Shown here in pieces: positions 1 to 64,000 of a DNA stretch of 64,000 nucleotides (positions are counted from its first letter, which is position 1; each line of letters opens with the position of its first letter). The stretch is from an uncultured Gemmatimonadales bacterium (GTDB lineage: Bacteria; Gemmatimonadota; Gemmatimonadetes; Gemmatimonadales; GWC2-71-9). Where the stretch lies: positions 96,001 through 160,000 of the forward strand of contig CAWCVB010000006.1 in the NCBI GenBank assembly GCA_963798915.1. The letters are read 5' to 3'. Both the position numbers and the translations under genes were made by a program. Below the pieces are notes generated by a model, which saw only the letters and a list, made by a program, of their open reading frames with translations, searched no databases and was not told where the DNA came from.

Positions 1-50
1 CGGGCGGGAAGATGCCGCACCGGAGCCGGCCATGTCAAGCGGAAGAACGT

Positions 51-974
51 TCAGACCCGTTCCGCGGCCTCGAGAAAGCTGCGGAGGTCCGGTTCGCTCA
101 CGGCCGGCTCGCCGGGAGACACGTTGTCGAGCTTGCCCTCCCGCATCCAGCGCTCCAGCTCACCGACCAGCTCAAACAGGTGATCGAACGAGTCCACAAT
201 GAAGAGCAGCGGCTGGTAATGATCGATCTCGAAGTACTGGTTGATGACCCACTCAAGCTGCAGGGGAAAACGCTGAACCTCGGGTGAATCGATGGCATGG
301 GCAATTTCGCCGTAGGAACTCAGCAATCCACTGCCGTAGACCTTGAGCGATCCGCCGGCTCGCATCAGTCCGAACTCAATGGTGAACCAGAAAAATCGGG
401 CGAGTGCCTTCTGGATGCTCGTCAGGCGCCGGATCCGTTCCCTCTCATCGGGAATGCTCGCCACAATCTCCGCCGCGGTATGCGCGCAATCGCCGAAGCG
501 CACCAGGGTATCGGCAAAGGCCCGGTCGGTATGCATGGGCACGTGGCCGGCGATGTCGTGGAAAATGTCCGGCTCAGGCAGGTAGTCGAGCGTCTCCGCG
601 TCACGGATCGTGATGGTGGTGGGAAACTCACGGTTGCGGAGGCAGTCGAAGAACAGGAAGGCCGGGACGTAGCCGCTGACGGGCTTGGCCTTGAAGCCGG
701 TCAACGGGCTGAGAAACCGGTTCACGTCGTCCAGGCGCGGCACCCTGCTGGGGTCGAGACACAGGTTGTCGATTCCCTGGAGGAAGCGCGGATTGGCATA
801 CTGCCTCCAGCGCGACTCCATCCGGGAGAACAGTTTACGCCAGGCATCGTGGTTGACGTCGGAGTACAGCTCATACGGCTGGTGGATATACAGGCGGCCA
901 TCGGCCTGCGCCCGTTCGATGAAGGGAGCGCGGGTGGTCGTGAGGCCCTCACCGCCCGACTGAATGCCAGTCAT
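51..974 (-). CDS. phhA: Phenylalanine 4-monooxygenase (pterin-dependent aromatic amino acid hydroxylase)
   Basis: Signature YLPEPDIFHDIAGHVPM (two Fe-binding His), FWFTIEFGL (Fe-binding Glu) and YGSGLLSSYGE. Confidence 0.9.
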   Translation of the reverse strand: MTGIQSGGEGLTTTRAPFIERAQADGRLYIHQPYELYSDVNHDAWRKLFSRMESRWRQYANPRFLQGIDNLCLDPSRVPRLDDVNRFLSPLTGFKAKPVSGYVPAFLFFDCLRNREFPTTITIRDAETLDYLPEPDIFHDIAGHVPMHTDRAFADTLVRFGDCAHTAAEIVASIPDERERIRRLTSIQKALARFFWFTIEFGLMRAGGSLKVYGSGLLSSYGEIAHAIDSPEVQRFPLQLEWVINQYFEIDHYQPLLFIVDSFDHLFELVGELERWMREGKLDNVSPGEPAVSEPDLRSFLEAAERV

Positions 975-1024
975 GGATACCCTCCAGCGCGTCGAACCGA
1001 GAGGCGACCCGGCACGAGGAATCG

Positions 1025-1070
1025 AAAAACGGCGCGCCGGACGCCCAAAACCGCTCTGGACGCCCGGCGC
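1025..1070 (-). terminator. Intrinsic terminator after the TPR gene
   Basis: Minus strand GCGCCGGGCGTCCAGAGC pairs with GTTTTGGGCGTCCGGCGC (G-U wobbles work only on this strand), followed by GCCG-TTTTT. Confidence 0.7.
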
Positions 1071-1082
1071 AATTGAGTTCCG

Positions 1083-2525
1083 CTACTTGATGCCGTACCG
1101 CCAGCCGGTGATGCCCGCTCCCTGCGCCGTGGCGGTCACGTTGAATGTCTCGCCCTTCTTGAGCGCTGGCACCGCAACGTCCACACTGCTCACGGCTGCA
1201 CCGTCACTGTTCAGGAATTCGACCGTCAGCGTCGTGGGATGCGGGGCCAGCGCCGCGCCCGTGGAGGAAGTGGCGTCGCGCCCAGTGGCCACCGCGGCGA
1301 AGCTGGCCCCGGTCGCCGATGGCTCGAGCCTCGTCTCCGTGATCGCATACGGAAGGGCGTTGAGCTTAAGGCGGGTCGACACCGCATTCTTGCTGTCCTT
1401 GGTCAGATTGTAGCCGAACCCGAGCATCTGGAGTCCCGACTCGCTGGCGGGGTCCATGGCCAGCAACTGCTTGCCCCAGCGTGTCAGCTCCGGGCCTTTC
1501 TTCAACCGGTAATTGGACGCGACGAGCATGTAGATCACGTCCCGATTATAGGGCTCGGCGGCTGCAACCTTTTCCGCGGCTGCGGCTGCGTCGGCCCAGC
1601 TTTCCGCATTGAACGCCTTGACTGCGTCGTTGTACGGCGAGTTGTCCTCAGCCGGTGCGCGCTGCACGGTCTCGCCTGCCGCCTCGAGCTGCGCCGCCAC
1701 CGCATTGACGCTGTCCTGCATGCCAGCTGCCTGGTAGGCGGACATCAGCGCCTTCTTGGCGTTGATGTCATCCGGATGATTGGCCACGAACTGCTGCAGC
1801 ACGGGAACCGCCTCCGTGCCACGGTTGAGCCGAAGCAGCACCACCGCCTTGTTGAACCGGGCCTGATCCTGCAGAGTGGCCGCGTTGGAGTCGGCCGGCG
1901 CGGCGAGGGCCGAGTCGAAATAAGTCAGTGCCCGCTCCATGTTGTTCGCGTCGAATGCAATCGTCGCAAGGTAGTAGTACGCATGCGGCGACCCGACATA
2001 GAGGCGGTTGGCGAGATTGAAATAGGTCGTGGCCGAGTCGGTCTGCTTGGTCTTGAGAAACTCGATTCCCTGGTTGATGACCGCGATCCAGGCGGCATGA
2101 CGGTACTTGGCAATATCAGCCTTGCAGTCCGGGGCCAGCGCCTCGGCCTTGGCAAAGGAGCTGTCGGCACCGGCAATGTCGCCCTTGCGGAGCTGAATGC
2201 GGCCGAGATAGTACCAGGCCCCGGGGCTCTTGTCCTGACCGTTCTCGTTGATCGCCTCGAGGGTAACACGCTCGCCGTTGTCGAGCGCCCGGGCCTTGTT
2301 CTCGTCAACTGGCGTCTCAACGGCCGTCTTCAGGTACACCTTTGCCGAGCTGACCTTGAAGTGGAGCCCCTTGTCGGCCGAGCAAGCGGCTGCCTCGAAT
2401 TTCGGAAACGCGGCACGCACTGCCTGCGCGACGCGCTGGGTCATCGGGATCGCCTGGGTGGAATCCTGGGCCACGAGGGCGCTCGGCAGGATGCCGAGCA
2501 GGAGGACCACCGAACCGATTTTCAT
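1083..2525 (-). CDS. Secreted TPR-repeat protein with C-terminal beta-sandwich (FxLYD-like) domain
   Basis: Signal peptide MKIGSVVLLLGILPSALVA-Q; TPR-like helices (AWYYLGRI, AYYYLATI, ARFNKAVV); C-terminal LTVEFLNSDG...GWRY. Confidence 0.75.
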   Translation of the reverse strand: MKIGSVVLLLGILPSALVAQDSTQAIPMTQRVAQAVRAAFPKFEAAACSADKGLHFKVSSAKVYLKTAVETPVDENKARALDNGERVTLEAINENGQDKSPGAWYYLGRIQLRKGDIAGADSSFAKAEALAPDCKADIAKYRHAAWIAVINQGIEFLKTKQTDSATTYFNLANRLYVGSPHAYYYLATIAFDANNMERALTYFDSALAAPADSNAATLQDQARFNKAVVLLRLNRGTEAVPVLQQFVANHPDDINAKKALMSAYQAAGMQDSVNAVAAQLEAAGETVQRAPAEDNSPYNDAVKAFNAESWADAAAAAEKVAAAEPYNRDVIYMLVASNYRLKKGPELTRWGKQLLAMDPASESGLQMLGFGYNLTKDSKNAVSTRLKLNALPYAITETRLEPSATGASFAAVATGRDATSSTGAALAPHPTTLTVEFLNSDGAAVSSVDVAVPALKKGETFNVTATAQGAGITGWRYGIK

Positions 2526-2528
2526 TAG

Positions 2529-3833
2529 TTACTCCTGGGACGTCGAGGTCGTTGGATCGCGGCTGCCGCTGCTGTCGGCGTGCCGCGCTGCATGGTCTTG
2601 CAACTCTCTTGCCAGTCGGTGCACCGGGCGTCCTTCCGAACGCGCAAGTGCCTGTAGGTCATCGAGTTCTGGCTTTTCTCTCAAGCCATCTGGAGCCTCA
2701 AAAACCTTCACCCGGACGGCTGGGCCGTCCCCTATGGATCGGGTCACGGTGTGACGTTCCAAGGTGCTCCGGGACGCACGCCACCAGCGGCACCCACCAC
2801 TGGTGCTGTGCCGCAGCAAGGCATCCGCGACGTCGTCACGTCGGTCTTCCGGAACAATGGCTTCGACCCGGAAAGATATCCTGCCCTTCTTACCCATTGT
2901 GGACCAGACCTGCACATCCGCCGCGCCGGCGTCGACCATTGCCGCTCGAAGCGGCTCCAAGTATTCGGGATTCAGATCGTCCAGGTCTGTGGCCAGCACC
3001 ACAATTTCTTCGGCCTCGTCCACCGGCTCCGCGAGCAGCAGGCGGAGCACATTGGCGTAGCCGGACGGATTACGCTCGCCAGCGCCAACGCCGACGGCAG
3101 CGGTGGCTCGCCACTCACTCGGCGGCGGGCCGTCGCTGAGTGTCCGAAGCAGTGCCGCACCGGTCGGAGTCGTAGCTTCCCCGCGAGCAGGACCGTCCGC
3201 CCGTATGCTGAGTCCCGCCATGAGCAACGCGGTTGCCGGAGTCGGCACGGACAGCTCGCCGTGCGCAGCCCGGACCCAACCCCCACCCAATGCCACCGGC
3301 CAATGAAAGATCCGGCTGACGCCAAGACGCTCGAACCCTTCAACGACTCCGACAATATCGATCAGGGCATCGAGCGCACCGACCTCGTGGAGCGCGACGC
3401 GTGCGGCGGCGACCCCATGCACCTGGCCTTCCGCTTCTGCCAGCAGCTGAAATGCGCTGACCGCCTTGCTCTTGACCCATTCGGAGAGTGGGGCCGCCTC
3501 GATCATGGCGGTCAACTCGCCAACATGCCTGTGCTCCTCGCCGTGCCCAAGCTGCTCCACGTGATGGTGGTCCACCGTCGGCGGATGGTCACGAGGCAGG
3601 GTGATGTCTCCCGGCGCCTCGTGCCTGCCGTCCGGCAATCGCACCGTCACTTTGGTGGCGCGTATGCCTCCACGATCAACCGCTTCCCGGCTCACTTGAA
3701 CTTCCGGGACGCCGAGCCGGCCCGGCAGCTCGTCCAGCCATGCGGCGTCGTCGGTGAGGGCGACGAGCGCGCCAAGCAGCATGTCGCCGCTCACGCCTAC
3801 GGAAGGATCGATGATCGCGAAGGGTCGCCTCAT
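2529..3833 (-). CDS. larC: Nickel-pincer cofactor nickel-insertion protein LarC
   Basis: N-terminal IDPSVGVSGDMLLGAL, His-rich DHHHVEQLGHGEEHRH, HEVGALDALIDI, TPTGAALL, DDLNPE, MGKKGR; start moved to ATG 3833. Confidence 0.88.
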   Translation of the reverse strand: MRRPFAIIDPSVGVSGDMLLGALVALTDDAAWLDELPGRLGVPEVQVSREAVDRGGIRATKVTVRLPDGRHEAPGDITLPRDHPPTVDHHHVEQLGHGEEHRHVGELTAMIEAAPLSEWVKSKAVSAFQLLAEAEGQVHGVAAARVALHEVGALDALIDIVGVVEGFERLGVSRIFHWPVALGGGWVRAAHGELSVPTPATALLMAGLSIRADGPARGEATTPTGAALLRTLSDGPPPSEWRATAAVGVGAGERNPSGYANVLRLLLAEPVDEAEEIVVLATDLDDLNPEYLEPLRAAMVDAGAADVQVWSTMGKKGRISFRVEAIVPEDRRDDVADALLRHSTSGGCRWWRASRSTLERHTVTRSIGDGPAVRVKVFEAPDGLREKPELDDLQALARSEGRPVHRLARELQDHAARHADSSGSRDPTTSTSQE

Positions 3834-3871
3834 AAGGGCGAAAGATGGCCCGTGCCTGGCCCGGCGGCAAA

Positions 3872-5032
3872 TCAGTCGCTCTGGTAGAGCCACCCTGCGC
3901 CGGTGTTAAAGACCACCACGCGCTCCCGTGGACCAATGGCGCCGGTCGCCGCGAGGCCCGCAACGGCGGCGAGGGCGGCGCCCCCTTCCGGCGAGACGTC
4001 GATCCCCTCAGTGGCCGTAGCGGCATCGGCAGCCTGCGCCAGCGCCTGATCGGAAACCGCGATTGCGCCCCCGCCGGTCTCGCGCAGCGCGCGAAACATG
4101 AGGCGATCGCCTATGGGCCCGGGCACCCGTAACCCGCTCGCGATCGTGGTCGGATCGGGCCACATCTCGGCGCGCTCGGCGCCCTCATTGAATGCCTTCA
4201 CCACCGGCGCACAGCCGGTGCTCTGCACGCTGTACAGACGGGGCGGCGGATCGCTGACCCAGCCCGCTTCACGCAGCTCCCGGAATGCCTTCCACATGCC
4301 GATCAGTCCGGTGCCACCGCCGGTCGGATAGATGATGACCTCCGGCAGCCGCCAGTCGAACTGCATGGCCAGCTCGAGTCCCAGTGTCTTCTTGCCTTCG
4401 ATCCGGTACGGTTCCTTCAGTGTCGAGAGGTCGAACCACCCCTCGGTCGCGGCGAAGGTGCGTGCGGCCTTTCCGCAATCGCCGATGTGTCCGTCCACCA
4501 GGACCAGGTCGCCACCGAAGCGTCGTACCTGTTGCTGCAGGCGGGACGGCGTTGACCTCGGGGCGAAGACCCGCACGGGCAAGCCGGCACGCGCACCATA
4601 TGCGCTGCTCGCGACGCCGGCGTTGCCTGCCGTCGGAAGGACCAGGCCTTGTGCCCCGCCAGCCTTCGCGCGGGTCACGGCGGCGGAGAGGCCCCGCGAC
4701 TTGAACGATCCGGTGGGATTGACTCCTTCATCCTTGATCCAGAGGTCCTCGACTCCCATACCGGCACCGGTTCGGGGAACCGGGAGCAGCGGTGTATCGC
4801 CTTCACCCAGCGACACCGGCGTTTCCTCAGGCAGGAGCGGAAGCCAGCCACGAAAGCGCCACATACTCCGGCCTCGGCGGACCGCTGCCCGATCTTTGAG
4901 CGAGTAGCGCCGGTCAGGATACTGCACCAACCAGGGATGGCCGCACTCACACAGGGTGGGCAGGCCGGTGGGAGGGGCCGTGCGTTGGCAAGCCGGGCAA
5001 GTCAGGATCCAGTCGATCGAAGAGTGAGTCAT
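3872..5032 (-). CDS. thrC: Threonine synthase (PLP fold II)
   Basis: SLGEGDTPL, KDEGVNPTGSFKSRG (PLP Lys), PYRIEGKKT, YPTGGGTG, NTGAG. Confidence 0.88.
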   Translation of the reverse strand: MTHSSIDWILTCPACQRTAPPTGLPTLCECGHPWLVQYPDRRYSLKDRAAVRRGRSMWRFRGWLPLLPEETPVSLGEGDTPLLPVPRTGAGMGVEDLWIKDEGVNPTGSFKSRGLSAAVTRAKAGGAQGLVLPTAGNAGVASSAYGARAGLPVRVFAPRSTPSRLQQQVRRFGGDLVLVDGHIGDCGKAARTFAATEGWFDLSTLKEPYRIEGKKTLGLELAMQFDWRLPEVIIYPTGGGTGLIGMWKAFRELREAGWVSDPPPRLYSVQSTGCAPVVKAFNEGAERAEMWPDPTTIASGLRVPGPIGDRLMFRALRETGGGAIAVSDQALAQAADAATATEGIDVSPEGGAALAAVAGLAATGAIGPRERVVVFNTGAGWLYQSD

Positions 5033-6837
5033 TGCTTCAGGTGTTCGAGGATGCGGGTGGCGAGTCCGTGTGAAAAGCCAGGCAGCGCCGCGATTTCCTG
5101 GTGTGTGGCAGTGCGGACGCCGGCGAGGCTGCCGAATCGCTCCAGCAGCACGCGCCGCCGCGCCGCACCGATGCCAGGAATATTGAGCAGCTCGGATGTG
5201 ATCGTCCGCGCGGTGCGGCGCTTCCGGCTGAACGCCACGCCGAACCGGTGCGCTTCGTCACGAGCGCGCTGCAGAAGCCGCAGGGACGATGCACGGCGCC
5301 CCAGCCGGAGACTCTCGGCGCGGCCCGGCATGAACACTTCTTCCTCACGCTTGGCGAGGCTCACGACGGGGAGGTCCGGGAAGCCCAGTTCGTGCGTCGC
5401 GGCAAGGGCGGCGCCGAGCTGTCCCTTCCCGCCGTCGATCACCATGAGGTCTGGCAGCGGCAATTGCTCGTCGCGGCGGCGCGTCAGGAACCTGGTCACC
5501 ACTTCATGAATGGCGGCGTAATCGTCCTGCTGCGCCAACCCCTTGATCCGATAGCGGCGGTACTCACTCTTCCGAGGCCTCCCGGCTTCGAACCATACCA
5601 GCGACCCGACGATGTCGCGCCCCTGGTTGTGGCTGATGTCCACGCACACAAAACTGCGGGGCACCACATTCAGCCCGAGGTCGCGTCCCAGCGCGTACAC
5701 AGGATCCTCGGCACGTTCTTCCGTTTCGAACGACTCGATGCGGAGGCTCTCGAGCAGGTGCCGGGCGTTGTCGTCCGCAAGTCCCTGCCAACGGGAGGCC
5801 GTGCCCCGTTGCGGGAAGGTCCACTGCGCGTCCGGCATCAGGCGTTGCAGTGCATCGAGATCGGCAGGCGGGAACGGCAGGACAACGCGCCGTGCGCGGC
5901 CCTCGACCAGGGCATAGAAACGTACGAGGAAGGCCGCAAGCACCGCCTCGTCCGGCTCCTCCTCCGCGCTCTCCAGGAAGCGATGTTCGCGCGCCAGCAC
6001 GCGGCCATTGCGCACGCGTAGCAGCACGCCGACCGCATCATCACCATCGCGCGCGTAACCGATCGCGTCGGCGTCGCCGGTGCCGATCACTTCGACGCTT
6101 GGTGGAGCCTCCAGCCGCTCCAACCACTTGAGGGCGTCTCGCAGTTCCTGGGCCCGCTCGAAGTCCTCGCGCTCCGCGGCAGCAAACATGGCGGTGCGCA
6201 CCCGTTCCCGGACGTCAACGGTGCGACCGTCAAGGAAGGCCAGCACTTCGTCGATCATCGCACGATACGCCGCCTCGGTCTGCCAGCCCACACAGGGCGC
6301 CTTGCAACGCCCGATGTGGTAGTCCAGACAGGGGCGCTCGCGCCGCTCCCGCGGAATGTCGTCAGGGCAGCTGCGCACCGTATACAGCCGGCGGATGATG
6401 GCAAGACTGCGCCGAAGCTGGCCGACGTCCGTGAACGGACCAAAATATCTGGCGCCGGTGATGTCGCGTCGACGGGTGACGAGTACCCTGGGAAAGGGCT
6501 CGGCCAAGGTCACGGCGATCGAGGGGTAGCTCTTGTCGTCCTTGAAGACGACGTTGAAGCGGGGGCGGTACTCCTTGATGAGGTTGTTCTCCAGCACCAG
6601 GGCCTGGGCTTCATCCGGCACCACGATGGTTTCCACGTCCGCGATCTTGCTTCGCAGCAGCTGGTTCTTGGGGCTCTCGGAAAAATCGGCGGTGACGTAG
6701 CTCCGCACCCGGGCGGACAGGCGCTTGGCCTTGCCGACGTACAACACGTTCCCGGCCGCATCCCGCCAGAGATACACCCCTGGCGTATCGGGGAGGGTAT
6801 CGAGCTTGCGTTGGAGGTCGTTCGAATGGTCGGTCAT
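5029..6837 (-). CDS. uvrC: Excinuclease ABC subunit C
   Basis: GIY-YIG region PGVYLW...YVGKAKRL, EDFERA (UVR), DISH, PDLMVIDGGKGQL, RDEAHRF, HhH IPGIG; ATG 6837 overlaps murJ stop. Confidence 0.96.
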   Translation of the reverse strand: MTDHSNDLQRKLDTLPDTPGVYLWRDAAGNVLYVGKAKRLSARVRSYVTADFSESPKNQLLRSKIADVETIVVPDEAQALVLENNLIKEYRPRFNVVFKDDKSYPSIAVTLAEPFPRVLVTRRRDITGARYFGPFTDVGQLRRSLAIIRRLYTVRSCPDDIPRERRERPCLDYHIGRCKAPCVGWQTEAAYRAMIDEVLAFLDGRTVDVRERVRTAMFAAAEREDFERAQELRDALKWLERLEAPPSVEVIGTGDADAIGYARDGDDAVGVLLRVRNGRVLAREHRFLESAEEEPDEAVLAAFLVRFYALVEGRARRVVLPFPPADLDALQRLMPDAQWTFPQRGTASRWQGLADDNARHLLESLRIESFETEERAEDPVYALGRDLGLNVVPRSFVCVDISHNQGRDIVGSLVWFEAGRPRKSEYRRYRIKGLAQQDDYAAIHEVVTRFLTRRRDEQLPLPDLMVIDGGKGQLGAALAATHELGFPDLPVVSLAKREEEVFMPGRAESLRLGRRASSLRLLQRARDEAHRFGVAFSRKRRTARTITSELLNIPGIGAARRRVLLERFGSLAGVRTATHQEIAALPGFSHGLATRILEHLKQ

Positions 6838-8363
6838 CGGCGCAAGCGTGCCACCAGCGCGCGGGCCTCGGGAACCCGCAGCAGACTGGCCATGGTCAGG
6901 TAGGTTACACCGAACGCGGCAGCAATCAGCACCCCGGTGACCTTCGGTCCCGGGAACGATACCCACCGCAGCAAGGTCCACGCGACGGCCGCCGCCACAA
7001 GCGCGGCGAGCCAGAGGCGGGCCACAAATTCCGCCGGCACTCCGGTCGGGCCGATCCTGGCGTTGAGGGCACGTCGCAAGAGCACGAACTCGATCCACGC
7101 GGCGATTCCCGCGGACACCGTCAGCCCGGCGGCGCCCCAGCGTGCCTCATAACCCAGAAGCGCTGGCAGGCGAAGGGCCGCGAACCACCCGAGCGCGATC
7201 GTGAGCGCGACCCGGAGCACACCGAATCGCAGTGGCGTGCGGGTATCCCGGAGCGCGTAGAACGTTGACGAATACAGCCGACCCAGCGTGCCGGCGAGCA
7301 GGCCGACGGCGGAGCCCGCCAGGATGCTCCAGACGGTGATGCTGTCGCGCGCCGTGAATCGTCCCCCCTGGAACAGCAGTGCCGCCAGAATGTGTCCTAT
7401 GGCGAGAAAAGCCATCGCCGACGGTACCACGAGAAACGCGATATGGCGCAGTCCCCGCACGAGGCGTTCCCGCAGATAGCCCTGCACTTCCGCTTCCTCC
7501 CCGCGGGCGCTCGACATGGCAGGCAGCTCGGCCGCCGAGACCGACATCCCGAAGAGGCTGATCGGCAAGGTGTAGAGCATCTGGGCGTACGCCAGATTCG
7601 CCACCGCACCGAGTGGCAGGAAGGACGCGATGAGCGTGTCGACGTAAGCGGAAATCTGAGTCACTCCCCGGGCGACGAACGCCGGCCCGAAATTGCGCAC
7701 CACTTCCCGCACATCGGCGTTGCCCCGGCTCCAGGTGAGCCGCAGGCCGCCAAGGAGTTTGAGCACCCAGGGCAGCTGCACCAGAACCTGCAGGAAGCTT
7801 CCTCCCACCGATGCCCAGGCAGCATACACCGCCAGTCTGCCGGGCGCTGTCCCACCGCCGACCCCGACCAGGACCGCGATGATGGCCGCATTCCACACGA
7901 TTGGCGCGGCGTACGAGAGAAAGAATTTCCCGTGGCTGTTGAGGATGCCCAGGCACCAGGCTGAGAGCACCAGCAGGCCGGTGCCCGGAAAGATGATCCG
8001 CACCAGTATGATGGCGAGGGCGCGCCGCTCCCCCTCGAATCCGGGCGCAATCAGGTTGATAAGCCAGGGTGTCAGCAGGATGCCGGCGAGCACCAGGATA
8101 GAGATCGTGGCGGCAAGCAGCGCCGCCACGGCTCCGGCAACCTTCCGGGCGTCCTCCCGGCGCCCCTCGGCCAGCAGGCCGGCGTAGACCGGGATGAAGG
8201 ACGCCGAGAGCGCGCCTTCGCCGAACAAGTTCTGGAGGAAGTTGGGGATTCGGAAGGCGGCCTGCCATGCATCGGCGGCGCCCCCCGCGCCGAGAAAGTG
8301 CGCGATCGCGGCGCCACGCAGAAAGCCAACGAGCCGGCTTGCGAGGATGCCAGCGGCCACCAT
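6834..8363 (-). CDS. murJ: Lipid II flippase MurJ (MviN)
   Basis: ASRLVGFLR, AFRIPNFLQNLFGEGALSASFIPVY, many TM helices; possible upstream CTG start at 8390. Confidence 0.93.
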   Translation of the reverse strand: MVAAGILASRLVGFLRGAAIAHFLGAGGAADAWQAAFRIPNFLQNLFGEGALSASFIPVYAGLLAEGRREDARKVAGAVAALLAATISILVLAGILLTPWLINLIAPGFEGERRALAIILVRIIFPGTGLLVLSAWCLGILNSHGKFFLSYAAPIVWNAAIIAVLVGVGGGTAPGRLAVYAAWASVGGSFLQVLVQLPWVLKLLGGLRLTWSRGNADVREVVRNFGPAFVARGVTQISAYVDTLIASFLPLGAVANLAYAQMLYTLPISLFGMSVSAAELPAMSSARGEEAEVQGYLRERLVRGLRHIAFLVVPSAMAFLAIGHILAALLFQGGRFTARDSITVWSILAGSAVGLLAGTLGRLYSSTFYALRDTRTPLRFGVLRVALTIALGWFAALRLPALLGYEARWGAAGLTVSAGIAAWIEFVLLRRALNARIGPTGVPAEFVARLWLAALVAAAVAWTLLRWVSFPGPKVTGVLIAAAFGVTYLTMASLLRVPEARALVARLRR

Positions 8364-8386
8364 GACCGCCGGCCGCTGGCGGGCGC

Positions 8387-8668
8387 TCAGGAGCGGCTCG
8401 GTGGAGGCAGAGGCGGCCGGCTGGGCGCGTCTTCGATCAGGCGCTGGAGGAATGCGTTGTCCTCCTTGAGAGTCTCCACGCTCCGGGTCAGGTCATCCAC
8501 CTCGGCTTCGAGCAGTTCGACCTTCCGGGCGACTTCAGCCAGTTCCGGCGGCGCAGCCTCCGGCCCTTCCAGCCGGCGCGCAATGGCGCGCCCAATGGGC
8601 GAGTCAAGCAAGATCCCCAGGATGGGGATCAGCAGGGCCAAAAGCAGGACGAGCGCGACAATCCACAT
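8387..8668 (-). CDS. Small membrane protein, one N-terminal TM helix plus coiled coil
   Basis: Hydrophobic MWIVALVLLLALLIPILGILL, heptad region ELAEVARKVELLEAEVDDLTRSVETLKEDNAFLQRLI; fills the gap between bshC and murJ. Confidence 0.75.
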   Translation of the reverse strand: MWIVALVLLLALLIPILGILLDSPIGRAIARRLEGPEAAPPELAEVARKVELLEAEVDDLTRSVETLKEDNAFLQRLIEDAPSRPPLPPPSRS

Positions 8669-8679
8669 GGTGCCCGAGT

Positions 8680-10209
8680 CTAGGCGGGAACGTGTGGCCC
8701 TTCAAGGGCCTGGCGGTATGCACTCGCCGCCTCGTCCCGCACCGCCTCCAGCAGGGCTGGTCCGTAGCGGGCCAACGGCTCCGGCACGCAAAGCACTCGC
8801 TCCTGGGGCCGGCCGGCTGGCAGCACCGACGTCCGGGCCCGGCGCAGCTGCCGAAGTTCGGTGTCATGGCGACGCTTGAGCGCTCGAATCATGCGGCGCT
8901 CAAGCCGGCCGACCTCAAACTCGATCCGGCGCATGGAGCCGTCTGCCGAACGGGCCAATGGTTCAGCGATAGAGGCGGACTCGGTGGTCAGGACGTGTCC
9001 GGCCTCTGCTGCCACCGCGCGCAGCTGCTTCAATGCGCCCACCGCACGGCCGGGCATCCGGTCGGCGGCCGCCTGGCTCAGGACATCGCGTTCAGGGTCG
9101 CGAAGCGCCTCCAGCGAAAGACCAAACCTGGCCAGCATGCGATCCGCGTAGGAGTCCACCAGGAGTCCGCTCCATCGGGGTACTCGTGCCGGCTGAGCGA
9201 TGCCGAGGTGCCTGAAGACTGAGGTGGCCAAGGCCAGGTAACGCAGCTCCCCGGGGCCAGCGCAGTAGGCCACCGACGCGAGGAGCTGGCTCTCCACGGC
9301 CGGGCGAAGCAGCACGTTGGGCGAGAGACGCTCTGGCTGCTCACCGGCAATGCGCTCCAGCTCATCCATCCGCACTATGGCTCCGGAGCGGCGCAGGCGG
9401 AGCTGCCGGTCCGCTGCCACAATGCGATCCCTGCCCTCCGGCCCGTCCAGCATCACGAGGGTGGCGTCCGCCTCATGGTCAACGCCCGGCGCGCGCCCCT
9501 GCTTGCGGAGGCCTTCGGCTCGCTCGAGAAGGCGTCGGCTCAGCTCTGCCCGGTCCGCCACCGCATGCAGCAGTACGGGCGCCATGGCTCGCTTGAATCC
9601 CGCCTCAGTGCTGTCCAGCACCAGAACGCCGAGCGGCGCCAGCAACTCGGCCAGCATGCCGCCTGCCGCGGCCGAAATCGTTCGTCCTGCTTCGAAGTGC
9701 CGCTGAAGGAGGTCGGTGGCGAACCCGCCAGCCACCAGACCCTCATGCATCGTCCTGAATTGTCTCACGAGCTCGGCGACCTCGGGTCCGAGCGGTTCCC
9801 TCCAGAGCGGAGTCATCGGCGCGGACGGCGGACGTTCACGCAGCATGCCCGTCACCAGCTCGCCGTCGGCGTCCAACCAGTGCGCGACGCGCGCCTCGTC
9901 CCAGTCATGGTCGTCACCGCCCAGCCAGAACACGGGCACGACCGGGCGGCCCCAGCGTTCCTCCAGTCGAGCTGCCAAGGCCGCGGCTGAGGCAGCCTTG
10001 TACAGCGTGTAGAGCGGTCCCAGGAAGAGCGCTGGCTGTTGGCCTGTCGTGACGGTCACGGCTCCCGGAGCGGCCAGCCTCGACTTGAGGGCGTCAGCGC
10101 CCGGGGCCGGAAGGATGGCACCATGCACTGCCGCGGCAATGGCATCGGCACGCGGCTCGATAACCGGCATGTCGCCGAGCGGCGGATTGGAGACCACCCG
10201 GAAGGTCAC
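8680..10209 (-). CDS. bshC: Bacillithiol biosynthesis cysteine-adding enzyme BshC
   Basis: VTTGQQPALFLGPLYTLYKA, PVFWLGGDDHDWDE, SPNVLLRP, AGPGELRY, PQER; GTG start overlaps upstream stop. Confidence 0.9.
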   Translation of the reverse strand: MTFRVVSNPPLGDMPVIEPRADAIAAAVHGAILPAPGADALKSRLAAPGAVTVTTGQQPALFLGPLYTLYKAASAAALAARLEERWGRPVVPVFWLGGDDHDWDEARVAHWLDADGELVTGMLRERPPSAPMTPLWREPLGPEVAELVRQFRTMHEGLVAGGFATDLLQRHFEAGRTISAAAGGMLAELLAPLGVLVLDSTEAGFKRAMAPVLLHAVADRAELSRRLLERAEGLRKQGRAPGVDHEADATLVMLDGPEGRDRIVAADRQLRLRRSGAIVRMDELERIAGEQPERLSPNVLLRPAVESQLLASVAYCAGPGELRYLALATSVFRHLGIAQPARVPRWSGLLVDSYADRMLARFGLSLEALRDPERDVLSQAAADRMPGRAVGALKQLRAVAAEAGHVLTTESASIAEPLARSADGSMRRIEFEVGRLERRMIRALKRRHDTELRQLRRARTSVLPAGRPQERVLCVPEPLARYGPALLEAVRDEAASAYRQALEGPHVPA

Positions 10210-10925
10210 GTGCTCACCTGCCCCACCAGCACCAGTCTGGGTTGGTCGGGGCCCGTCGGCGAGCCATCGTAGTCCCCCATCTGGAATTGAAGCTGCACGC
10301 CTTCGGCCCGTAGCATGGCAATAAGCTCATCCGCGTTGAATAATCGGACTCGCTCGAACCAGGTGCGACCATCGCCGGTCTGGAGCGACTTGCAGACGAA
10401 GCGCCCCCCATCGGTGAGCTGACGTCGCACGTCCACTGGGGTGCCGTGCAGCGAGAGAGACTCGCTCAACACCAGGGACTTCCTGACCAGCTCGGAATTG
10501 AGAAAGTCGAGCACGAACCAGCCACCCGCCCGCACCGTACCCACCATCTCGGCCAGTGCCGTCCGATGGTCTGCCTCGTCGTCGAAGTATCCAAAGCTGG
10601 TGAAGAGATTGACGGTGAGATCCATGGATCGGGGCCGGACGGGGAGAGCGCGCATGTCGGCACGGATGAGCGGAGCACCCGTCGCCTGCCTCGCCCGGCG
10701 CAGCAGGGCCATGGAGAGGTCGACACCGACGCATCGGGCCCCGGCCAGCTCGAGGGCTCGCGCGTGCCGGCCAGGACCGCAGGCCACATCCAGCACGCGA
10801 ATGCCGGGATGCCATGGCAGGCGCTGGCGCAGCACGGTTACCAGCCGCCCCGCGTCGGCATCGTCGCGATGCGGGTACAGCGCGAGATATTCCTCGTTGA
10901 ACCACTCCTCGAACCATTCGGCCAT
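10206..10925 (-). CDS. Class I SAM-dependent methyltransferase
   Basis: Motif I VLDVACGPGRH, GVDLS, ADMR, NLFTSFGYF. Confidence 0.9.
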   Translation of the reverse strand: MAEWFEEWFNEEYLALYPHRDDADAGRLVTVLRQRLPWHPGIRVLDVACGPGRHARALELAGARCVGVDLSMALLRRARQATGAPLIRADMRALPVRPRSMDLTVNLFTSFGYFDDEADHRTALAEMVGTVRAGGWFVLDFLNSELVRKSLVLSESLSLHGTPVDVRRQLTDGGRFVCKSLQTGDGRTWFERVRLFNADELIAMLRAEGVQLQFQMGDYDGSPTGPDQPRLVLVGQVST

Positions 10926-10930
10926 GATGG

Positions 10931-11404
10931 CTACCGGTTCCTGCGTGCCTTGTGGTAGGGTTCGCCGCGCAGAATGGTCCAGGCGCGATACAGCTGCTCG
11001 AGCACGATCACGCGCGCGAGTTCATGCGGAAGTGTAGCCGGACCGAGACCCCAGACCTGACTCGCGCTTGCCAGCAACGCGTCATCCAGACCGTGAGATC
11101 CACCGATCATGATCGTCACCGGCCGTGCGCGCAACTGCCAATCATTGAGGGCGCGGGCCAGCTCTTCGCTGGACCAGGCGCGGCCGGTCCGGGACAGGCA
11201 CACCAGCGAAGACTGCGGGCGCATCCGGCCTGACAGTCGGGCTGCCTCCTCCCGTCGCTGCACGTTCGGCGTCGGCGCCCGAGAAGCTTCCCGTACCTCC
11301 ACCTCGGCGACCGTGGCATAGCGCGCCAACCGCCGAAGGTAGTCGTCACACGCCTCGCGGTAACAGGGCCGCAGGCGGCCCACCGCAAGGACCGTGATAT
11401 CCAT
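10931..11404 (-). CDS. rlmH: 23S rRNA m3Psi1915 methyltransferase RlmH
   Basis: SPOUT motifs IGGSHG, TLPHELARVIVLEQLYRAWTILRGEPYH. Confidence 0.95.
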   Translation of the reverse strand: MDITVLAVGRLRPCYREACDDYLRRLARYATVAEVEVREASRAPTPNVQRREEAARLSGRMRPQSSLVCLSRTGRAWSSEELARALNDWQLRARPVTIMIGGSHGLDDALLASASQVWGLGPATLPHELARVIVLEQLYRAWTILRGEPYHKARRNR

Positions 11405-12711
11405 CAGGCATAGATTCCGCGAAGCCGGTGCACTTCGGCGACGCGCTCGATTGCCAGCATGTACGCCCCGATCCGGTTGCTCGTCTGGTACTTGTCGGCC
11501 ATGGCCGTGACCTCTTCAAAGGAATGGACCATGATCCGCTCCAGCCGGGAGTTGACGGTCTCCTCATCCCAGAAATAGCCGCCCCGATCCTGGACCCACT
11601 CGAAATAGCTCACCGTGACGCCGCCCGCGTTCGCCAGGATATCGGGTATGACAACAACGCCCTTCTCATCGAGGATCCGATCGGCATTGGCCGTCGTGGG
11701 ACCATTGGCCCCCTCGCAGATGATCCGCGCCTGGATATCCCGGGCATTCTTGCTGGTAATGACATTTTCCATGGCGGCCGGCAGCAGCACTTCGCATGGC
11801 AGCGTGAGCAGCTGCTCATTGGTGACCGCTTCGCCACCGGAGAATCCGGCCAGGAGCCGTTTTGCACGGATGTGTTCCTGCGCCGCGTCGAGATCGAGCC
11901 CTTTGTCGTTGTAGACGCCTCCGGACTTGTCGCTGATCGCCACGATGCGGGCGCCCTGCTCCTGCAGCAGCCGAGCCGCGACTGAGCCGACGTTGCCGAA
12001 GCCCTGCACGGCGATCCGCGCTCCTTCAATCGGGATGCCGTGAAGACGGAGTGCTTCCCTGGTGACGAACATGCAACCGCGCCCCGTCGCCTCACGGCGG
12101 CCCAGTGATCCGCCAAGCGAGATCGGCTTGCCGGTGACGACCGCAGTCACGGTGTGGCGCTTGTGCATGGAGTAGGTATCCATGATCCACGCCATGACCC
12201 GCTCGTTGGTGTTGACATCGGGGGCGGGCACATCGGAATCGGGCCCGAGCATTTCGATGATGCTGGACGTGTAGCGCCGGGTGAGTCGTTCAATTTCGGT
12301 CACCGACATCTCCGCGGGATCGCAGACGACGCCGCCCTTGGCTCCGCCGAACGGAATGTTGACGATGGCGCATTTCCAGGTCATCCACGCCGCCAGCGCG
12401 GTGACCTCGTCCAGACTCACGTTGAGATCGAACCGGATGCCGCCCTTGGCCGGTCCGCGGGAGGTGTTGTAGAGCACCCGGTAGCCGGTATAGACCTCGA
12501 GCTCGCCGTTGTCCCGGGGCACTGGAATCGAGACGATGACCTGCTTCTCGGGGTTCCGAAGGATCTTGTAGATGCCGCCATCGAGATCCAGCTTTTGCGC
12601 CGCGTAATCGAAGCGCGACATCATGGCCTCGAAGGGATTCTCCTCCGAGAGGAAGCGATCCTTGTCGGGACGGATAATGGGACGCGCTGGCACAGTGTGG
12701 GGACTGGTCAT
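11404..12711 (-). CDS. gdhA: Glu/Leu/Phe/Val dehydrogenase (glutamate dehydrogenase)
   Basis: [60 protein letters not shown]; start moved to ATG 12711. Confidence 0.93.
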
Positions 12712-12768
12712 GGATGCTCTGGAGGGCACTCCGGCGGATGGTGAGGTCCGGCAAGCGAACACGACATG

Positions 12769-13809
12769 TCAGCTCCGGCGCGGCGCGGCGATCACGCCAT
12801 CGAGCGCCGCGCTGAATGGCTCGCCGCCGCGCTCCCAGGTCAGGTCCATGATGGCAACGAGCGGCTCCGCGACGCGGGCTGGCCAGCGATCACGCAACTT
12901 CACAGCGTCCTGCTCGGAGACGATGACGTAGTCGGCCCGACGAGCGGCGTGAGCCAGCCAGGCAACGTCTTCGTCCCGCAGCTCGCCGCGCGCCACCCAC
13001 CGGGCGACCTGCACGGCCGCACCCGTCGCCTTGACCTGCGATACAAAGGCGCCCGGATCCACGCTCCCGGAAGCGGCCACCACGCGCCGGCCCGCGATAG
13101 CCGTGGCGGGCTGCTCAGCGCCGGAAACAAGGCCTTCGAAGTGGCGAACGCCGAGGTGGGCGATGGCCACTGGTGCGGCCACATCGCGGGTCACCGCGGC
13201 CGCGAGCGCCTCCGCGGCGTCGGGAGATGCTCGCTTCCGGGTCACCACGATCCAGTCGGCTGCGCGAAGCGAAGCCCACGATTCGACCCACGGCCCGGCC
13301 GGAACGGGCCAGCGCACCGCGCGGCTCGTTTCCGCCCCCAGCACGGCCACCATGAGGTCCGGCGCGAGGCGCCGCGCTGGAATGTCCGACTCGACCACAG
13401 CGAGGCTCGTGCCAGCCGCCGCCAGCCGCGCCACGCCTCGCGCAAGGTCAGTCGCCGATGTGACCGGGATCTCGGGACTGGCATGCTGCACGGCCGCGCC
13501 ACGCCAGGGCGATTCGCCCTGCAGGACGATTCCCACCCGGATGCCACTGACGGCAAGGTGCCGGGCCGCCCAGGTCAGGACGGGGCCCTTGCCGGAATCG
13601 CCGACAGTGAGGTTCGCGAAGGCAATTGTTGGGATGACGGGATCAGAATGCGACAGCCAGCCTCGTTGATAGGCGGTGTGCCGCACATTCGAGGAGGCGC
13701 GCCAGAATCCTGCGGCGGGAAGCAATGCGAGGCGCGCGAGGCGCGCGTCCAGCCGCCTGCTCGTCCACAACCATCGCATCAGCCGGTGGGTACTGCCCCT
13801 GCGCGCCAA
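12769..13809 (-). CDS. lpxK: LpxK-like (lipid A 4'-kinase homologue) with degenerate catalytic motifs
   Basis: Family landmarks in order: ANLTVGDSGKGP, PAGPWVE, ADWIVVTR, SEQDAVKL; TTG start with GGAG SD. Confidence 0.75.
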   Translation of the reverse strand: MARRGSTHRLMRWLWTSRRLDARLARLALLPAAGFWRASSNVRHTAYQRGWLSHSDPVIPTIAFANLTVGDSGKGPVLTWAARHLAVSGIRVGIVLQGESPWRGAAVQHASPEIPVTSATDLARGVARLAAAGTSLAVVESDIPARRLAPDLMVAVLGAETSRAVRWPVPAGPWVESWASLRAADWIVVTRKRASPDAAEALAAAVTRDVAAPVAIAHLGVRHFEGLVSGAEQPATAIAGRRVVAASGSVDPGAFVSQVKATGAAVQVARWVARGELRDEDVAWLAHAARRADYVIVSEQDAVKLRDRWPARVAEPLVAIMDLTWERGGEPFSAALDGVIAAPRRS

Positions 13810-13855
13810 GCCCTGCTCCGTCCATGAGTGGGGGCGAAATGTACAAACGCGAGCC

Positions 13856-14287
13856 TCAGCGATCTACTACCCGCGCCATCATCTCGGCTTCGGCCACGAG
13901 ATTTCCGTCCACGTAGGCCTTGCCGGCGAGCTTGACGGTAGTACCCCGGTCCTGGAGCACGACCACCTCCATGCGCAACTGGTCTCCCGGCACTACCGGG
14001 CGCCGGAATTTCACATGGTCGAGCGACATGAAATACACCACCTTGCTGGCCGGATCCGCCAGCCCCGACAGCATCAGCACGCCGCCGGTTTGCGCCATGG
14101 CCTCGACAATGAGCACGCCCGGCATGATTGGGTGGCCCGGAAAATGACCCTGAAAGAAGGGTTCATTGATGCTGACATTCTTGAGCCCGACCACCCGCCG
14201 GCCCGCCTCGGATTCCAGGATTCGATCGACCAGCAGGAGCGGGTACCGATGCGGCAACGACGCCATGATCTGGATGATGTCCTGCAT
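13856..14287 (-). CDS. fabZ: 3-hydroxyacyl-ACP dehydratase FabZ (stand-alone)
   Basis: [53 protein letters not shown]. Confidence 0.96.
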
Positions 14288-14321
14288 GCACTCCCTCCGC
14301 CGCAGCCCGCGTTAATGATCA

Positions 14322-14354
14322 CAGGCGGCCTCCGGTTGCACCGGAAGCCGCCTG
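14322..14354 (-). terminator. GC-rich hairpin between skp and fabZ (terminator or RNA-stabilising stem)
   Basis: CAGGCGGCTTCCGG-TGCAA-CCGGAGGCCGCCTG; only a weak U tract follows. Confidence 0.5.
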
Positions 14355-14375
14355 CAGTCATGGATCAGCTCGGGT

Positions 14376-14921
14376 CTACTGGCCCGGTGTCTTGAGCTCC
14401 GCGATGACCTTGTCACTCATGTCCAGGGACCGGTCCGCTGTCACGATGGTGTTGGACTGGTTGCTCACGTCGAATACCATCGCATAGCCGCCGGCCTGGC
14501 GGAGCTTCTCCACCACGGCCACGACTCGCGATTGCAGCGGCTCGAGCAGTTCCTGGTTCCGCTGGGCAATCTTCTGCTGCAGCTCGTTGCCGCGCTGTTC
14601 CAGGTCGGTCTGCCGCTGCTGCAGTTCCTGGCGCTTGCTCTGGCGCGCCGCCGGGCTCAGCAGCGTGGACTGCGTCTCGAATGCCGACGCCGCCGAGTCC
14701 AGCTGGGATTGCAGTTGCTGGAACTGGGTCCGGTAGTTCGCGACTTCCCTGGTGAACGTGGACTCCGCTTGCGCGTAGCCGGGCGTCTCCGAGAGCACGC
14801 GTTGCATGTTCACGAAGGCCACCTTGGCCGGCGCAGCGGCCTGCTGGGCCGATGCTTGTCGCGGCGTGACGGCGATCAGAGTCAAAAGGGCGAGGCCCAG
14901 GCCCCGGACGACGTACTTCAT
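14376..14921 (-). CDS. skp: OmpH/Skp periplasmic chaperone
   Basis: Signal peptide, KVAFVNMQRVL, Gln-rich coiled coil, GYAMVFD, DMSDKVIAEL; directly after bamA. Confidence 0.9.
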   Translation of the reverse strand: MKYVVRGLGLALLTLIAVTPRQASAQQAAAPAKVAFVNMQRVLSETPGYAQAESTFTREVANYRTQFQQLQSQLDSAASAFETQSTLLSPAARQSKRQELQQRQTDLEQRGNELQQKIAQRNQELLEPLQSRVVAVVEKLRQAGGYAMVFDVSNQSNTIVTADRSLDMSDKVIAELKTPGQ

Positions 14922-14961
14922 GCGGCATTCACTCCAGTTGGGGTCAGAACATTGGTTCACA

Positions 14962-17334
14962 TCAGAAGTAATTGCCGATCTTGATGTGAAACATCCACCC
15001 TGGGCTCGGCTTCCCGGCCAGGTCCTTCTTGTCGAACCCATATGCCAGATCCACGCCAATCGGCCCGAGGGGCGAAATCAGAGCCACGCCCAGCCCGGCG
15101 CCCCTGAAGAGCCGCGTGGGATCCCATTGCCGGGCGGTACGATACACGTTTCCAGCGTCGAGGAAAGTGTTCACGTACAGCGACTGACTGACGCGAGCCC
15201 CCGTTTCAACAGTAAACGCAGCAAACGACTTTCCGAAGGCCTCAGCAGAAGCCCTGTCCCCGCCCGCCGACGGATCGAAGCCGTTCGGGGTGATCGAAAA
15301 TTCATCGTAGCCACGCAGCGGAATGCCGAACTGCACTCCGCCAAGGGAATATTGTTCGAAGGGGAAATTGTCCGCGTCGCCGAAGATGAAGCCGGACTTG
15401 GCCGAGAAGCCGAGGACGAGCTGAACACCGCCCCCGAACTGGCCACTGCCGCCGATTATCCCGAGCGGTGCATACCAGTGACCCTCGACGTCCACTTTCT
15501 GGTAATCGCCCGTTCCTCCGAGGAATCCGCCATTGAGCTCGCCGGCGACGCTGACCTGGGTGCCGGCCGTCGGGAATGGCAATCCGACTCGGGTGTCCCG
15601 CAGGACTCTGGTGCCCAGGGTGGAGCGCGTGCAGTTGTTGCAGATGAACCGCTGCTGGATATCCTCCGACCCCTGGTCGTAGCGCACCCGTTGCAGCCCG
15701 TAGGAGCCAAACAGCCTGGTGTAGCGAGCCCCGAGAAAGGGGAAACCCAGCTGGACGCTGCCGCCGGTCTGGTGCCGGCGGCCGAGATCCCGGATGATGA
15801 AGCGCTGGCGGGAATCGAACAATGACACAGTCCCGGAAATCCGGCTTTCGTTGATGGCGGGATCGGTATAGCTGATAATGAAATCGTTGATGTTCTGGCC
15901 GAACTGCCACTGCAGGCTTCCCCGCTTGCCGCGCCCGAAGAGGTTCGGCTCCTCGAGTCCGAGGAAGCCACCCAGTCCGGTGCCCTGGCCCAGCGATGCG
16001 CCGAAGTTGATGTTGCCGGTGCGCTTCTCCTCGACGCGGAAGGTGATGTCCACGTCCGGGCCCACATCGTTGCCGTTCGCCACTGGATCGACCGACGGCC
16101 CCGGCATGGGCTGCTTGAAGAATCCCAGGTTGCTGATGTTCTGATAGGACCGCATGAGTGCGTCACGACTGAAGACTTGGCCCGGCAGGAGTACGATCGC
16201 CTCCCGGATCACGCGCTCGTGAGTAACATCGTTGCCCTCGATGTTGATCTTGTTGACGGTTGCCAGCTGACCTTCCTGGATAGTCCAGGCAAGATCGACG
16301 AGGTGGCTGCCGTCGGGGAGCGTGCGCCGGGTTTCCTGTGGCTGCACACGCGCATAGATGTACCCGGTGTTCGCGTACAGATCTTCGACCCGTGAGGTGG
16401 CGCTCTCCCACGCTCCACGGTCGAAGACGGGATGATCCTCACTGGGCGGAAGCGGGAAATAATTGCGCAGTTCCGCCTCCGAGTATCGGCGGTTTCCCCG
16501 CACCTCGAACTTGCCAATGCGATACACCGGCCCTTCCTGGACGGCGACCTGCAGCACGCCCTTGGTGGCCGACGTGTCTGCCATCAAGGTATCGCTGAGG
16601 ACCTGGAAATCGATGTACCCCTTGCTGGCGTAGAAGGCCGGCAGGCGGGTGCGCGCATCCTGATCGAGCTGGTCTTCGTCAAATTCGCCGGAGCGGAACC
16701 ACCAGAAGCCCTCCGGCTTGCTGCCCATGTGCTTGACCAGTTCCTTGTCGGTGAACTGGTCGTTGCCGTCCACGACAACCTGGCTCACCGCAACGCGACG
16801 CCCTTCCTCGATCTGGAAGGTGACGTCGATGCCCCGGCCGGAGTCGGCCGGGGCTTCTCGCGCCGCCACTTTGGCGGCGTAGAAGCCCTGGTCCTTGTAC
16901 ATCGAGTCGATGGCGGCGCGGCTGCGGGCCACCTCCGCGCGGTCGAGCGGTCGACCTTCCAGCAGCTTGACCCGCTCGCGGACGTCGCCGAGCGAAATCC
17001 GTTGGGCGCCCGTGACCTTCCAGCTGGCCAGCACCGGCCGCTCAGTCACCTTGAAGACCAGGATGTTTCGTCCATCGACGAAGCGCTGTTCCACGGTAAC
17101 GTCGTCGAACTGGCCCATGCGATAGACGGCGCCGATGGCCCGCTGCACCTCGCGGTAGGAAATCGGCTGACCAGTCGTGAGCGCAATGGTCGACCGGATT
17201 TGTGCCTCGGGCACCCGCGCGTTCCCGGAGACCGCGACGCTGTCCAGCGGGGGGGGCGCGGCGGCGTCCTGCGCAACGAGTGGCGCGGCAGACAGCACGC
17301 CCGCCGCGATCAGCATGGGAAGAATCAGTCGCAT
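14962..17334 (-). CDS. bamA: Outer membrane protein assembly factor BamA
   Basis: Repeated POTRA starts (VSGNAR, VDGNDQF, VRGNRR, IEGNDVT), EPNLFGRG, LRGY motif, SPLGPIGVDLAYG, C-terminal Phe. Confidence 0.95.
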   Translation of the reverse strand: MRLILPMLIAAGVLSAAPLVAQDAAAPPPLDSVAVSGNARVPEAQIRSTIALTTGQPISYREVQRAIGAVYRMGQFDDVTVEQRFVDGRNILVFKVTERPVLASWKVTGAQRISLGDVRERVKLLEGRPLDRAEVARSRAAIDSMYKDQGFYAAKVAAREAPADSGRGIDVTFQIEEGRRVAVSQVVVDGNDQFTDKELVKHMGSKPEGFWWFRSGEFDEDQLDQDARTRLPAFYASKGYIDFQVLSDTLMADTSATKGVLQVAVQEGPVYRIGKFEVRGNRRYSEAELRNYFPLPPSEDHPVFDRGAWESATSRVEDLYANTGYIYARVQPQETRRTLPDGSHLVDLAWTIQEGQLATVNKINIEGNDVTHERVIREAIVLLPGQVFSRDALMRSYQNISNLGFFKQPMPGPSVDPVANGNDVGPDVDITFRVEEKRTGNINFGASLGQGTGLGGFLGLEEPNLFGRGKRGSLQWQFGQNINDFIISYTDPAINESRISGTVSLFDSRQRFIIRDLGRRHQTGGSVQLGFPFLGARYTRLFGSYGLQRVRYDQGSEDIQQRFICNNCTRSTLGTRVLRDTRVGLPFPTAGTQVSVAGELNGGFLGGTGDYQKVDVEGHWYAPLGIIGGSGQFGGGVQLVLGFSAKSGFIFGDADNFPFEQYSLGGVQFGIPLRGYDEFSITPNGFDPSAGGDRASAEAFGKSFAAFTVETGARVSQSLYVNTFLDAGNVYRTARQWDPTRLFRGAGLGVALISPLGPIGVDLAYGFDKKDLAGKPSPGWMFHIKIGNYF

Positions 17335-17384
17335 GAAACCGAGAGGTGGGTGGCGAGCCGTGCGGCCGTCCGGCGCCGCACGGT

Positions 17385-19859
17385 TTACGCCTTCTGGCTG
17401 GTCAGGGCGCGAAATACGAGGCGTTCCTTGTCTTCGGAGACGTCCACCTCGATCTCATCGCCGCGGCTGATCTCGCCCAGCAGGATCTTCTCGCTGAGCG
17501 GGTCTTCGATGTGCCGTTGGATGGCGCGGCGCAGCGGCCGGGCGCCGAAGTTCTGGTCGTAACCCTTTTCAACGAGGAAGTCGAGCGCGGCCGGCGTGAG
17601 GCGGACCTCGTCGCCCAGGCGCCGCTGCACCTCGCGCAGCAGGATCGTGACAATCTTGGCAATGTGCTCCCGATCGAGCGGATGGAAGACGATCATGTCG
17701 TCGAGCCGGTTGAGGAACTCGGGGTTGAAGACCCGGTTGAGCTCGTCCTTGATCCGTTCCTGCATCCGCTCGAAGTCCTGGCTCGCGTCGCCGCCGTGGA
17801 AACCGAGGCTCTTGCCCGACATGATGTCGCGCGCCCCGACGTTGGACGTCATGATCACGACCGTGTTCTTGAAGTCGATGATCCGGCCATAGTTGTCGGT
17901 GAGGTGCCCCTCGTCCAGGACCTGCAGCAGGATATTGAAGACGTCCGGATGCGCCTTCTCGATCTCGTCGAGCAGCACCACCGAATAGGGCTTCCGCCGC
18001 ACGGCCTTGGTGAGCGCACCGGAATCTTCATAGCCGACGTATCCCGGGGGCGCCCCGATGAGGCGGCTCACCGAGAACTTCTCCATGTACTCGGACATGT
18101 CGACCCGGATCAGCGCCGAGGCATCGGCAAACAGGAAGCGAGCAAGCGCCCGTGCGAGCTCGGTCTTGCCGACGCCGGTGGGCCCGCAGAAAATGAACGA
18201 GCCAATGGGACGGTTGGGGTCCTTCAGCCCAGCGCGCGAGCGCCGGATGGCCCGGGACACGACCTTGATGGCCTCGTCCTGTCCCACCACCGCCTCATGA
18301 ATTTCGTCCTCCATGCGGAGCAGCCGGGTGGCCTCGGCCTCCTGCAGGCGCGTCACCGGAATGCCGGTCCAGCGGGAAACGATGAAGGACACGGCCTCCT
18401 CGTCAATGACGGGACGGCGGGTCTGGCGCTCCTTCTCCCATTCCTCATTGGCCTGGCGGATGCGGCCCTGCAGCTCGCGCTCCTGGTCCCGAAGCGATGC
18501 GGCCCGCTCGAAGTTCTGATCCCGGACGGCCTCCTCCTTCTGGAGGTTGACCTTCTCGAGATCGGCCTTGAGGTCCGCGATCTGGGGCGGCGGCGCCTGC
18601 GAGGCGAGCCGCGCCCGAGCGCCGGCTTCATCAATGACGTCAATGGCCTTGTCGGGCAGGAAGCGATCGGTGATATAGCGTTCGGACAGCTCCGCCGCCG
18701 CCTCGAGGGTGGGATCGGGGATTTCCACCCGATGGTGCTCTTCGTATTTCTTGCGGAGCCCCTTGAGGATTTCGACGGTTTCCGGCACGCTCGGTGGCTC
18801 GACCATCACGGTCTGGAAGCGCCGCTCGAGGGCGCCGTCCTTCTCGATGTACTTGCGGTACTCATTGAGCGTGGACGCGCCGACGCACTGGAGTTCTCCG
18901 CGAGCGAGGGCCGGCTTGAGCATGTTGCTGGCGTCGATGGCGCCTTCCGCGGCGCCGGCGCCAACCAGGGTGTGGAGCTCGTCGATGAACAGGATGATAT
19001 TCTTGTTCTGCGCGATCTCGTTCATCACCGCCTTGAGCCGCTCCTCGAACTGGCCGCGATACTTCGTGCCTGCTATTACGGCGGCCATGTCCAGCGACAA
19101 CACGCGATGGTCGCGCAGCACGTCGGGACACTGGCTGTTGGCGATCAACAGCGCCAAGCCCTCGACGATTGCGGTCTTGCCAACGCCCGGCTCACCGATC
19201 AGGACCGGATTGTTCTTCTTGCGCCGCGCCAGGATCTCCATGACGCGCTCGATTTCCTTGGCACGGCCAATGGTCGGATCCAGCTGGCCCTCGGCGGCGA
19301 GCTGAGTCAGGTCGCGGCAGAAGTGATCCAGCGCCGGCGTCTTGCTCTTCTTTTCGGCCTTGGGCTGCGACGCCTGCTGCGGCGGCGCGCCGCCCGCGCT
19401 CGCCGGCTGCGGCATGTCGCTGCCCAGCAGCCGTAACGTCTCGGCGCGACTGGCTTCCAGGCTGACGCCAGCATCGGTGAGCACCTGCGCGGCGATGCCC
19501 TTCTCCTCGCGGAGCAGGCCGAGCAGGAGGTGCTCGGTACCCACATAGGAGTGATTGAGCTCGCGCGCTTCGGTCATGGCGAGCTCGAGCACCTTCTTGG
19601 CGCGGGAGGTGTACGGCAGGTCGGGGCCAGCCGCCGCGGCAGCTTTCCCCTTCTTGACGGTTTCCTCGATCTTCTGCTGGATGTCGTCCAGGTCCACATT
19701 CAGGTTCTGGAGCACCGCGGCGGCGACCCCTTCGCCCTCGCGGATCAGGCCGAGGAGAATATGCTCGGTGCCCACATACTCGTGGTGAAGGCGAGCCGCC
19801 TCCTCCCGCGCCATCTGCAGGACTTTCCGAACCCGATCAGTAAAATTGTAGCCGTTCAT
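17385..19859 (-). CDS. clpC: ATP-dependent Clp protease ATP-binding subunit ClpC
   Basis: Double Clp-N ([18 protein letters not shown]), Walker A GEPGVGKT and [11 protein letters not shown]-type middle domain, LGF ClpP-docking loop. Confidence 0.96.
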
Positions 19860-19891
19860 TCCTGGTGTCTCGCCTTCCGCCATCGCCCGGA

Positions 19892-20974
19892 CTAGCCGCG
19901 ACGCTCCACGTCATCTTCGAGCACCCTGCGGACCAGCGCGGCGCGGCGAAGCGCTAACGCGGGATCTCCGAGGGGCAGGTTTTCAGCCACGGCCAGGTGG
20001 GCCGGCTGCGACTGGATCAGCAACTTGTTCAGCGTGTACATGCCGATGCCGGGAATCAATCCCAGCCCGACGCCCAGCCGGACGCCGCTCAGCAGGTTCA
20101 TGGCCTCATCGAAGGACAACGTCCGGGCATAGCGTAGCAAACCATAAGCTCGCCAGACCTTGTCCTCGATGACCGTGGGCGCGCTGTGCAGGAGCACCTG
20201 GCGGGCCTGTTCCTCGTATTCGATGACCTGACGCACGACCCGGGCCAGATGATCCAGCAAGTCGGTCTCGCTCTTGCCAAGCGTTGTCTGGTTGGACAGC
20301 TGGAAGAAGTTGCCCACGACCTCGCTGCCCTCGCCATACAACCCACGGAACGTCAGCCCGACCTGAGCCAGCCCCTGCAGGACCCGGGTGACTTCCTTGG
20401 TCAGCACAAGGCCGGGAAGATGGATGAGGACGGATGCACGGAGGCCGGTGCCGACGTTGGTCGGACACGCCGTAAGATAACCGAACTCCGGATGGAACGC
20501 GAAGCCAAGATGGCGTCCCAGCTCGCTGTCCAGGCGGTCCACTTCGGCGTAGGTCTCCGCCAGTACAAACCCGGAATGGAGCCCCTGCAGGCGGAGATGA
20601 TCTTCCTCGTTCAGCATGACTCCGATGCGGCCCTGGTGGAGCAACGCCGCGCCGTAGCGCACCCGTCCGGCTGGCTCCAGGCCGGCCAGTTCCTTGCTGA
20701 TGAGGTGGCGCTCGTGGAGCAGCTGGCGGTCGGGCTCATCCAGCTGATCAAGCCGAAAACTGACAGCGTGCCCCAGCAGGATCGTCTCCAGGGCTGCCTG
20801 CTCTACCGCGCGGAGGATGCGCTCGCGCTCGGCGTCCCCGGTGCGCCCCTGAAAGGGAAACGATGCCAGGTTCCTGGCCAGCCGGACGCGAGTCGAGAGC
20901 ACCAGATGGCTCTGGGGCCCGCTGGCATCCAGCCAGCCCATGCCCCCATCCGCCATCAGTGAGAGATCGATCAT
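19892..20974 (-). CDS. mcsB: Protein arginine kinase McsB
   Basis: STRVRLARNL, NEEDHLR, GYLTACPTNVGTGLRAS; lies between mcsA and clpC. Confidence 0.94.
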   Translation of the reverse strand: MIDLSLMADGGMGWLDASGPQSHLVLSTRVRLARNLASFPFQGRTGDAERERILRAVEQAALETILLGHAVSFRLDQLDEPDRQLLHERHLISKELAGLEPAGRVRYGAALLHQGRIGVMLNEEDHLRLQGLHSGFVLAETYAEVDRLDSELGRHLGFAFHPEFGYLTACPTNVGTGLRASVLIHLPGLVLTKEVTRVLQGLAQVGLTFRGLYGEGSEVVGNFFQLSNQTTLGKSETDLLDHLARVVRQVIEYEEQARQVLLHSAPTVIEDKVWRAYGLLRYARTLSFDEAMNLLSGVRLGVGLGLIPGIGMYTLNKLLIQSQPAHLAVAENLPLGDPALALRRAALVRRVLEDDVERRG

Positions 20975-21441
20975 TGGCGAAGCCGGTCCCTGAGCTCGGC
21001 CGCGAGCTCGAAGTTCTCGGTCTCAACCGCGAGGCGGAGCCGCTCCCGCAGGTCTTCCTCCGCGCTCGGCGTGGCGATCGTTCCACGACTGACGTAACGC
21101 TCGCCGACATGGACGGTCGATCCGTGCAGCCGCCGCACCAGCTCCCGCAGCGGGGCCTCGAACGCCGTCCAGCATTCGGCGCAGCCGAGCCGGCCAGTCT
21201 CGCGGAAATTGGCAAAGGTGGCGCCGCAACCGGGACAGCGCTCCAGCGCGCCGTCCGGCGGCGCTTCCGAGTCGCCAATGGCGGCGAGAAAGCTCCCCAA
21301 GGGCGTCTTCCCGGCCGGGGGTGGCTCGACACCTCGTTCAGCGGCGCAACGTTCGCACAGATGCACGGTCGTGACCTGAGCATCCTCGATTTGCGTCAAG
21401 TGGACGACCGCGTCCCGCTCACCGCAATTTTCACAGATCAT
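20971..21441 (-). CDS. mcsA: McsB activator McsA
   Basis: CENC, CERC, CPGC, GRLGCAECW, HVG, UVR motif ENFELAAELRD. Confidence 0.93.
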   Translation of the reverse strand: MICENCGERDAVVHLTQIEDAQVTTVHLCERCAAERGVEPPPAGKTPLGSFLAAIGDSEAPPDGALERCPGCGATFANFRETGRLGCAECWTAFEAPLRELVRRLHGSTVHVGERYVSRGTIATPSAEEDLRERLRLAVETENFELAAELRDRLRQ

Positions 21442-22142
21442 GATGGCATGCCCTCCCATCCCGGGTGGGGTACCAGCAGGCCGCTCTCCATGGACAGGAT
21501 GCGCTCGGCGCGTCCGGCGAACTCCCGGTTGTGCGTCACCACCACAATGGCCGTGTCGAGCTCGCGTGCGAGCCGAGTAAAGAGCACATGCAGCTGATCC
21601 GCGTGGTGATAATCCAGGTTGCCGCTGGGTTCGTCCGCCAGCAGCAGCACCGGCGACATGGCCAGCGCTCGGGCCACGGCCACACGTTGCTGTTCCCCGC
21701 CCGACAATTGCGCCGGGCGATGGGCCAGGCGGGTGGCCAATCCCAAACCGTCCAGCAATGTCGCCGCCCGATCGCGGGCGTCCGTCGTGGCCCGGCCCGC
21801 GATCAGCATCGGCATCATCACGTTCTCCAGCGCCGAAAATTCACGCAGCAGGTGATGAAACTGGAAGACGAATCCTATCTGATGGTTGCGCAGGGCGGCA
21901 AGCTCTACCGGGTCCAGGTCATCATAGGCTACGCCATTGAGCCGGACTCGTCCCGCCGTCGGCCGGTCCAGCGCCCCAAGCAGCTGCAGCAACGTGCTCT
22001 TCCCGGCGCCACTGGCGCCGACGACCGCTACGAACTCGCCTCGAGCCACATCGAGGTCGACACCGGCCAGCACTTCGATCGGCTCACCATCGCCCCCGAG
22101 AAAGATGCGGCGCAAGCCGCTTGCCTCAAGGATGGGCGTCAT
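21438..22142 (-). CDS. lolD: Lipoprotein-releasing ABC transporter ATPase LolD
   Basis: GASGAGKST, GFVFQFHHLL, LSGGEQQRVAVARAL, ADEPSGNLD; coupled to lolC/E. Confidence 0.9.
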   Translation of the reverse strand: MTPILEASGLRRIFLGGDGEPIEVLAGVDLDVARGEFVAVVGASGAGKSTLLQLLGALDRPTAGRVRLNGVAYDDLDPVELAALRNHQIGFVFQFHHLLREFSALENVMMPMLIAGRATTDARDRAATLLDGLGLATRLAHRPAQLSGGEQQRVAVARALAMSPVLLLADEPSGNLDYHHADQLHVLFTRLARELDTAIVVVTHNREFAGRAERILSMESGLLVPHPGWEGMPS

Positions 22143-23425
22143 TCGTGACGGATCGCTTCCACCGGCGTCAGGCCGGCGGCTGACCACGAGGGGTATATCG
22201 TGGCCACCACCGCCAGCAGCACGCTGGCCGCGACCACCACTGCCACATCGAGGGGCTGGGTGCGCACCGGCAAGTGGTCAATGAAATAGATTGACGGATC
22301 AATCCGGATCATGCCGGACGAATCGACGATGTAGGAGATACCGAGCCCGAGCACCAGCCCGACGGCGGTTCCCGCGAGGCCGATGATGGCGCCCTGCAGC
22401 AGGAAGATCCGGCCGATGGCAGGCGGCGTCAGGCCCATGGCACGGAGAATCCCGATCTCCCGGGTCTTCTCGGAGACGACCATGGTCAGCGAGCCGACAA
22501 TATTGAACGCCGCCACGACCATGATAAAGAAGATGATCAGGCCCATCGCAAGCTTTTCGAGCTGCAGGGCACTGAAGAGACTCGAGTTCTGCGCCTGCCA
22601 GTCGAGGGCCCGGAACGGGTACCGGAGTTCGTCCTCCAGGCGCCGGCCGACTGCCGGCGCGTCGTCGGGCTCGCGGACCCGTACCGCGATGCTGGAGACA
22701 GCGTCGCCCAGTCCGGTGAATTGCTGGGCCGTGGCCAGTGACATCACTACGAACTGGTTGTCGTACTGGAACATTCCTGTGTTGAACAGGCCGGTGACCT
22801 CGAAGCGCCAGAACCGCGGGGTCGCCACGCCCAGTGCCCGGTTCACCTTGGCGGCCGTAGGCGGGATCAGGGTGATGACATCGCCGGTGAACGCATTGAT
22901 GCGGGAGGCGAGTCGCTCGCCCAGGAGGATCGCTCCATCCACACTGTCGACGGTGGTCCGGAATGAGAGGTCTCCCCGGACCAGCGATGACGGCAGCGAC
23001 GTGACCGAGCGGCGTCCAGTATCGGGGTCAACACCCAGGACGTTCACTGCCTCCGCGTAGTCCGCCCCCTTGGTGATCACCGTCTGGGAGATGACCTCGG
23101 GCGCAGCCGCCACGACGTCGGGATCGCGACGGATCCGGCTGACCACGTCGCGCCAGTCGTCCACCCGAAGCCCTGCACCGTAGGTCAGGACCCGCAGGTG
23201 CGGACTGGCCACCAGGATGCGGTCGCGCAAGTCGTTGCGAAGGCCGTTCATGACACCAAGGACGACGATCAGCGCCATGACGCCCACAGTGACGCCGCCA
23301 ACCGAAATCAGGGTATTCAGGGACGCGCCGCGCCGCGCGCGGCGGCCCCGCAGGTAGCGCGCAGCGATCCGGCGCTCCAGCGCGGAGGGCCAGCGGAAGA
23401 GCGAAAAGAGCCCCCCGCCCGTCAT
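22139..23425 (-). CDS. lolC: Lipoprotein-releasing ABC transporter permease LolC/E
   Basis: IAARYLRG, GVMALIVVLGVMNG, EKTREIGILRAMG, PVEAIRHE. Confidence 0.88.
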   Translation of the reverse strand: MTGGGLFSLFRWPSALERRIAARYLRGRRARRGASLNTLISVGGVTVGVMALIVVLGVMNGLRNDLRDRILVASPHLRVLTYGAGLRVDDWRDVVSRIRRDPDVVAAAPEVISQTVITKGADYAEAVNVLGVDPDTGRRSVTSLPSSLVRGDLSFRTTVDSVDGAILLGERLASRINAFTGDVITLIPPTAAKVNRALGVATPRFWRFEVTGLFNTGMFQYDNQFVVMSLATAQQFTGLGDAVSSIAVRVREPDDAPAVGRRLEDELRYPFRALDWQAQNSSLFSALQLEKLAMGLIIFFIMVVAAFNIVGSLTMVVSEKTREIGILRAMGLTPPAIGRIFLLQGAIIGLAGTAVGLVLGLGISYIVDSSGMIRIDPSIYFIDHLPVRTQPLDVAVVVAASVLLAVVATIYPSWSAAGLTPVEAIRHE

Positions 23426-24939
23426 CCATCTTCCGGGCGCATGGCCGGAAAGAGGATAACGTCGCGAATCGATGCCGAGCCGGTCAGCATCATCACCAAC
23501 CGGTCGATGCCGAGGCCCAGCCCGCCCGCTGGTGGCATGCCATACTCGAGCGCCCGAATGTAGTCCTGGTCATAGGGCTGGGTCTCGTCGTCACCCGACT
23601 CCCGCTGGCGGACCTGGTCCTCGAACCGGGCGCGCTGGTCGTCCGGATCATTGAGTTCGCTGAAGGCGTTGGCCCACTCGGTACCATTCACGATCAGCTC
23701 GAAGCGTTCGACCAGGCGTGGATCGTCGCGGTGAACTTTGGCGAGCGGTGAGAGGGCCTTCGGATGGTCCAGCACGAAGGTCGGCTGCACCAGCGATGCT
23801 TCGACGCTGACCTTGAAGAGTTCGTCCTGCAGCTTGGCGCCTCCCCACGGCGACGACTCGCCGGTCGGCACACCCAGCCGCGCCAGCGCCTCCCGCATCG
23901 ATACATCATCAGCGCTACGCACATCCACGCCGGTTCGCTCCAGGATGGCGTCGACGAAGCGCACCCGGGCGAATGGCGGCGAAAAATCATAGGTCTGGCC
24001 GTCGCGTTCGATGGTGGAGCCGCCCGAGGTCGTTCGGACAACACCAGCGACCAGCGCCTCGCACAGCTCCATCATGCCGTGGTAGTCCGTGTAGGCCTGG
24101 TAGAGCTCCAGCATGGTGAATTCCGGGTTGTGCGTCCGATCCATTCCCTCATTGCGGAAGTCATGCCCGATCTCGTACACCCGTTCAAATCCGCCCACCA
24201 GCAGCCGCTTGAGGTAGAGTTCGTCCGCAATGCGCAGATAGAGCGGCATGTCAAGCGCATTGTGATGCGTCACGAACGGCCGCGCCGCGGCGCCCCCGTA
24301 CAGGGGCTGCAGCACCGGGGTCTCCACTTCCAGAAAACCGCGTCCGTCGAGGAAACCCCGGATCCAGGTCAACGCGCGCGCGCGCGTCCGGAAGACTTCA
24401 CGGACATCCTGGCGAACGGCGAGATCAGCATAGCGCTGTCGATAACGCACTTCGGGATCGACGAGCCCGCCGTGGAGAATTTCTCGCCCCTCGACCAGCT
24501 GGCTCTTGCCCCGCGGCAGCGGGCGAAGCGACTTGCTGAGGATGACAATCGACGCGGCCCGGATGGTGATCTCGCCGGTCCGGGTGCGGAAAAGGCTGCC
24601 CGTAACGCCGACATGGTCATCGAGGTCCAGCAGCGCAACCAGTGGCCATTGGTCTCCCAGCGCGTCCTGACGCAGGTACGCCTGGATCCGTCCGGACGCG
24701 TCTTCCAGGTGCGCAAACGCCGTCTTGCCCTGGGACCGCAGCGAGACGATCCGCCCCGCCACGACGACCGAGGGCCCGGCTTCACCGAGGCTGTCGTCCC
24801 ACGCTGCCAGGGCAGCGGCGGCACTGTGAGTCCGGTCAAAGCGGTAGGCGAATGGAAGGATGCCCATGGCGGCGATCGCGTCGCGCTTGGCGCGCCGGTG
24901 CGTCTCGATGTAGCCCGGGTTCTCCACCTGGTCGGTCAC
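23422..24939 (-). CDS. lysS: Lysine--tRNA ligase (class II)
   Basis: YRQRYADL, GGAAARPFVTHHNAL, YLRIADELYLKRL, FRNEG, HNPEF, GLGLGIDRL. Confidence 0.97.
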   Translation of the reverse strand: MTDQVENPGYIETHRRAKRDAIAAMGILPFAYRFDRTHSAAAALAAWDDSLGEAGPSVVVAGRIVSLRSQGKTAFAHLEDASGRIQAYLRQDALGDQWPLVALLDLDDHVGVTGSLFRTRTGEITIRAASIVILSKSLRPLPRGKSQLVEGREILHGGLVDPEVRYRQRYADLAVRQDVREVFRTRARALTWIRGFLDGRGFLEVETPVLQPLYGGAAARPFVTHHNALDMPLYLRIADELYLKRLLVGGFERVYEIGHDFRNEGMDRTHNPEFTMLELYQAYTDYHGMMELCEALVAGVVRTTSGGSTIERDGQTYDFSPPFARVRFVDAILERTGVDVRSADDVSMREALARLGVPTGESSPWGGAKLQDELFKVSVEASLVQPTFVLDHPKALSPLAKVHRDDPRLVERFELIVNGTEWANAFSELNDPDDQRARFEDQVRQRESGDDETQPYDQDYIRALEYGMPPAGGLGLGIDRLVMMLTGSASIRDVILFPAMRPEDG

Positions 24940-26040
24940 GCGGCTGTCCCCCCGAACTGCTTCAGATACGCCTCGATGAACTGCTCAAGATCGCCATCCA
25001 TCACACGCTGGACGTCGGTCACCTTCACTTCGGTGCGATGATCGTTCACCATGGTGTAGGGCTGGAAGACATATGACCGGATCTGGTTGCCCCAGGAGAT
25101 GTCGGTCTTGGTGGCCTCAACCGCGGCCTTTGCCGCCTGCTGCTCCTCCAGCTTCCGCTGGTAGATGGCCGCACGCAGCATCTTCATGGCCGTATCCTTG
25201 TTCTTGTGCTGGCTGCGCTCCTGCTGGCACGAGACGACCAGGCCGGTCGGGATATGGGTGAGGCGCACCGCCGATGAGGTCTTGTTGATGTGCTGCCCAC
25301 CCGCGCCCGACGCCCGGAAGACATCCATCTTGATGTCCTCATCGCGCAGGTCCACCTCGATGGTGTCGTCGATGTCAGGGTACACGAAGACGGAGGCGAA
25401 GGAGGTATGGCGACGGGCCTGCGAATCATACGGCGAGATGCGGACCAGGCGGTGCACGCCTTTCTCAGCCTTCAGGAACCCATAGGCGTACTCGCCGGTG
25501 ATTTCCACCGTGGCGGACTTGATGCCGGCTTCCTCACCGGCGACCATGTCGAGCACACGGACGCCGAAGCCCTTCCGTTCCGCCCAGCGCACGTACATCC
25601 GCATGAGCATCTCGGCCCAGTCCTGCGACTCGGTGCCGCCGGCACCCGGATGGATCGTGAGCAGCGCGTCACGCCGATCGTCGGTCCCACGCAGCATGGT
25701 CTTGAGCTCAAAGCCGGCGACCCGTTCGCCAAGCCGGACGACTTCCGCCTCCAGCTCGCCCTGCATGGATTCATCCGGTTCCGTGGCGAGCAGCTCTGCC
25801 ATCTCCCGGGCAATGGTGACGCGCCCGTCGATTTCCTCGAACGGCGTCACCCACCCCTTGAGCTGCTTGACCTCCTGTACCAGTTGACGCGCACGCTCCT
25901 GATTGGTCCAGAAGGCCGGATCGGCCTGCTGTGCCTCGAGATCGGCAATGCGGGCGCGCTTGGCGTCCAGGTCAAAGAAAACCTCGAAGTTCGGCCACAC
26001 GCGTGGCGAGGTCGGCGATCAGCTCGGTCAGGTCGGGCAT
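24936..26040 (-). CDS. prfB: Peptide chain release factor 2 with programmed +1 frameshift
   Basis: ATG 26040 gives MPDLTELIADLATRVAELRGFL then CTT-TGA-C (25977-25971); +1 frame continues DLDAK...; GGQ, RHTSF, WGNQIRSYV, anticodon-mimic SPY. Confidence 0.96.
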
Positions 26041-26058
26041 CTATGCTCCCAGTCAGCT

Positions 26059-26101
26059 AAAACGTGAGCCGCCTGTCCGCCCGGCGGCGGAGAGGCGGCT
26101 C
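26059..26101 (-). terminator. Terminator-like hairpin between the zinc-ribbon gene and prfB
   Basis: GAGCCGCCT-C-TCCGCC / GGCGGA-C-AGGCGGCTC followed by ACGTTTT. Confidence 0.55.
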
Positions 26102-26125
26102 CGGGTTTCCCAAAGATAGACCGCC

Positions 26126-26956
26126 CTAGAAGATCTGGCGACCGTCCGCAAGAATTTCATTCAGTGCGTCGTGGAAATGTGTCGTCGAATCGGCGATCTC
26201 CTTGCCGACCTGGTCCACATACTCCTCCCAGCTCTTCTTGATTTCCTCATCGAACAACGTCTTCAGACTCCCGTCCCGCAGACCCTCCCGTCGCTTGGCC
26301 GGGTGGTAGACCACCATGTCGGAAATGAGCGCGCGAGCGAGCCGCCGCGCCTTCTGGGACGGATCCTGGGAAAGAAATGGATTGACGGCCCGTCGCGGCT
26401 CAGGCGCGGGCCCACGCGGTGCCGCCGGCGGTGCGGCCGGTCGGGGCGGCACACCAGCGGGACGGGGCATGGCGGGCGGCGGCGCCATCGGCCGCGCCGG
26501 TGCCGCCGAAAAGCCCTCCGCGCGGCCCGGAGTGGCAATCGGCGGTCGCGGCGCCGCAGCCGCCGGCCTCGGCGGCTCAACAGGCGGCTCGGGGCGCGGA
26601 GCCGGCCGCGGTGGCTCCGGTGGCGGGGCCGGACGCTCAGGCGCGGCGGCCGCGGGCGGCTGCGCGGCCGTCGGCGCTGGTGGCGCCTGCATCGCGGCTG
26701 GCTCGACCCTGGGCTCCCGCGCGACCGGCGGTGGCGCAGGCGCCGAGAGCACCGGCTCGAGCGCATCACCGGAGGGACCGGCGGTCGGAACGGCAGCCGG
26801 AAATCTGGGGGCGTCGCCCCCCGACGCGGGCGCTGCCTCGCGACTGACCGGAAAGATGGCGCTGCAGACGGCGCATCGCGCCCGCACGCCCTGCTCCGGC
26901 ACCTTGGCCGGATCGACCCGGTACATGGTGGCACAATTGGGGCACGTCACATTCAT
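26126..26956 (-). CDS. MJ0042-type zinc-ribbon protein with Pro/Ala-rich linker and helical C-terminal domain
   Basis: MNVTCPNC...RARCAVC, long P/A/R-rich tract, C-terminal KARRLARALISDMVVYHP...SWEEYVDQVG. Confidence 0.85.
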   Translation of the reverse strand: MNVTCPNCATMYRVDPAKVPEQGVRARCAVCSAIFPVSREAAPASGGDAPRFPAAVPTAGPSGDALEPVLSAPAPPPVAREPRVEPAAMQAPPAPTAAQPPAAAAPERPAPPPEPPRPAPRPEPPVEPPRPAAAAPRPPIATPGRAEGFSAAPARPMAPPPAMPRPAGVPPRPAAPPAAPRGPAPEPRRAVNPFLSQDPSQKARRLARALISDMVVYHPAKRREGLRDGSLKTLFDEEIKKSWEEYVDQVGKEIADSTTHFHDALNEILADGRQIF

Positions 26957-26966
26957 CGCTGATTCC

Positions 26967-27935
26967 TCATCGCTGTTCCCGCCGCCCAGCACCGTCCCCG
27001 CTCTGCCGCCGGTCGACCACGAAGATCGAGCCTGGCAGGGTCTTGGCGTAACTCTTCATTTCAGTGGCAAGCTCACTGACCTGGGCCGGATGCATGAATT
27101 GCCGGTGCCGGTTGGTCACAATGCCGATCGACAGCGTCATGAGTGGCACCCGATGGAGCTGGCCCCGCCGATCCTTGCCGAAGAAGTAACCGGCCCGGCG
27201 ATCCTGCTCATTGTACTGGAGCGGGATCAATGTGTCGAAGACCGAGAGGACTTCGGTGCAGACATTGTGGATCTCGCCTCCGGGGATGACGAAGATGAAA
27301 TCATCACCGCCGATATGACCGACGAAGCCACTGCGCCCCGTCATGCCCTTCACCACGTCGTGAAGGATGCGCGACAGCAGGTAGATGACCCGGTCGCCGT
27401 CATAGTAGGAGTAGCGGTCGTTGAACTCCTTGAAATGATCGAGGTCGGCGTAACAGACCGCAAACTCGCCGGTCTGTTCCAGCCGGCGGCGTATCTCACG
27501 CTCGATCTCGGTGGTGCCTGGCAGCCGGGTGGAGGGATGCACGGAGACATCCCGCTCGGTGCGAAGCGACATCGCCGAGATGCGTGCCTCCTGCTCGGCC
27601 AGCGAGAAGAGTCCGGTGAGGACTTCATCGGCACCGGCCCGGAACCAGGCCTCGACCGATTCGGCCTCATGCGTGGCGATCAGGGCGGTCACTGGCACGA
27701 TGGCGGTGAACGCATCGCTCTTGAGCCGTGCAACCAGCTCGACGCCGGCGGAGCCGGAGGCGTCGGCGTTCACCACCAGGATGCCCGGGTGGCCGCGAAG
27801 GATGATTGACTCGACTTCGTCGGCCGAGCTGAACTGCTTGACCGGCAACGCCTGCTGCTGCGCCCAGCGCTCGATCAGCGCGGGGACGGGGCCGCCATCC
27901 GGCGAAAAGAAGAGAATCGTCGGGCGAGTCCGCAC
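26967..27935 (-). CDS. Atypical receiver-like domain plus GGDEF domain (putative diguanylate cyclase)
   Basis: YADLDHFKEFNDRY...GD, GHIGGDDF, LSIGI; N-terminal REC-like segment ending AGADEVL. Confidence 0.85.
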   Translation of the reverse strand: MRTRPTILFFSPDGGPVPALIERWAQQQALPVKQFSSADEVESIILRGHPGILVVNADASGSAGVELVARLKSDAFTAIVPVTALIATHEAESVEAWFRAGADEVLTGLFSLAEQEARISAMSLRTERDVSVHPSTRLPGTTEIEREIRRRLEQTGEFAVCYADLDHFKEFNDRYSYYDGDRVIYLLSRILHDVVKGMTGRSGFVGHIGGDDFIFVIPGGEIHNVCTEVLSVFDTLIPLQYNEQDRRAGYFFGKDRRGQLHRVPLMTLSIGIVTNRHRQFMHPAQVSELATEMKSYAKTLPGSIFVVDRRQSGDGAGRREQR

Positions 27936-27967
27936 CCAGTCCCTCAGGTAAGAGACGAAATCACGCT

Positions 27968-27996
27968 AACTTACGAGGCCGCCACGGGCAAGTCAA
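27968..27996 (-). promoter_or_regulatory. Sigma70-type promoter of the GGDEF/zinc-ribbon operon
   Basis: TTGACT-N17-TAAGTT on the minus strand, 32 nt upstream of the GTG start. Confidence 0.65.
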
Positions 27997-29825
27997 ACAA
28001 AGTAGGCTGCAATGGCGATCAGGGCATAGACCGCCAGGAGCATGACACCCTCGAACCAGTGCGACTCGCCATCGGTCGTGCCGATCGCGGTGACCAGGAC
28101 GGCCAGCCCAAGGGCCATGACCTCGAAGGGTGCAAACACCAGGTTCATGTCGCGGCCCATGAGGACCCCTGCAAAAACCAGCACGGGAGCCACCAGCAAG
28201 GCGATCTGGGTGCTGGAACCGAATGCTATCTGCAGCGACAGGTCCATCTTGCCTCGCCGGGCCATCATGATGGCCGAGGCATGTTCCGCCGCATTGCCGA
28301 TCAACGGAATGATGATGAGGCCCACGAACATGGTGCTGAGGCCCAAGGCTCCCCCGGCCCCCTGCACACTCTGCACCAGCACCTCGGCAAGAAAGGCGAC
28401 TCCTGCGGTCGCGATTGCCAGCACCAGCACGGCCTTGCCCACACCCCAGGCCCGTCGCGGAATTTCGTGCGGGTCGCCACCCATCAGCCAGCGGTGGGTC
28501 TTCAAACTGAAGAGCAGCGAAAATCCATACGTGATTATCAGGATGACAGCGACCGCTTCCGACAGATGCAGCTCGGTCAGACGCTGGTTGGCTGGATGCG
28601 ATGCGTGGAACAGTGCCGGAAATACGAGTCCGACAACGGCTGCGGCAAGCATGCCGGCGCTGATTCCCGGTGCCGCTCGACCGAAGCGCAGTTCACTCGA
28701 GCGCACGCCGCCAGCGACCAGCGACAGTCCCAGGATGAGGAGCAGGTTGCCAAGGATGCTTCCGGTGATCGAATACTTGACGAGCTCGATCTCCCCCGCC
28801 TGGAGGGCCATGAGGCCGAGGATCAGTTCCGCGGCGTTGCCGAACGTGGCGTTCAGAAGCCCACCGATGGTGGGCCCCGTATGGGCCGCCAAGTGCTCCG
28901 TAGCGTCGCCCATGAACCCAGCCAACGGCACTACCGCGACACAGGCCGCCAGGAAACAGAGCAGCGGGGCCTGGCCGGTATACTGGGCCCACACGGCAAC
29001 TGGGAGCGCCCCAAGCAGCACACGCCGCCAGAGTGGCCCCCAGGAGTCGGGATCCTTACGGAGGTGTTTGAGCGGCCGGCGCGACCTGACGACCGGCTCC
29101 TCGCTCTCAGCCGAGGAGGCGAGTGGCGCTGCGGCAGCCGGGCGCGCCTCGGGCCTCTGGCGCGGCTCCGGTCGCGGCTCTTCGGCAACCCGCTCGCGGC
29201 GACGCTCGGCCTTGGTCCTTCGGCTCCTCCGCTCAGAAGGTTCACGCCGCGAGCGGGTCTCGGACGATGCCTGCGGCACCGAGTCCGCCGCCGGCTCGGC
29301 CTCCGCTTCCGGTGGCTTAGGGGCGTCGACATCAGGGGCGACTGACCCCGCGCTGCCACGCCGCTCTCGCTGCCGCACCTCCCGGGGCAACGGCTCGAGA
29401 CCGGTAGCGGCATAAATCGCGTCTCTCACGGCGCGGGGAGAGGCACCGAGGTCGCCCAGCACCTTGGCCAGGGAGCCACGCGGTTCGGCAAAGGCGGCGA
29501 TAAGCAGGTGGGTGGTGTCGGGCTCGGTGGCCCGGCCGGTCGCCTCGCGCGTGGCCGCGGCCGCGAGGCGGCGACCCTGGCTCGACAGGACCAGTTCGCC
29601 CTCTGGCGGAGGTGACTTCCCCGGCCTGATGCCAGCCTGGATACGTTCGCGCAGGTCCTCGACGGCAACGCCGGCACTTCGGACAGCGGCTTCGGCCGCC
29701 GGGGTGGCCAGCGCCACGAGCAGCAGGTGCTCGGCCGTGATGGCATCGCTGCCGCGGGCCACGGCCTCGGTCCGCGCAGCTTCGAGAAAGGCCAGCTCCG
29801 CCGGGCCTCCTGGCGGCTCAGTCAA
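27993..29825 (-). CDS. Ca2+/H+ antiporter (CAX/ChaA family) fused to an N-terminal double Clp-N domain
   Basis: CAX repeats [41 protein letters not shown]-terminus AEHLLL / TTHLLIA parallels this window's ClpC N-domain; TTG start overlaps the trm112-like gene. Confidence 0.85.
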
Positions 29826-29991
29826 GCGGCTTCGCCTCGTCAACGAGCATGATCGGAATGCCGTCCTCGACGGCATACACGAGGCGGCAGGCATGGCAGA
29901 TCAGTGATTCCGGTGGCGCCTCGTGGTACTCGAGCTCGCCCTTGCATGCGGGGCAGACGAGAATTTCCAGCAACTCGGCGTTGAGCGTCAT
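29818..29991 (-). CDS. Trm112/YcaR-like small protein
   Basis: [14 protein letters not shown]...[24 protein letters not shown]. Confidence 0.92.
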
Positions 29992-30860
29992 GTCTTCTCC
30001 GAATCTGAAACAGGAAAACCAAGGCGCGAGAGCGCAGCCGCGTTGCGGCGCCACTTGGGCAGCACTTTGACCCAGAGATCGAGGTACACGCGCCCTCCGA
30101 GCAGATCCTCGAGCCGGCGGCGTGCGTGTTCCCCGATGGCCTTGATGGTGCGTCCGCCGCGGCCCACCACCATGCCCTTCTGGGACTCACGTTCGACATA
30201 GAGCGTCACTCGAATGTACACCGGCGATTCCGCCTCCCGATACTCCTCGACCTCGGCGGCAAAGCCATAGGGCAATTCGTCCTGCAGGAACTCGAACGCG
30301 GCTTCCCGCAGATACTCCGTGGCGAAGAATCGGACGGGCTGGGTGCCGATGTCGTCAGGGTCGTACGCGAACTCCCGCTCCGGCAACCGCGCGCGCAGTT
30401 GCGCCAGGAGCTCCGTCAGCGATCCCGGCTCCCGGGCGCTGACAACCAGCGCCGCCTGTGCCAGCTGCCGGCGGGCGTCGTCCGGGACGAGGTCCGCCTT
30501 GGTATAGACCGTGATCACCGGCGCGTGCGGAGGTGCAGTCAGCCGAGCCGAGCTCATGAAAGGCGGCGCAGGAGCGTCCGGCGCAGGATGGACATGCACG
30601 ATCAGGTCCGCTGCGTCTATCCCGGCCTGTGCCGCGGCCATCATGCGCGCCTGCATCAGGTAGGCAGGATCCATCAGCCCCGGCAGATCCACGAACACAT
30701 ACTGGGTGTCACCATCGGTCAGCAGGCCAGTCACGGGCAGCCGGGTAGCCTGCGGTCGCGGGCTCACAATAGCCAGATGAGAGCCAACCACCGCATTCAT
30801 CAACGTCGACTTGCCGGCATTGGGAGCGCCGGCGAGTGCAATCCGTCCGCAGCGTGTCAT
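29988..30860 (-). CDS. era: GTPase Era
   Basis: [27 protein letters not shown] domain [19 protein letters not shown]. Confidence 0.94.
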
Positions 30861-30895
30861 GCGGATAACGTAACAGCGCGATTACACTTCTCAGA
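30861..30895. promoter_or_regulatory. 35-bp divergent promoter region, both transcripts probably leaderless
   Basis: Plus strand TACACT-N7-ATG(30896); minus strand TGn-TACGTT-N6-ATG(30860); no SD for either gene. Confidence 0.6.
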
Positions 30896-31804
30896 ATGGC
30901 CACTCCCGTTTCCGCACCTCAATTGGTCGTGCTCGCGGCCGGCCTGGGCCGGCGCTTCGGCGGCCTGAAGCAGCTGACCGGAGTCGGCCCTGGCGGCGCC
31001 ACCCTGCTGGAATATTCGCTGTTCGATGCGCGCCAGGCCGGCTTTGGGCGAGTGACGTTCGTCATTCGGCCCGAGATGCAGGGCGACTTTCGGAGTTTCG
31101 CAGAAGGCCGCCTGCCGCCGAGTCTCGAGTGGAATCTTTGCCTTCAGCGTATGGAGGACGTGCCGCCGGGGAGCGTGACACCGGGCGGCCGCAGGCGGCC
31201 ATGGGGTACCGCGCATGCGGTGCTGGCCGCCGAGTCCAGTGTGAGCGGCCCGTTTGGCGTCGTGAATGCCGATGATTTTTATGGACGCGAAGCCTTTCAC
31301 GCCATGGCGTCCTTTCTGGCGTCGGACCGACCCGACTGGGCGCTTGTGGGCTATGAGCTCGGCGCGACCCTGTCACCGGCAGGTGGGGTCAATCGCGGAC
31401 TGCTCGCGCTGGCCGACGATGGCACCCTCGCAAGTATCGAAGAGGTCATGGACCTGGTCCGTACAGAGGAAGGCGCCATTACCGGACTGGGCGAGGCGGG
31501 CCCGCGCATCGTGAACGGCAAAGCGCTCGTCTCCATGAATTTCTGGGGGCTGGAGCCGTCGGTCTTTGGCGGGCTCCGATCGGGATTTCGCCGGTTCCTG
31601 GAAGGCGCCGACATTGAGCACGATGAATACCCGCTTCCTGTGGCGATGCAGGACCTGATCCAGGACGGCGAGCGCCGAATAGCGGTGCTCGCCAGCGCCA
31701 GCCGCTGGTTTGGCGTCACCTATCACGAAGACCTTGTCGCAGTGCGAACGGCGCTCGAGCAGCTCGTCGCATCCGGCCACTATCCGGAGCGGCTGTGGAG
31801 CTGA
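30896..31804 (+). CDS. Sugar-1-phosphate nucleotidyltransferase family protein
   Basis: LVVLAAGLGRRFGGLKQ, PWGTAHAV, VNADDFYG, VSMNFWG, WFGVTY. Confidence 0.88.
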   Translation: MATPVSAPQLVVLAAGLGRRFGGLKQLTGVGPGGATLLEYSLFDARQAGFGRVTFVIRPEMQGDFRSFAEGRLPPSLEWNLCLQRMEDVPPGSVTPGGRRRPWGTAHAVLAAESSVSGPFGVVNADDFYGREAFHAMASFLASDRPDWALVGYELGATLSPAGGVNRGLLALADDGTLASIEEVMDLVRTEEGAITGLGEAGPRIVNGKALVSMNFWGLEPSVFGGLRSGFRRFLEGADIEHDEYPLPVAMQDLIQDGERRIAVLASASRWFGVTYHEDLVAVRTALEQLVASGHYPERLWS

Positions 31805-32895
31805 TGCCGCGGGAAGTGCAGCGCTTCGCATTCGATGGCGTCCCCGACGAGGTCACCGCCCTGCCAGGTGGTCACATCAATCAATCCTTTCATGTCACGT
31901 GCACCGGGCCTGCCGGCCCACGAGGCTACCTGCTGCAGCGGCTGAATCGGCAGGTCTTCCCGGATGGCATGGCGGTCATGGGCAATGTTGCCGCGATTAC
32001 ATCCTATCTGGCCCGCGAGCGCAGCGAGGACCATGTATTGCCCCGGCAGCATGAACTGCAGCTCGTGCCAACGCGCTCGGGAAAGCTGTGGCATACCGAC
32101 CCCGATGGCTCCACCTGGCGAGCCTTTCCGTTCCTTGCCCCGGCGTGCACTCACCTGCAGGCCTCCTCGGCTGACCTGAGCGCCTCGGCGGGGCTGGCAT
32201 TCGGTACCTTCCTGCGAATGCTCGCCAATTACGACGGCCCGCCGCTGGCCGAAACCATCGCGCACTTCCATGACGTTGTCCATTCGCTCGACGCGCTGGA
32301 ACGTGCGGCGCTGGCAGATCCGCTCCGACGCATGCGGGGGGCGCGGTCGGAATTCGAGCAATGCCGCGCCACCGGGCCACTGGGCGAAGAACTCGCCGGC
32401 GTTGCGGACGGCATGCCACAGCGGATTGTGCACAATGATGCGAAACTGGCCAACGTCCTGCTGGCTGTCGGAAGCGGCGAGCCGGTGGCCGTGGTCGATC
32501 TCGATACGGTGATGCCGGGCTTGTCCCTGGCCGATGTCGGCGACTTGATCCGCTCCGTGGGGAGCCCGGCCGGCGAGGAGGAAGCCGACCTCGCGCGCGT
32601 TCGAGCCGAGCCCACGCTGATCAAGGCGGCATTGACCGGGTACTTCACGGGCGCCGCGCGGGTGCTCAGTGATGCCGAGCGCTCCCATGCGGTGCTGGCC
32701 GGTTGCGTCATCACGCTGGAGCAGGCGATGCGGTTTCTGCATGACCATTTGATGGGTGACACGTACTATCCTGCGCCTCACCCAGAACAGAACCTTCGCC
32801 GCGCCCGCAACCAGTTGACGCTGCTGAAGTCCCTTCTCGACCAGCGGGCCGCGCTCGAGCGGCAGGCCGTTCACCTTTCGCGAGAGTTCGCATGA
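31804..32895 (+). CDS. APH/choline-kinase-fold phosphotransferase, N-acetylhexosamine 1-kinase-like
   Basis: GHINQSF, YLLQRLN, HNDAKLANVL, VVDLDTVMPG, RFLHDHLMGDTYY, NLRRARNQ; TGATG overlap with upstream gene. Confidence 0.85.
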   Translation: MPREVQRFAFDGVPDEVTALPGGHINQSFHVTCTGPAGPRGYLLQRLNRQVFPDGMAVMGNVAAITSYLARERSEDHVLPRQHELQLVPTRSGKLWHTDPDGSTWRAFPFLAPACTHLQASSADLSASAGLAFGTFLRMLANYDGPPLAETIAHFHDVVHSLDALERAALADPLRRMRGARSEFEQCRATGPLGEELAGVADGMPQRIVHNDAKLANVLLAVGSGEPVAVVDLDTVMPGLSLADVGDLIRSVGSPAGEEEADLARVRAEPTLIKAALTGYFTGAARVLSDAERSHAVLAGCVITLEQAMRFLHDHLMGDTYYPAPHPEQNLRRARNQLTLLKSLLDQRAALERQAVHLSREFA

Positions 32896-35800
32896 TGCGA
32901 AGGAGCCTTCGCCCCCTTGCGGCGGTGTTCTTCCTCACACCCGGAGCGCTCGGCGCACAGACGCTGCCCCGGGGAATCGGACAGTGGAATGCGGATTCGC
33001 TCGGCAACCATCGCGTTGTCATTGCGGTGGATTCCGGCGCATCGGCGGTGCGGGCTCATATCGTCTGGCGGAGGCGCGATCGCGCCCCGTCGAAGAAGCA
33101 GGTGCTGGTTTACGCCGCGGGCCGGCCCGGGCGGATTCTCAATGCACGAGTCTTCGGCGTCTCCCAGCTCGAAGCGGATGTCGCGTTCCAGCCGGTCGCC
33201 GGGGCGGGTGAATACTGGGTGTACTACATGCCCTACACCGGCACCGTGCGGTCCAACTACCCGAAGATCACCTACCCGGTGCAGGACTCGACCGCTGACG
33301 ACGGGTGGCTTCGCTCAAACCAGCTCGACGATGGGGCTCTTGAGCAGGGGCGGTGGCGCTCGCTTCCCCTGGCGCACGTCGTTCGACTGGAAGCTGCGGA
33401 CTCCATGGATCGGTTCGATGCGATGGAGCAGATCGCCGCGCCTGATGAGGTGGCCGCGCTGCGTATCGCTGCCGGGAGTGCGCCCGCGCTGGTCTTTCCG
33501 GAGGACCGCTTGCATCCGGTCCGGATGCGGCATCAGGTGCCGCACCGATGGGCCGAGGCAGGTCCGGGGCAGGCGCTCAGCGACACCGCTCGCCGGGGCG
33601 AATTTCTCGCGTTCCAGCTGGGGATCTGGGCCCTCGACTCCGTGCACGACGTTGCGGTCACGTTCTCGCCCCTTACGAGCCCGAGCGGAGCTAGCATCGC
33701 GAAGGAGCAGTTCAGCTCCTTCAACACACATGGCGTGAACTGGCAGGGCGAGGAGTTCAACCGCACGGTCTCAGTGCCGGCGGGTTCGGTCCAGTCGCTC
33801 TGGTGCGGGGTCCAGGTGCCTGATTCCGCCAGCGCGGGCGCCTACCGCGGAACGGTCGACATCTCGCTGGATGGATACCGCACCACGGTGCCGATTCAGC
33901 TGACCGTGCTCCCCCGTGGCATCGCCGATCATGGCGACGACGAGCCTTGGCGGCTGTCGCGGCTGCGCTGGCTCGATTCGCGACTGGCTCTCGATACGAC
34001 GCTCGTGAAGCCGTACACCCCGGTCCGCGTCGCTGCTAACCGACTCGAGCTCCTGGGTCGCCGTATTACGCTGGCGCGCTCCGGCCTGCCAGCGCAGATC
34101 GAAAGCTTCTTCACGTCGGACATGACCAGCATCAGCCGGCAGGCCACGCCGGTCCTGGCAGCCCCCATCAGCCTGAAGGTGAAGGACCGGGATGGTCGGC
34201 CGATGCCCTGGACCTTCGATGGCTGGCACCTCCGCCGCCAATTGCCAGGCGCCGCTGTCTGGGACGCGACCTCGCACGCCGGCGACTTGACGATGCATCT
34301 CCAGGCGGAGCTCGACTTCGATGGCGCGATCGAATACCGGATCGGGCTGGTGGCCGCCCGGGAGATCTCGCTGGCGGATGTCGCCCTCGAGATCCCGATG
34401 CGAACTGATGTCGCGCGGTACATGATGGGCATGCATGCAAAGGGCGGCGCCGCGCCCGCATCGTACGATTGGCACTGGGACGTCAGGCGAAACCAGGACG
34501 CCGCCTGGATCGGGCGCGTCAACGCGGGCCTGCAATTTACGCTCAAGGACGAGCACTATGTGCGGCCGCTGAATACCAACTTCTACCAGCTGCGGCCGCT
34601 GATCATGCCCAGCTCATGGGACAACGGTGGCAAGGGCGGATGCCATTTTGGGCGTGAGGCAGGCCAGTATCTGGTTCGATGCGGCAGCGGCGCGCGAACG
34701 ATGGCAGCGGGCGACACGCTCCGGTTTGATCTTCGGCTGCTCATTACGCCGTTCCATGTCATCAATCCGGCGGCGCACTTTTCGACACGCTACTTCCATG
34801 CCTACCAACCGGTCGACACGGTCAAGGCTGCCGGCGCCAATGTGATCAATGTGCATCACGCCACCGCGATCAACCCGTACATCAACTATCCATTCCTCCG
34901 TCCCGAGGCGATGAAGGCCTACATCGACTCGGCCCATGCGGCGGGGATGCGGGTCAAGATCTACTATACCGTTCGCGAACTGACCAACCGCGCGCCCGAG
35001 CTCTGGGCATTGCGCAGTCTGGGCACCGACGTTCTTGCCGGCGGACCGGGCGGCGGTCATTCCTGGCTGCAGGAGCACGTGGTCGAGAATTACATCCCGG
35101 GCTGGGTCGTGCCGGAGCGCCGGGACGTGGCGCTGGTGACGAGCGGCATCTCGCGCTGGCACAATCACTACGTTGAAGGGCTTGACTGGCTCGCCAGGCA
35201 TGCAGGCATCGATGGTCTCTACCTGGACGACGTGGCCTTCGACCGGATCACCATGCAGCGCATCCGGCGGGTGCTGGAGCGCGACCGCCCTGCCCCGCTG
35301 ATCGATCTCCACTCGGCCAATCAGTACAATCCGAACGATGGCTTTGCCAGCAGCGCCAACCTGTACCTCGAACACTTTCCGTACATTGACCGGCTCTGGT
35401 TCGGGGAGTACTTCGACTACGATTCGCCGCCGGACTACTGGCTGGTGGAGATGTCGGGCATTCCGTTCGGCCTCATGGGCGAGATGCTGCAGAACGGAGG
35501 GAATCCCTGGCGCGGCATGCTCTTCGGCATGACAGCGCGACTTCCCTGGGCCGGGGACCCGCGTCCGCTGTGGAAAGAGTGGGATGCCTTCGGTCTTGCC
35601 GACAGTCGAATGTACGGGTGGTGGATGGACCACCCACCGGTCACGACGGGACGGAAGGACGTGCTGGCAACGGCCTACGCGCGGAATGGCAAGGCGCTGA
35701 TCGCACTGGCGAGCTGGGCCAAGGATACGGTACGCGTCTCGCTCACGCTCGACTGGCGACGGCTGGGCATGAACGAGGCCGGCGTCACGCTCACCGCGCA

Positions 35801-35909
35801 TCCCATAGACAAGTTCCAGGAGGCGGCTGAGTTCCGGATCGGAGAGCCAATTCCGGTGGCACCCGGGAAGGGATGGTTGCTGCAGCTGAGCAGCAGGAAG
35901 CAGGACTAG
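32892..35909 (+). CDS. Large secreted putative glycoside hydrolase (DUF6067-like)
   Basis: Signal peptide; barrel-like core NVINVHHA, NPYINYPF, KIYYTVREL, DGLYLDDVAFDR, LWFGEYFDY; ATGA-coupled to the kinase; family assignment from memory. Confidence 0.72.
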   Translation: MMRRSLRPLAAVFFLTPGALGAQTLPRGIGQWNADSLGNHRVVIAVDSGASAVRAHIVWRRRDRAPSKKQVLVYAAGRPGRILNARVFGVSQLEADVAFQPVAGAGEYWVYYMPYTGTVRSNYPKITYPVQDSTADDGWLRSNQLDDGALEQGRWRSLPLAHVVRLEAADSMDRFDAMEQIAAPDEVAALRIAAGSAPALVFPEDRLHPVRMRHQVPHRWAEAGPGQALSDTARRGEFLAFQLGIWALDSVHDVAVTFSPLTSPSGASIAKEQFSSFNTHGVNWQGEEFNRTVSVPAGSVQSLWCGVQVPDSASAGAYRGTVDISLDGYRTTVPIQLTVLPRGIADHGDDEPWRLSRLRWLDSRLALDTTLVKPYTPVRVAANRLELLGRRITLARSGLPAQIESFFTSDMTSISRQATPVLAAPISLKVKDRDGRPMPWTFDGWHLRRQLPGAAVWDATSHAGDLTMHLQAELDFDGAIEYRIGLVAAREISLADVALEIPMRTDVARYMMGMHAKGGAAPASYDWHWDVRRNQDAAWIGRVNAGLQFTLKDEHYVRPLNTNFYQLRPLIMPSSWDNGGKGGCHFGREAGQYLVRCGSGARTMAAGDTLRFDLRLLITPFHVINPAAHFSTRYFHAYQPVDTVKAAGANVINVHHATAINPYINYPFLRPEAMKAYIDSAHAAGMRVKIYYTVRELTNRAPELWALRSLGTDVLAGGPGGGHSWLQEHVVENYIPGWVVPERRDVALVTSGISRWHNHYVEGLDWLARHAGIDGLYLDDVAFDRITMQRIRRVLERDRPAPLIDLHSANQYNPNDGFASSANLYLEHFPYIDRLWFGEYFDYDSPPDYWLVEMSGIPFGLMGEMLQNGGNPWRGMLFGMTARLPWAGDPRPLWKEWDAFGLADSRMYGWWMDHPPVTTGRKDVLATAYARNGKALIALASWAKDTVRVSLTLDWRRLGMNEAGVTLTAHPIDKFQEAAEFRIGEPIPVAPGKGWLLQLSSRKQD

Positions 35910-38573
35910 CGCCGGCGAGCGCTCGCAGCGCGTTCCACGGCTGCAGGAAAGCTGGTGATGACATCCAAGCTCCGTGCCGTCACATCCGGGCTGTTCAGGA
36001 GGACCAGCAGGCGGCCATCGGGAGCGATGTCATGGTTCCAGGCAAAGGTTGAAAGAAACGCGCCCTCGGCGAGGAGCTCCGCCCGGCCGGCGTGGAAGCC
36101 GCTGGCGAACGAGACCGGCACACGGTAGTAGCGGTTCCTATTCCGGTAGATCAGACCCGTCCCATCCGGCGTCCAGAGGGGCATCTGACCCTGTTCGGCG
36201 ACCTGGTAAATGGCGCCGGTGGGTGGCACCGGCGATACCGACACCGTGCCATCCACTCCTCCCCATGCGAGCCAGCGGCCATTGGGCGAGAAGCTGGCCG
36301 CGACTCCGCGCGCAGGAATGGCAATCCGGGTTGTGTCCGGCCCGAGTGACCGCAGGAACAGCTGCCCGGTACGCCAATCGTTGAAAACAAACTGACCGCC
36401 AATTGGCGACACCGTCATGTACGAGGCGCCACCGAGGTGTATGTCCCGCCACTTTCCCGTCTCCAGTGACTGGATCCGCGCACCGTAGTTGACGAACTGC
36501 ACCGGATCCCAGAGGCCGATCATCAATTCCCGCCCACCGGGCAACCAGGACGCCGGAAACACCCGATAGTTCCCTTCGACGTCGATCTTCCGACGCACAC
36601 CGGTCATCAGGTCGAGCAACAACACCTCCGAGCCGCCGATCGGGTCCCGGGCCTGCACCGCGAGCCGGGTGCCATCCGGCGAGAGGCGAGGCTGGGTATA
36701 CTGGCCGCGCGGAAACGGCAGCGTGTCCATGCGATGGCCCGGCCCGGCAAAGGCGATGTTCACGTACAGCTGGTTCCTGCCCGGCACGTAGACGGCGGTG
36801 CCATTGCGGGAGATCGCAAAGTCAGCGTAGCCGAATCCCGCCTCCATCCGCACACCAGTCACGATCGGCGTCGGCTCCCCCAGCACGCGGCGCCGCTTCC
36901 CATCAAACGGCAGGGCCGTCATTACACCATCGCCGGCGGCAAACACCAGGTATCCATTGGGAAGCCAATGGGGGCTCGCTCCGAACAGGAGGCCAGATGC
37001 CCGGACCGAATCGAGCGGGACGATTCCGCGGCGGGTGATGGCGAGTTCCCTGCCGGTGACCAGTGACAGCAGCGCCAGCTGCCCGGAGCTCAGCTGCCCC
37101 ACCACCCAATCGTCGCCAGGCAAGGCGTCCGACGTGCCGAACTGCGTGGTCAGGGATATCACGGAATCACTATGCACACCACCCGGCGAGATCCGGTGCA
37201 GCTCAAAGCCCTCGTTCTCGAGGACAATGATCTGGTCATTGCTGGTCCAGTGGGCTCCGGTGATGCGGTCTACCTGAGCCAGTGTCACCGGGTCGCCGCC
37301 CCTTGCGGGCACCTTGAGCAGGAAACTTGCCCGAGAAGAACCCAATCCAGGCGCCGTCAGGAGAGAAAAATGGGTGATACGCTCCGTCGGTGCCTGGAAA
37401 AGTGATAATGGAGTCATTGGCCAGCTGCCGTTCGGCGAGCATCGTGCTTCCGCCACTCGTGGCGATATATGCCAGTCGATCTCCTGCGGGAGATAGCGCA
37501 ATCGCCGTCTGTGGCCCGGCGCTTGAACCCGCACCTGCGAGCGCCACCTGTGCCTCGTCGGGAAGCACGACGTTCCAGTGGCGTATGGGCGGTTCCGGGG
37601 ACACCGCGAACATTCGGTGTCCCGCAATCCCGATCACCGCGCCCAGGACGGCACCCAGCGCGACCCAGCCAAGGGTTCTGCGTCGCACGCGAGCGTGCAT
37701 CGGGGCTCGGCGCGCAGGAGCAACAGCAGTGAGGGCCTCAGCGAATTCTGCACCGGAGGCGAACCGGTCAGCGGGCACCGGGGCCAGGGCCCGATGAATT
37801 GCATCGGCAGCGGCCTCCGGGACCGCGCTGCGCACGTCCCGCAACGGCTTCGTCGCACCGACCAGCACCGCAGCAACCACAGCCTGAAGCGACGGCCCGG
37901 TGAACGGCGGCATGCCGGCCAGCGATTCGTACGCAACGCACGCCAGCGCGTAGATGTCGCTGCGCCCGTCGAGCGCCCGTTCCCCCGACATCTGCTCGGG
38001 GCTCATGTAGCTCGGCGTGCCGATGGACAGTCCTGTCTGTGTCAACCGGCTCGCGCCCGCCGAGCTGACGGCCAGGGCGATGCCGAAGTCTGCGAGCATC
38101 GGCTGCCCATCGTGCAGCAGAATGTTTTCCGGCTTGATGTCGCGATGCAGCACGCCTTGACGGTGCGCGTAGTCCAGCGCGCCCGCGATCGCCTGCACGA
38201 TCGCGATCGCCTGCGACACGGCCAGCTCGCGCTCCCTGACCAGGCGATCGCGCAGTGATTCGCCTTGCACCAGTGGCATCACGTAATAGAGCAGCTCGCC
38301 GGCTGCTCCGGAGTCATACAACGGCAGGATATGGGGGTGCTGAAGCTTGGCCGTCACCCGGATCTCGCGAAGAAAGCGGTCCGCGCCCACGACCGCCGAG
38401 AGCTCGGGTCGTAGCACCTTGACGGCGACTTGCCGGTCGTGCTTCAGGTCGGTGGCTTCGTACACAACCGCCATGCCGCCCTCGCCGAGCAGGCGACCAA
38501 TCTGGTATCGGTCGTGCAAGGCTGACTGGAGCTGATTCGTCAGGCTGTTCGCGACGGGCTCGTCAGGCATCAT
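35906..38573 (-). pseudogene. Ser/Thr protein kinase with TM segment and TolB/PD40-like beta-propeller, split by a 1-nt frameshift near 37325
   Basis: Kinase motifs GEGGMAVVY, VAVKVL, HRDIKPENILL, DFGIA, GTPSYMSPEQ; propeller repeats (SPAGD, SPDG, SPNG, TPDG) continue across two frames. Confidence 0.8.
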
Positions 38574-38579
38574 CCGGCC

Positions 38580-40385
38580 TCAGGCTCCGCTCATCGGCTC
38601 TGGTGTCACATTCGTCGGGTCTGGCTCGCCCGTCCACATGGACGTGACCAGCCTCAGGAGGGCCAGGCCGCTGACAACGAACCAGAACACCCAGAAGAGG
38701 CCGATGGCAGTGCGACCATAGAGCAGGCTGCCAGCGCCAAACAGCGCTGAATAAACGAACAGGCACCCCAGCACCCAGCCGAGCCCGGCATTGGCGAGCG
38801 AGTCGGGCTTGGCACTGACGGCCGCCTCGGCGCGGATTGGCCGCCATCCCGGACCTGAGGGCCGCACCCGCCGATAGAAACCGAGCAACACGGCATGGTC
38901 GGTTGGCCTGGTGACCAGCGCCGTCACGATCCACGCCACGCTGGTAATTCCGACTGTTCCCAGCAGCACCGTGGACGAGTCGATGGCCAGGCCTTGTTTC
39001 TGGAGCAGGAAGAATGTGGTCGCCACGCCGAACGACACCACCATGGCGACGATTTCCGACCAGGCATTGATCCGCCACCAGAACCAGCGCAGGAGGTACA
39101 GCAGTCCGGTCCCTGCCCCGACCGAGAGCAGGAGCTGAAATGCCTCGCTGGCCGTATTGAGCGCGTAGGTGAACAGGGCGGCCAGCAGCATGAGGGTTGC
39201 CGTCACCACGCGCGCCATCATGACGTAATGTCGCTCCCCGGCGTCTTTCCGGACAAAGCGGCGATACAGGTCGTGGATGAGGTACGACGAGCCCCAATTG
39301 AGATGGGTTGAGATCGTGGACACATAGGCGGCGAGAAGCCCTGCGATCATGAGTCCCAGCCAGCCCGTGGGCAGGAACGTGAGCATCGCCGGATAGGCCA
39401 TATCGTGCCCGACCAGGCGCGGATCCAGATTGGGAAATTGCCGGGAGATGTCGCCAAGTGTCGGAAACACGAGGATTGAGGCCAGCGCCACGATGATCCA
39501 GGGCCAGGACCGCAGGGCGTAGTGGGCCACATTGAAGAAAAGCGTGCCCCCCATGGCGTCACGCTCGCTGCGGGCTGCAAGCATTCGCTGCGCGATGTAA
39601 CTCCCGCCGCCCGGTTCGGCCCCCGGATACCATACGGACCACCACTGGACCGTGAGGGGGATGACGAAGACCGAAAGCGCCAGTTTCCAGTCGCTGAAAT
39701 CCGGCAGCAGGTTGAGCGTGGCGGGGTCCAGGCGGGTGACGAGGCCGTTCAGCCCACCCACCTGCGGCTGCTTGAGGGCAAAATAGGCAGCGGCAAACGA
39801 GCCGGTCATGGCAATGCCGAACTGGATGAAATCGGTGACCAGCACGCCCCACAACCCGGATGTCGCGGCAAAGCAGATGTTGATGACCGCACAGACAATC
39901 AGGGTGCGCTCCATGGGCCAGCCAAGCATGATATTGGCGATCTTGACTGCGGCAAGATTCACCGTCGCCATGATGGCGCAGTTGAAGAACAGGCCGAGGT
40001 ACACCGCCCGGAAGCCACGGACGGCGCTGGCTGCCTTGCCGCTGTACCTGAGTTCGTAGAACTCGAGGTCGGTCATCACCCCCGAGCGCCGCCAGAGCCG
40101 GGCGTAGAAAAACACCGTGGCCATGCCGGTCAGGAGAAACGCCCACCACTGCCAGTTGTTGGCGACACCGTGCTCGCGCACGAAGTTCGTGACCAGGTTT
40201 GGTGTGTCGGTGCTGAACGTTGTCGCCACCATCGAGATGCCGATCAGCCACCAGGGCGCTGATCGCCCGGACGTGAAGAACTCGGCCGTGCTGGATCCCG
40301 CGCGCCGGGCCAGGATAATGGCCGGCGCGAATGAGATACTGAGGGACACGACGACGATCAGCCAGTCGAGGGGCGCGAGGTGCAT
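38580..40385 (-). CDS. Sodium:solute symporter (SSS) family protein
   Basis: EFFTSGRSAPWWLIGISMVATTFSTDTP, YIAQRMLAAR, AAYVSTISTHLNWG; many TM helices. Confidence 0.9.
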   Translation of the reverse strand: MHLAPLDWLIVVVSLSISFAPAIILARRAGSSTAEFFTSGRSAPWWLIGISMVATTFSTDTPNLVTNFVREHGVANNWQWWAFLLTGMATVFFYARLWRRSGVMTDLEFYELRYSGKAASAVRGFRAVYLGLFFNCAIMATVNLAAVKIANIMLGWPMERTLIVCAVINICFAATSGLWGVLVTDFIQFGIAMTGSFAAAYFALKQPQVGGLNGLVTRLDPATLNLLPDFSDWKLALSVFVIPLTVQWWSVWYPGAEPGGGSYIAQRMLAARSERDAMGGTLFFNVAHYALRSWPWIIVALASILVFPTLGDISRQFPNLDPRLVGHDMAYPAMLTFLPTGWLGLMIAGLLAAYVSTISTHLNWGSSYLIHDLYRRFVRKDAGERHYVMMARVVTATLMLLAALFTYALNTASEAFQLLLSVGAGTGLLYLLRWFWWRINAWSEIVAMVVSFGVATTFFLLQKQGLAIDSSTVLLGTVGITSVAWIVTALVTRPTDHAVLLGFYRRVRPSGPGWRPIRAEAAVSAKPDSLANAGLGWVLGCLFVYSALFGAGSLLYGRTAIGLFWVFWFVVSGLALLRLVTSMWTGEPDPTNVTPEPMSGA

Positions 40386-40484
40386 GTCCGTTCCGGATGA
40401 TGGCTGGGAGGGGTGCCGGCGGCGCCGGCCTGAAAGCCTGAGTCGAAAGTACGGCCGGCGGCCGGCCCGGCGCCAGTCAGCAGA

Positions 40485-41234
40485 TCAGGCGCTCCAGATG
40501 GACCGCAACGCCGTGGCGAGATACCAGCAGCCAAAAATCAGCGACGCACTCCCGAAGAGCGGCACAGCCCGCCCACTTCGCCAGAAGGCCGGACCACGCG
40601 CGAGTACCGACGCGAGCAACCCCGACATCGCGGCCATCGATGCGGCGGTGCCCCCGGCAAAGAGCAACAGCGCAGCCACCGCCTGGCCCCGGCTGCCCAT
40701 GCTGCTCACCAGGAGCAGTCCGATGATGGCGCTTCCGCCGATGCCATGCACCAGTCCGATGCCGTATGCCGCGACTGGAGTTCGGCCGAGTCGCGAGTGC
40801 CCGTGGCGGTGGTCGGTTGCCACCCGCTCTACCGACTCTCGTGCGTGAGCGTGGAGATGCACGTGCGCCAGACCGTCGTGGCTATGACGATGGCTATGGA
40901 GGGTGCGCTGCCGCCACCGCTGGAGCAATCGCGCCGCCAGCACGATGATCAGGAGTCCCACCAGCGCTTCGGCCCCCTGGCCGATCAGGCGCGGAAGCTG
41001 GAACCCCGTAAGGACCACCGGCAGGCCCAGCAGTGCGACGGTCGTCGCGTGACCCAGTCCCCACCAGCAGCCGATCCAGGCCGCTCGCCGGGCGCCACCC
41101 TCTTCCTCGCTCAGCACGAAGGTCGAGATGGCAGTGAGATGGTCGGGGTCGGCGGCATGACGCAATCCCAGGACGATTGCGGTGAGGAGCGCCATGACGC
41201 TGGGCGCGGGGGCTGCGAGCGGCAGCAGACTCAC
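40485..41234 (-). CDS. Nickel/cobalt transporter-like membrane protein (NiCoT superfamily, UreH/SodT-like)
   Basis: GLRHAADPDH, WGLGH, His-rich loop HSHRHSHDGLAHVHLHAH, GLVHGIGGS; GTG 41234 overlaps upstream stop. Confidence 0.8.
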   Translation of the reverse strand: MSLLPLAAPAPSVMALLTAIVLGLRHAADPDHLTAISTFVLSEEEGGARRAAWIGCWWGLGHATTVALLGLPVVLTGFQLPRLIGQGAEALVGLLIIVLAARLLQRWRQRTLHSHRHSHDGLAHVHLHAHARESVERVATDHRHGHSRLGRTPVAAYGIGLVHGIGGSAIIGLLLVSSMGSRGQAVAALLLFAGGTAASMAAMSGLLASVLARGPAFWRSGRAVPLFGSASLIFGCWYLATALRSIWSA

Positions 41235-42325
41235 TGCCTGCCTGGCTCCGGCCGGCCGCCCTCGTGCCATTCCGGTCGCGCTCCGTCGGCGAGGAGGCGC
41301 ACCGCCTCGGCCGCCGCCTCGATCACGCTCGTCAGGTGCGCGAGATTGACTGTTCCGTACTCGTCCGATGGCCTGTGGTAATCACCGTGCAGGTTGAAGC
41401 TCGAGAGGGTGTGGGCAGGGATGCCCATGCGCGCGAAGGCGATATTGTCGCTCCGCTCAAAGAAATGCTGGTCGGGCCTGGGGTCGGGCACAATGGGCAG
41501 CCCGGCGGCGGCCAGCACGTCGCCCATGGTTGACCGGTCGTAGCCCGTGAGCCACGCTCGTCCAGCTCCTCCGGCCAGCGAGTCCGGCCGGCCAATCATT
41601 TCGATTTCCAGATTGGCCACGGTCTGGTCGAGCGGTCGGACCGGATGGCCAATGTACCAGCGAGTGCCGAGCAGACCCATCTCCTCACCGGTCATGGCGG
41701 CAAAGATGACCGTTCGGCGCGGACGCGACCCGGCGGCCAGAGCCCGGGCGATGCCCAGGACCGCCACGACCCCTGACGCATCGTCATCGGCACCATTGTA
41801 GATGGAGTCCCCATCGACCGGGCGGCCGATGCCCAGATGATCCAGATGGGCGTCCACCAGAATGAATTCGTCCCGCAGGGCAGGGTCGCTGCCCGGCAGG
41901 ACGCCAACGACGTTGTGGCCGATGCGGCGTCGGGCAACCGGCACGGAGTCCAGGCCACTCCAGGCGTCCTGCAGCCGCAGTGCTTCCCTGCCACCGCGGG
42001 CGATGGAGGCGACGAGTGGCACGCGCTGCACGAATCCAGAGTCGCCGGCGGGAGCGAGCCCAAGGTGGCGCATCTCGCGTGCGACCAAGCGGACGGCCAT
42101 CCGCTCCCCAGGCGTGGCCGTGCGGCGGCCCTGCATGGAGTCATCCGCGAGCGCAGACAGGAGTCGAGCGGTCTCGCCCCGGCGGGGCGCACTAGTTGGC
42201 GCCGGCGTCGCCCCCTGATGGGCGCAGGCGGCGAACGCCACCACGGACAGGAGAACAGCGAGGGCCCGCCACGTGAAGCTGGGGGACAGAGAAGGCATCC
42301 GGGCGCTCGCGGCATGGGGCGGCAT
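41231..42325 (-). CDS. M28-family zinc peptidase, probably exported
   Basis: LADDSMQGR, AHLDHLG, NGADDDASG, GEEMGLLG, RSDN, DYHRPSD; N-terminal hydrophobic stretch ending FAAC. Confidence 0.9.
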   Translation of the reverse strand: MPPHAASARMPSLSPSFTWRALAVLLSVVAFAACAHQGATPAPTSAPRRGETARLLSALADDSMQGRRTATPGERMAVRLVAREMRHLGLAPAGDSGFVQRVPLVASIARGGREALRLQDAWSGLDSVPVARRRIGHNVVGVLPGSDPALRDEFILVDAHLDHLGIGRPVDGDSIYNGADDDASGVVAVLGIARALAAGSRPRRTVIFAAMTGEEMGLLGTRWYIGHPVRPLDQTVANLEIEMIGRPDSLAGGAGRAWLTGYDRSTMGDVLAAAGLPIVPDPRPDQHFFERSDNIAFARMGIPAHTLSSFNLHGDYHRPSDEYGTVNLAHLTSVIEAAAEAVRLLADGARPEWHEGGRPEPGRQ

Positions 42326-42374
42326 GGGGGGAAGGTATCGGGCGAGTGGGGCACCCGCCAGCGCCCTGACGCCA

Positions 42375-42411
42375 GAACGCCCGGGCCCTCACGAGGAGGA
42401 TCCGGGCGTTC
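42375..42411 (-). terminator. Hairpin downstream of 5S rRNA (probable rrn terminator)
   Basis: GAACGCCCGGATCCTC / GAGGGCCCGGGCGTTC stem 7 nt after the 5S 3' end; no clear U tract. Confidence 0.55.
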
Positions 42412-42418
42412 AAGGAAT

Positions 42419-42536
<118 letters not shown>

Positions 42537-42630
42537 GTTTTCGAGCTGAGCGCGAGGCGCTCAGCGCTTAGCGCTTGACTAACTGCGGACGGATGGTGAT
42601 CAGGAAGGAATCCAGAACAACAAGTAGAAG

Positions 42631-45601
<2,971 letters not shown>

Positions 45602-45658
45602 CATAGTTCTCATTCGTGGTGTGGATTCCTCACACCTGATCACACATCCATCCGTCAG

Positions 45659-45670
45659 TTGTCAAAGAGC
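45659..45670 (-). promoter_or_regulatory. Spacer boxA antitermination element
   Basis: GCTCTTTGACAA, identical to the leader copy at 47414-47425. Confidence 0.8.
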
Positions 45671-45757
45671 GAGTGAAGTGAGTGAGGGCACGGAGTGCGG
45701 GCGACTCTCGAGACTCTTTCGTGCGACCGGCGAACCGGCCGACTACTCGAGATCTCC

Positions 45758-47285
<1,528 letters not shown>

Positions 47286-47413
47286 AATTCGATACAGCTC
47301 GTTCCGAACGATGACTATATCGTCCGAATCAAAGTCAGAGTATTCAACCCGGTCTGCCAGGCCTCTGCGCCCACCAGACCATAGGGTCCGCACTCCGCAC
47401 TCACTCACTTCAC

Positions 47414-47425
47414 TTGTCAAAGAGC
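47414..47425 (-). promoter_or_regulatory. Leader boxA antitermination element
   Basis: GCTCTTTGACAA, followed by a segment complementary to 45672-45700 (16S processing stem). Confidence 0.8.
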
Positions 47426-47499
47426 AATTACAGACCGGCGCACGTCCCCGACGATGATGTCACCGACATCCCGCCAACGACGTTGGCCGCGAGCCATGA

Positions 47500-47528
47500 A
47501 TTGTAGCCGGCTGATCATGATGAGTCAA
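47500..47528 (-). promoter_or_regulatory. rrn promoter P2 (sigma70)
   Basis: TTGACT-N17-TACAAT. Confidence 0.8.
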
Positions 47529-47595
47529 GGCCATGCAGCTTCCCAACTTCCCGCCCATCCAGCCCCGCCGGCGCCCCGCTCAGGGGTAGCCGAGC

Positions 47596-47624
47596 ATTAT
47601 AGCCAGGTGGAGTCGGTGAGTCAA
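47596..47624 (-). promoter_or_regulatory. rrn promoter P1 (sigma70)
   Basis: TTGACT-N17-TATAAT followed by GC-rich discriminator GCTCGGC. Confidence 0.85.
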
Positions 47625-47859
47625 GCGAACCCGCAACGCTGGCCCAGCGGACACCGCCGCCGCGCATGCCCCGATGGAAAACTCCTCCCCACCCTGCGCA
47701 ACTCCGCCCCCGCCAGTGACCTACCCCACAGGCCACCACCCGCCGGCCCCCTATCTTGGAAGAGGTCGGCCGACCCGAACAAGGGCCCTTGCCGGCCCAG
47801 CTTCGCCTGTCGCTCCTTCACTGGCAGGCCCCAACCAGTCCCCTACCCGGAGGCCACCG

Positions 47860-48336
47860 ATGAAAACCGGCACCACCAGCGAGACCGAACACTCGGTCGA
47901 CGTCCTGAACCAGCTCCTCGAGACGGCACGCGACGGGGAAAAAGGATTCAACGAGGCCGCCGAGGGTACCAACGATCCGGACCTTCGTGCCACCCTCCAG
48001 GGCTTCGCCGCTCAGCGCGCCGCGTTTGTCACTGAACTGACCCAGCTGATTCAGTCCCTCGGCGGCGACCCGAACGACTCGGGCCATGTGGCGGGCGCCA
48101 TCCACCGCGGCTGGATGAACCTCAAGGAGGCCCTGTCGGCCCATGACGACAAGGCCATCCTGGAAGAGTGCGAGCGCGGCGAAGACCATGCGAAAAAGGC
48201 TTTTACCGAAGCCTTGAATGAACCGTTGCCCGAGCAGGTCCGCACGGTCGTCCAGCGCATGAGTTCGGAAGTGAAGATGGCGCATGATCGCGTGCGCGGT
48301 CTCAGGGACCGGGCCCGCACCGCCAGCAAGAACTGA
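47860..48336 (+). CDS. PA2169/DUF2383-family ferritin-like four-helix-bundle protein
   Basis: LNQLLETARDGEKGF, GAIHRGWMNLK, ILEECERGED; GGAGG SD before ATG 47860. Confidence 0.88.
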   Translation: MKTGTTSETEHSVDVLNQLLETARDGEKGFNEAAEGTNDPDLRATLQGFAAQRAAFVTELTQLIQSLGGDPNDSGHVAGAIHRGWMNLKEALSAHDDKAILEECERGEDHAKKAFTEALNEPLPEQVRTVVQRMSSEVKMAHDRVRGLRDRARTASKN

Positions 48337-48380
48337 CGGTCGTCAAGCTCTCCCGGCGAGGCTGTCCATCCGCCGACCCC

Positions 48381-48767
48381 TCAGTCGTCCGGCGGCGGGA
48401 CTGGCCGCGCCAGGAGCCGCTCGGCAAAGTCCAGCCGCTCGCTCAGGTCACCGACTTCGAGCCGCAGCGTCTCCAGCTCGTCCAGGACGGCATCGAAGTC
48501 CCGGCGATCCCCCAGATCGGCTGACGCGGGGTCCCAGTCGGTGATGAAGCGGCCATTGCCGTCCCGGAAACCACCGGCCGCCAGAATGATGAGGTCAAAC
48601 AGCCACCAGATGCCCAGGCCACCCAGCGTCACCAGCATGAGAATCCCGCTGGCGGTGCGACCGGCGTAGAATCGGTGCGCCCCGAACGGCCCGAGAAGGA
48701 CGGCCAGTGCCAGGGCAACGGTGCGGGACTTCTCGGAAGGGCCGCGAGGACGGTCTGGCAGTGTCAC
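48381..48767 (-). CDS. TM2-domain membrane protein with C-terminal coiled coil
   Basis: KSRTVALALAVLLGPFGAHRFYAG, TLGGLGIWWLFDLI, DGNGR; tail LSERLDFAERLL. Confidence 0.88.
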   Translation of the reverse strand: MTLPDRPRGPSEKSRTVALALAVLLGPFGAHRFYAGRTASGILMLVTLGGLGIWWLFDLIILAAGGFRDGNGRFITDWDPASADLGDRRDFDAVLDELETLRLEVGDLSERLDFAERLLARPVPPPDD

Positions 48768-48786
48768 GTTTTCCTCCGCTGCTGGA

Positions 48787-48860
48787 TGCGCCCGGGTGGA
48801 TTCGAACCACCGGCCAACAGCTTAGAAGGCTGCTGCTCTATCCAGCTGAGCTACGGGCGC
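48787..48860 (-). tRNA. tRNA-Arg (anticodon UCU)
   Basis: GCGCCCGTAGCTCAGCTGGATAGAGCA-GCAGC-CTTCTAA-GCTGT...GGTTCGAATCC-ACCCGGGCGCA; CCA not encoded directly. Confidence 0.96.
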
Positions 48861-49005
48861 AAGGTCAGATTTTCGACGGTGGCACACGGGTCCGGCGTAT
48901 CGTGTCCCACAAGATACGACTCGCTGCCGGCCTGTGGCAGGGCGCCGATGGCGGTATCCCTGGTTCGGCCGGAGCATTTCCCGCATTCCGCGAGGCATCG
49001 TCCAG

Positions 49006-49803
49006 ATGAAAACAGCCGCCGTCCTGAGCATCGCCATGCTCGCCGCAGCCTGCGGTGGAAATCCGCCGGTCTCCGAAGGCCTGCCAGGCGGGCGCATGAT
49101 GCCCGCGCCTGCGGATGGGAGAGCGCTGCTGCAGCGCATGCATGATGCCTATCAGGGCCGCTGGTACCATTCCCTGACATTCACCCAGACAACGTCATTT
49201 GCCGACGGCCGCAAGGAGACCTGGTACGAGGCCCTGGAGCTGCCTGGCAAGTTGCGGATCGACGTGGCGCCGCTCGACAGCGCGCAGATGAGCCTGTTCC
49301 GCAACGACAGCATCTACGTCTTCGCCCACGATTCCCTGGTCCGCTCCGGCCCCTTTGTGCACCCGCTCATGGTGCTCGGCTTCGATGTGTATGCCACTGA
49401 TCCGGGGGAAACCGCTGCCAGGCTCGAGGCGTTGGGTCTCGACCTGTCCAGTCTCCATGGCGAGACCTGGCAGGGACGGCCCACCTGGGTCGTCGGCGCC
49501 GCCGCCGGCGATACGACCGCATCGCAGTTCTGGGTTGACGCCGAGCGACTGGTCTTCGTACGGCTGCTGGAGCGGCGGCCGCCGCCGCCCAATGCCCCAA
49601 AGGCCCCGGCCCGACGCGTCGAGACGCAGTTCAACGACTATCAACGGCTGGGTGGCGGTTGGGTTTCACCGCAGGTGGTGTTCCTGGTCGATGGGCAGGA
49701 ACGCCTGCGCGAGGAATATCACGACATGAAGGCGGATGTACCGTTACCGGCACAGCTCTTTGCACCGGACCAATACCGGAAACCGGCGTGGGTAGAGCAA
49801 TAG
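49006..49803 (+). CDS. Lipoprotein with probable LolA-like fold
   Basis: MKTAAVLSIAMLAAAC-GG lipobox; beta-rich GKLRIDVAP, FWVDAERLVFVRL, FNDY, LPAQLF. Confidence 0.7.
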   Translation: MKTAAVLSIAMLAAACGGNPPVSEGLPGGRMMPAPADGRALLQRMHDAYQGRWYHSLTFTQTTSFADGRKETWYEALELPGKLRIDVAPLDSAQMSLFRNDSIYVFAHDSLVRSGPFVHPLMVLGFDVYATDPGETAARLEALGLDLSSLHGETWQGRPTWVVGAAAGDTTASQFWVDAERLVFVRLLERRPPPPNAPKAPARRVETQFNDYQRLGGGWVSPQVVFLVDGQERLREEYHDMKADVPLPAQLFAPDQYRKPAWVEQ

Positions 49804-49805
49804 AG

Positions 49806-49915
49806 GGGAAGACGGGAAGGCGGGAAGACGGGAAGGCGGGAAGATGGGAAGGCGGGAAGACGGGAAGACGGGAAGAGCTGGAGGATGAGCACTCCGCCCT
49901 CCCGACTTCCCGCCC
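49806..49915. repeat. Nine tandem octamers GGGAAG(A/G)(C/T/G) plus short degenerate inverted copies
   Basis: 49806-49877 gggaagac/gggaaggc x9; 49892-49915 ctccgccctcccgacttcccgccc is partly complementary. Confidence 0.9.
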
Positions 49916-49916
49916 A

Positions 49917-49990
49917 TCGGGGCGCCGGGATTCGAACCCGGGACCTCCTGCTCCCAAAGCAGGCGCGCTACCGGACTGCGCCACACCCCG
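49917..49990 (-). tRNA. tRNA-Pro (anticodon UGG)
   Basis: CGGGGTGTGGCGCAGTCCGGTAGCGCG-CCTGC-TTTGGGA-GCAGG-AGGTC-CCGGGTTCGAATCCCGG-CGCCCCGA. Confidence 0.96.
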
Positions 49991-50079
49991 TACTGGCAAA
50001 GCCGCCCCACAATAATCGGCTGACCCGTCAGGCCGCCAGTTGCGGCTGCCGTGCTGTCTGGCAGGGAGGCCGTCGGGCC

Positions 50080-50697
50080 TCATGGTCGTTGCGCGAGCTC
50101 GGCCGCCAGCAGACGGAAGGCCCGGCCGCGATGACTTACCCGGTTCTTGGCATCTGGCTCCGCCTCACCGAAGGTGATGCCAAGGTCATCACTCAGGAAA
50201 AGTGGGTCATAGCCGAATCCCCCCTCGCCACGCGGCGCGGCAAGGATGGTACCATCGCACGTCCCCTCGAAGACGTGGGGTGTCTGGTCGGTCGGCAGAA
50301 TCAGGGCGAGTACGCAGCGGTACCGGGCTCGGCGACGACGTTCCGGCGCTCCGGCCAACCGGCGCAGGAGCTCCGTGTTGTTGGCGGCATCAATCTGGCG
50401 GGCGGTACCGGTGGCGCCTGCCCATCGACGGGACCGCACGCCCGGCGCACCGCCAAGAGAGATCACCTCCAAACCTGAATCGTCGGCGACGGCCGGCAAG
50501 CCCGTGCGGCGGGCAAAGTATTCGGCCTTGAGCCGAGCATTGCCCTCGAAAGTGTCGGCACGCTCCACGACGGCTTCGGCGGCCGACCACGGCACCCCGG
50601 CCTGGTCGGGAGAAACGACCTCGATCCCGAAAGGGGCGAGGATCGTCCGGGCTTCGGCGAGCTTGCCAGCGTTTCGGGTGCCGACCAGCAGCCTCAC
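50080..50697 (-). CDS. rdgB: Non-canonical purine NTP pyrophosphatase (RdgB/HAM1)
   Basis: TRNAGKLAE, TFEGNARLKA, ADDSGLEV, GFGYDPLF, KNRVSHRGRA; coupled to rph. Confidence 0.95.
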   Translation of the reverse strand: MRLLVGTRNAGKLAEARTILAPFGIEVVSPDQAGVPWSAAEAVVERADTFEGNARLKAEYFARRTGLPAVADDSGLEVISLGGAPGVRSRRWAGATGTARQIDAANNTELLRRLAGAPERRRRARYRCVLALILPTDQTPHVFEGTCDGTILAAPRGEGGFGYDPLFLSDDLGITFGEAEPDAKNRVSHRGRAFRLLAAELAQRP

Positions 50698-51404
50698 GAG
50701 CCCAGCGCCGAGCGCTGGGCCTCGAATAGCTGGCGGATGCCGGCCCCGCCCATTTCCAGAAGGGTGTCGAGTTCGCTTCGGGAGAAGGTGGCGTTTTCTC
50801 CGGTTCCCTGCACTTCCACAAACTGATCCGGCTCGAGCATGACAATGTTGGCGTCAACGTCAGCGTCCTTGTCCTCGAGGTACATGAGATCCAGCCGGGC
50901 TTCTCCTTCGACAACGCCAACGCTGACGGCGGCCACAAGCTGCCCAAAGGGCGTCGGGCGCTCAGTGTGCTCTGCCAGCCAACGACAGGCGTCGGCCAGC
51001 GCCACGCAGCCCCCCGTGATCGACGCTGTGCGGGTCCCGCCGTCGGCCTGAAGCACGTCACAGTCGATGCGAATGGTGTATTCGCCAAACTCCATGGTGG
51101 CCATGGCCGCACGCAGGGAGCGTCCGATGAGGCGCTGAATTTCCTGGGTGCGACCACCGGGCCCGTGCCGCTCGCGCGACGTGCGTTCCGACGTTGCGCG
51201 CGGCAGCATCGCATACTCCGCTGTCACCCATCCCAGGCCGCTGCCCTTGCGGAACGGTGGCACGCCCGGCTCGACGCTCGCGGTGCAGTGCACCAGCGTC
51301 CCACCCATCCGGATCAGGCAGCTGCCCTCGGCATACGGGTTGGCGGCGCGCTCGAGGACGAGCGGGCGCAGCTGGTTGGCGGCGCGCTGGTCTGGTCGTG
51401 TCAT
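50694..51404 (-). CDS. rph: Ribonuclease PH
   Basis: GWVTAEYAMLPRAT, GRTQEIQRLIGRSLR, DCDVLQADGGTRTASITG, EVQGTGE. Confidence 0.97.
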   Translation of the reverse strand: MTRPDQRAANQLRPLVLERAANPYAEGSCLIRMGGTLVHCTASVEPGVPPFRKGSGLGWVTAEYAMLPRATSERTSRERHGPGGRTQEIQRLIGRSLRAAMATMEFGEYTIRIDCDVLQADGGTRTASITGGCVALADACRWLAEHTERPTPFGQLVAAVSVGVVEGEARLDLMYLEDKDADVDANIVMLEPDQFVEVQGTGENATFSRSELDTLLEMGGAGIRQLFEAQRSALGS

Positions 51405-51433
51405 GGCATCAGCCTGCCGAAATTCTCCGCCGG

Positions 51434-51796
51434 TCAGAGTCCTGCTTCAGCCCGGGGATGAAGGTGAAAGGTGGGCGTAATGAGGGGAAGGTGCAGCGTT
51501 TCCGAGTAGGAAGTCTCGATGACGATGCGGGCCGGACGTCCGCTCCGGGTCACATGAACGTTTTCTGCCTCTTCTGGCAGCCCGAGTTCGTCGACTCGTT
51601 CGACGATCCGGCGCAGGATGACGGCGTCCGACAGGCTGGGCGCTAGGCGCGCCTGGGAATGCATCTCGTCCAGCAGCTGATAGTAGCGAATATAGACTTC
51701 GCCGACATTCACCCCATAGTAGAGTGCCGCCACGAACAGGGCCAGCGAAAGCAGGCAGCCGAGATTGCTTGCACCCCGGCGCGATCGGGTCACCAC
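51434..51796 (-). CDS. Membrane-anchored hypothetical protein (DUF4845-like)
   Basis: RRGASNLGCLLSLALFVAALYYG N-terminal TM segment; overlaps lptE stop. Confidence 0.65.
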   Translation of the reverse strand: MVTRSRRGASNLGCLLSLALFVAALYYGVNVGEVYIRYYQLLDEMHSQARLAPSLSDAVILRRIVERVDELGLPEEAENVHVTRSGRPARIVIETSYSETLHLPLITPTFHLHPRAEAGL

Positions 51797-52305
51797 TGCG
51801 ACTGGGCTCCCTCAACGATATTGACCTTGAGCTTTTCCAGCGCTTCGTCTCGCGCCGACTGCTCCGTTTCCCGCCCCGGCTCGTAATCGCCTTCCACCAG
51901 CAGGCCGGACCGCTGCCAGAGCGTCCGATTCCGCTTCTGGTCCACGATCTCCACGCTGACCGTGAGCTGCACCAGCCGGCGCGTCACGTTGACCGAGTTC
52001 CCAGCGTCGTTCCCGGTATAGGCAACCGGCACGTCGGGCTCGTAGCGCTGAATTGAGCCTCGCACCACGGCATCAGCCTGATCCTCGCCGGCAGCCCGCA
52101 AACCAAGCCGGCCCTCGACGGCATCACGCACCGCCGCATTGACCTCCTGCGTCAGCGTGGGCTCCGGGGTGCGGTTATCGAACGGCAGCACAGCCACGGT
52201 ATGAATCTCCGGTGGAAATCCACCGCCCGCGAAGCCATAGCAGCCCGCGATCAGCGGGGCGCTAAGGCTCAGGAGCAGACCAGAGATCAGTCGGAAACGA
52301 GTCAG
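51790..52305 (-). CDS. lptE: LptE-like lipoprotein, probable CTG start
   Basis: Frame extends upstream of the listed ORF: (L)TRFRLISGLLLSLSAPLIAG-C-YGFAGGGFPPEIHTVAVLPFDNRT; ADAVVRGSI, LW, C-terminal Trp. Confidence 0.75.
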   Translation of the reverse strand: MTRFRLISGLLLSLSAPLIAGCYGFAGGGFPPEIHTVAVLPFDNRTPEPTLTQEVNAAVRDAVEGRLGLRAAGEDQADAVVRGSIQRYEPDVPVAYTGNDAGNSVNVTRRLVQLTVSVEIVDQKRNRTLWQRSGLLVEGDYEPGRETEQSARDEALEKLKVNIVEGAQSQW

Positions 52306-52969
52306 ATGCCTGGCTCTCGCTGAAGGTGAGGGTAAGCTTGGTCGGGACCGACGGCGCGACCAGCTGGCTACGGGCCGGCTGGTGCGCCTCCGTGAGCACA
52401 GTCTCCACCCGGCCGATCAGTTCTCCAGCCCGGCGTGCCTCCGCCCAGAGATGTGACCCGTCGCCTCGCCAGGCGTACCGGACCGTGTCAGGTCCTTGCG
52501 TCCACTGCCACTGGATGCGCACCGAGTCCATGAGGCCGCGCGCCGTGGCGCCGGCCGGCGGGTCCCGCATCATGCCGAGCATGGCCCACATCAACGGGTA
52601 GCTCGGCACCAGGCGTCGAATGACGTCTGGCGGGTCGGTCCACCGGGCGGAGTCACCGACCACGACAGCAGCCCCCCTGCCGCTTCCCAGCGGCCCAACG
52701 ACATCAAGCCGCACCGAATCCGGCGATGCGATCCGGGCTGATCCCCGACCGCCAGCCGCGCCGCGATCATCCTGAACCTGCCACCGAAACTTGAGAAGCT
52801 GGTGCCCGGGAGGGGCGGTCCGCGCCACCCAGTCTCCAACTTCCGCCGGCGTCGCCACTGGCGCGTCGGCCGGCAGGACCGGCAGCGGGGAGCCCGGGAC
52901 ACACCCCAGGAGCACGATGGCAAGATAGGAAACCGCCCACTGGCGGTCAATAAAAAAGCGTTGCGCCAT
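52262..52969 (-). CDS. Hypothetical probable lipoprotein, possible LolA/LolB-like fold
   Basis: LAIVLLG-C lipobox-like; GRGSARIASPDSVRLDVVGPLG; beta-rich; start overlaps the Omp85 gene stop. Confidence 0.6.
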   Translation of the reverse strand: MAQRFFIDRQWAVSYLAIVLLGCVPGSPLPVLPADAPVATPAEVGDWVARTAPPGHQLLKFRWQVQDDRGAAGGRGSARIASPDSVRLDVVGPLGSGRGAAVVVGDSARWTDPPDVIRRLVPSYPLMWAMLGMMRDPPAGATARGLMDSVRIQWQWTQGPDTVRYAWRGDGSHLWAEARRAGELIGRVETVLTEAHQPARSQLVAPSVPTKLTLTFSESQASDSFPTDLWSAPEP

Positions 52970-55809
52970 CAGTAGTTATAGCCAAAGAAGACCTGGAAAA
53001 AGCCGCGGTCGCGTTGCTTCTCGCTCAGGCCATAACCTAACCTGTCGTTGGCCCCGAAGCGGATGCCGGCATCCATCCGGACCACCACCAGCGGAGCCAG
53101 GGCCAGGCGTACGCCACCCCCCAGACTGCCGAGCATGGGGCGCTCGCTGCGATGCACCAGCCATGCCTGCCCCATGTCGACGAAGAGCGCGCCCTGGAAT
53201 TCGGGGAAGACAATGTCACCGACCGGGGTGCCAAGGACGAGCCGGTTCAGGAGCGGGAAACGAAGTTCCTGGTTCACCATCCAGTTCTTGGCACCGATGA
53301 CGTGACCAAAATTGGGATATCCCCGCAGCCCCGTCGTGCCGCCGATATTGATGCGACGGGGCCGGTCGCCGCCGCTGTAGAAGCCGAACAGCCGCGTGGC
53401 ATAAGACACCCGTGGCCCGATCCGAAAGTAGCGCCGGACATCGGCACTGAAGAGGTAGTTATCGAAGCGCGCATTCGAGAAGTCGCTGGCAACGCCCGCG
53501 GTCAGGGCGAGGCGGAATCCGTCGATCGGGCCCGAGGGAATCCACAACGAGTTGTCGTGGACATAGCTGATGTAGTTGGAGCCAATCAGGCCTTTGCGTC
53601 GGGGATCATCCACCGTCGGAAGATCGAAGTCTACGCGATCGGAATGCTCCATCGTCACCGTACCCTCGACGCGCGAGTGACGGGACAGCGGGTACCGCAG
53701 CATCCCGAGGACCCCTTCAGCGCGCTCCTCGTAGGATGCAAAGAGATCGCCTTCGAATATCCGGCCCGCAAACCGGTAGGCCCCGACGCCCCAGTTGATG
53801 CGGTGCCGCTGATTCAGGTAGACCAGGCTGCCGTTCAGGTTCTTGAAGAAGGACCCGAGCTCCCGGCTCTGGAATGATCCCACGCTCCCGTAGACGAGAT
53901 GATCATTCAGCAGGTCGGACAGGAGGAAGGCGGCACCTTGCACGCCGCCATAGCCCGGCGTGACCGAGACGCCACCGGTCGCGAAGTCGAGGGTCATCTT
54001 GCGATGGTACGGTTCGGTAGCCGTGTCCTGCACCGCCACCGCGGCCGGCGGTTCCCACACCCAGCGGGACGGCGTATCGTGGGACGCCAACGCGAACGTG
54101 TCCGTCTGGGCCGCGCTGTCGCGTGCCAGCCGGTAGATATTGAAGCTGCCATTCTGGAAGGATCCAGCCACCAGGCCGCCGCCAGGCACCGGCACGGCAT
54201 CGAAGGCGCCGCTCCAGGCTGACGACTCCCGTCGGCCACGACCGAGCGTATCCATGGACCAGACGTTGAGCACCTCGCCCCGGCTGGAGGTGAAGTAGAT
54301 CCGGTCGTCCCGCGTCCACACCGGCGTTTCGTCCACCCATGGCCCGGCGGTCACCTGACGCATCGCACCCGAATCCCGATCCAGGATGAAGAGGTTGATT
54401 GCGCCCGCCTCTCCTCCCGCGGTGCGATCGGAAGCAAAGACGAGGCGGTCACCGTCCGGCGAGGGACTGGGATCCAGATCCTGGTAGGTATCCGCAGTCA
54501 GCCGGGTGAGCTCGCCGCCAGGAACGGTGACTTGATAGAGGTCCGACATCCCGTTATCCGCGAGGCCACTGAACACGACGCTGCGGCCGTCGGGCATCCA
54601 GACCGGCGAAAGCACGGAAACGATTTCGGGAAACTGATAGCGGCCGGCAAGCCGCCGGTGCACGACATCCCAGATGACGAGCGCGTCCCGATCGTGGTAG
54701 CGCGCACTGAACAGGAGATAATCCGGCCGGCTGGCATCCACCCGGCTCTCGAACGGATGCATCGACTCCAGTCCGTCCGCCTTGCCCGCCGCAACGACCT
54801 CTCGCTGGGGGCCGAGGGTGTCCAGGCGACGCCGGTAGACCGTCATGTAGCCGGTGGCGGGCGAGGTGTAGTACGCCTCCGGTGCACTGTCACCGGTGGC
54901 CGCCAACGGCCGAAGCGCAGGCTTGATCGCGAGCCGTGCGAGTTGCACCCCCAGCAACGCCGGTGGCGCGCGCGATGCCGCAGCCGGGTAGAACTGCTGG
55001 CGCATGTAGTACTGGAACTCCTGGCTGAGCTGTTCCAGTGACCGGCCGTAGATCGCAGCGATGGCAGCTTCGAACGAGGGGTAGTGATTGAGCTCGCGAT
55101 AGAGCAGCGAGACCCGCCACTCGCCATAAGTGTCCGCCAGCCACTGGTGCAGCCGGCCACCCAGCGGATAGACCAGGAAGCCGGTGTAATACTTGAGCTG
55201 CTGCATGGTCGGCAGGCGGCCGGAGTAGGTCAGGTCTCGCAGCATCATTTCATCGCGCGCATCCTGTCCTCCCGACCAGAATTCGGCCAGGCCTTCGGTC
55301 CACCAGAGTGGAACACTGAATTGCGGTGCCCGCGGCGCCTGATGGAACGCGTCGCTCATCATGCTGAACTGGAACACATGCACCATTTCGTGCCGAAGTG
55401 TGTTGCGGAATTCCGCCAGATTGCCACGAAAGGGCATCGTCACCCTTCGCTTCATGAAATCGGTGGCGCCCAGCAGGCCCTCAGGAGGGACGAATGGCAG
55501 GATGTTGGTCTGTTCAAAGTCCACATGGGACGCATAGATGATCAGCGGTATCCTGGTCGACACCTCGTGTCCGAACCGGAGCGCAAGGGTATCGTAGCTG
55601 GCCTCGGCCCATTGGAGCGCGCTCGCCGCCAACCGGGCCTCCTGCGGATAGTAGTAGAGATCCACATGGGGTCCGCGCAGCGTGCGCCAATCGAACTTTC
55701 GATACTGAATCTTGTTCTGGCCGAATTCGAAGAACTGAGCCCGGGCCGGTGTAGCCGCGCCGGTGAGCACCAGCGCGACCAGAGCAAGCCTGCCGCAGGC
55801 GCGCGTCAG
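52969..55809 (-). CDS. Omp85-family outer membrane protein with N-terminal HExxH peptidase-like and PD40 beta-propeller domains, probable CTG start
   Basis: Signal peptide ending ARA-Q, FGQNKIQY, HEMVH plus WWTEGLAE, PD40 repeats (SPVWMPDG, PSPSPDG), LRGY motif, aromatic C-terminus FFGYNY. Confidence 0.82.
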   Translation of the reverse strand: MTRACGRLALVALVLTGAATPARAQFFEFGQNKIQYRKFDWRTLRGPHVDLYYYPQEARLAASALQWAEASYDTLALRFGHEVSTRIPLIIYASHVDFEQTNILPFVPPEGLLGATDFMKRRVTMPFRGNLAEFRNTLRHEMVHVFQFSMMSDAFHQAPRAPQFSVPLWWTEGLAEFWSGGQDARDEMMLRDLTYSGRLPTMQQLKYYTGFLVYPLGGRLHQWLADTYGEWRVSLLYRELNHYPSFEAAIAAIYGRSLEQLSQEFQYYMRQQFYPAAASRAPPALLGVQLARLAIKPALRPLAATGDSAPEAYYTSPATGYMTVYRRRLDTLGPQREVVAAGKADGLESMHPFESRVDASRPDYLLFSARYHDRDALVIWDVVHRRLAGRYQFPEIVSVLSPVWMPDGRSVVFSGLADNGMSDLYQVTVPGGELTRLTADTYQDLDPSPSPDGDRLVFASDRTAGGEAGAINLFILDRDSGAMRQVTAGPWVDETPVWTRDDRIYFTSSRGEVLNVWSMDTLGRGRRESSAWSGAFDAVPVPGGGLVAGSFQNGSFNIYRLARDSAAQTDTFALASHDTPSRWVWEPPAAVAVQDTATEPYHRKMTLDFATGGVSVTPGYGGVQGAAFLLSDLLNDHLVYGSVGSFQSRELGSFFKNLNGSLVYLNQRHRINWGVGAYRFAGRIFEGDLFASYEERAEGVLGMLRYPLSRHSRVEGTVTMEHSDRVDFDLPTVDDPRRKGLIGSNYISYVHDNSLWIPSGPIDGFRLALTAGVASDFSNARFDNYLFSADVRRYFRIGPRVSYATRLFGFYSGGDRPRRINIGGTTGLRGYPNFGHVIGAKNWMVNQELRFPLLNRLVLGTPVGDIVFPEFQGALFVDMGQAWLVHRSERPMLGSLGGGVRLALAPLVVVRMDAGIRFGANDRLGYGLSEKQRDRGFFQVFFGYNY

Positions 55810-57845
55810 CGCCGAATGGTGCGGATGATGTCGCCCTGAGTCAGGCGCACGAGGGTGGGGTATCCGGCGACCACCTTGCCGAAGACCGTATAGGTGCCAT
55901 CGAGATGAGGCTGCGGACTGAGATTGATGAACCATTGGCTGCTCCCCGTATCGGGGCCTGACAGGGCCATGCCGATGACCGGCTGATCATAGTGCTGGCT
56001 GTTGATCTCGTCCCGGACAAGCCGCCCGGACGACCCCCAGCCATCGCCACGCGGGTCCCCGTCCTGCACCACGAAGTCCGGGACGACGCGATGCCAGCGA
56101 TTGCCATCGAAAAAGTGACGGTCCACCAGCGACAGGAAATTGGCCACCGTGAGCGGAGCGTCGGGTCCCATGAGCTCGAGTTCCACCGTGCCACGCTGCT
56201 CGGTTTCGATTACGACGTGCGGACGGCGCACAGAATCTGGCGCCACGATGTATCGCCGCACGATCTCGCGATAGTCCTGGAGTGTTCGCCCCGGCTCGAG
56301 TGGATAGGCAGGGCCCCAGCGTGCGGCGGCGTCCGGCCAATATGACTCCGCCCATGCACGAATGACGTAATCGTCCGGTCGGCGTGCACGGCTGAACAGG
56401 GCCTGGTTCACATCCGCCTGCACCTGTCCCCCACGCTCACTGATCAGGCGGAGTCCGTCCAGGGCTGCGAGGGCGGCGTCGGGGAAGGAATCGCTTCCAG
56501 CCCGCAGGTAGGCGTCGGCAAGGCCGGCAATGTCCTCTGGCCTTCTGGCCCGGGCCAGAATGCCGGCGGCCACCGCCCGCATGACACCGTCGGACGAACG
56601 CAAGCGTCGGCGCGCGATGGCGAGCAACGGCGCATCTGGCTCAGCCTGGGAGGATGACCAGGCGAGGAGCGCCGCTGCCGCCACCCGGGAATCCCGGTCA
56701 TCCAGCAGCGCTGGCCTGGCGTGAAAGGAGCCGCTCGCCTCGGCCGCCGCCATCCGGCCGGGCCAGTCGGGTCGGCCGGCCCAGCGTTGCAGGCGGGGGC
56801 GCGCCGCCGTGGTGTCAATGCGTGACAGCGAGAGCAAGGCGGCCCGGTCAAGGGCAAAGAATGTTCCCTTGTCAATCACCTCGGTGAGCACGCGCACAGC
56901 GCCGGCTCCTCCCAGGTCGCCCAGGGACTGCGCGGCGCTCACCCGGACATTCGGCACCGGGTCATTCAAGCGGTCAGCGACGCGCTCGGCCATGCTGGAA
57001 TCACCCAGCGTGCCAATGGCGCGAAGCGCCGCTATGCGCACGCCCGGGTCGTCATCCGTGAGCAGCGGCAGCAGCAGGCGGGCGACCGCATCCCGTCCCA
57101 GACCGGCGCTGTCGACGAACGCCGGCGTGAAGGCCCGCACCGCGGCCGCGCGAGTGAGCGCCAGCGGATCGCGCATCGCCTCAGCCAGGCGCCGTGCCGC
57201 CGACGGTGGACGCAGGCGGCTCAGCGAATAGACCGCGCGCCATCGCATGTCGCCGCTGGTATCCGAAGTGAGCGGAAGCAAGGCGGTGACCGGCGCATCA
57301 GATCCCAGACGCCAGGCTTCCCGGGCGATACGCCGTCGCAGCAGTTCGAGGGCGTCCACGTCGAGTGCCACGCGGCCGCTCAGGATGGAACGGAAAATGT
57401 CCCCGACCCTGGGCCCGCCGATCTTTGCCAGCGAGGTCATGGCCTCAACCGCGCTCGAGATGTCCAGCACCGGCTCGGAGCGCAGTCGCTCGAGAATCGG
57501 ATCGATGGCGGCCGTATCTGCCAGCAGCCCCAGTCCGAAGACGGCGGAGAGCCGGACCGTCGTATCGGCATCCGTCATGGCCCGGATGAGCAAGTCGAGT
57601 CCGCGATGATCACCGATGCGACCGATGGCCACGGCGGCGAAGCTGCGGACCGATGAGTCAGGGTGGGTCAGAGCGGCATTGAGCACGGCCGAGTCGAATC
57701 GGCGGCTGTCCTCCGCCTGAAGCACCGGCGCCAGCACCTCGATGGTAGCACTTTCCTGCGCGTGGACACTTCGCACCGTGCCGGCATGGACAGCCAGGAG
57801 CGCCACGAAAACAACCACCCGTCGACAGACCGAAACACGCTTCAT
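55806..57845 (-). CDS. Exported HEAT-repeat protein with C-terminal cyclophilin-type PPIase domain
   Basis: Signal peptide; HEAT repeats (HPDSSVR, DADTTVR, DDDPGVR, DPVPNVR); APLTVANF, HRVVPDFVVQDGDP, GSSQWFI, HLDGTYTVFGKV. Confidence 0.9.
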   Translation of the reverse strand: MKRVSVCRRVVVFVALLAVHAGTVRSVHAQESATIEVLAPVLQAEDSRRFDSAVLNAALTHPDSSVRSFAAVAIGRIGDHRGLDLLIRAMTDADTTVRLSAVFGLGLLADTAAIDPILERLRSEPVLDISSAVEAMTSLAKIGGPRVGDIFRSILSGRVALDVDALELLRRRIAREAWRLGSDAPVTALLPLTSDTSGDMRWRAVYSLSRLRPPSAARRLAEAMRDPLALTRAAAVRAFTPAFVDSAGLGRDAVARLLLPLLTDDDPGVRIAALRAIGTLGDSSMAERVADRLNDPVPNVRVSAAQSLGDLGGAGAVRVLTEVIDKGTFFALDRAALLSLSRIDTTAARPRLQRWAGRPDWPGRMAAAEASGSFHARPALLDDRDSRVAAAALLAWSSSQAEPDAPLLAIARRRLRSSDGVMRAVAAGILARARRPEDIAGLADAYLRAGSDSFPDAALAALDGLRLISERGGQVQADVNQALFSRARRPDDYVIRAWAESYWPDAAARWGPAYPLEPGRTLQDYREIVRRYIVAPDSVRRPHVVIETEQRGTVELELMGPDAPLTVANFLSLVDRHFFDGNRWHRVVPDFVVQDGDPRGDGWGSSGRLVRDEINSQHYDQPVIGMALSGPDTGSSQWFINLSPQPHLDGTYTVFGKVVAGYPTLVRLTQGDIIRTIRR

Positions 57846-57863
57846 CGCATCTCCATGAGCGGC

Positions 57864-58298
57864 TCACACATCAAGGCGTACCGGATCCGGGACCGGCACC
57901 AGCCGGGACCGGATCGTTTCCGGCAGTCGTGCAGGACGCATGCCGGCGTCCAGCACCATCATGTCGGTCCGAGCGGTGGCGAGCAGACGGTTCGATTCCC
58001 CGTGCTCCACGGCGTAGCCGAAGGTGACCCGGCGCGAGGCGCAGTCGCGGACCCAGCATCGAACCTGCACAAGATCGTCGTACCGGGCAGGGCTGGCGTA
58101 GCGAATGGCGAGCCCACCGACCGCCAACCGGAAGCCCGACTCCTCCAGCTCACGGTAACTGATGCCCGTCCCCCTGAGGTGCTCAGTCCGTGCCACGTCG
58201 AGCCACACCACGTAGCGCGCATGGTAGGCGACCGCCATCTGGTCTGTCTCCGAATAATTGACGCGAAGCGTCACGGTCGACACACCTGGCAGGTTCAT
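57864..58298 (-). CDS. Acyl-CoA thioesterase (YbgC/4HBT family)
   Basis: RVNYSETDQMAVAYHARYVVWLDVART, YASPARYDD. Confidence 0.88.
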   Translation of the reverse strand: MNLPGVSTVTLRVNYSETDQMAVAYHARYVVWLDVARTEHLRGTGISYRELEESGFRLAVGGLAIRYASPARYDDLVQVRCWVRDCASRRVTFGYAVEHGESNRLLATARTDMMVLDAGMRPARLPETIRSRLVPVPDPVRLDV

Positions 58299-58369
58299 GG
58301 CGTGGAGCATCCGGGTTGGAGATTCGGGATCGCGTTGCGACCGACACAGGACGAACGGTATCTTGTGCC

Positions 58370-59095
58370 GTGCCGGTACAACGCCTGCTCGTCGTCGGGG
58401 ACGCCCATATCGGGGCCGCGCCACCGGAGAATGAGTCCGCCCTTCTTCGCTTCTTCCGCGAGGCGCCGGGCCGGGCCGACTCGCTGCTGGTCGTCGGCGA
58501 CCTGTTCGAATTCTGGTTCGGCTGGCGGGAGACGATCCCCCGGCGCGCCTTCCCCATTGCCGCTGCCCTCGCGGAGCTGGCCGCGCGCATGCCGGTCAGC
58601 ATGGTGGGCGGCAACCACGACCGCTGGGGCCGGCCATTCTGGGCCTCGACCGCGGGGCTCGCCTGGTCCCGCGCCGCACTGGAATTCCCGCTCGGCGGCC
58701 GCATGATCCGGGCCCTGCACGGCGACGGTCTCGCCGAGCGACCTGGACGACTCCGCTGGACGCATCGGCTCATCGGTCACCCAGCCACCGCTGCAATCTT
58801 CGCCCTGCTGCACCCGGACATCGGCGTCTGGCTGGTGGATCGCGTGGCGCCGCATCTCGGCGACCGCAACGCTACCCCGGCGCATCGTGCCGCGAGCGCG
58901 GCACGGCAACTGGCCTACGCACGCCTTGCCTCTGCCGGCACGGTTCCGCCCTGGATGCTCATCATGGGTCACACGCACGTGGCAGCCTACGAGGAGCTGG
59001 CTCCGGGCAGCTTCTACCTGAATCCGGGGCCCTGGCTGGAGGAGCAGCGCTACGCCATCGTGGACGCGGACGGTGCAGCGCTCCGGACCTTCTAG
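58370..59095 (+). CDS. lpxH: LpxH-like calcineurin-type metallophosphoesterase
   Basis: GDAHIG, GDLFEFW, GNHD, HGDG, GHTH, NPGPW; GTG start 5 nt after TATCTT. Confidence 0.72.
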   Translation: MPVQRLLVVGDAHIGAAPPENESALLRFFREAPGRADSLLVVGDLFEFWFGWRETIPRRAFPIAAALAELAARMPVSMVGGNHDRWGRPFWASTAGLAWSRAALEFPLGGRMIRALHGDGLAERPGRLRWTHRLIGHPATAAIFALLHPDIGVWLVDRVAPHLGDRNATPAHRAASAARQLAYARLASAGTVPPWMLIMGHTHVAAYEELAPGSFYLNPGPWLEEQRYAIVDADGAALRTF

Positions 59096-59886
59096 TCGAG
59101 CGGCACCACTTCCGCGCGCTCCAGCCGCGCTCCGACAAACCGCGCTCCTACAGCGAGAAACCGGCTGGCATCATCGCTCACCGCAAAACGGTGAGTACCA
59201 ATCGTCCCATTGGCTTCGAGCTGTTCGCGCTTCAGGATCTCGGCCAGGGCGATAGCCGTTTGCTCGGCGGAATCGATCAACGTGACCTGATCGCCTACGA
59301 CCCGCTGCAGGAGCGGCTTGATGAGCGGATAGTGGGTGCAACCCAGCACCAGGGTGTCCATCCCGCTCGCCATGAGAGGTGCCAGATACTCGCGGGCGAC
59401 GAGTTCCAGCGCCGGGTGGTCAAACCACCCTTCCTCGATGAATGGCACCAGCAGCGGGCAGGCGCGCTGGTTGACCGCGGTGTCCGGCCGCCGGCGGCGG
59501 ATGGCTGCCGGATAGGCCTCACTGGCAATCGTACCAGCGGTTCCGATAACGCCGACGCTGGCACGGGTCGCGGCGGCGGCGGCACGAGCGCCAGGCTCGA
59601 TGACGCCAATCACCGGCACCGGCGAAATCTCCTTCAGCTCCGGAAGGGCGTGCGCCGTGCTGGTGTTGCACGCCACGACCACAGCCTTGACGTTCTGCGC
59701 CAGCAGCCAGCTCAGAATTTCCCGGCTGTAGCGCCGCACGGTGTCCGGCGACTTGGGGCCATAGGGCACGCGCGCCGTGTCACCGAAATAGACCGTCGAT
59801 TCCGCCGGCAGCCTGTCAAAGACGGCCCGCGCGACGGTGAGCCCACCGATGCCCGAGTCAAAGATCCCTATCGGGGCGGAATTCAT
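59092..59886 (-). CDS. murI: Glutamate racemase
   Basis: FDSGIGGLTV, PYGPKS, ACNTS, LGCTHYP. Confidence 0.96.
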   Translation of the reverse strand: MNSAPIGIFDSGIGGLTVARAVFDRLPAESTVYFGDTARVPYGPKSPDTVRRYSREILSWLLAQNVKAVVVACNTSTAHALPELKEISPVPVIGVIEPGARAAAAATRASVGVIGTAGTIASEAYPAAIRRRRPDTAVNQRACPLLVPFIEEGWFDHPALELVAREYLAPLMASGMDTLVLGCTHYPLIKPLLQRVVGDQVTLIDSAEQTAIALAEILKREQLEANGTIGTHRFAVSDDASRFLAVGARFVGARLERAEVVPLD

Positions 59887-60350
59887 CGGAGGTGCAGAGG
59901 AATCGACGCGCCGGCGCTGAGACCGCCCGGGAAAGCCTTCAGGTCAAGTTCGGCCGGAAAATCCCAGAGCTTCGCCGACACGTAGGCTTCCAGCGCGCTG
60001 AGCACGTGATTGATTCCCATATACACCAACCAGTCCTCGCGCTTCCGGGTGTATTGATCGATCAGCACCTCGTCACCCGCATTCCTGGCCCGGTTCAGGT
60101 CGTGCTGGCTTTTCACTACCATCGTCGCCGTGCCGGCCTCGCCGGCAATGAACAGCAGTGCCGTGAGTTCGCGCCCGAGCGACAGCTGGCCCCAGCCGGG
60201 TACGACCAGCGATTTGAGCATGTTTCCTGTCGCACTCGGCCGATGAAGCGCAGCGGTATCGACCAACTGGGGCGCAGCGGCAGCTGGCGCGGAGTCCGTT
60301 GTGGTGGAATCCTGGGCTGACAGACTGCTCACAGCCAGGAGGAGCAACAG
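59883..60350 (-). CDS. Hypothetical membrane/exported protein (DUF5683-like); true start uncertain
   Basis: LLLLLAVSSLSA-QD, SLVVPGWGQ, SALEAYVSAKLWDF; stop overlaps murI start. Confidence 0.7.
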   Translation of the reverse strand: MLLLLAVSSLSAQDSTTTDSAPAAAAPQLVDTAALHRPSATGNMLKSLVVPGWGQLSLGRELTALLFIAGEAGTATMVVKSQHDLNRARNAGDEVLIDQYTRKREDWLVYMGINHVLSALEAYVSAKLWDFPAELDLKAFPGGLSAGASIPLHLR

Positions 60351-60384
60351 GCAGCCCGGCCACCAGGCGGCCGAGCGCCGCCGG

Positions 60385-60482
60385 TGGCGGGAGTGTGTGG
60401 GAATCGAACCCACCGGAGCCGCCAGTGGCGCCTCCGACGCGATTTTGAAGATCGGCCGGGCCACCAGACCCGTTCCACCCCC
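60385..60482 (-). tRNA. selC: tRNA-Sec (anticodon UCA)
   Basis: 98 nt; 8-position acceptor stem, 6-bp D-stem CGGGTC/GGCCCG with 4-nt loop, CTTCAAA anticodon loop, long variable arm, GTGGG-TTCGATT-CCCAC, discriminator G plus encoded CCA. Confidence 0.93.
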
Positions 60483-60536
60483 AGGTGGGCTGTCCTGGGA
60501 GCGCGCCGCGCCGGGCGACGTCCAGGCGCGCATCTC

Positions 60537-60917
60537 TCAGTTCCCGATCACAGCGATAAGGTCGATCTCGACCCGGGCGCCTTTCGGCAGCCCGGCGGCC
60601 GCCACCGTGCTGCGGGCAGGCCGGTGTGCTCCAAAGTGACGCGCGTAGACCGCGTTCATTGCCTGAAAGTCGTCCATGTCCGCGAGATACACGGTCGTCT
60701 TGACGACACACGAAAGGTCGGCCCCGGCCGCGGCAAGTACCGCGACGAGATTGGCAAAGACCTGCTCGGTTTGCGCAGCGGTGTCCGCGCCCACGAGTTC
60801 CATGGTGACCGGGTCGAGCGCAATCTGGCCCGCTGTGTACAGCAGGTTGGCATGGCGCACGGCCTGGCTGTAGGGCCCGATGGCGCGGGGCGCCTGTTCA
60901 GTCGCGACAAAGTCCAT
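60537..60917 (-). CDS. ridA: RidA/YjgF family reactive intermediate deaminase
   Basis: APRAIGPYSQA, AGQIALDP, VVKTTVYL, PARSTV, LPKGARVEID. Confidence 0.93.
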   Translation of the reverse strand: MDFVATEQAPRAIGPYSQAVRHANLLYTAGQIALDPVTMELVGADTAAQTEQVFANLVAVLAAAGADLSCVVKTTVYLADMDDFQAMNAVYARHFGAHRPARSTVAAAGLPKGARVEIDLIAVIGN

Positions 60918-60919
60918 GA

Positions 60920-62593
60920 TCAGGAGAGACCCTCGATGGTGCCGTCCGCGGAGAGGTGCATCCCCTCCGCGGCAGGCGTTCTGGGCAGGCCCGGCATTGT
61001 CATGATGTCGCCGGCGAGGGCGACGACGAAGCCGGCCCCGGCGGAAGCGTAGACATCCCGAATGGTAATCTGGAAGCCGCTCGGGCGGCCAAGCCGGGAC
61101 GGATCATCGCTGAACGAATACTGGGTCTTGGCGATGCATACCGGCGTGGCACCGAGACCCATGGACTCGCACTGGGCAATCGAGCGCTCGGCCGCCGGCT
61201 GGAAAGTGACGCCGTCCGCGCCGTAGATTTCGCGAGCAATGGTCTCGATCTTGGCCTTGATCGGCGCCTCCGTGTCATAGATCGGATGAAAGCGGCCCTG
61301 GCCCTCGTCCAGCAGGGCAAGGACTTCCCTGGCGACGGCTTCCCCGCCCTCGCCGCCCTTTTCCCACACCTCACTCAGGGCGGCGCGCACGCCCCAGCTG
61401 TGGGCCGCATCCAGCACTGCCTGCACCTCCTCAGCTGAGTCGGTGACAAAACGGTTGAGTGCGACGACCAGTGGTACGCCGAACTTGCGGACGTTGGCGA
61501 CGTGCGCTTCCAGGTTCACCAGCCCACGTCGCAGCGCGGCCACGTCCGGCGTCCCGAGCGCGTCCTTCCGCACCCCGCCGTTCATCTTCAGCGACCGGAC
61601 GGTGGCCACGACTACCGCAGCCTCCGGATTCAGGTTGCCAAAGCGGCACTTGATGTCGAAGAACTTCTCGGCACCCAGGTCGGCCCCGAATCCTGCCTCG
61701 GTCAGGACGATGTCAGCCAGGGAGAGCCCCAGGCGCGTCGCCATGATGCTGTTGCAGCCGTGCGCGATATTGCCAAACGGCCCGCCATGGACCAGCGCGG
61801 GACCGCCTTCCAGCGTCTGCACCAGGTTGGGCAGGAGCGCATCCTTGAGCAGCAGCGTCATGGCGCCCGCGGCCTTGAGGTCGCCGGCGGTCACCGGCGT
61901 CTTGTCGCGCCGCAGGCCCACGATGATGCGGGCCAGGCGCGCCTCGAGATCCTCGAGATCGGTGGCCAGGCAGAGAATGGCCATGATCTCACTGCCGGGA
62001 ACAATGACGAAACGGTCCTCCCGTGCGGGCCCCCCGTTGAGCCCGCCCAGTCCGACGACGATGGATCGGAGCGCACGGTCGTTCATGTCCATGGTCCGGG
62101 GCCAGCTGATGCGGCGCTGATCCAGGCCCAGGGCATTGCCCTGATAGAGATGATTGTCAAGCAGGGCGGAGAGGAGATTGTGAGCCGAGGTGATCGCGTG
62201 GAAATCGCCGGTGAAATGCAGATTAATCTCGTCCATCGGGACCACCTGGGCGTAGCCGCCGCCGGCGGCCCCTCCCTTGACGCCGAAGACCGGGCCCAGC
62301 GATGGCTCGCGGATACAGACCATGACCTTCTGCTTCAGTCGCCGCATCGCCTGCGCCAGGCCGACCGTCACCGTGCTCTTGCCTTCGCCAGCCGGCGTCG
62401 GGTTGATGCCCGTGACCAGCACGAGCCGGCCTCGGGGCTTGCGTGCCCGCAGCGCCTCCATGGTAACCTTGGCCTTGTAGCGCCCGTAGGGAAGAAACTC
62501 GTCGGGGCCCAGCCCGGCCTCCGCTGCCACATCGGCAATGGGGCGGAGCCGGGCTGCCTGCGCGATTTCGATGTCCGACGGAACTTTGCTCAC
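60920..62593 (-). CDS. fhs: Formate--tetrahydrofolate ligase
   Basis: [58 protein letters not shown] 62593 with GGAGG SD. Confidence 0.97.
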
Positions 62594-62609
62594 GATCCCT
62601 CCCAAGGCG

Positions 62610-63377
62610 TCAACCTGCAATCCGCTCTCCAAATATCCGGCGCGCATTGTCGCCGGTCAGACGCTCCACCGCAGTCGCTTCCCATCCCAGCACCTGGGCC
62701 AGGCGGTCGGCCACCAGACCCACATATGCCGGCTCATTGCGCCGGCCGCGATGGGGCACCGGCGCCAGGTATGGGCCGTCCGTCTCGAGGAGCAGTGATG
62801 CTTCCGGTACCCGGCGAATGGCATCGTCGGCCTTCCAGCTTCGGAAGGTGATCATGCCGCTGAACGAGATGGCGTGTCCCAGTTCGATGGCTGCGTCGAG
62901 CAGGCCATCCCCGCTGCTGAACGAGTGAAGAATGCAGCGCACGCGCGGATGCTCGCGCAGGATGGCGATGACATCGTCGTCGGCCTCGCGGGCGTGCACG
63001 ATCGCGGGCTTGCCCGCCTCCAGGGCCAGCGCAAGCTGGGCACCGAAGGCGCGTTGCTGGACAGCGCGCGGCGAGTGGTCGTAGTGATAATCCAGCCCCA
63101 TCTCACCAGCAGCCACCACCTCGGGCCTGCCCAGTCGTTCACGGAGCCAGTCCGCCGTCGTGTCTGACCATTCGGATGCCACGTGCGGGTGCACGCCCGC
63201 CGTCGCCGACCAGTGGGGCTGGCCCTGGACCAGATCAATCACCCGCTCGGACGTCTCGCGCGAGTCGCCGATGACCACCACGTGGGCGACGCCCGCCTCC
63301 CGTGCGCGCACTGCCACCTCAGCGCGATCGGGGTCGTATGCCGAATCGCCGAGATGGCAGTGCGTGTCCACGAGCAT
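62610..63377 (-). CDS. tatD: TatD-family hydrolase
   Basis: [37 protein letters not shown]. Confidence 0.94.
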
Positions 63378-63379
63378 GC

Positions 63380-64000
63380 TCAGGACGCCGTCTGGGTTCG
63401 CCTCCTGGGGGCACCGGGCTGTTCCTTCTTGCGCGTGCCGCGCACATTCGGCGCGGGCCACTTTTCCTCGATGGCCATCAGGATCGGGCTCGCCACATAG
63501 ATGGACGAGAACGTGCCGGTCGCCACGCCGAACAGCATCACCAGTGCGAATGGCCGGATGACTTCGCCGCCAAAGAAGGTGAGCGCCAGCAGCGAGGCGA
63601 TCGTGGTGCCGTGGGTCAGCACGCTGCGGGGCAGCGTCTCGTTGATGGACCGATTGAGGATATCCTTGAAGCTGGCGTCCTTGGACTTGTGCAGATTCTC
63701 GCGGGCGCGGTCAAAGATGATGATGGTGTCGTTCAGTGAATACCCCACCATGCTGAGCACGGCCGCCACCACCGTGAGGCTCACTTCCAGGTGCAGGAAC
63801 GAAATGAACGCGATGGTCGCGAGGATGTCATGGGCCGTCGCCAGCACCGCCGCCACGCCGAAGCGCCACTCGAAACGGAGCGCCAGATAGGCGAGCACGG
63901 CAAAGAACGAGAGGAAGATGGCGAGGAAGGCGCGCGAACGAAGCTCGCCGCCGACCTTGGGCCCGACGCCGTGGGTCCGCACCACCTCGTACGTGCCGTG
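63380..64000 (-). CDS. secF: Protein translocase subunit SecF (5' end outside window)
   Basis: VGPKVGGEL, RFEWRFG, HD, GYSLNDTIIIFDRARE, SINETLPRS, GTFSSIYVASP. Confidence 0.93.
   Translation of the reverse strand, partial: HGTYEVVRTHGVGPKVGGELRSRAFLAIFLSFFAVLAYLALRFEWRFGVAAVLATAHDILATIAFISFLHLEVSLTVVAAVLSMVGYSLNDTIIIFDRARENLHKSKDASFKDILNRSINETLPRSVLTHGTTIASLLALTFFGGEVIRPFALVMLFGVATGTFSSIYVASPILMAIEEKWPAPNVRGTRKKEQPGAPRRRTQTAS

Follow-up and report, generated by a model that had tools for sequence, protein, structure and literature searches.

Does the gene at this locus truly join a ClpC-type N-terminal domain to a Ca2+/H+ exchanger of the CAX family, and what might such a domain do on a membrane transporter? 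The question arises from a 64,000-nucleotide stretch of a contig from an uncultured Gemmatimonadales bacterium (hereafter the window), in which a long minus-strand gene appears to encode both parts in a single polypeptide, a short distance from genes for an arginine kinase and ClpC.

Architecture of the gene and its product

The minus-strand open frame that holds the gene spans 27993..29894 and yields 633 aa when counted from its first ATG; the database form has 610 aa, takes a TTG as start and agrees in its coordinates with the sequence-only reading from which this analysis set out (Table 1). We favour the TTG start because the TGA of a small Trm112/YcaR-like ORF overlaps it (TTGACTGA, 29825-29818) and because the N-termini of homologues fall at the same MTEP/LTEP position. 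This overlap suggests that translation of the two genes is coupled. The small ORF matched the NCBIfam models Trm112_arch (43.5 bits) and YcaR (42.2 bits), in both cases under the cut-off of the model. A scan of positions 26000-31500 returned one promoter-like site, located inside the downstream gene, and five terminator-like sites against an expected 2.6 ± 1.9, with nothing usable among them.

Table 1. Features of the Clp_N-CAX gene and its neighbours in the window (window coordinates; residues of the 610-aa form).
Feature	Coordinates	Strand	Residues	Basis or remarks
Clp_N-linker-CAX gene, whole	27993..29825	(-)		610 codons + stop; TTG start 29825-29823; database form 610 aa
Trm112/YcaR-like small ORF, 57 aa	29818..29991	(-)		Stop overlaps TTG start by 8 nt
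ClpC-type double-repeat Clp_N domain, eight helices	29376..29825	(-)	1-150	Pfam, phmmer, AF2, Foldseek
Disordered Pro/Arg/Ala/Glu-rich tether	29082..29375	(-)	151-248	AF2 pLDDT, composition
Basic/Trp pre-membrane segment	29034..29081	(-)	249-264	Conserved in window's subclade only
First membrane helix (MR/TM0 equivalent)	28980..29033	(-)	265-282	AF2 helices H265-271, H273-282
CAX core M1-M10, two alpha-repeats	27996..28979	(-)	283-610	TIGR00378, Na_Ca_ex, YfkE/VCX1 matches
First GNAAE signature	28827..28841	(-)	329-333 (G329-N-A-A-E333)	Invariant, 85/85
Second GNAAE signature	28284..28298	(-)	510-514 (G510-N-A-A-E514)	Invariant, 85/85
ClpC (context)	17385..19883	(-)		NTD with both G-T-E-H motifs; Met9 probable true start
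McsB-like protein arginine kinase (context)	19892..20974	(-)		Pfam ATP-gua_Ptrans, 201 bits
McsA-like activator (context)	20971..21459	(-)		UVR motif

The N-terminal domain matched Pfam PF02861 in two stretches at 50.6 bits (cut-off 20.7), and a phmmer search against the PDB recovered the ClpC1 NTD at E=9e-7. AF2 modelled it with a pLDDT of ~95 as eight helices, from H8-23 to H130-141, and Foldseek aligned the model with the ClpC/ClpC1 NTDs 6pbs, 8ibp and 5hbn at TMt 0.74-0.76 and an rmsd of ~3 Å. Its identity to the NTD of the window's own ClpC is 27% (40/150). Searches with Pfam and NCBIfam found no AAA family after the N-domain, and the ClpK, ClpB and ClpA models matched residues 33-165 only, at 9.5-15.9 bits; for lack of AAA+ ATPase modules, identity as a Clp/Hsp100 unfoldase (ClpA/B/C) was rejected. 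The domain is probably a regulatory sensor, neither a catalytic part nor part of an unfoldase.

The tether that follows is rich in Arg, Ala, Glu and Pro (20 R, 17 A, 16 E and 14 P among 98 residues), and its AF2 pLDDT falls below 50 over residues 150-201, 211-229 and 231-241. Confidence rises again to 77-89 over residues 251-270, and conservation reaches a top-residue frequency of 0.68 at residues 263-285 (alignment A1). We rejected the idea that the basic/Trp segment docks the N-domain throughout the family, since deeper fused lineages differ there. A complex prediction pairing residues 1-150 with residues 245-610 (A1 alignments) scored 0.00 against a mark of 0.32, in a run without controls, and speaks neither for nor against contact between the two parts.

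The remainder of the protein scored 327.8 bits with TIGR00378, against a curated equivalog cut-off of 211.15, over residues 293-630 of the 633-aa frame, and matched Pfam Na_Ca_ex (PF01699) in two stretches. By sequence it matched YfkE (4kjr, E=2e-65), VCX1 (4k1c, E=2.9e-65) and plant CAX1 (E=7e-59), and Foldseek placed it at TMt 0.78-0.86, with 0.78 for VCX1 and 0.85 for YfkE. By family models and predicted fold, the protein is a canonical 11-helix CAX-family exchanger, for which Ca2+/H+ antiport is predicted. No signal peptide was found at the N-terminus of the fusion protein; because of this, and of the Arg-rich stretch ahead of the first helix, the N-terminus is probably cytoplasmic. The sequence-only reading had described one uninterrupted ORF of about 610 aa, with a double Clp-N repeat over the first ~140 aa, an Arg/Glu/Pro-rich linker and a complete CAX with both GNAAE repeats, and had proposed comparison with the pArg-bound ClpC NTD; that description is confirmed.

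Conservation and origin of the fusion

Both PF02861 and PF01699 are present in 119 of the 120 best homologues, so the prospect that homologues would always be split into two genes is not what we found. The named homologues are all from Gemmatimonadota, they come from independent assemblies, and the single frame also occurs in 17 genome loci. When the N-domain alone was used, every match of near equal length (26/26) proved to be the same Clp_N-CAX fusion. The CAX genes of 49 loci from outside the Gemmatimonadota are without the Clp_N part. In the CAX tree all fused genes group in a single clade, within which the domain was secondarily lost once, and a second Gemmatimonadota clade carries an unfused CAX at the same chromosomal position. 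The fusion architecture arose once, within the Gemmatimonadota, at a fixed chromosomal position.

Conservation is unevenly spread along the protein. The Clp_N domain has a mean top-residue frequency of 0.61 and 0-1% gaps, against 0.28 and 35% for the linker, which is the least conserved part of the protein, ranges from 22 to 161 aa across the family and keeps no Arg position, at a family-wide content of 17.6% R. The window's protein shares 66-83% amino-acid identity with its relatives at loci L001 and L002; dN/dS was judged unsuitable for these pairs because their divergence would saturate synonymous sites. Constraint on the fusion persists across a sequence divergence of at least 50%.

A neutral accident or an annotation artefact, in which two genes were wrongly joined or a functionless domain is bypassed by an internal start, would find some footing in an in-frame GTG (29021-29019) that lies within the first membrane helix (29021 is also given as just ahead of it), and in two lineages inside the fused clade: L008, which lost the Clp_N domain and whose unfused CAX begins at the place equivalent to this GTG, and L004, which has a frame break. 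The residue at the GTG is, however, not retained as a start among 85 homologues (L in 34, V in 31, I in 15, A in 4, M in 1), and the recurrence of the single frame in homologues and loci alike, together with an N-domain far better conserved than the tether, speaks against it. Split forms were not found among close relatives, and a search for shorter forms matched only one 128-aa piece on an 817-bp contig. We regard an artefact as barely credible and the Clp_N-CAX fusion as confirmed.

We also compared the N-domains with ClpC as a possible source. The window's ClpC is the top match from outside the family for two N-domains, those of L007 and L014, with 37-40% identity starting at ClpC residue 9; for the remaining 16, which come from 15 loci and the window, its rank lies between 7th and 123rd. 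The sequence-only reading knew of no published fusion of this kind, and none was described in the literature searched on the Clp N-terminal domain, the antiporter and phosphoarginine. Among the matches listed for CAX in Gemmatimonadota or Gemmatimonas nothing concerned the fusion gene, and the available portions of a paper on calcium in G. phototrophica (PMC9862903) mention neither antiporter nor Clp. The Clp_N-CAX fusion is apparently undescribed so far.

A candidate ligand pocket and its possible meaning

In ClpC, E32 is reported to belong to the pArg2 pocket and E106 to pArg1, with T7 within pArg1 and R122 near pArg2 (PMC12583610). The pocket is described as lined by the N-terminal end of helix 1 together with the loops that join helices 2-3 and 5-6 (PMC13345244), and the pArg1 pocket has been reported as the most relevant to ClpC activation. 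Among 85 homologues of the fusion protein, the residues of the pArg2 type are nearly fixed (E32 85/85, H33 83/85, T/S81 82/85, S82 83/85), as are basic and loop positions nearby (R/K116 85/85, G117 85/85, R/K121 81/85), and the E-H motif and basic residue 116 occur in the window's protein and in all 17 loci compared. At the pArg1-type site, position 7 (T7 in ClpC) holds S in 33 and G in 31 of the 85 and is never T, and position 105 (E106 in ClpC) is E in 58 and T in the window's protein, whose G7 and T104-T105 lack the Thr7 and Thr105/Glu106 taken to mark pArg1. The second motif varies across loci (TSH, PRH, AQQ, ADD, PEL and others); in the window it reads T-T-H against T-E-H in ClpC, a difference that had already been flagged from the sequence.

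These patterns suggest that one of the two ClpC ligand pockets has been kept, that of the pArg2 type, and that the pArg1-type pocket has decayed. The putative pocket would comprise the first-repeat x-E-H motif, the helix-5 N-cap and the helix 6-7 loop, with T81 and residues 114-117 placed in it through our reading of the pseudo-twofold symmetry of the domain. The same symmetry matches Thr31 to the Thr of the other pocket and predicts that it contacts the phosphate. Among the 17 loci compared, 11 have T at position 31; of the 85 homologues, 74 (the window's protein included) have A there and 3 have T. In ClpC2 a Thr-to-Ala change in one pocket is reported to have abolished pArg binding (PMC13345244), and the prevalence of Ala at position 31 therefore counts against a pArg reading. 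The E-H motif, moreover, is near-invariant (>=90%) in 90 diverse Clp_N proteins (alignment A2) and belongs to the general Clp_N profile, so its conservation may be structural and unrelated to a ligand.

The reading we prefer, tentatively and with a probability of about 0.35, is that the tethered ClpC-type N-domain senses a pArg-type or other anionic group and regulates the exchanger. The pArg2-type pocket would bind phosphoarginine or another anionic group, supplied by McsB-marked proteins or by the protein's own Arg-rich tether; its occupancy would alter how active or how long-lived the exchanger is, in either direction, and Ca2+/H+ exchange would thereby be tied to the McsAB-ClpC system for proteotoxic stress. 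We lean to a sensor because the fusion is conserved, the N-domain is constrained, one pocket has been kept while the other decayed, ClpC2 offers a precedent and the kinase system is syntenic. The reading is weakened by the Ala at position 31, the generality of the E-H motif, the reliance on symmetry for placing T81 and the 114-117 loop, the presence of McsB beside unfused CAX genes, the loss in L008 and the frame break in L004. The stricter version, in which the Clp_N domain is a true pArg reader on a transporter and arginine phosphorylation by McsB directly controls Ca2+/H+ exchange in a diderm phylum, we consider unlikely.

The replacement of Thr31 is at home with a module for interaction or autoinhibition that has nothing to do with pArg, in which the peptide-binding surfaces of Clp_N hold an adaptor, another protein or the exchanger itself, with regulation resembling that of plant CAX1. 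Clp_N is a promiscuous domain: among the 150 best relatives of the N-domain its fusion partners include HTH_17, 23S_rRNA_IVP/bAvd, BFN nuclease, NUDIX, alpha/beta hydrolase, KAP NTPase, TIR_2, PspC, DinB and others. In plant CAX1 the first 36 residues are reported to inhibit the protein's own activity, and both phosphorylation and partner proteins act on them (PMC13591097). Yet the N-domain appears to have no likeness in sequence or structure to that short region, a generic role leaves unexplained why one pocket was kept while its counterpart decayed, and a tether of such variable length fits a fixed docking geometry poorly. Such a module is possible, and nearly as probable as the sensor reading.

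What the gene neighbourhood adds to the sensor reading is limited. The McsB-like protein scored 371.1 bits against the NCBIfam protein arginine kinase model (cut-off 385), and the McsA-like protein 102.6 bits against NF053706 (cut-off 210). ClpC, McsB, the McsA-like gene and CAX lie on the same strand, McsB 7.0 kb from the CAX stop codon, as had been noted from the sequence (about 7 kb), within a conserved block era-trm112-CAX-...-mcsA-mcsB-clpC. All 17 Gemmatimonadota loci with sufficient flank have mcsA-mcsB-clpC downstream, and in 6 of those the CAX is unfused. Since these genes come after the CAX whether or not it is fused, co-occurrence with mcsB, which the sequence-only reading had offered as a check on a McsB link, does not discriminate.

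That reading had gone further and proposed a switch in cis: McsB would phosphorylate Arg residues in the tether, and their capture by the Clp_N pocket on that same polypeptide would gate the exchanger. An Arg-rich and disordered tether would be accessible to a kinase, and reader domain, candidate substrate and kinase stand in one conserved co-directional block. Arg/Pro/Ala-rich disorder would, however, be expected in high-GC genomes, and the window has 59-69% GC. The poor conservation and variable length of the tether fit a McsB substrate badly, and short tethers carry few or no basic residues, with no R/K among 23 residues in homologue P0113 and 5 among 24 in P0116; the caveats about the pocket apply here too. 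The tether as a McsB substrate is not supported, and we hold the cis switch to be distinctly unlikely.

The same tether could instead serve to destroy the exchanger, if the N-domain docks a ClpC adaptor such as McsB, the tether is marked and ClpCP extracts and degrades the protein; the fusion would then control abundance rather than gating. AAA+ proteases engage long disordered segments next to folded domains, and the tether beside the Clp_N domain would offer a good site for engagement by the unfoldase. The ClpC NTD is reported to bind MecA, MdfA and McsA/McsB (PMC12583610), and clpC and mcsAB share the gene block with CAX. Adaptor contacts are not evident, however, in a domain so diverged from the NTD of the window's ClpC. 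We also know of no precedent for ClpC extracting an 11-helix membrane protein, and we judge this route improbable.

Significance and comparison with known systems

Little is known of how bacterial CAX proteins are regulated, and pArg signalling outside proteolysis is only beginning to be understood, a 2026 preprint having put ClpC2 forward as a repressor that responds to pArg. A natural fusion is a testable handle on both, and raises the questions of whether a signal of proteotoxic stress reaches ion homeostasis and of how a flexibly tethered soluble sensor can control a secondary transporter. The family supplies ready-made controls: separate clades with and without the fusion, a lineage that lost the domain secondarily, and tethers of widely differing length. 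If Clp_N is a true pArg reader here, this would be the first pArg signal acting on ion transport, as opposed to a degradation tag or a transcriptional cue, and the first function carried by a pArg2-type pocket alone; if it binds no pArg, a membrane transporter still joins the effectors fused to this promiscuous domain.

The exchanger part (residues ~265-610) shares its fold, 11-helix layout and both GNAAE signatures with YfkE of B. subtilis (4kjr/4kjs) and yeast VCX1 (4k1c). YfkE is without an N-terminal domain, whereas the window's protein adds ~264 residues of domain and tether, and its M5-M6 loop reads GGDPH rather than an acidic stretch. Plant CAX1 (9vsa, 9vsc and 9vsd, wild-type and phosphomimetic) has a homologous membrane core and likewise a regulatory cytosolic N-terminus targeted by phosphorylation, as reported (PMC13591097), but this is a 36-residue peptide and apparently not homologous to the folded 150-aa Clp_N domain and tether of the window's protein.

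With the NTDs of ClpC and ClpC1 (5hbn with pArg; 6pbs, 8ibp) the N-domain has in common the eight-helix double repeat, the first-repeat E-H, the Thr/Ser at the helix-5 N-cap and several basic positions. Unlike ClpC, it stands without AAA+ modules, has lost the pArg1 residues and mostly carries Ala for Thr31, and its helix 6-7 loop reads E-P-R-G against E-E-K-G in the window's ClpC. The nearest parallel is ClpC2 of mycobacteria and Streptomyces (HTH + Clp_N; 9p2p, 8ad9), in which Clp_N likewise sits on an effector and off the unfoldase, and which is reported to keep one of two pArg pockets and to work as a pArg sensor (PMC13345244). The effector of ClpC2 is a DNA-binding domain and that of the Gemmatimonadota fusion a transporter; ClpC2 keeps a pocket of the pArg1 type (T99 = T7), whereas the fusion appears to keep the one of the pArg2 type.

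Reading frame and domain architecture of the exchanger gene

The sequence-only reading had described, at 27993..29825, a single frame encoding a double Clp-N domain, a linker and a complete CAX exchanger. These coordinates agree with P0002, the 610-aa form of the fusion in the protein collection, which has a TTG start at 29825. The window has a GC content of 59-69%, and the open frame itself extends further upstream. The TTG start is supported by the TGA of a preceding Trm112/YcaR-like ORF, which overlaps it by 8 nt, and by the MTEP/LTEP beginning that fusion homologues share with the window's protein at this position; the alternative upstream ATG at 29894 falls within the Trm112/YcaR-like ORF, in a different frame. 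A second product without the N-domain may arise from a putative internal GTG start at 29021; no clear Shine-Dalgarno sequence was seen upstream of it, and its position is not conserved as a start across 85 fusion-family homologues.

Positions of features in the window
Feature	Position	Strand	Remarks
Co-directional block of 12 genes, era to clpC	17385-30860	-	bamA is next after the block
Receiver-like/partial-GGDEF gene	26967-27935	-	Directly downstream of the exchanger
Open frame of the fusion gene	27993..29894	-	ORF reading of the window
In-frame GTG (Val269)	29019-29021	-	Just ahead of the first membrane helix; equivalent to the start of the unfused CAX of locus L008
Trm112/YcaR-like zinc-ribbon ORF, 57 aa	29818-29991	-	Weak NCBIfam matches; between era and the fusion gene
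Complete rRNA operon (5S, 23S, 16S)	42419-47285	-	
tRNA-Sec gene	60389-60482	-	66.8 bits

Pfam matched Clp_N (50.6 bits, cut-off 20.7) and Na_Ca_ex (129.8 bits), each in two stretches, and NCBIfam assigned the CAX equivalog TIGR00378 (327.8 bits, cut-off 211.15). Among PDB sequences, the N-domain matched the N-terminal domain (NTD) of ClpC1 (E=9e-7) and the phosphoarginine (pArg)-bound NTD of B. subtilis ClpC (5hbn, E=1e-3), and the membrane part matched YfkE (2e-65), VCX1 (2.9e-65) and plant CAX1 (7e-59). An AF2 model built on the 85-sequence alignment (mean pLDDT 78.5, pTM 0.59) comprises eight helices in residues 1-148 (pLDDT about 95), a stretch with pLDDT <50 (residues 150-241), and a short first membrane helix (residues 265-282) followed by ten further helices. 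Foldseek matched the model to CAX structures (TMt 0.78-0.86) and to about 30 ClpC/ClpC1 NTD structures (TMt 0.70-0.76, rmsd about 3 Å). These results bear out the earlier description in all its parts: the protein is a canonical CAX to which a disordered tether joins a ClpC-type domain that is itself folded.

Distribution and origin of the fusion

Both Pfam domains are present in 119 of the 120 best whole-protein homologues (48-74% identity), the named ones being without exception Gemmatimonadales or Gemmatimonadota MAG proteins annotated only as 'calcium/proton exchanger'. Searches with the N-domain alone returned 26 matches among proteins of similar length, all of them the same fusion, and one among shorter proteins, a fragment of 128 aa on a contig of 817 bp; these searches therefore gave no indication of the two parts being encoded by separate genes. 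Of the 80 best CAX loci in the genome collection, 31 came from Gemmatimonadota and 49 from Cyanobacteriota, Bacillota, Actinomycetota and other phyla, and none of the latter 49 had a Clp_N match beside CAX. The Gemmatimonadota loci divide into 18 fused, seven unfused (L008, L021, L023, L025, L036, L038 and L061) and six cut by contig ends, of which L005 and L024 retain part of the N-domain or tether. One fused locus (L004, 2445-4281) carries a frame break between its Clp_N and CAX parts, which may be an assembly error or decay; beside the many intact fusions, a domain that is functionless or an artefact is very improbable.

Maximum-likelihood analysis of the CAX part, by a quick tree search, covered 80 rows, one for the window and 79 for loci (L002, with its CAX cut, was omitted). 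The tree places all 18 fused rows, five rows of unknown N-terminus and unfused L008 in one 24-row clade (SH-aLRT 99), and the other six unfused genes with one unknown in a separate 7-row clade (support 100). L008 (434-1588), which wholly lacks the N-domain and whose GTG start falls directly at the first membrane helix, nests inside the fused clade beside L004. The simplest reading is that the domain was gained once at a fixed locus and then lost once. Some fusion members begin M-N-G-Y or M-T-G-Y, as does the window's ClpC, to whose NTD they are 37-40% identical; derivation of the N-domain from ClpC is only plausible, since most members have Clp_N relatives nearer than ClpC.

With the N-domain as query, exhaustive phmmer searching yielded 895 relatives at E<=1e-3. 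Among the best 150 of these, all contain Clp_N, tandem arrays are frequent (up to 10 matched stretches), and partner domains include HTH_17, in a layout like that of ClpC2, 23S_rRNA_IVP/bAvd, BFN nuclease, NUDIX, alpha/beta hydrolase, KAP NTPase, TIR_2, PspC, DinB, a cytidine deaminase domain and UVR; several are reminiscent of defence or stress systems. These varied partners and arrays mark Clp_N as a mobile interaction or sensor module, with CAX one more effector choice. Na_Ca_ex occurs only in P0143 among the top 60 relatives, whereas two further proteins, P0127 and P0140, resemble fragments of fusion-family members; no Na_Ca_ex fusion other than that with CAX occurs in the sample. Clp_N outside unfoldases is common and highly modular (proteins P0128-P0276).

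Public databases already list the fusion proteins, but only by a generic name. A full-text literature search found no paper on the Clp_N-CAX architecture, and the accessible part of a G. phototrophica calcium study makes no mention of it. In our rating, the architecture adds something new to two known kinds: a regulatory head to CAX, and an effector to Clp_N.

The McsAB-ClpC neighbourhood

The order era, trm112-like, CAX, response regulator/GGDEF-like, zinc-ribbon protein, prfB, lysS, lolC, lolD, mcsA, mcsB, clpC is kept in every Gemmatimonadota locus as far as the contig extends; mcsB is still included in 17 loci, of which 11 are fused and six unfused (L003, L004, L006, L008, L009, L012, L013, L015, L017, L018, L021, L023, L025, L029, L038, L041 and L061). 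In the window the block genes overlap or are separated by short gaps, an arrangement compatible with co-transcription. The proximity of the arginine kinase McsB to the fusion, on which the sequence-only reading had built, is thus real and conserved, but it belongs to a whole phylum-level block in which housekeeping genes also lie, and six of the 17 loci show it with an unfused CAX. That reading's switch in cis, with McsB phosphorylating the linker, is unlikely; the tether is rich in arginine (21% P, 18% R, 15% A, 11% E), ranges from 22 to 161 aa (median 95) and is poorly conserved (mean top-residue frequency 0.28, 35% gaps). Similarly unlikely, even with clpC in the same block, is a degradation handle for ClpCP. 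That a diderm phylum has an McsAB-ClpC module is noteworthy by itself.

The Trm112/YcaR-like ORF occupies the same place in Gemmatimonadota loci with upstream flank, fused and unfused alike, and the receiver-like/partial-GGDEF gene is kept beside CAX in those with downstream flank. In the window, the latter's Pfam match spans only positions 17-90 of the 161-position GGDEF model, with the signature GGDDF, and its product may be a degenerate, non-catalytic cyclase. Two loci of the unfused clade (L021, 1715-3675; L061, 7096-8957) carry two extra genes that separate trm112 from the CAX, which is unfused and 359 aa long; by eye, these look like putative secreted or outer-membrane proteins, one beta-barrel-like and secreted, the other a second secreted protein. 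Elsewhere in the window, the tRNA-Sec gene implies selenoprotein synthesis by the organism.

Pocket residues and a possible regulatory role

The N-domain is almost gap-free (mean top-residue frequency 0.61; CAX core, 0.81). The accessible text of a ClpC study assigns T7 and E106 to pocket pArg1, the more important for ClpC activation, and E32 to pArg2, with R122 nearby (PMC12583610). By the pseudo-symmetry of the domain, pArg2 should be made of the helix 1-2 loop (T31, E32), the helix 5 N-terminus (T81) and the helix 6-7 loop. Elements of pArg2 type are retained across the 85 homologues: E32 (85/85), H33 (83/85), T/S81 (82/85), S82 (83/85), R/K121 (81/85) and, in the loop E/D114-P115-R116-G117, R/K116 and G117 (both 85/85). 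In a comparison of the window's protein with 17 loci, the E-H motif and a basic residue at 116 were likewise common to all. Those of pArg1 type are not retained: position 7 is Thr in 0/85, position 105 has Glu in 58/85 but Thr in the window's protein, and the surrounding motif drifts widely among loci.

The case for a kept pArg2-type pocket is weakened by position 31, where 74/85 have Ala and only 3/85 Thr (among the 17 loci compared, the 11 from deeper lineages retain Thr31), and by the E-H motif, which is nearly invariant (>=90%) in 90 diverse Clp_N proteins too, so that its conservation may be structural. To the reading we prefer, a sensor, we give a probability of roughly one in three; a pArg-independent interaction or autoinhibitory module is an alternative that we hold only slightly less probable. 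In the sensor reading, the N-domain would lie in the cytoplasm and have a regulatory role; the one pocket that is conserved, of predicted geometry, would bind an anionic ligand, of pArg type or another, either in trans or on the protein's own tether; and pocket occupancy would change exchanger activity or stability, so that Ca2+/H+ exchange would be tied to stress handling by McsAB-ClpC. The nearest precedent for this sensor reading is ClpC2, which is described as having a Clp_N domain with one pocket, formed by the helix 1 N-terminus and the helix 2-3 and 5-6 loops with two Thr contacts, that switches a DNA-binding effector in response to pArg (PMC13345244).
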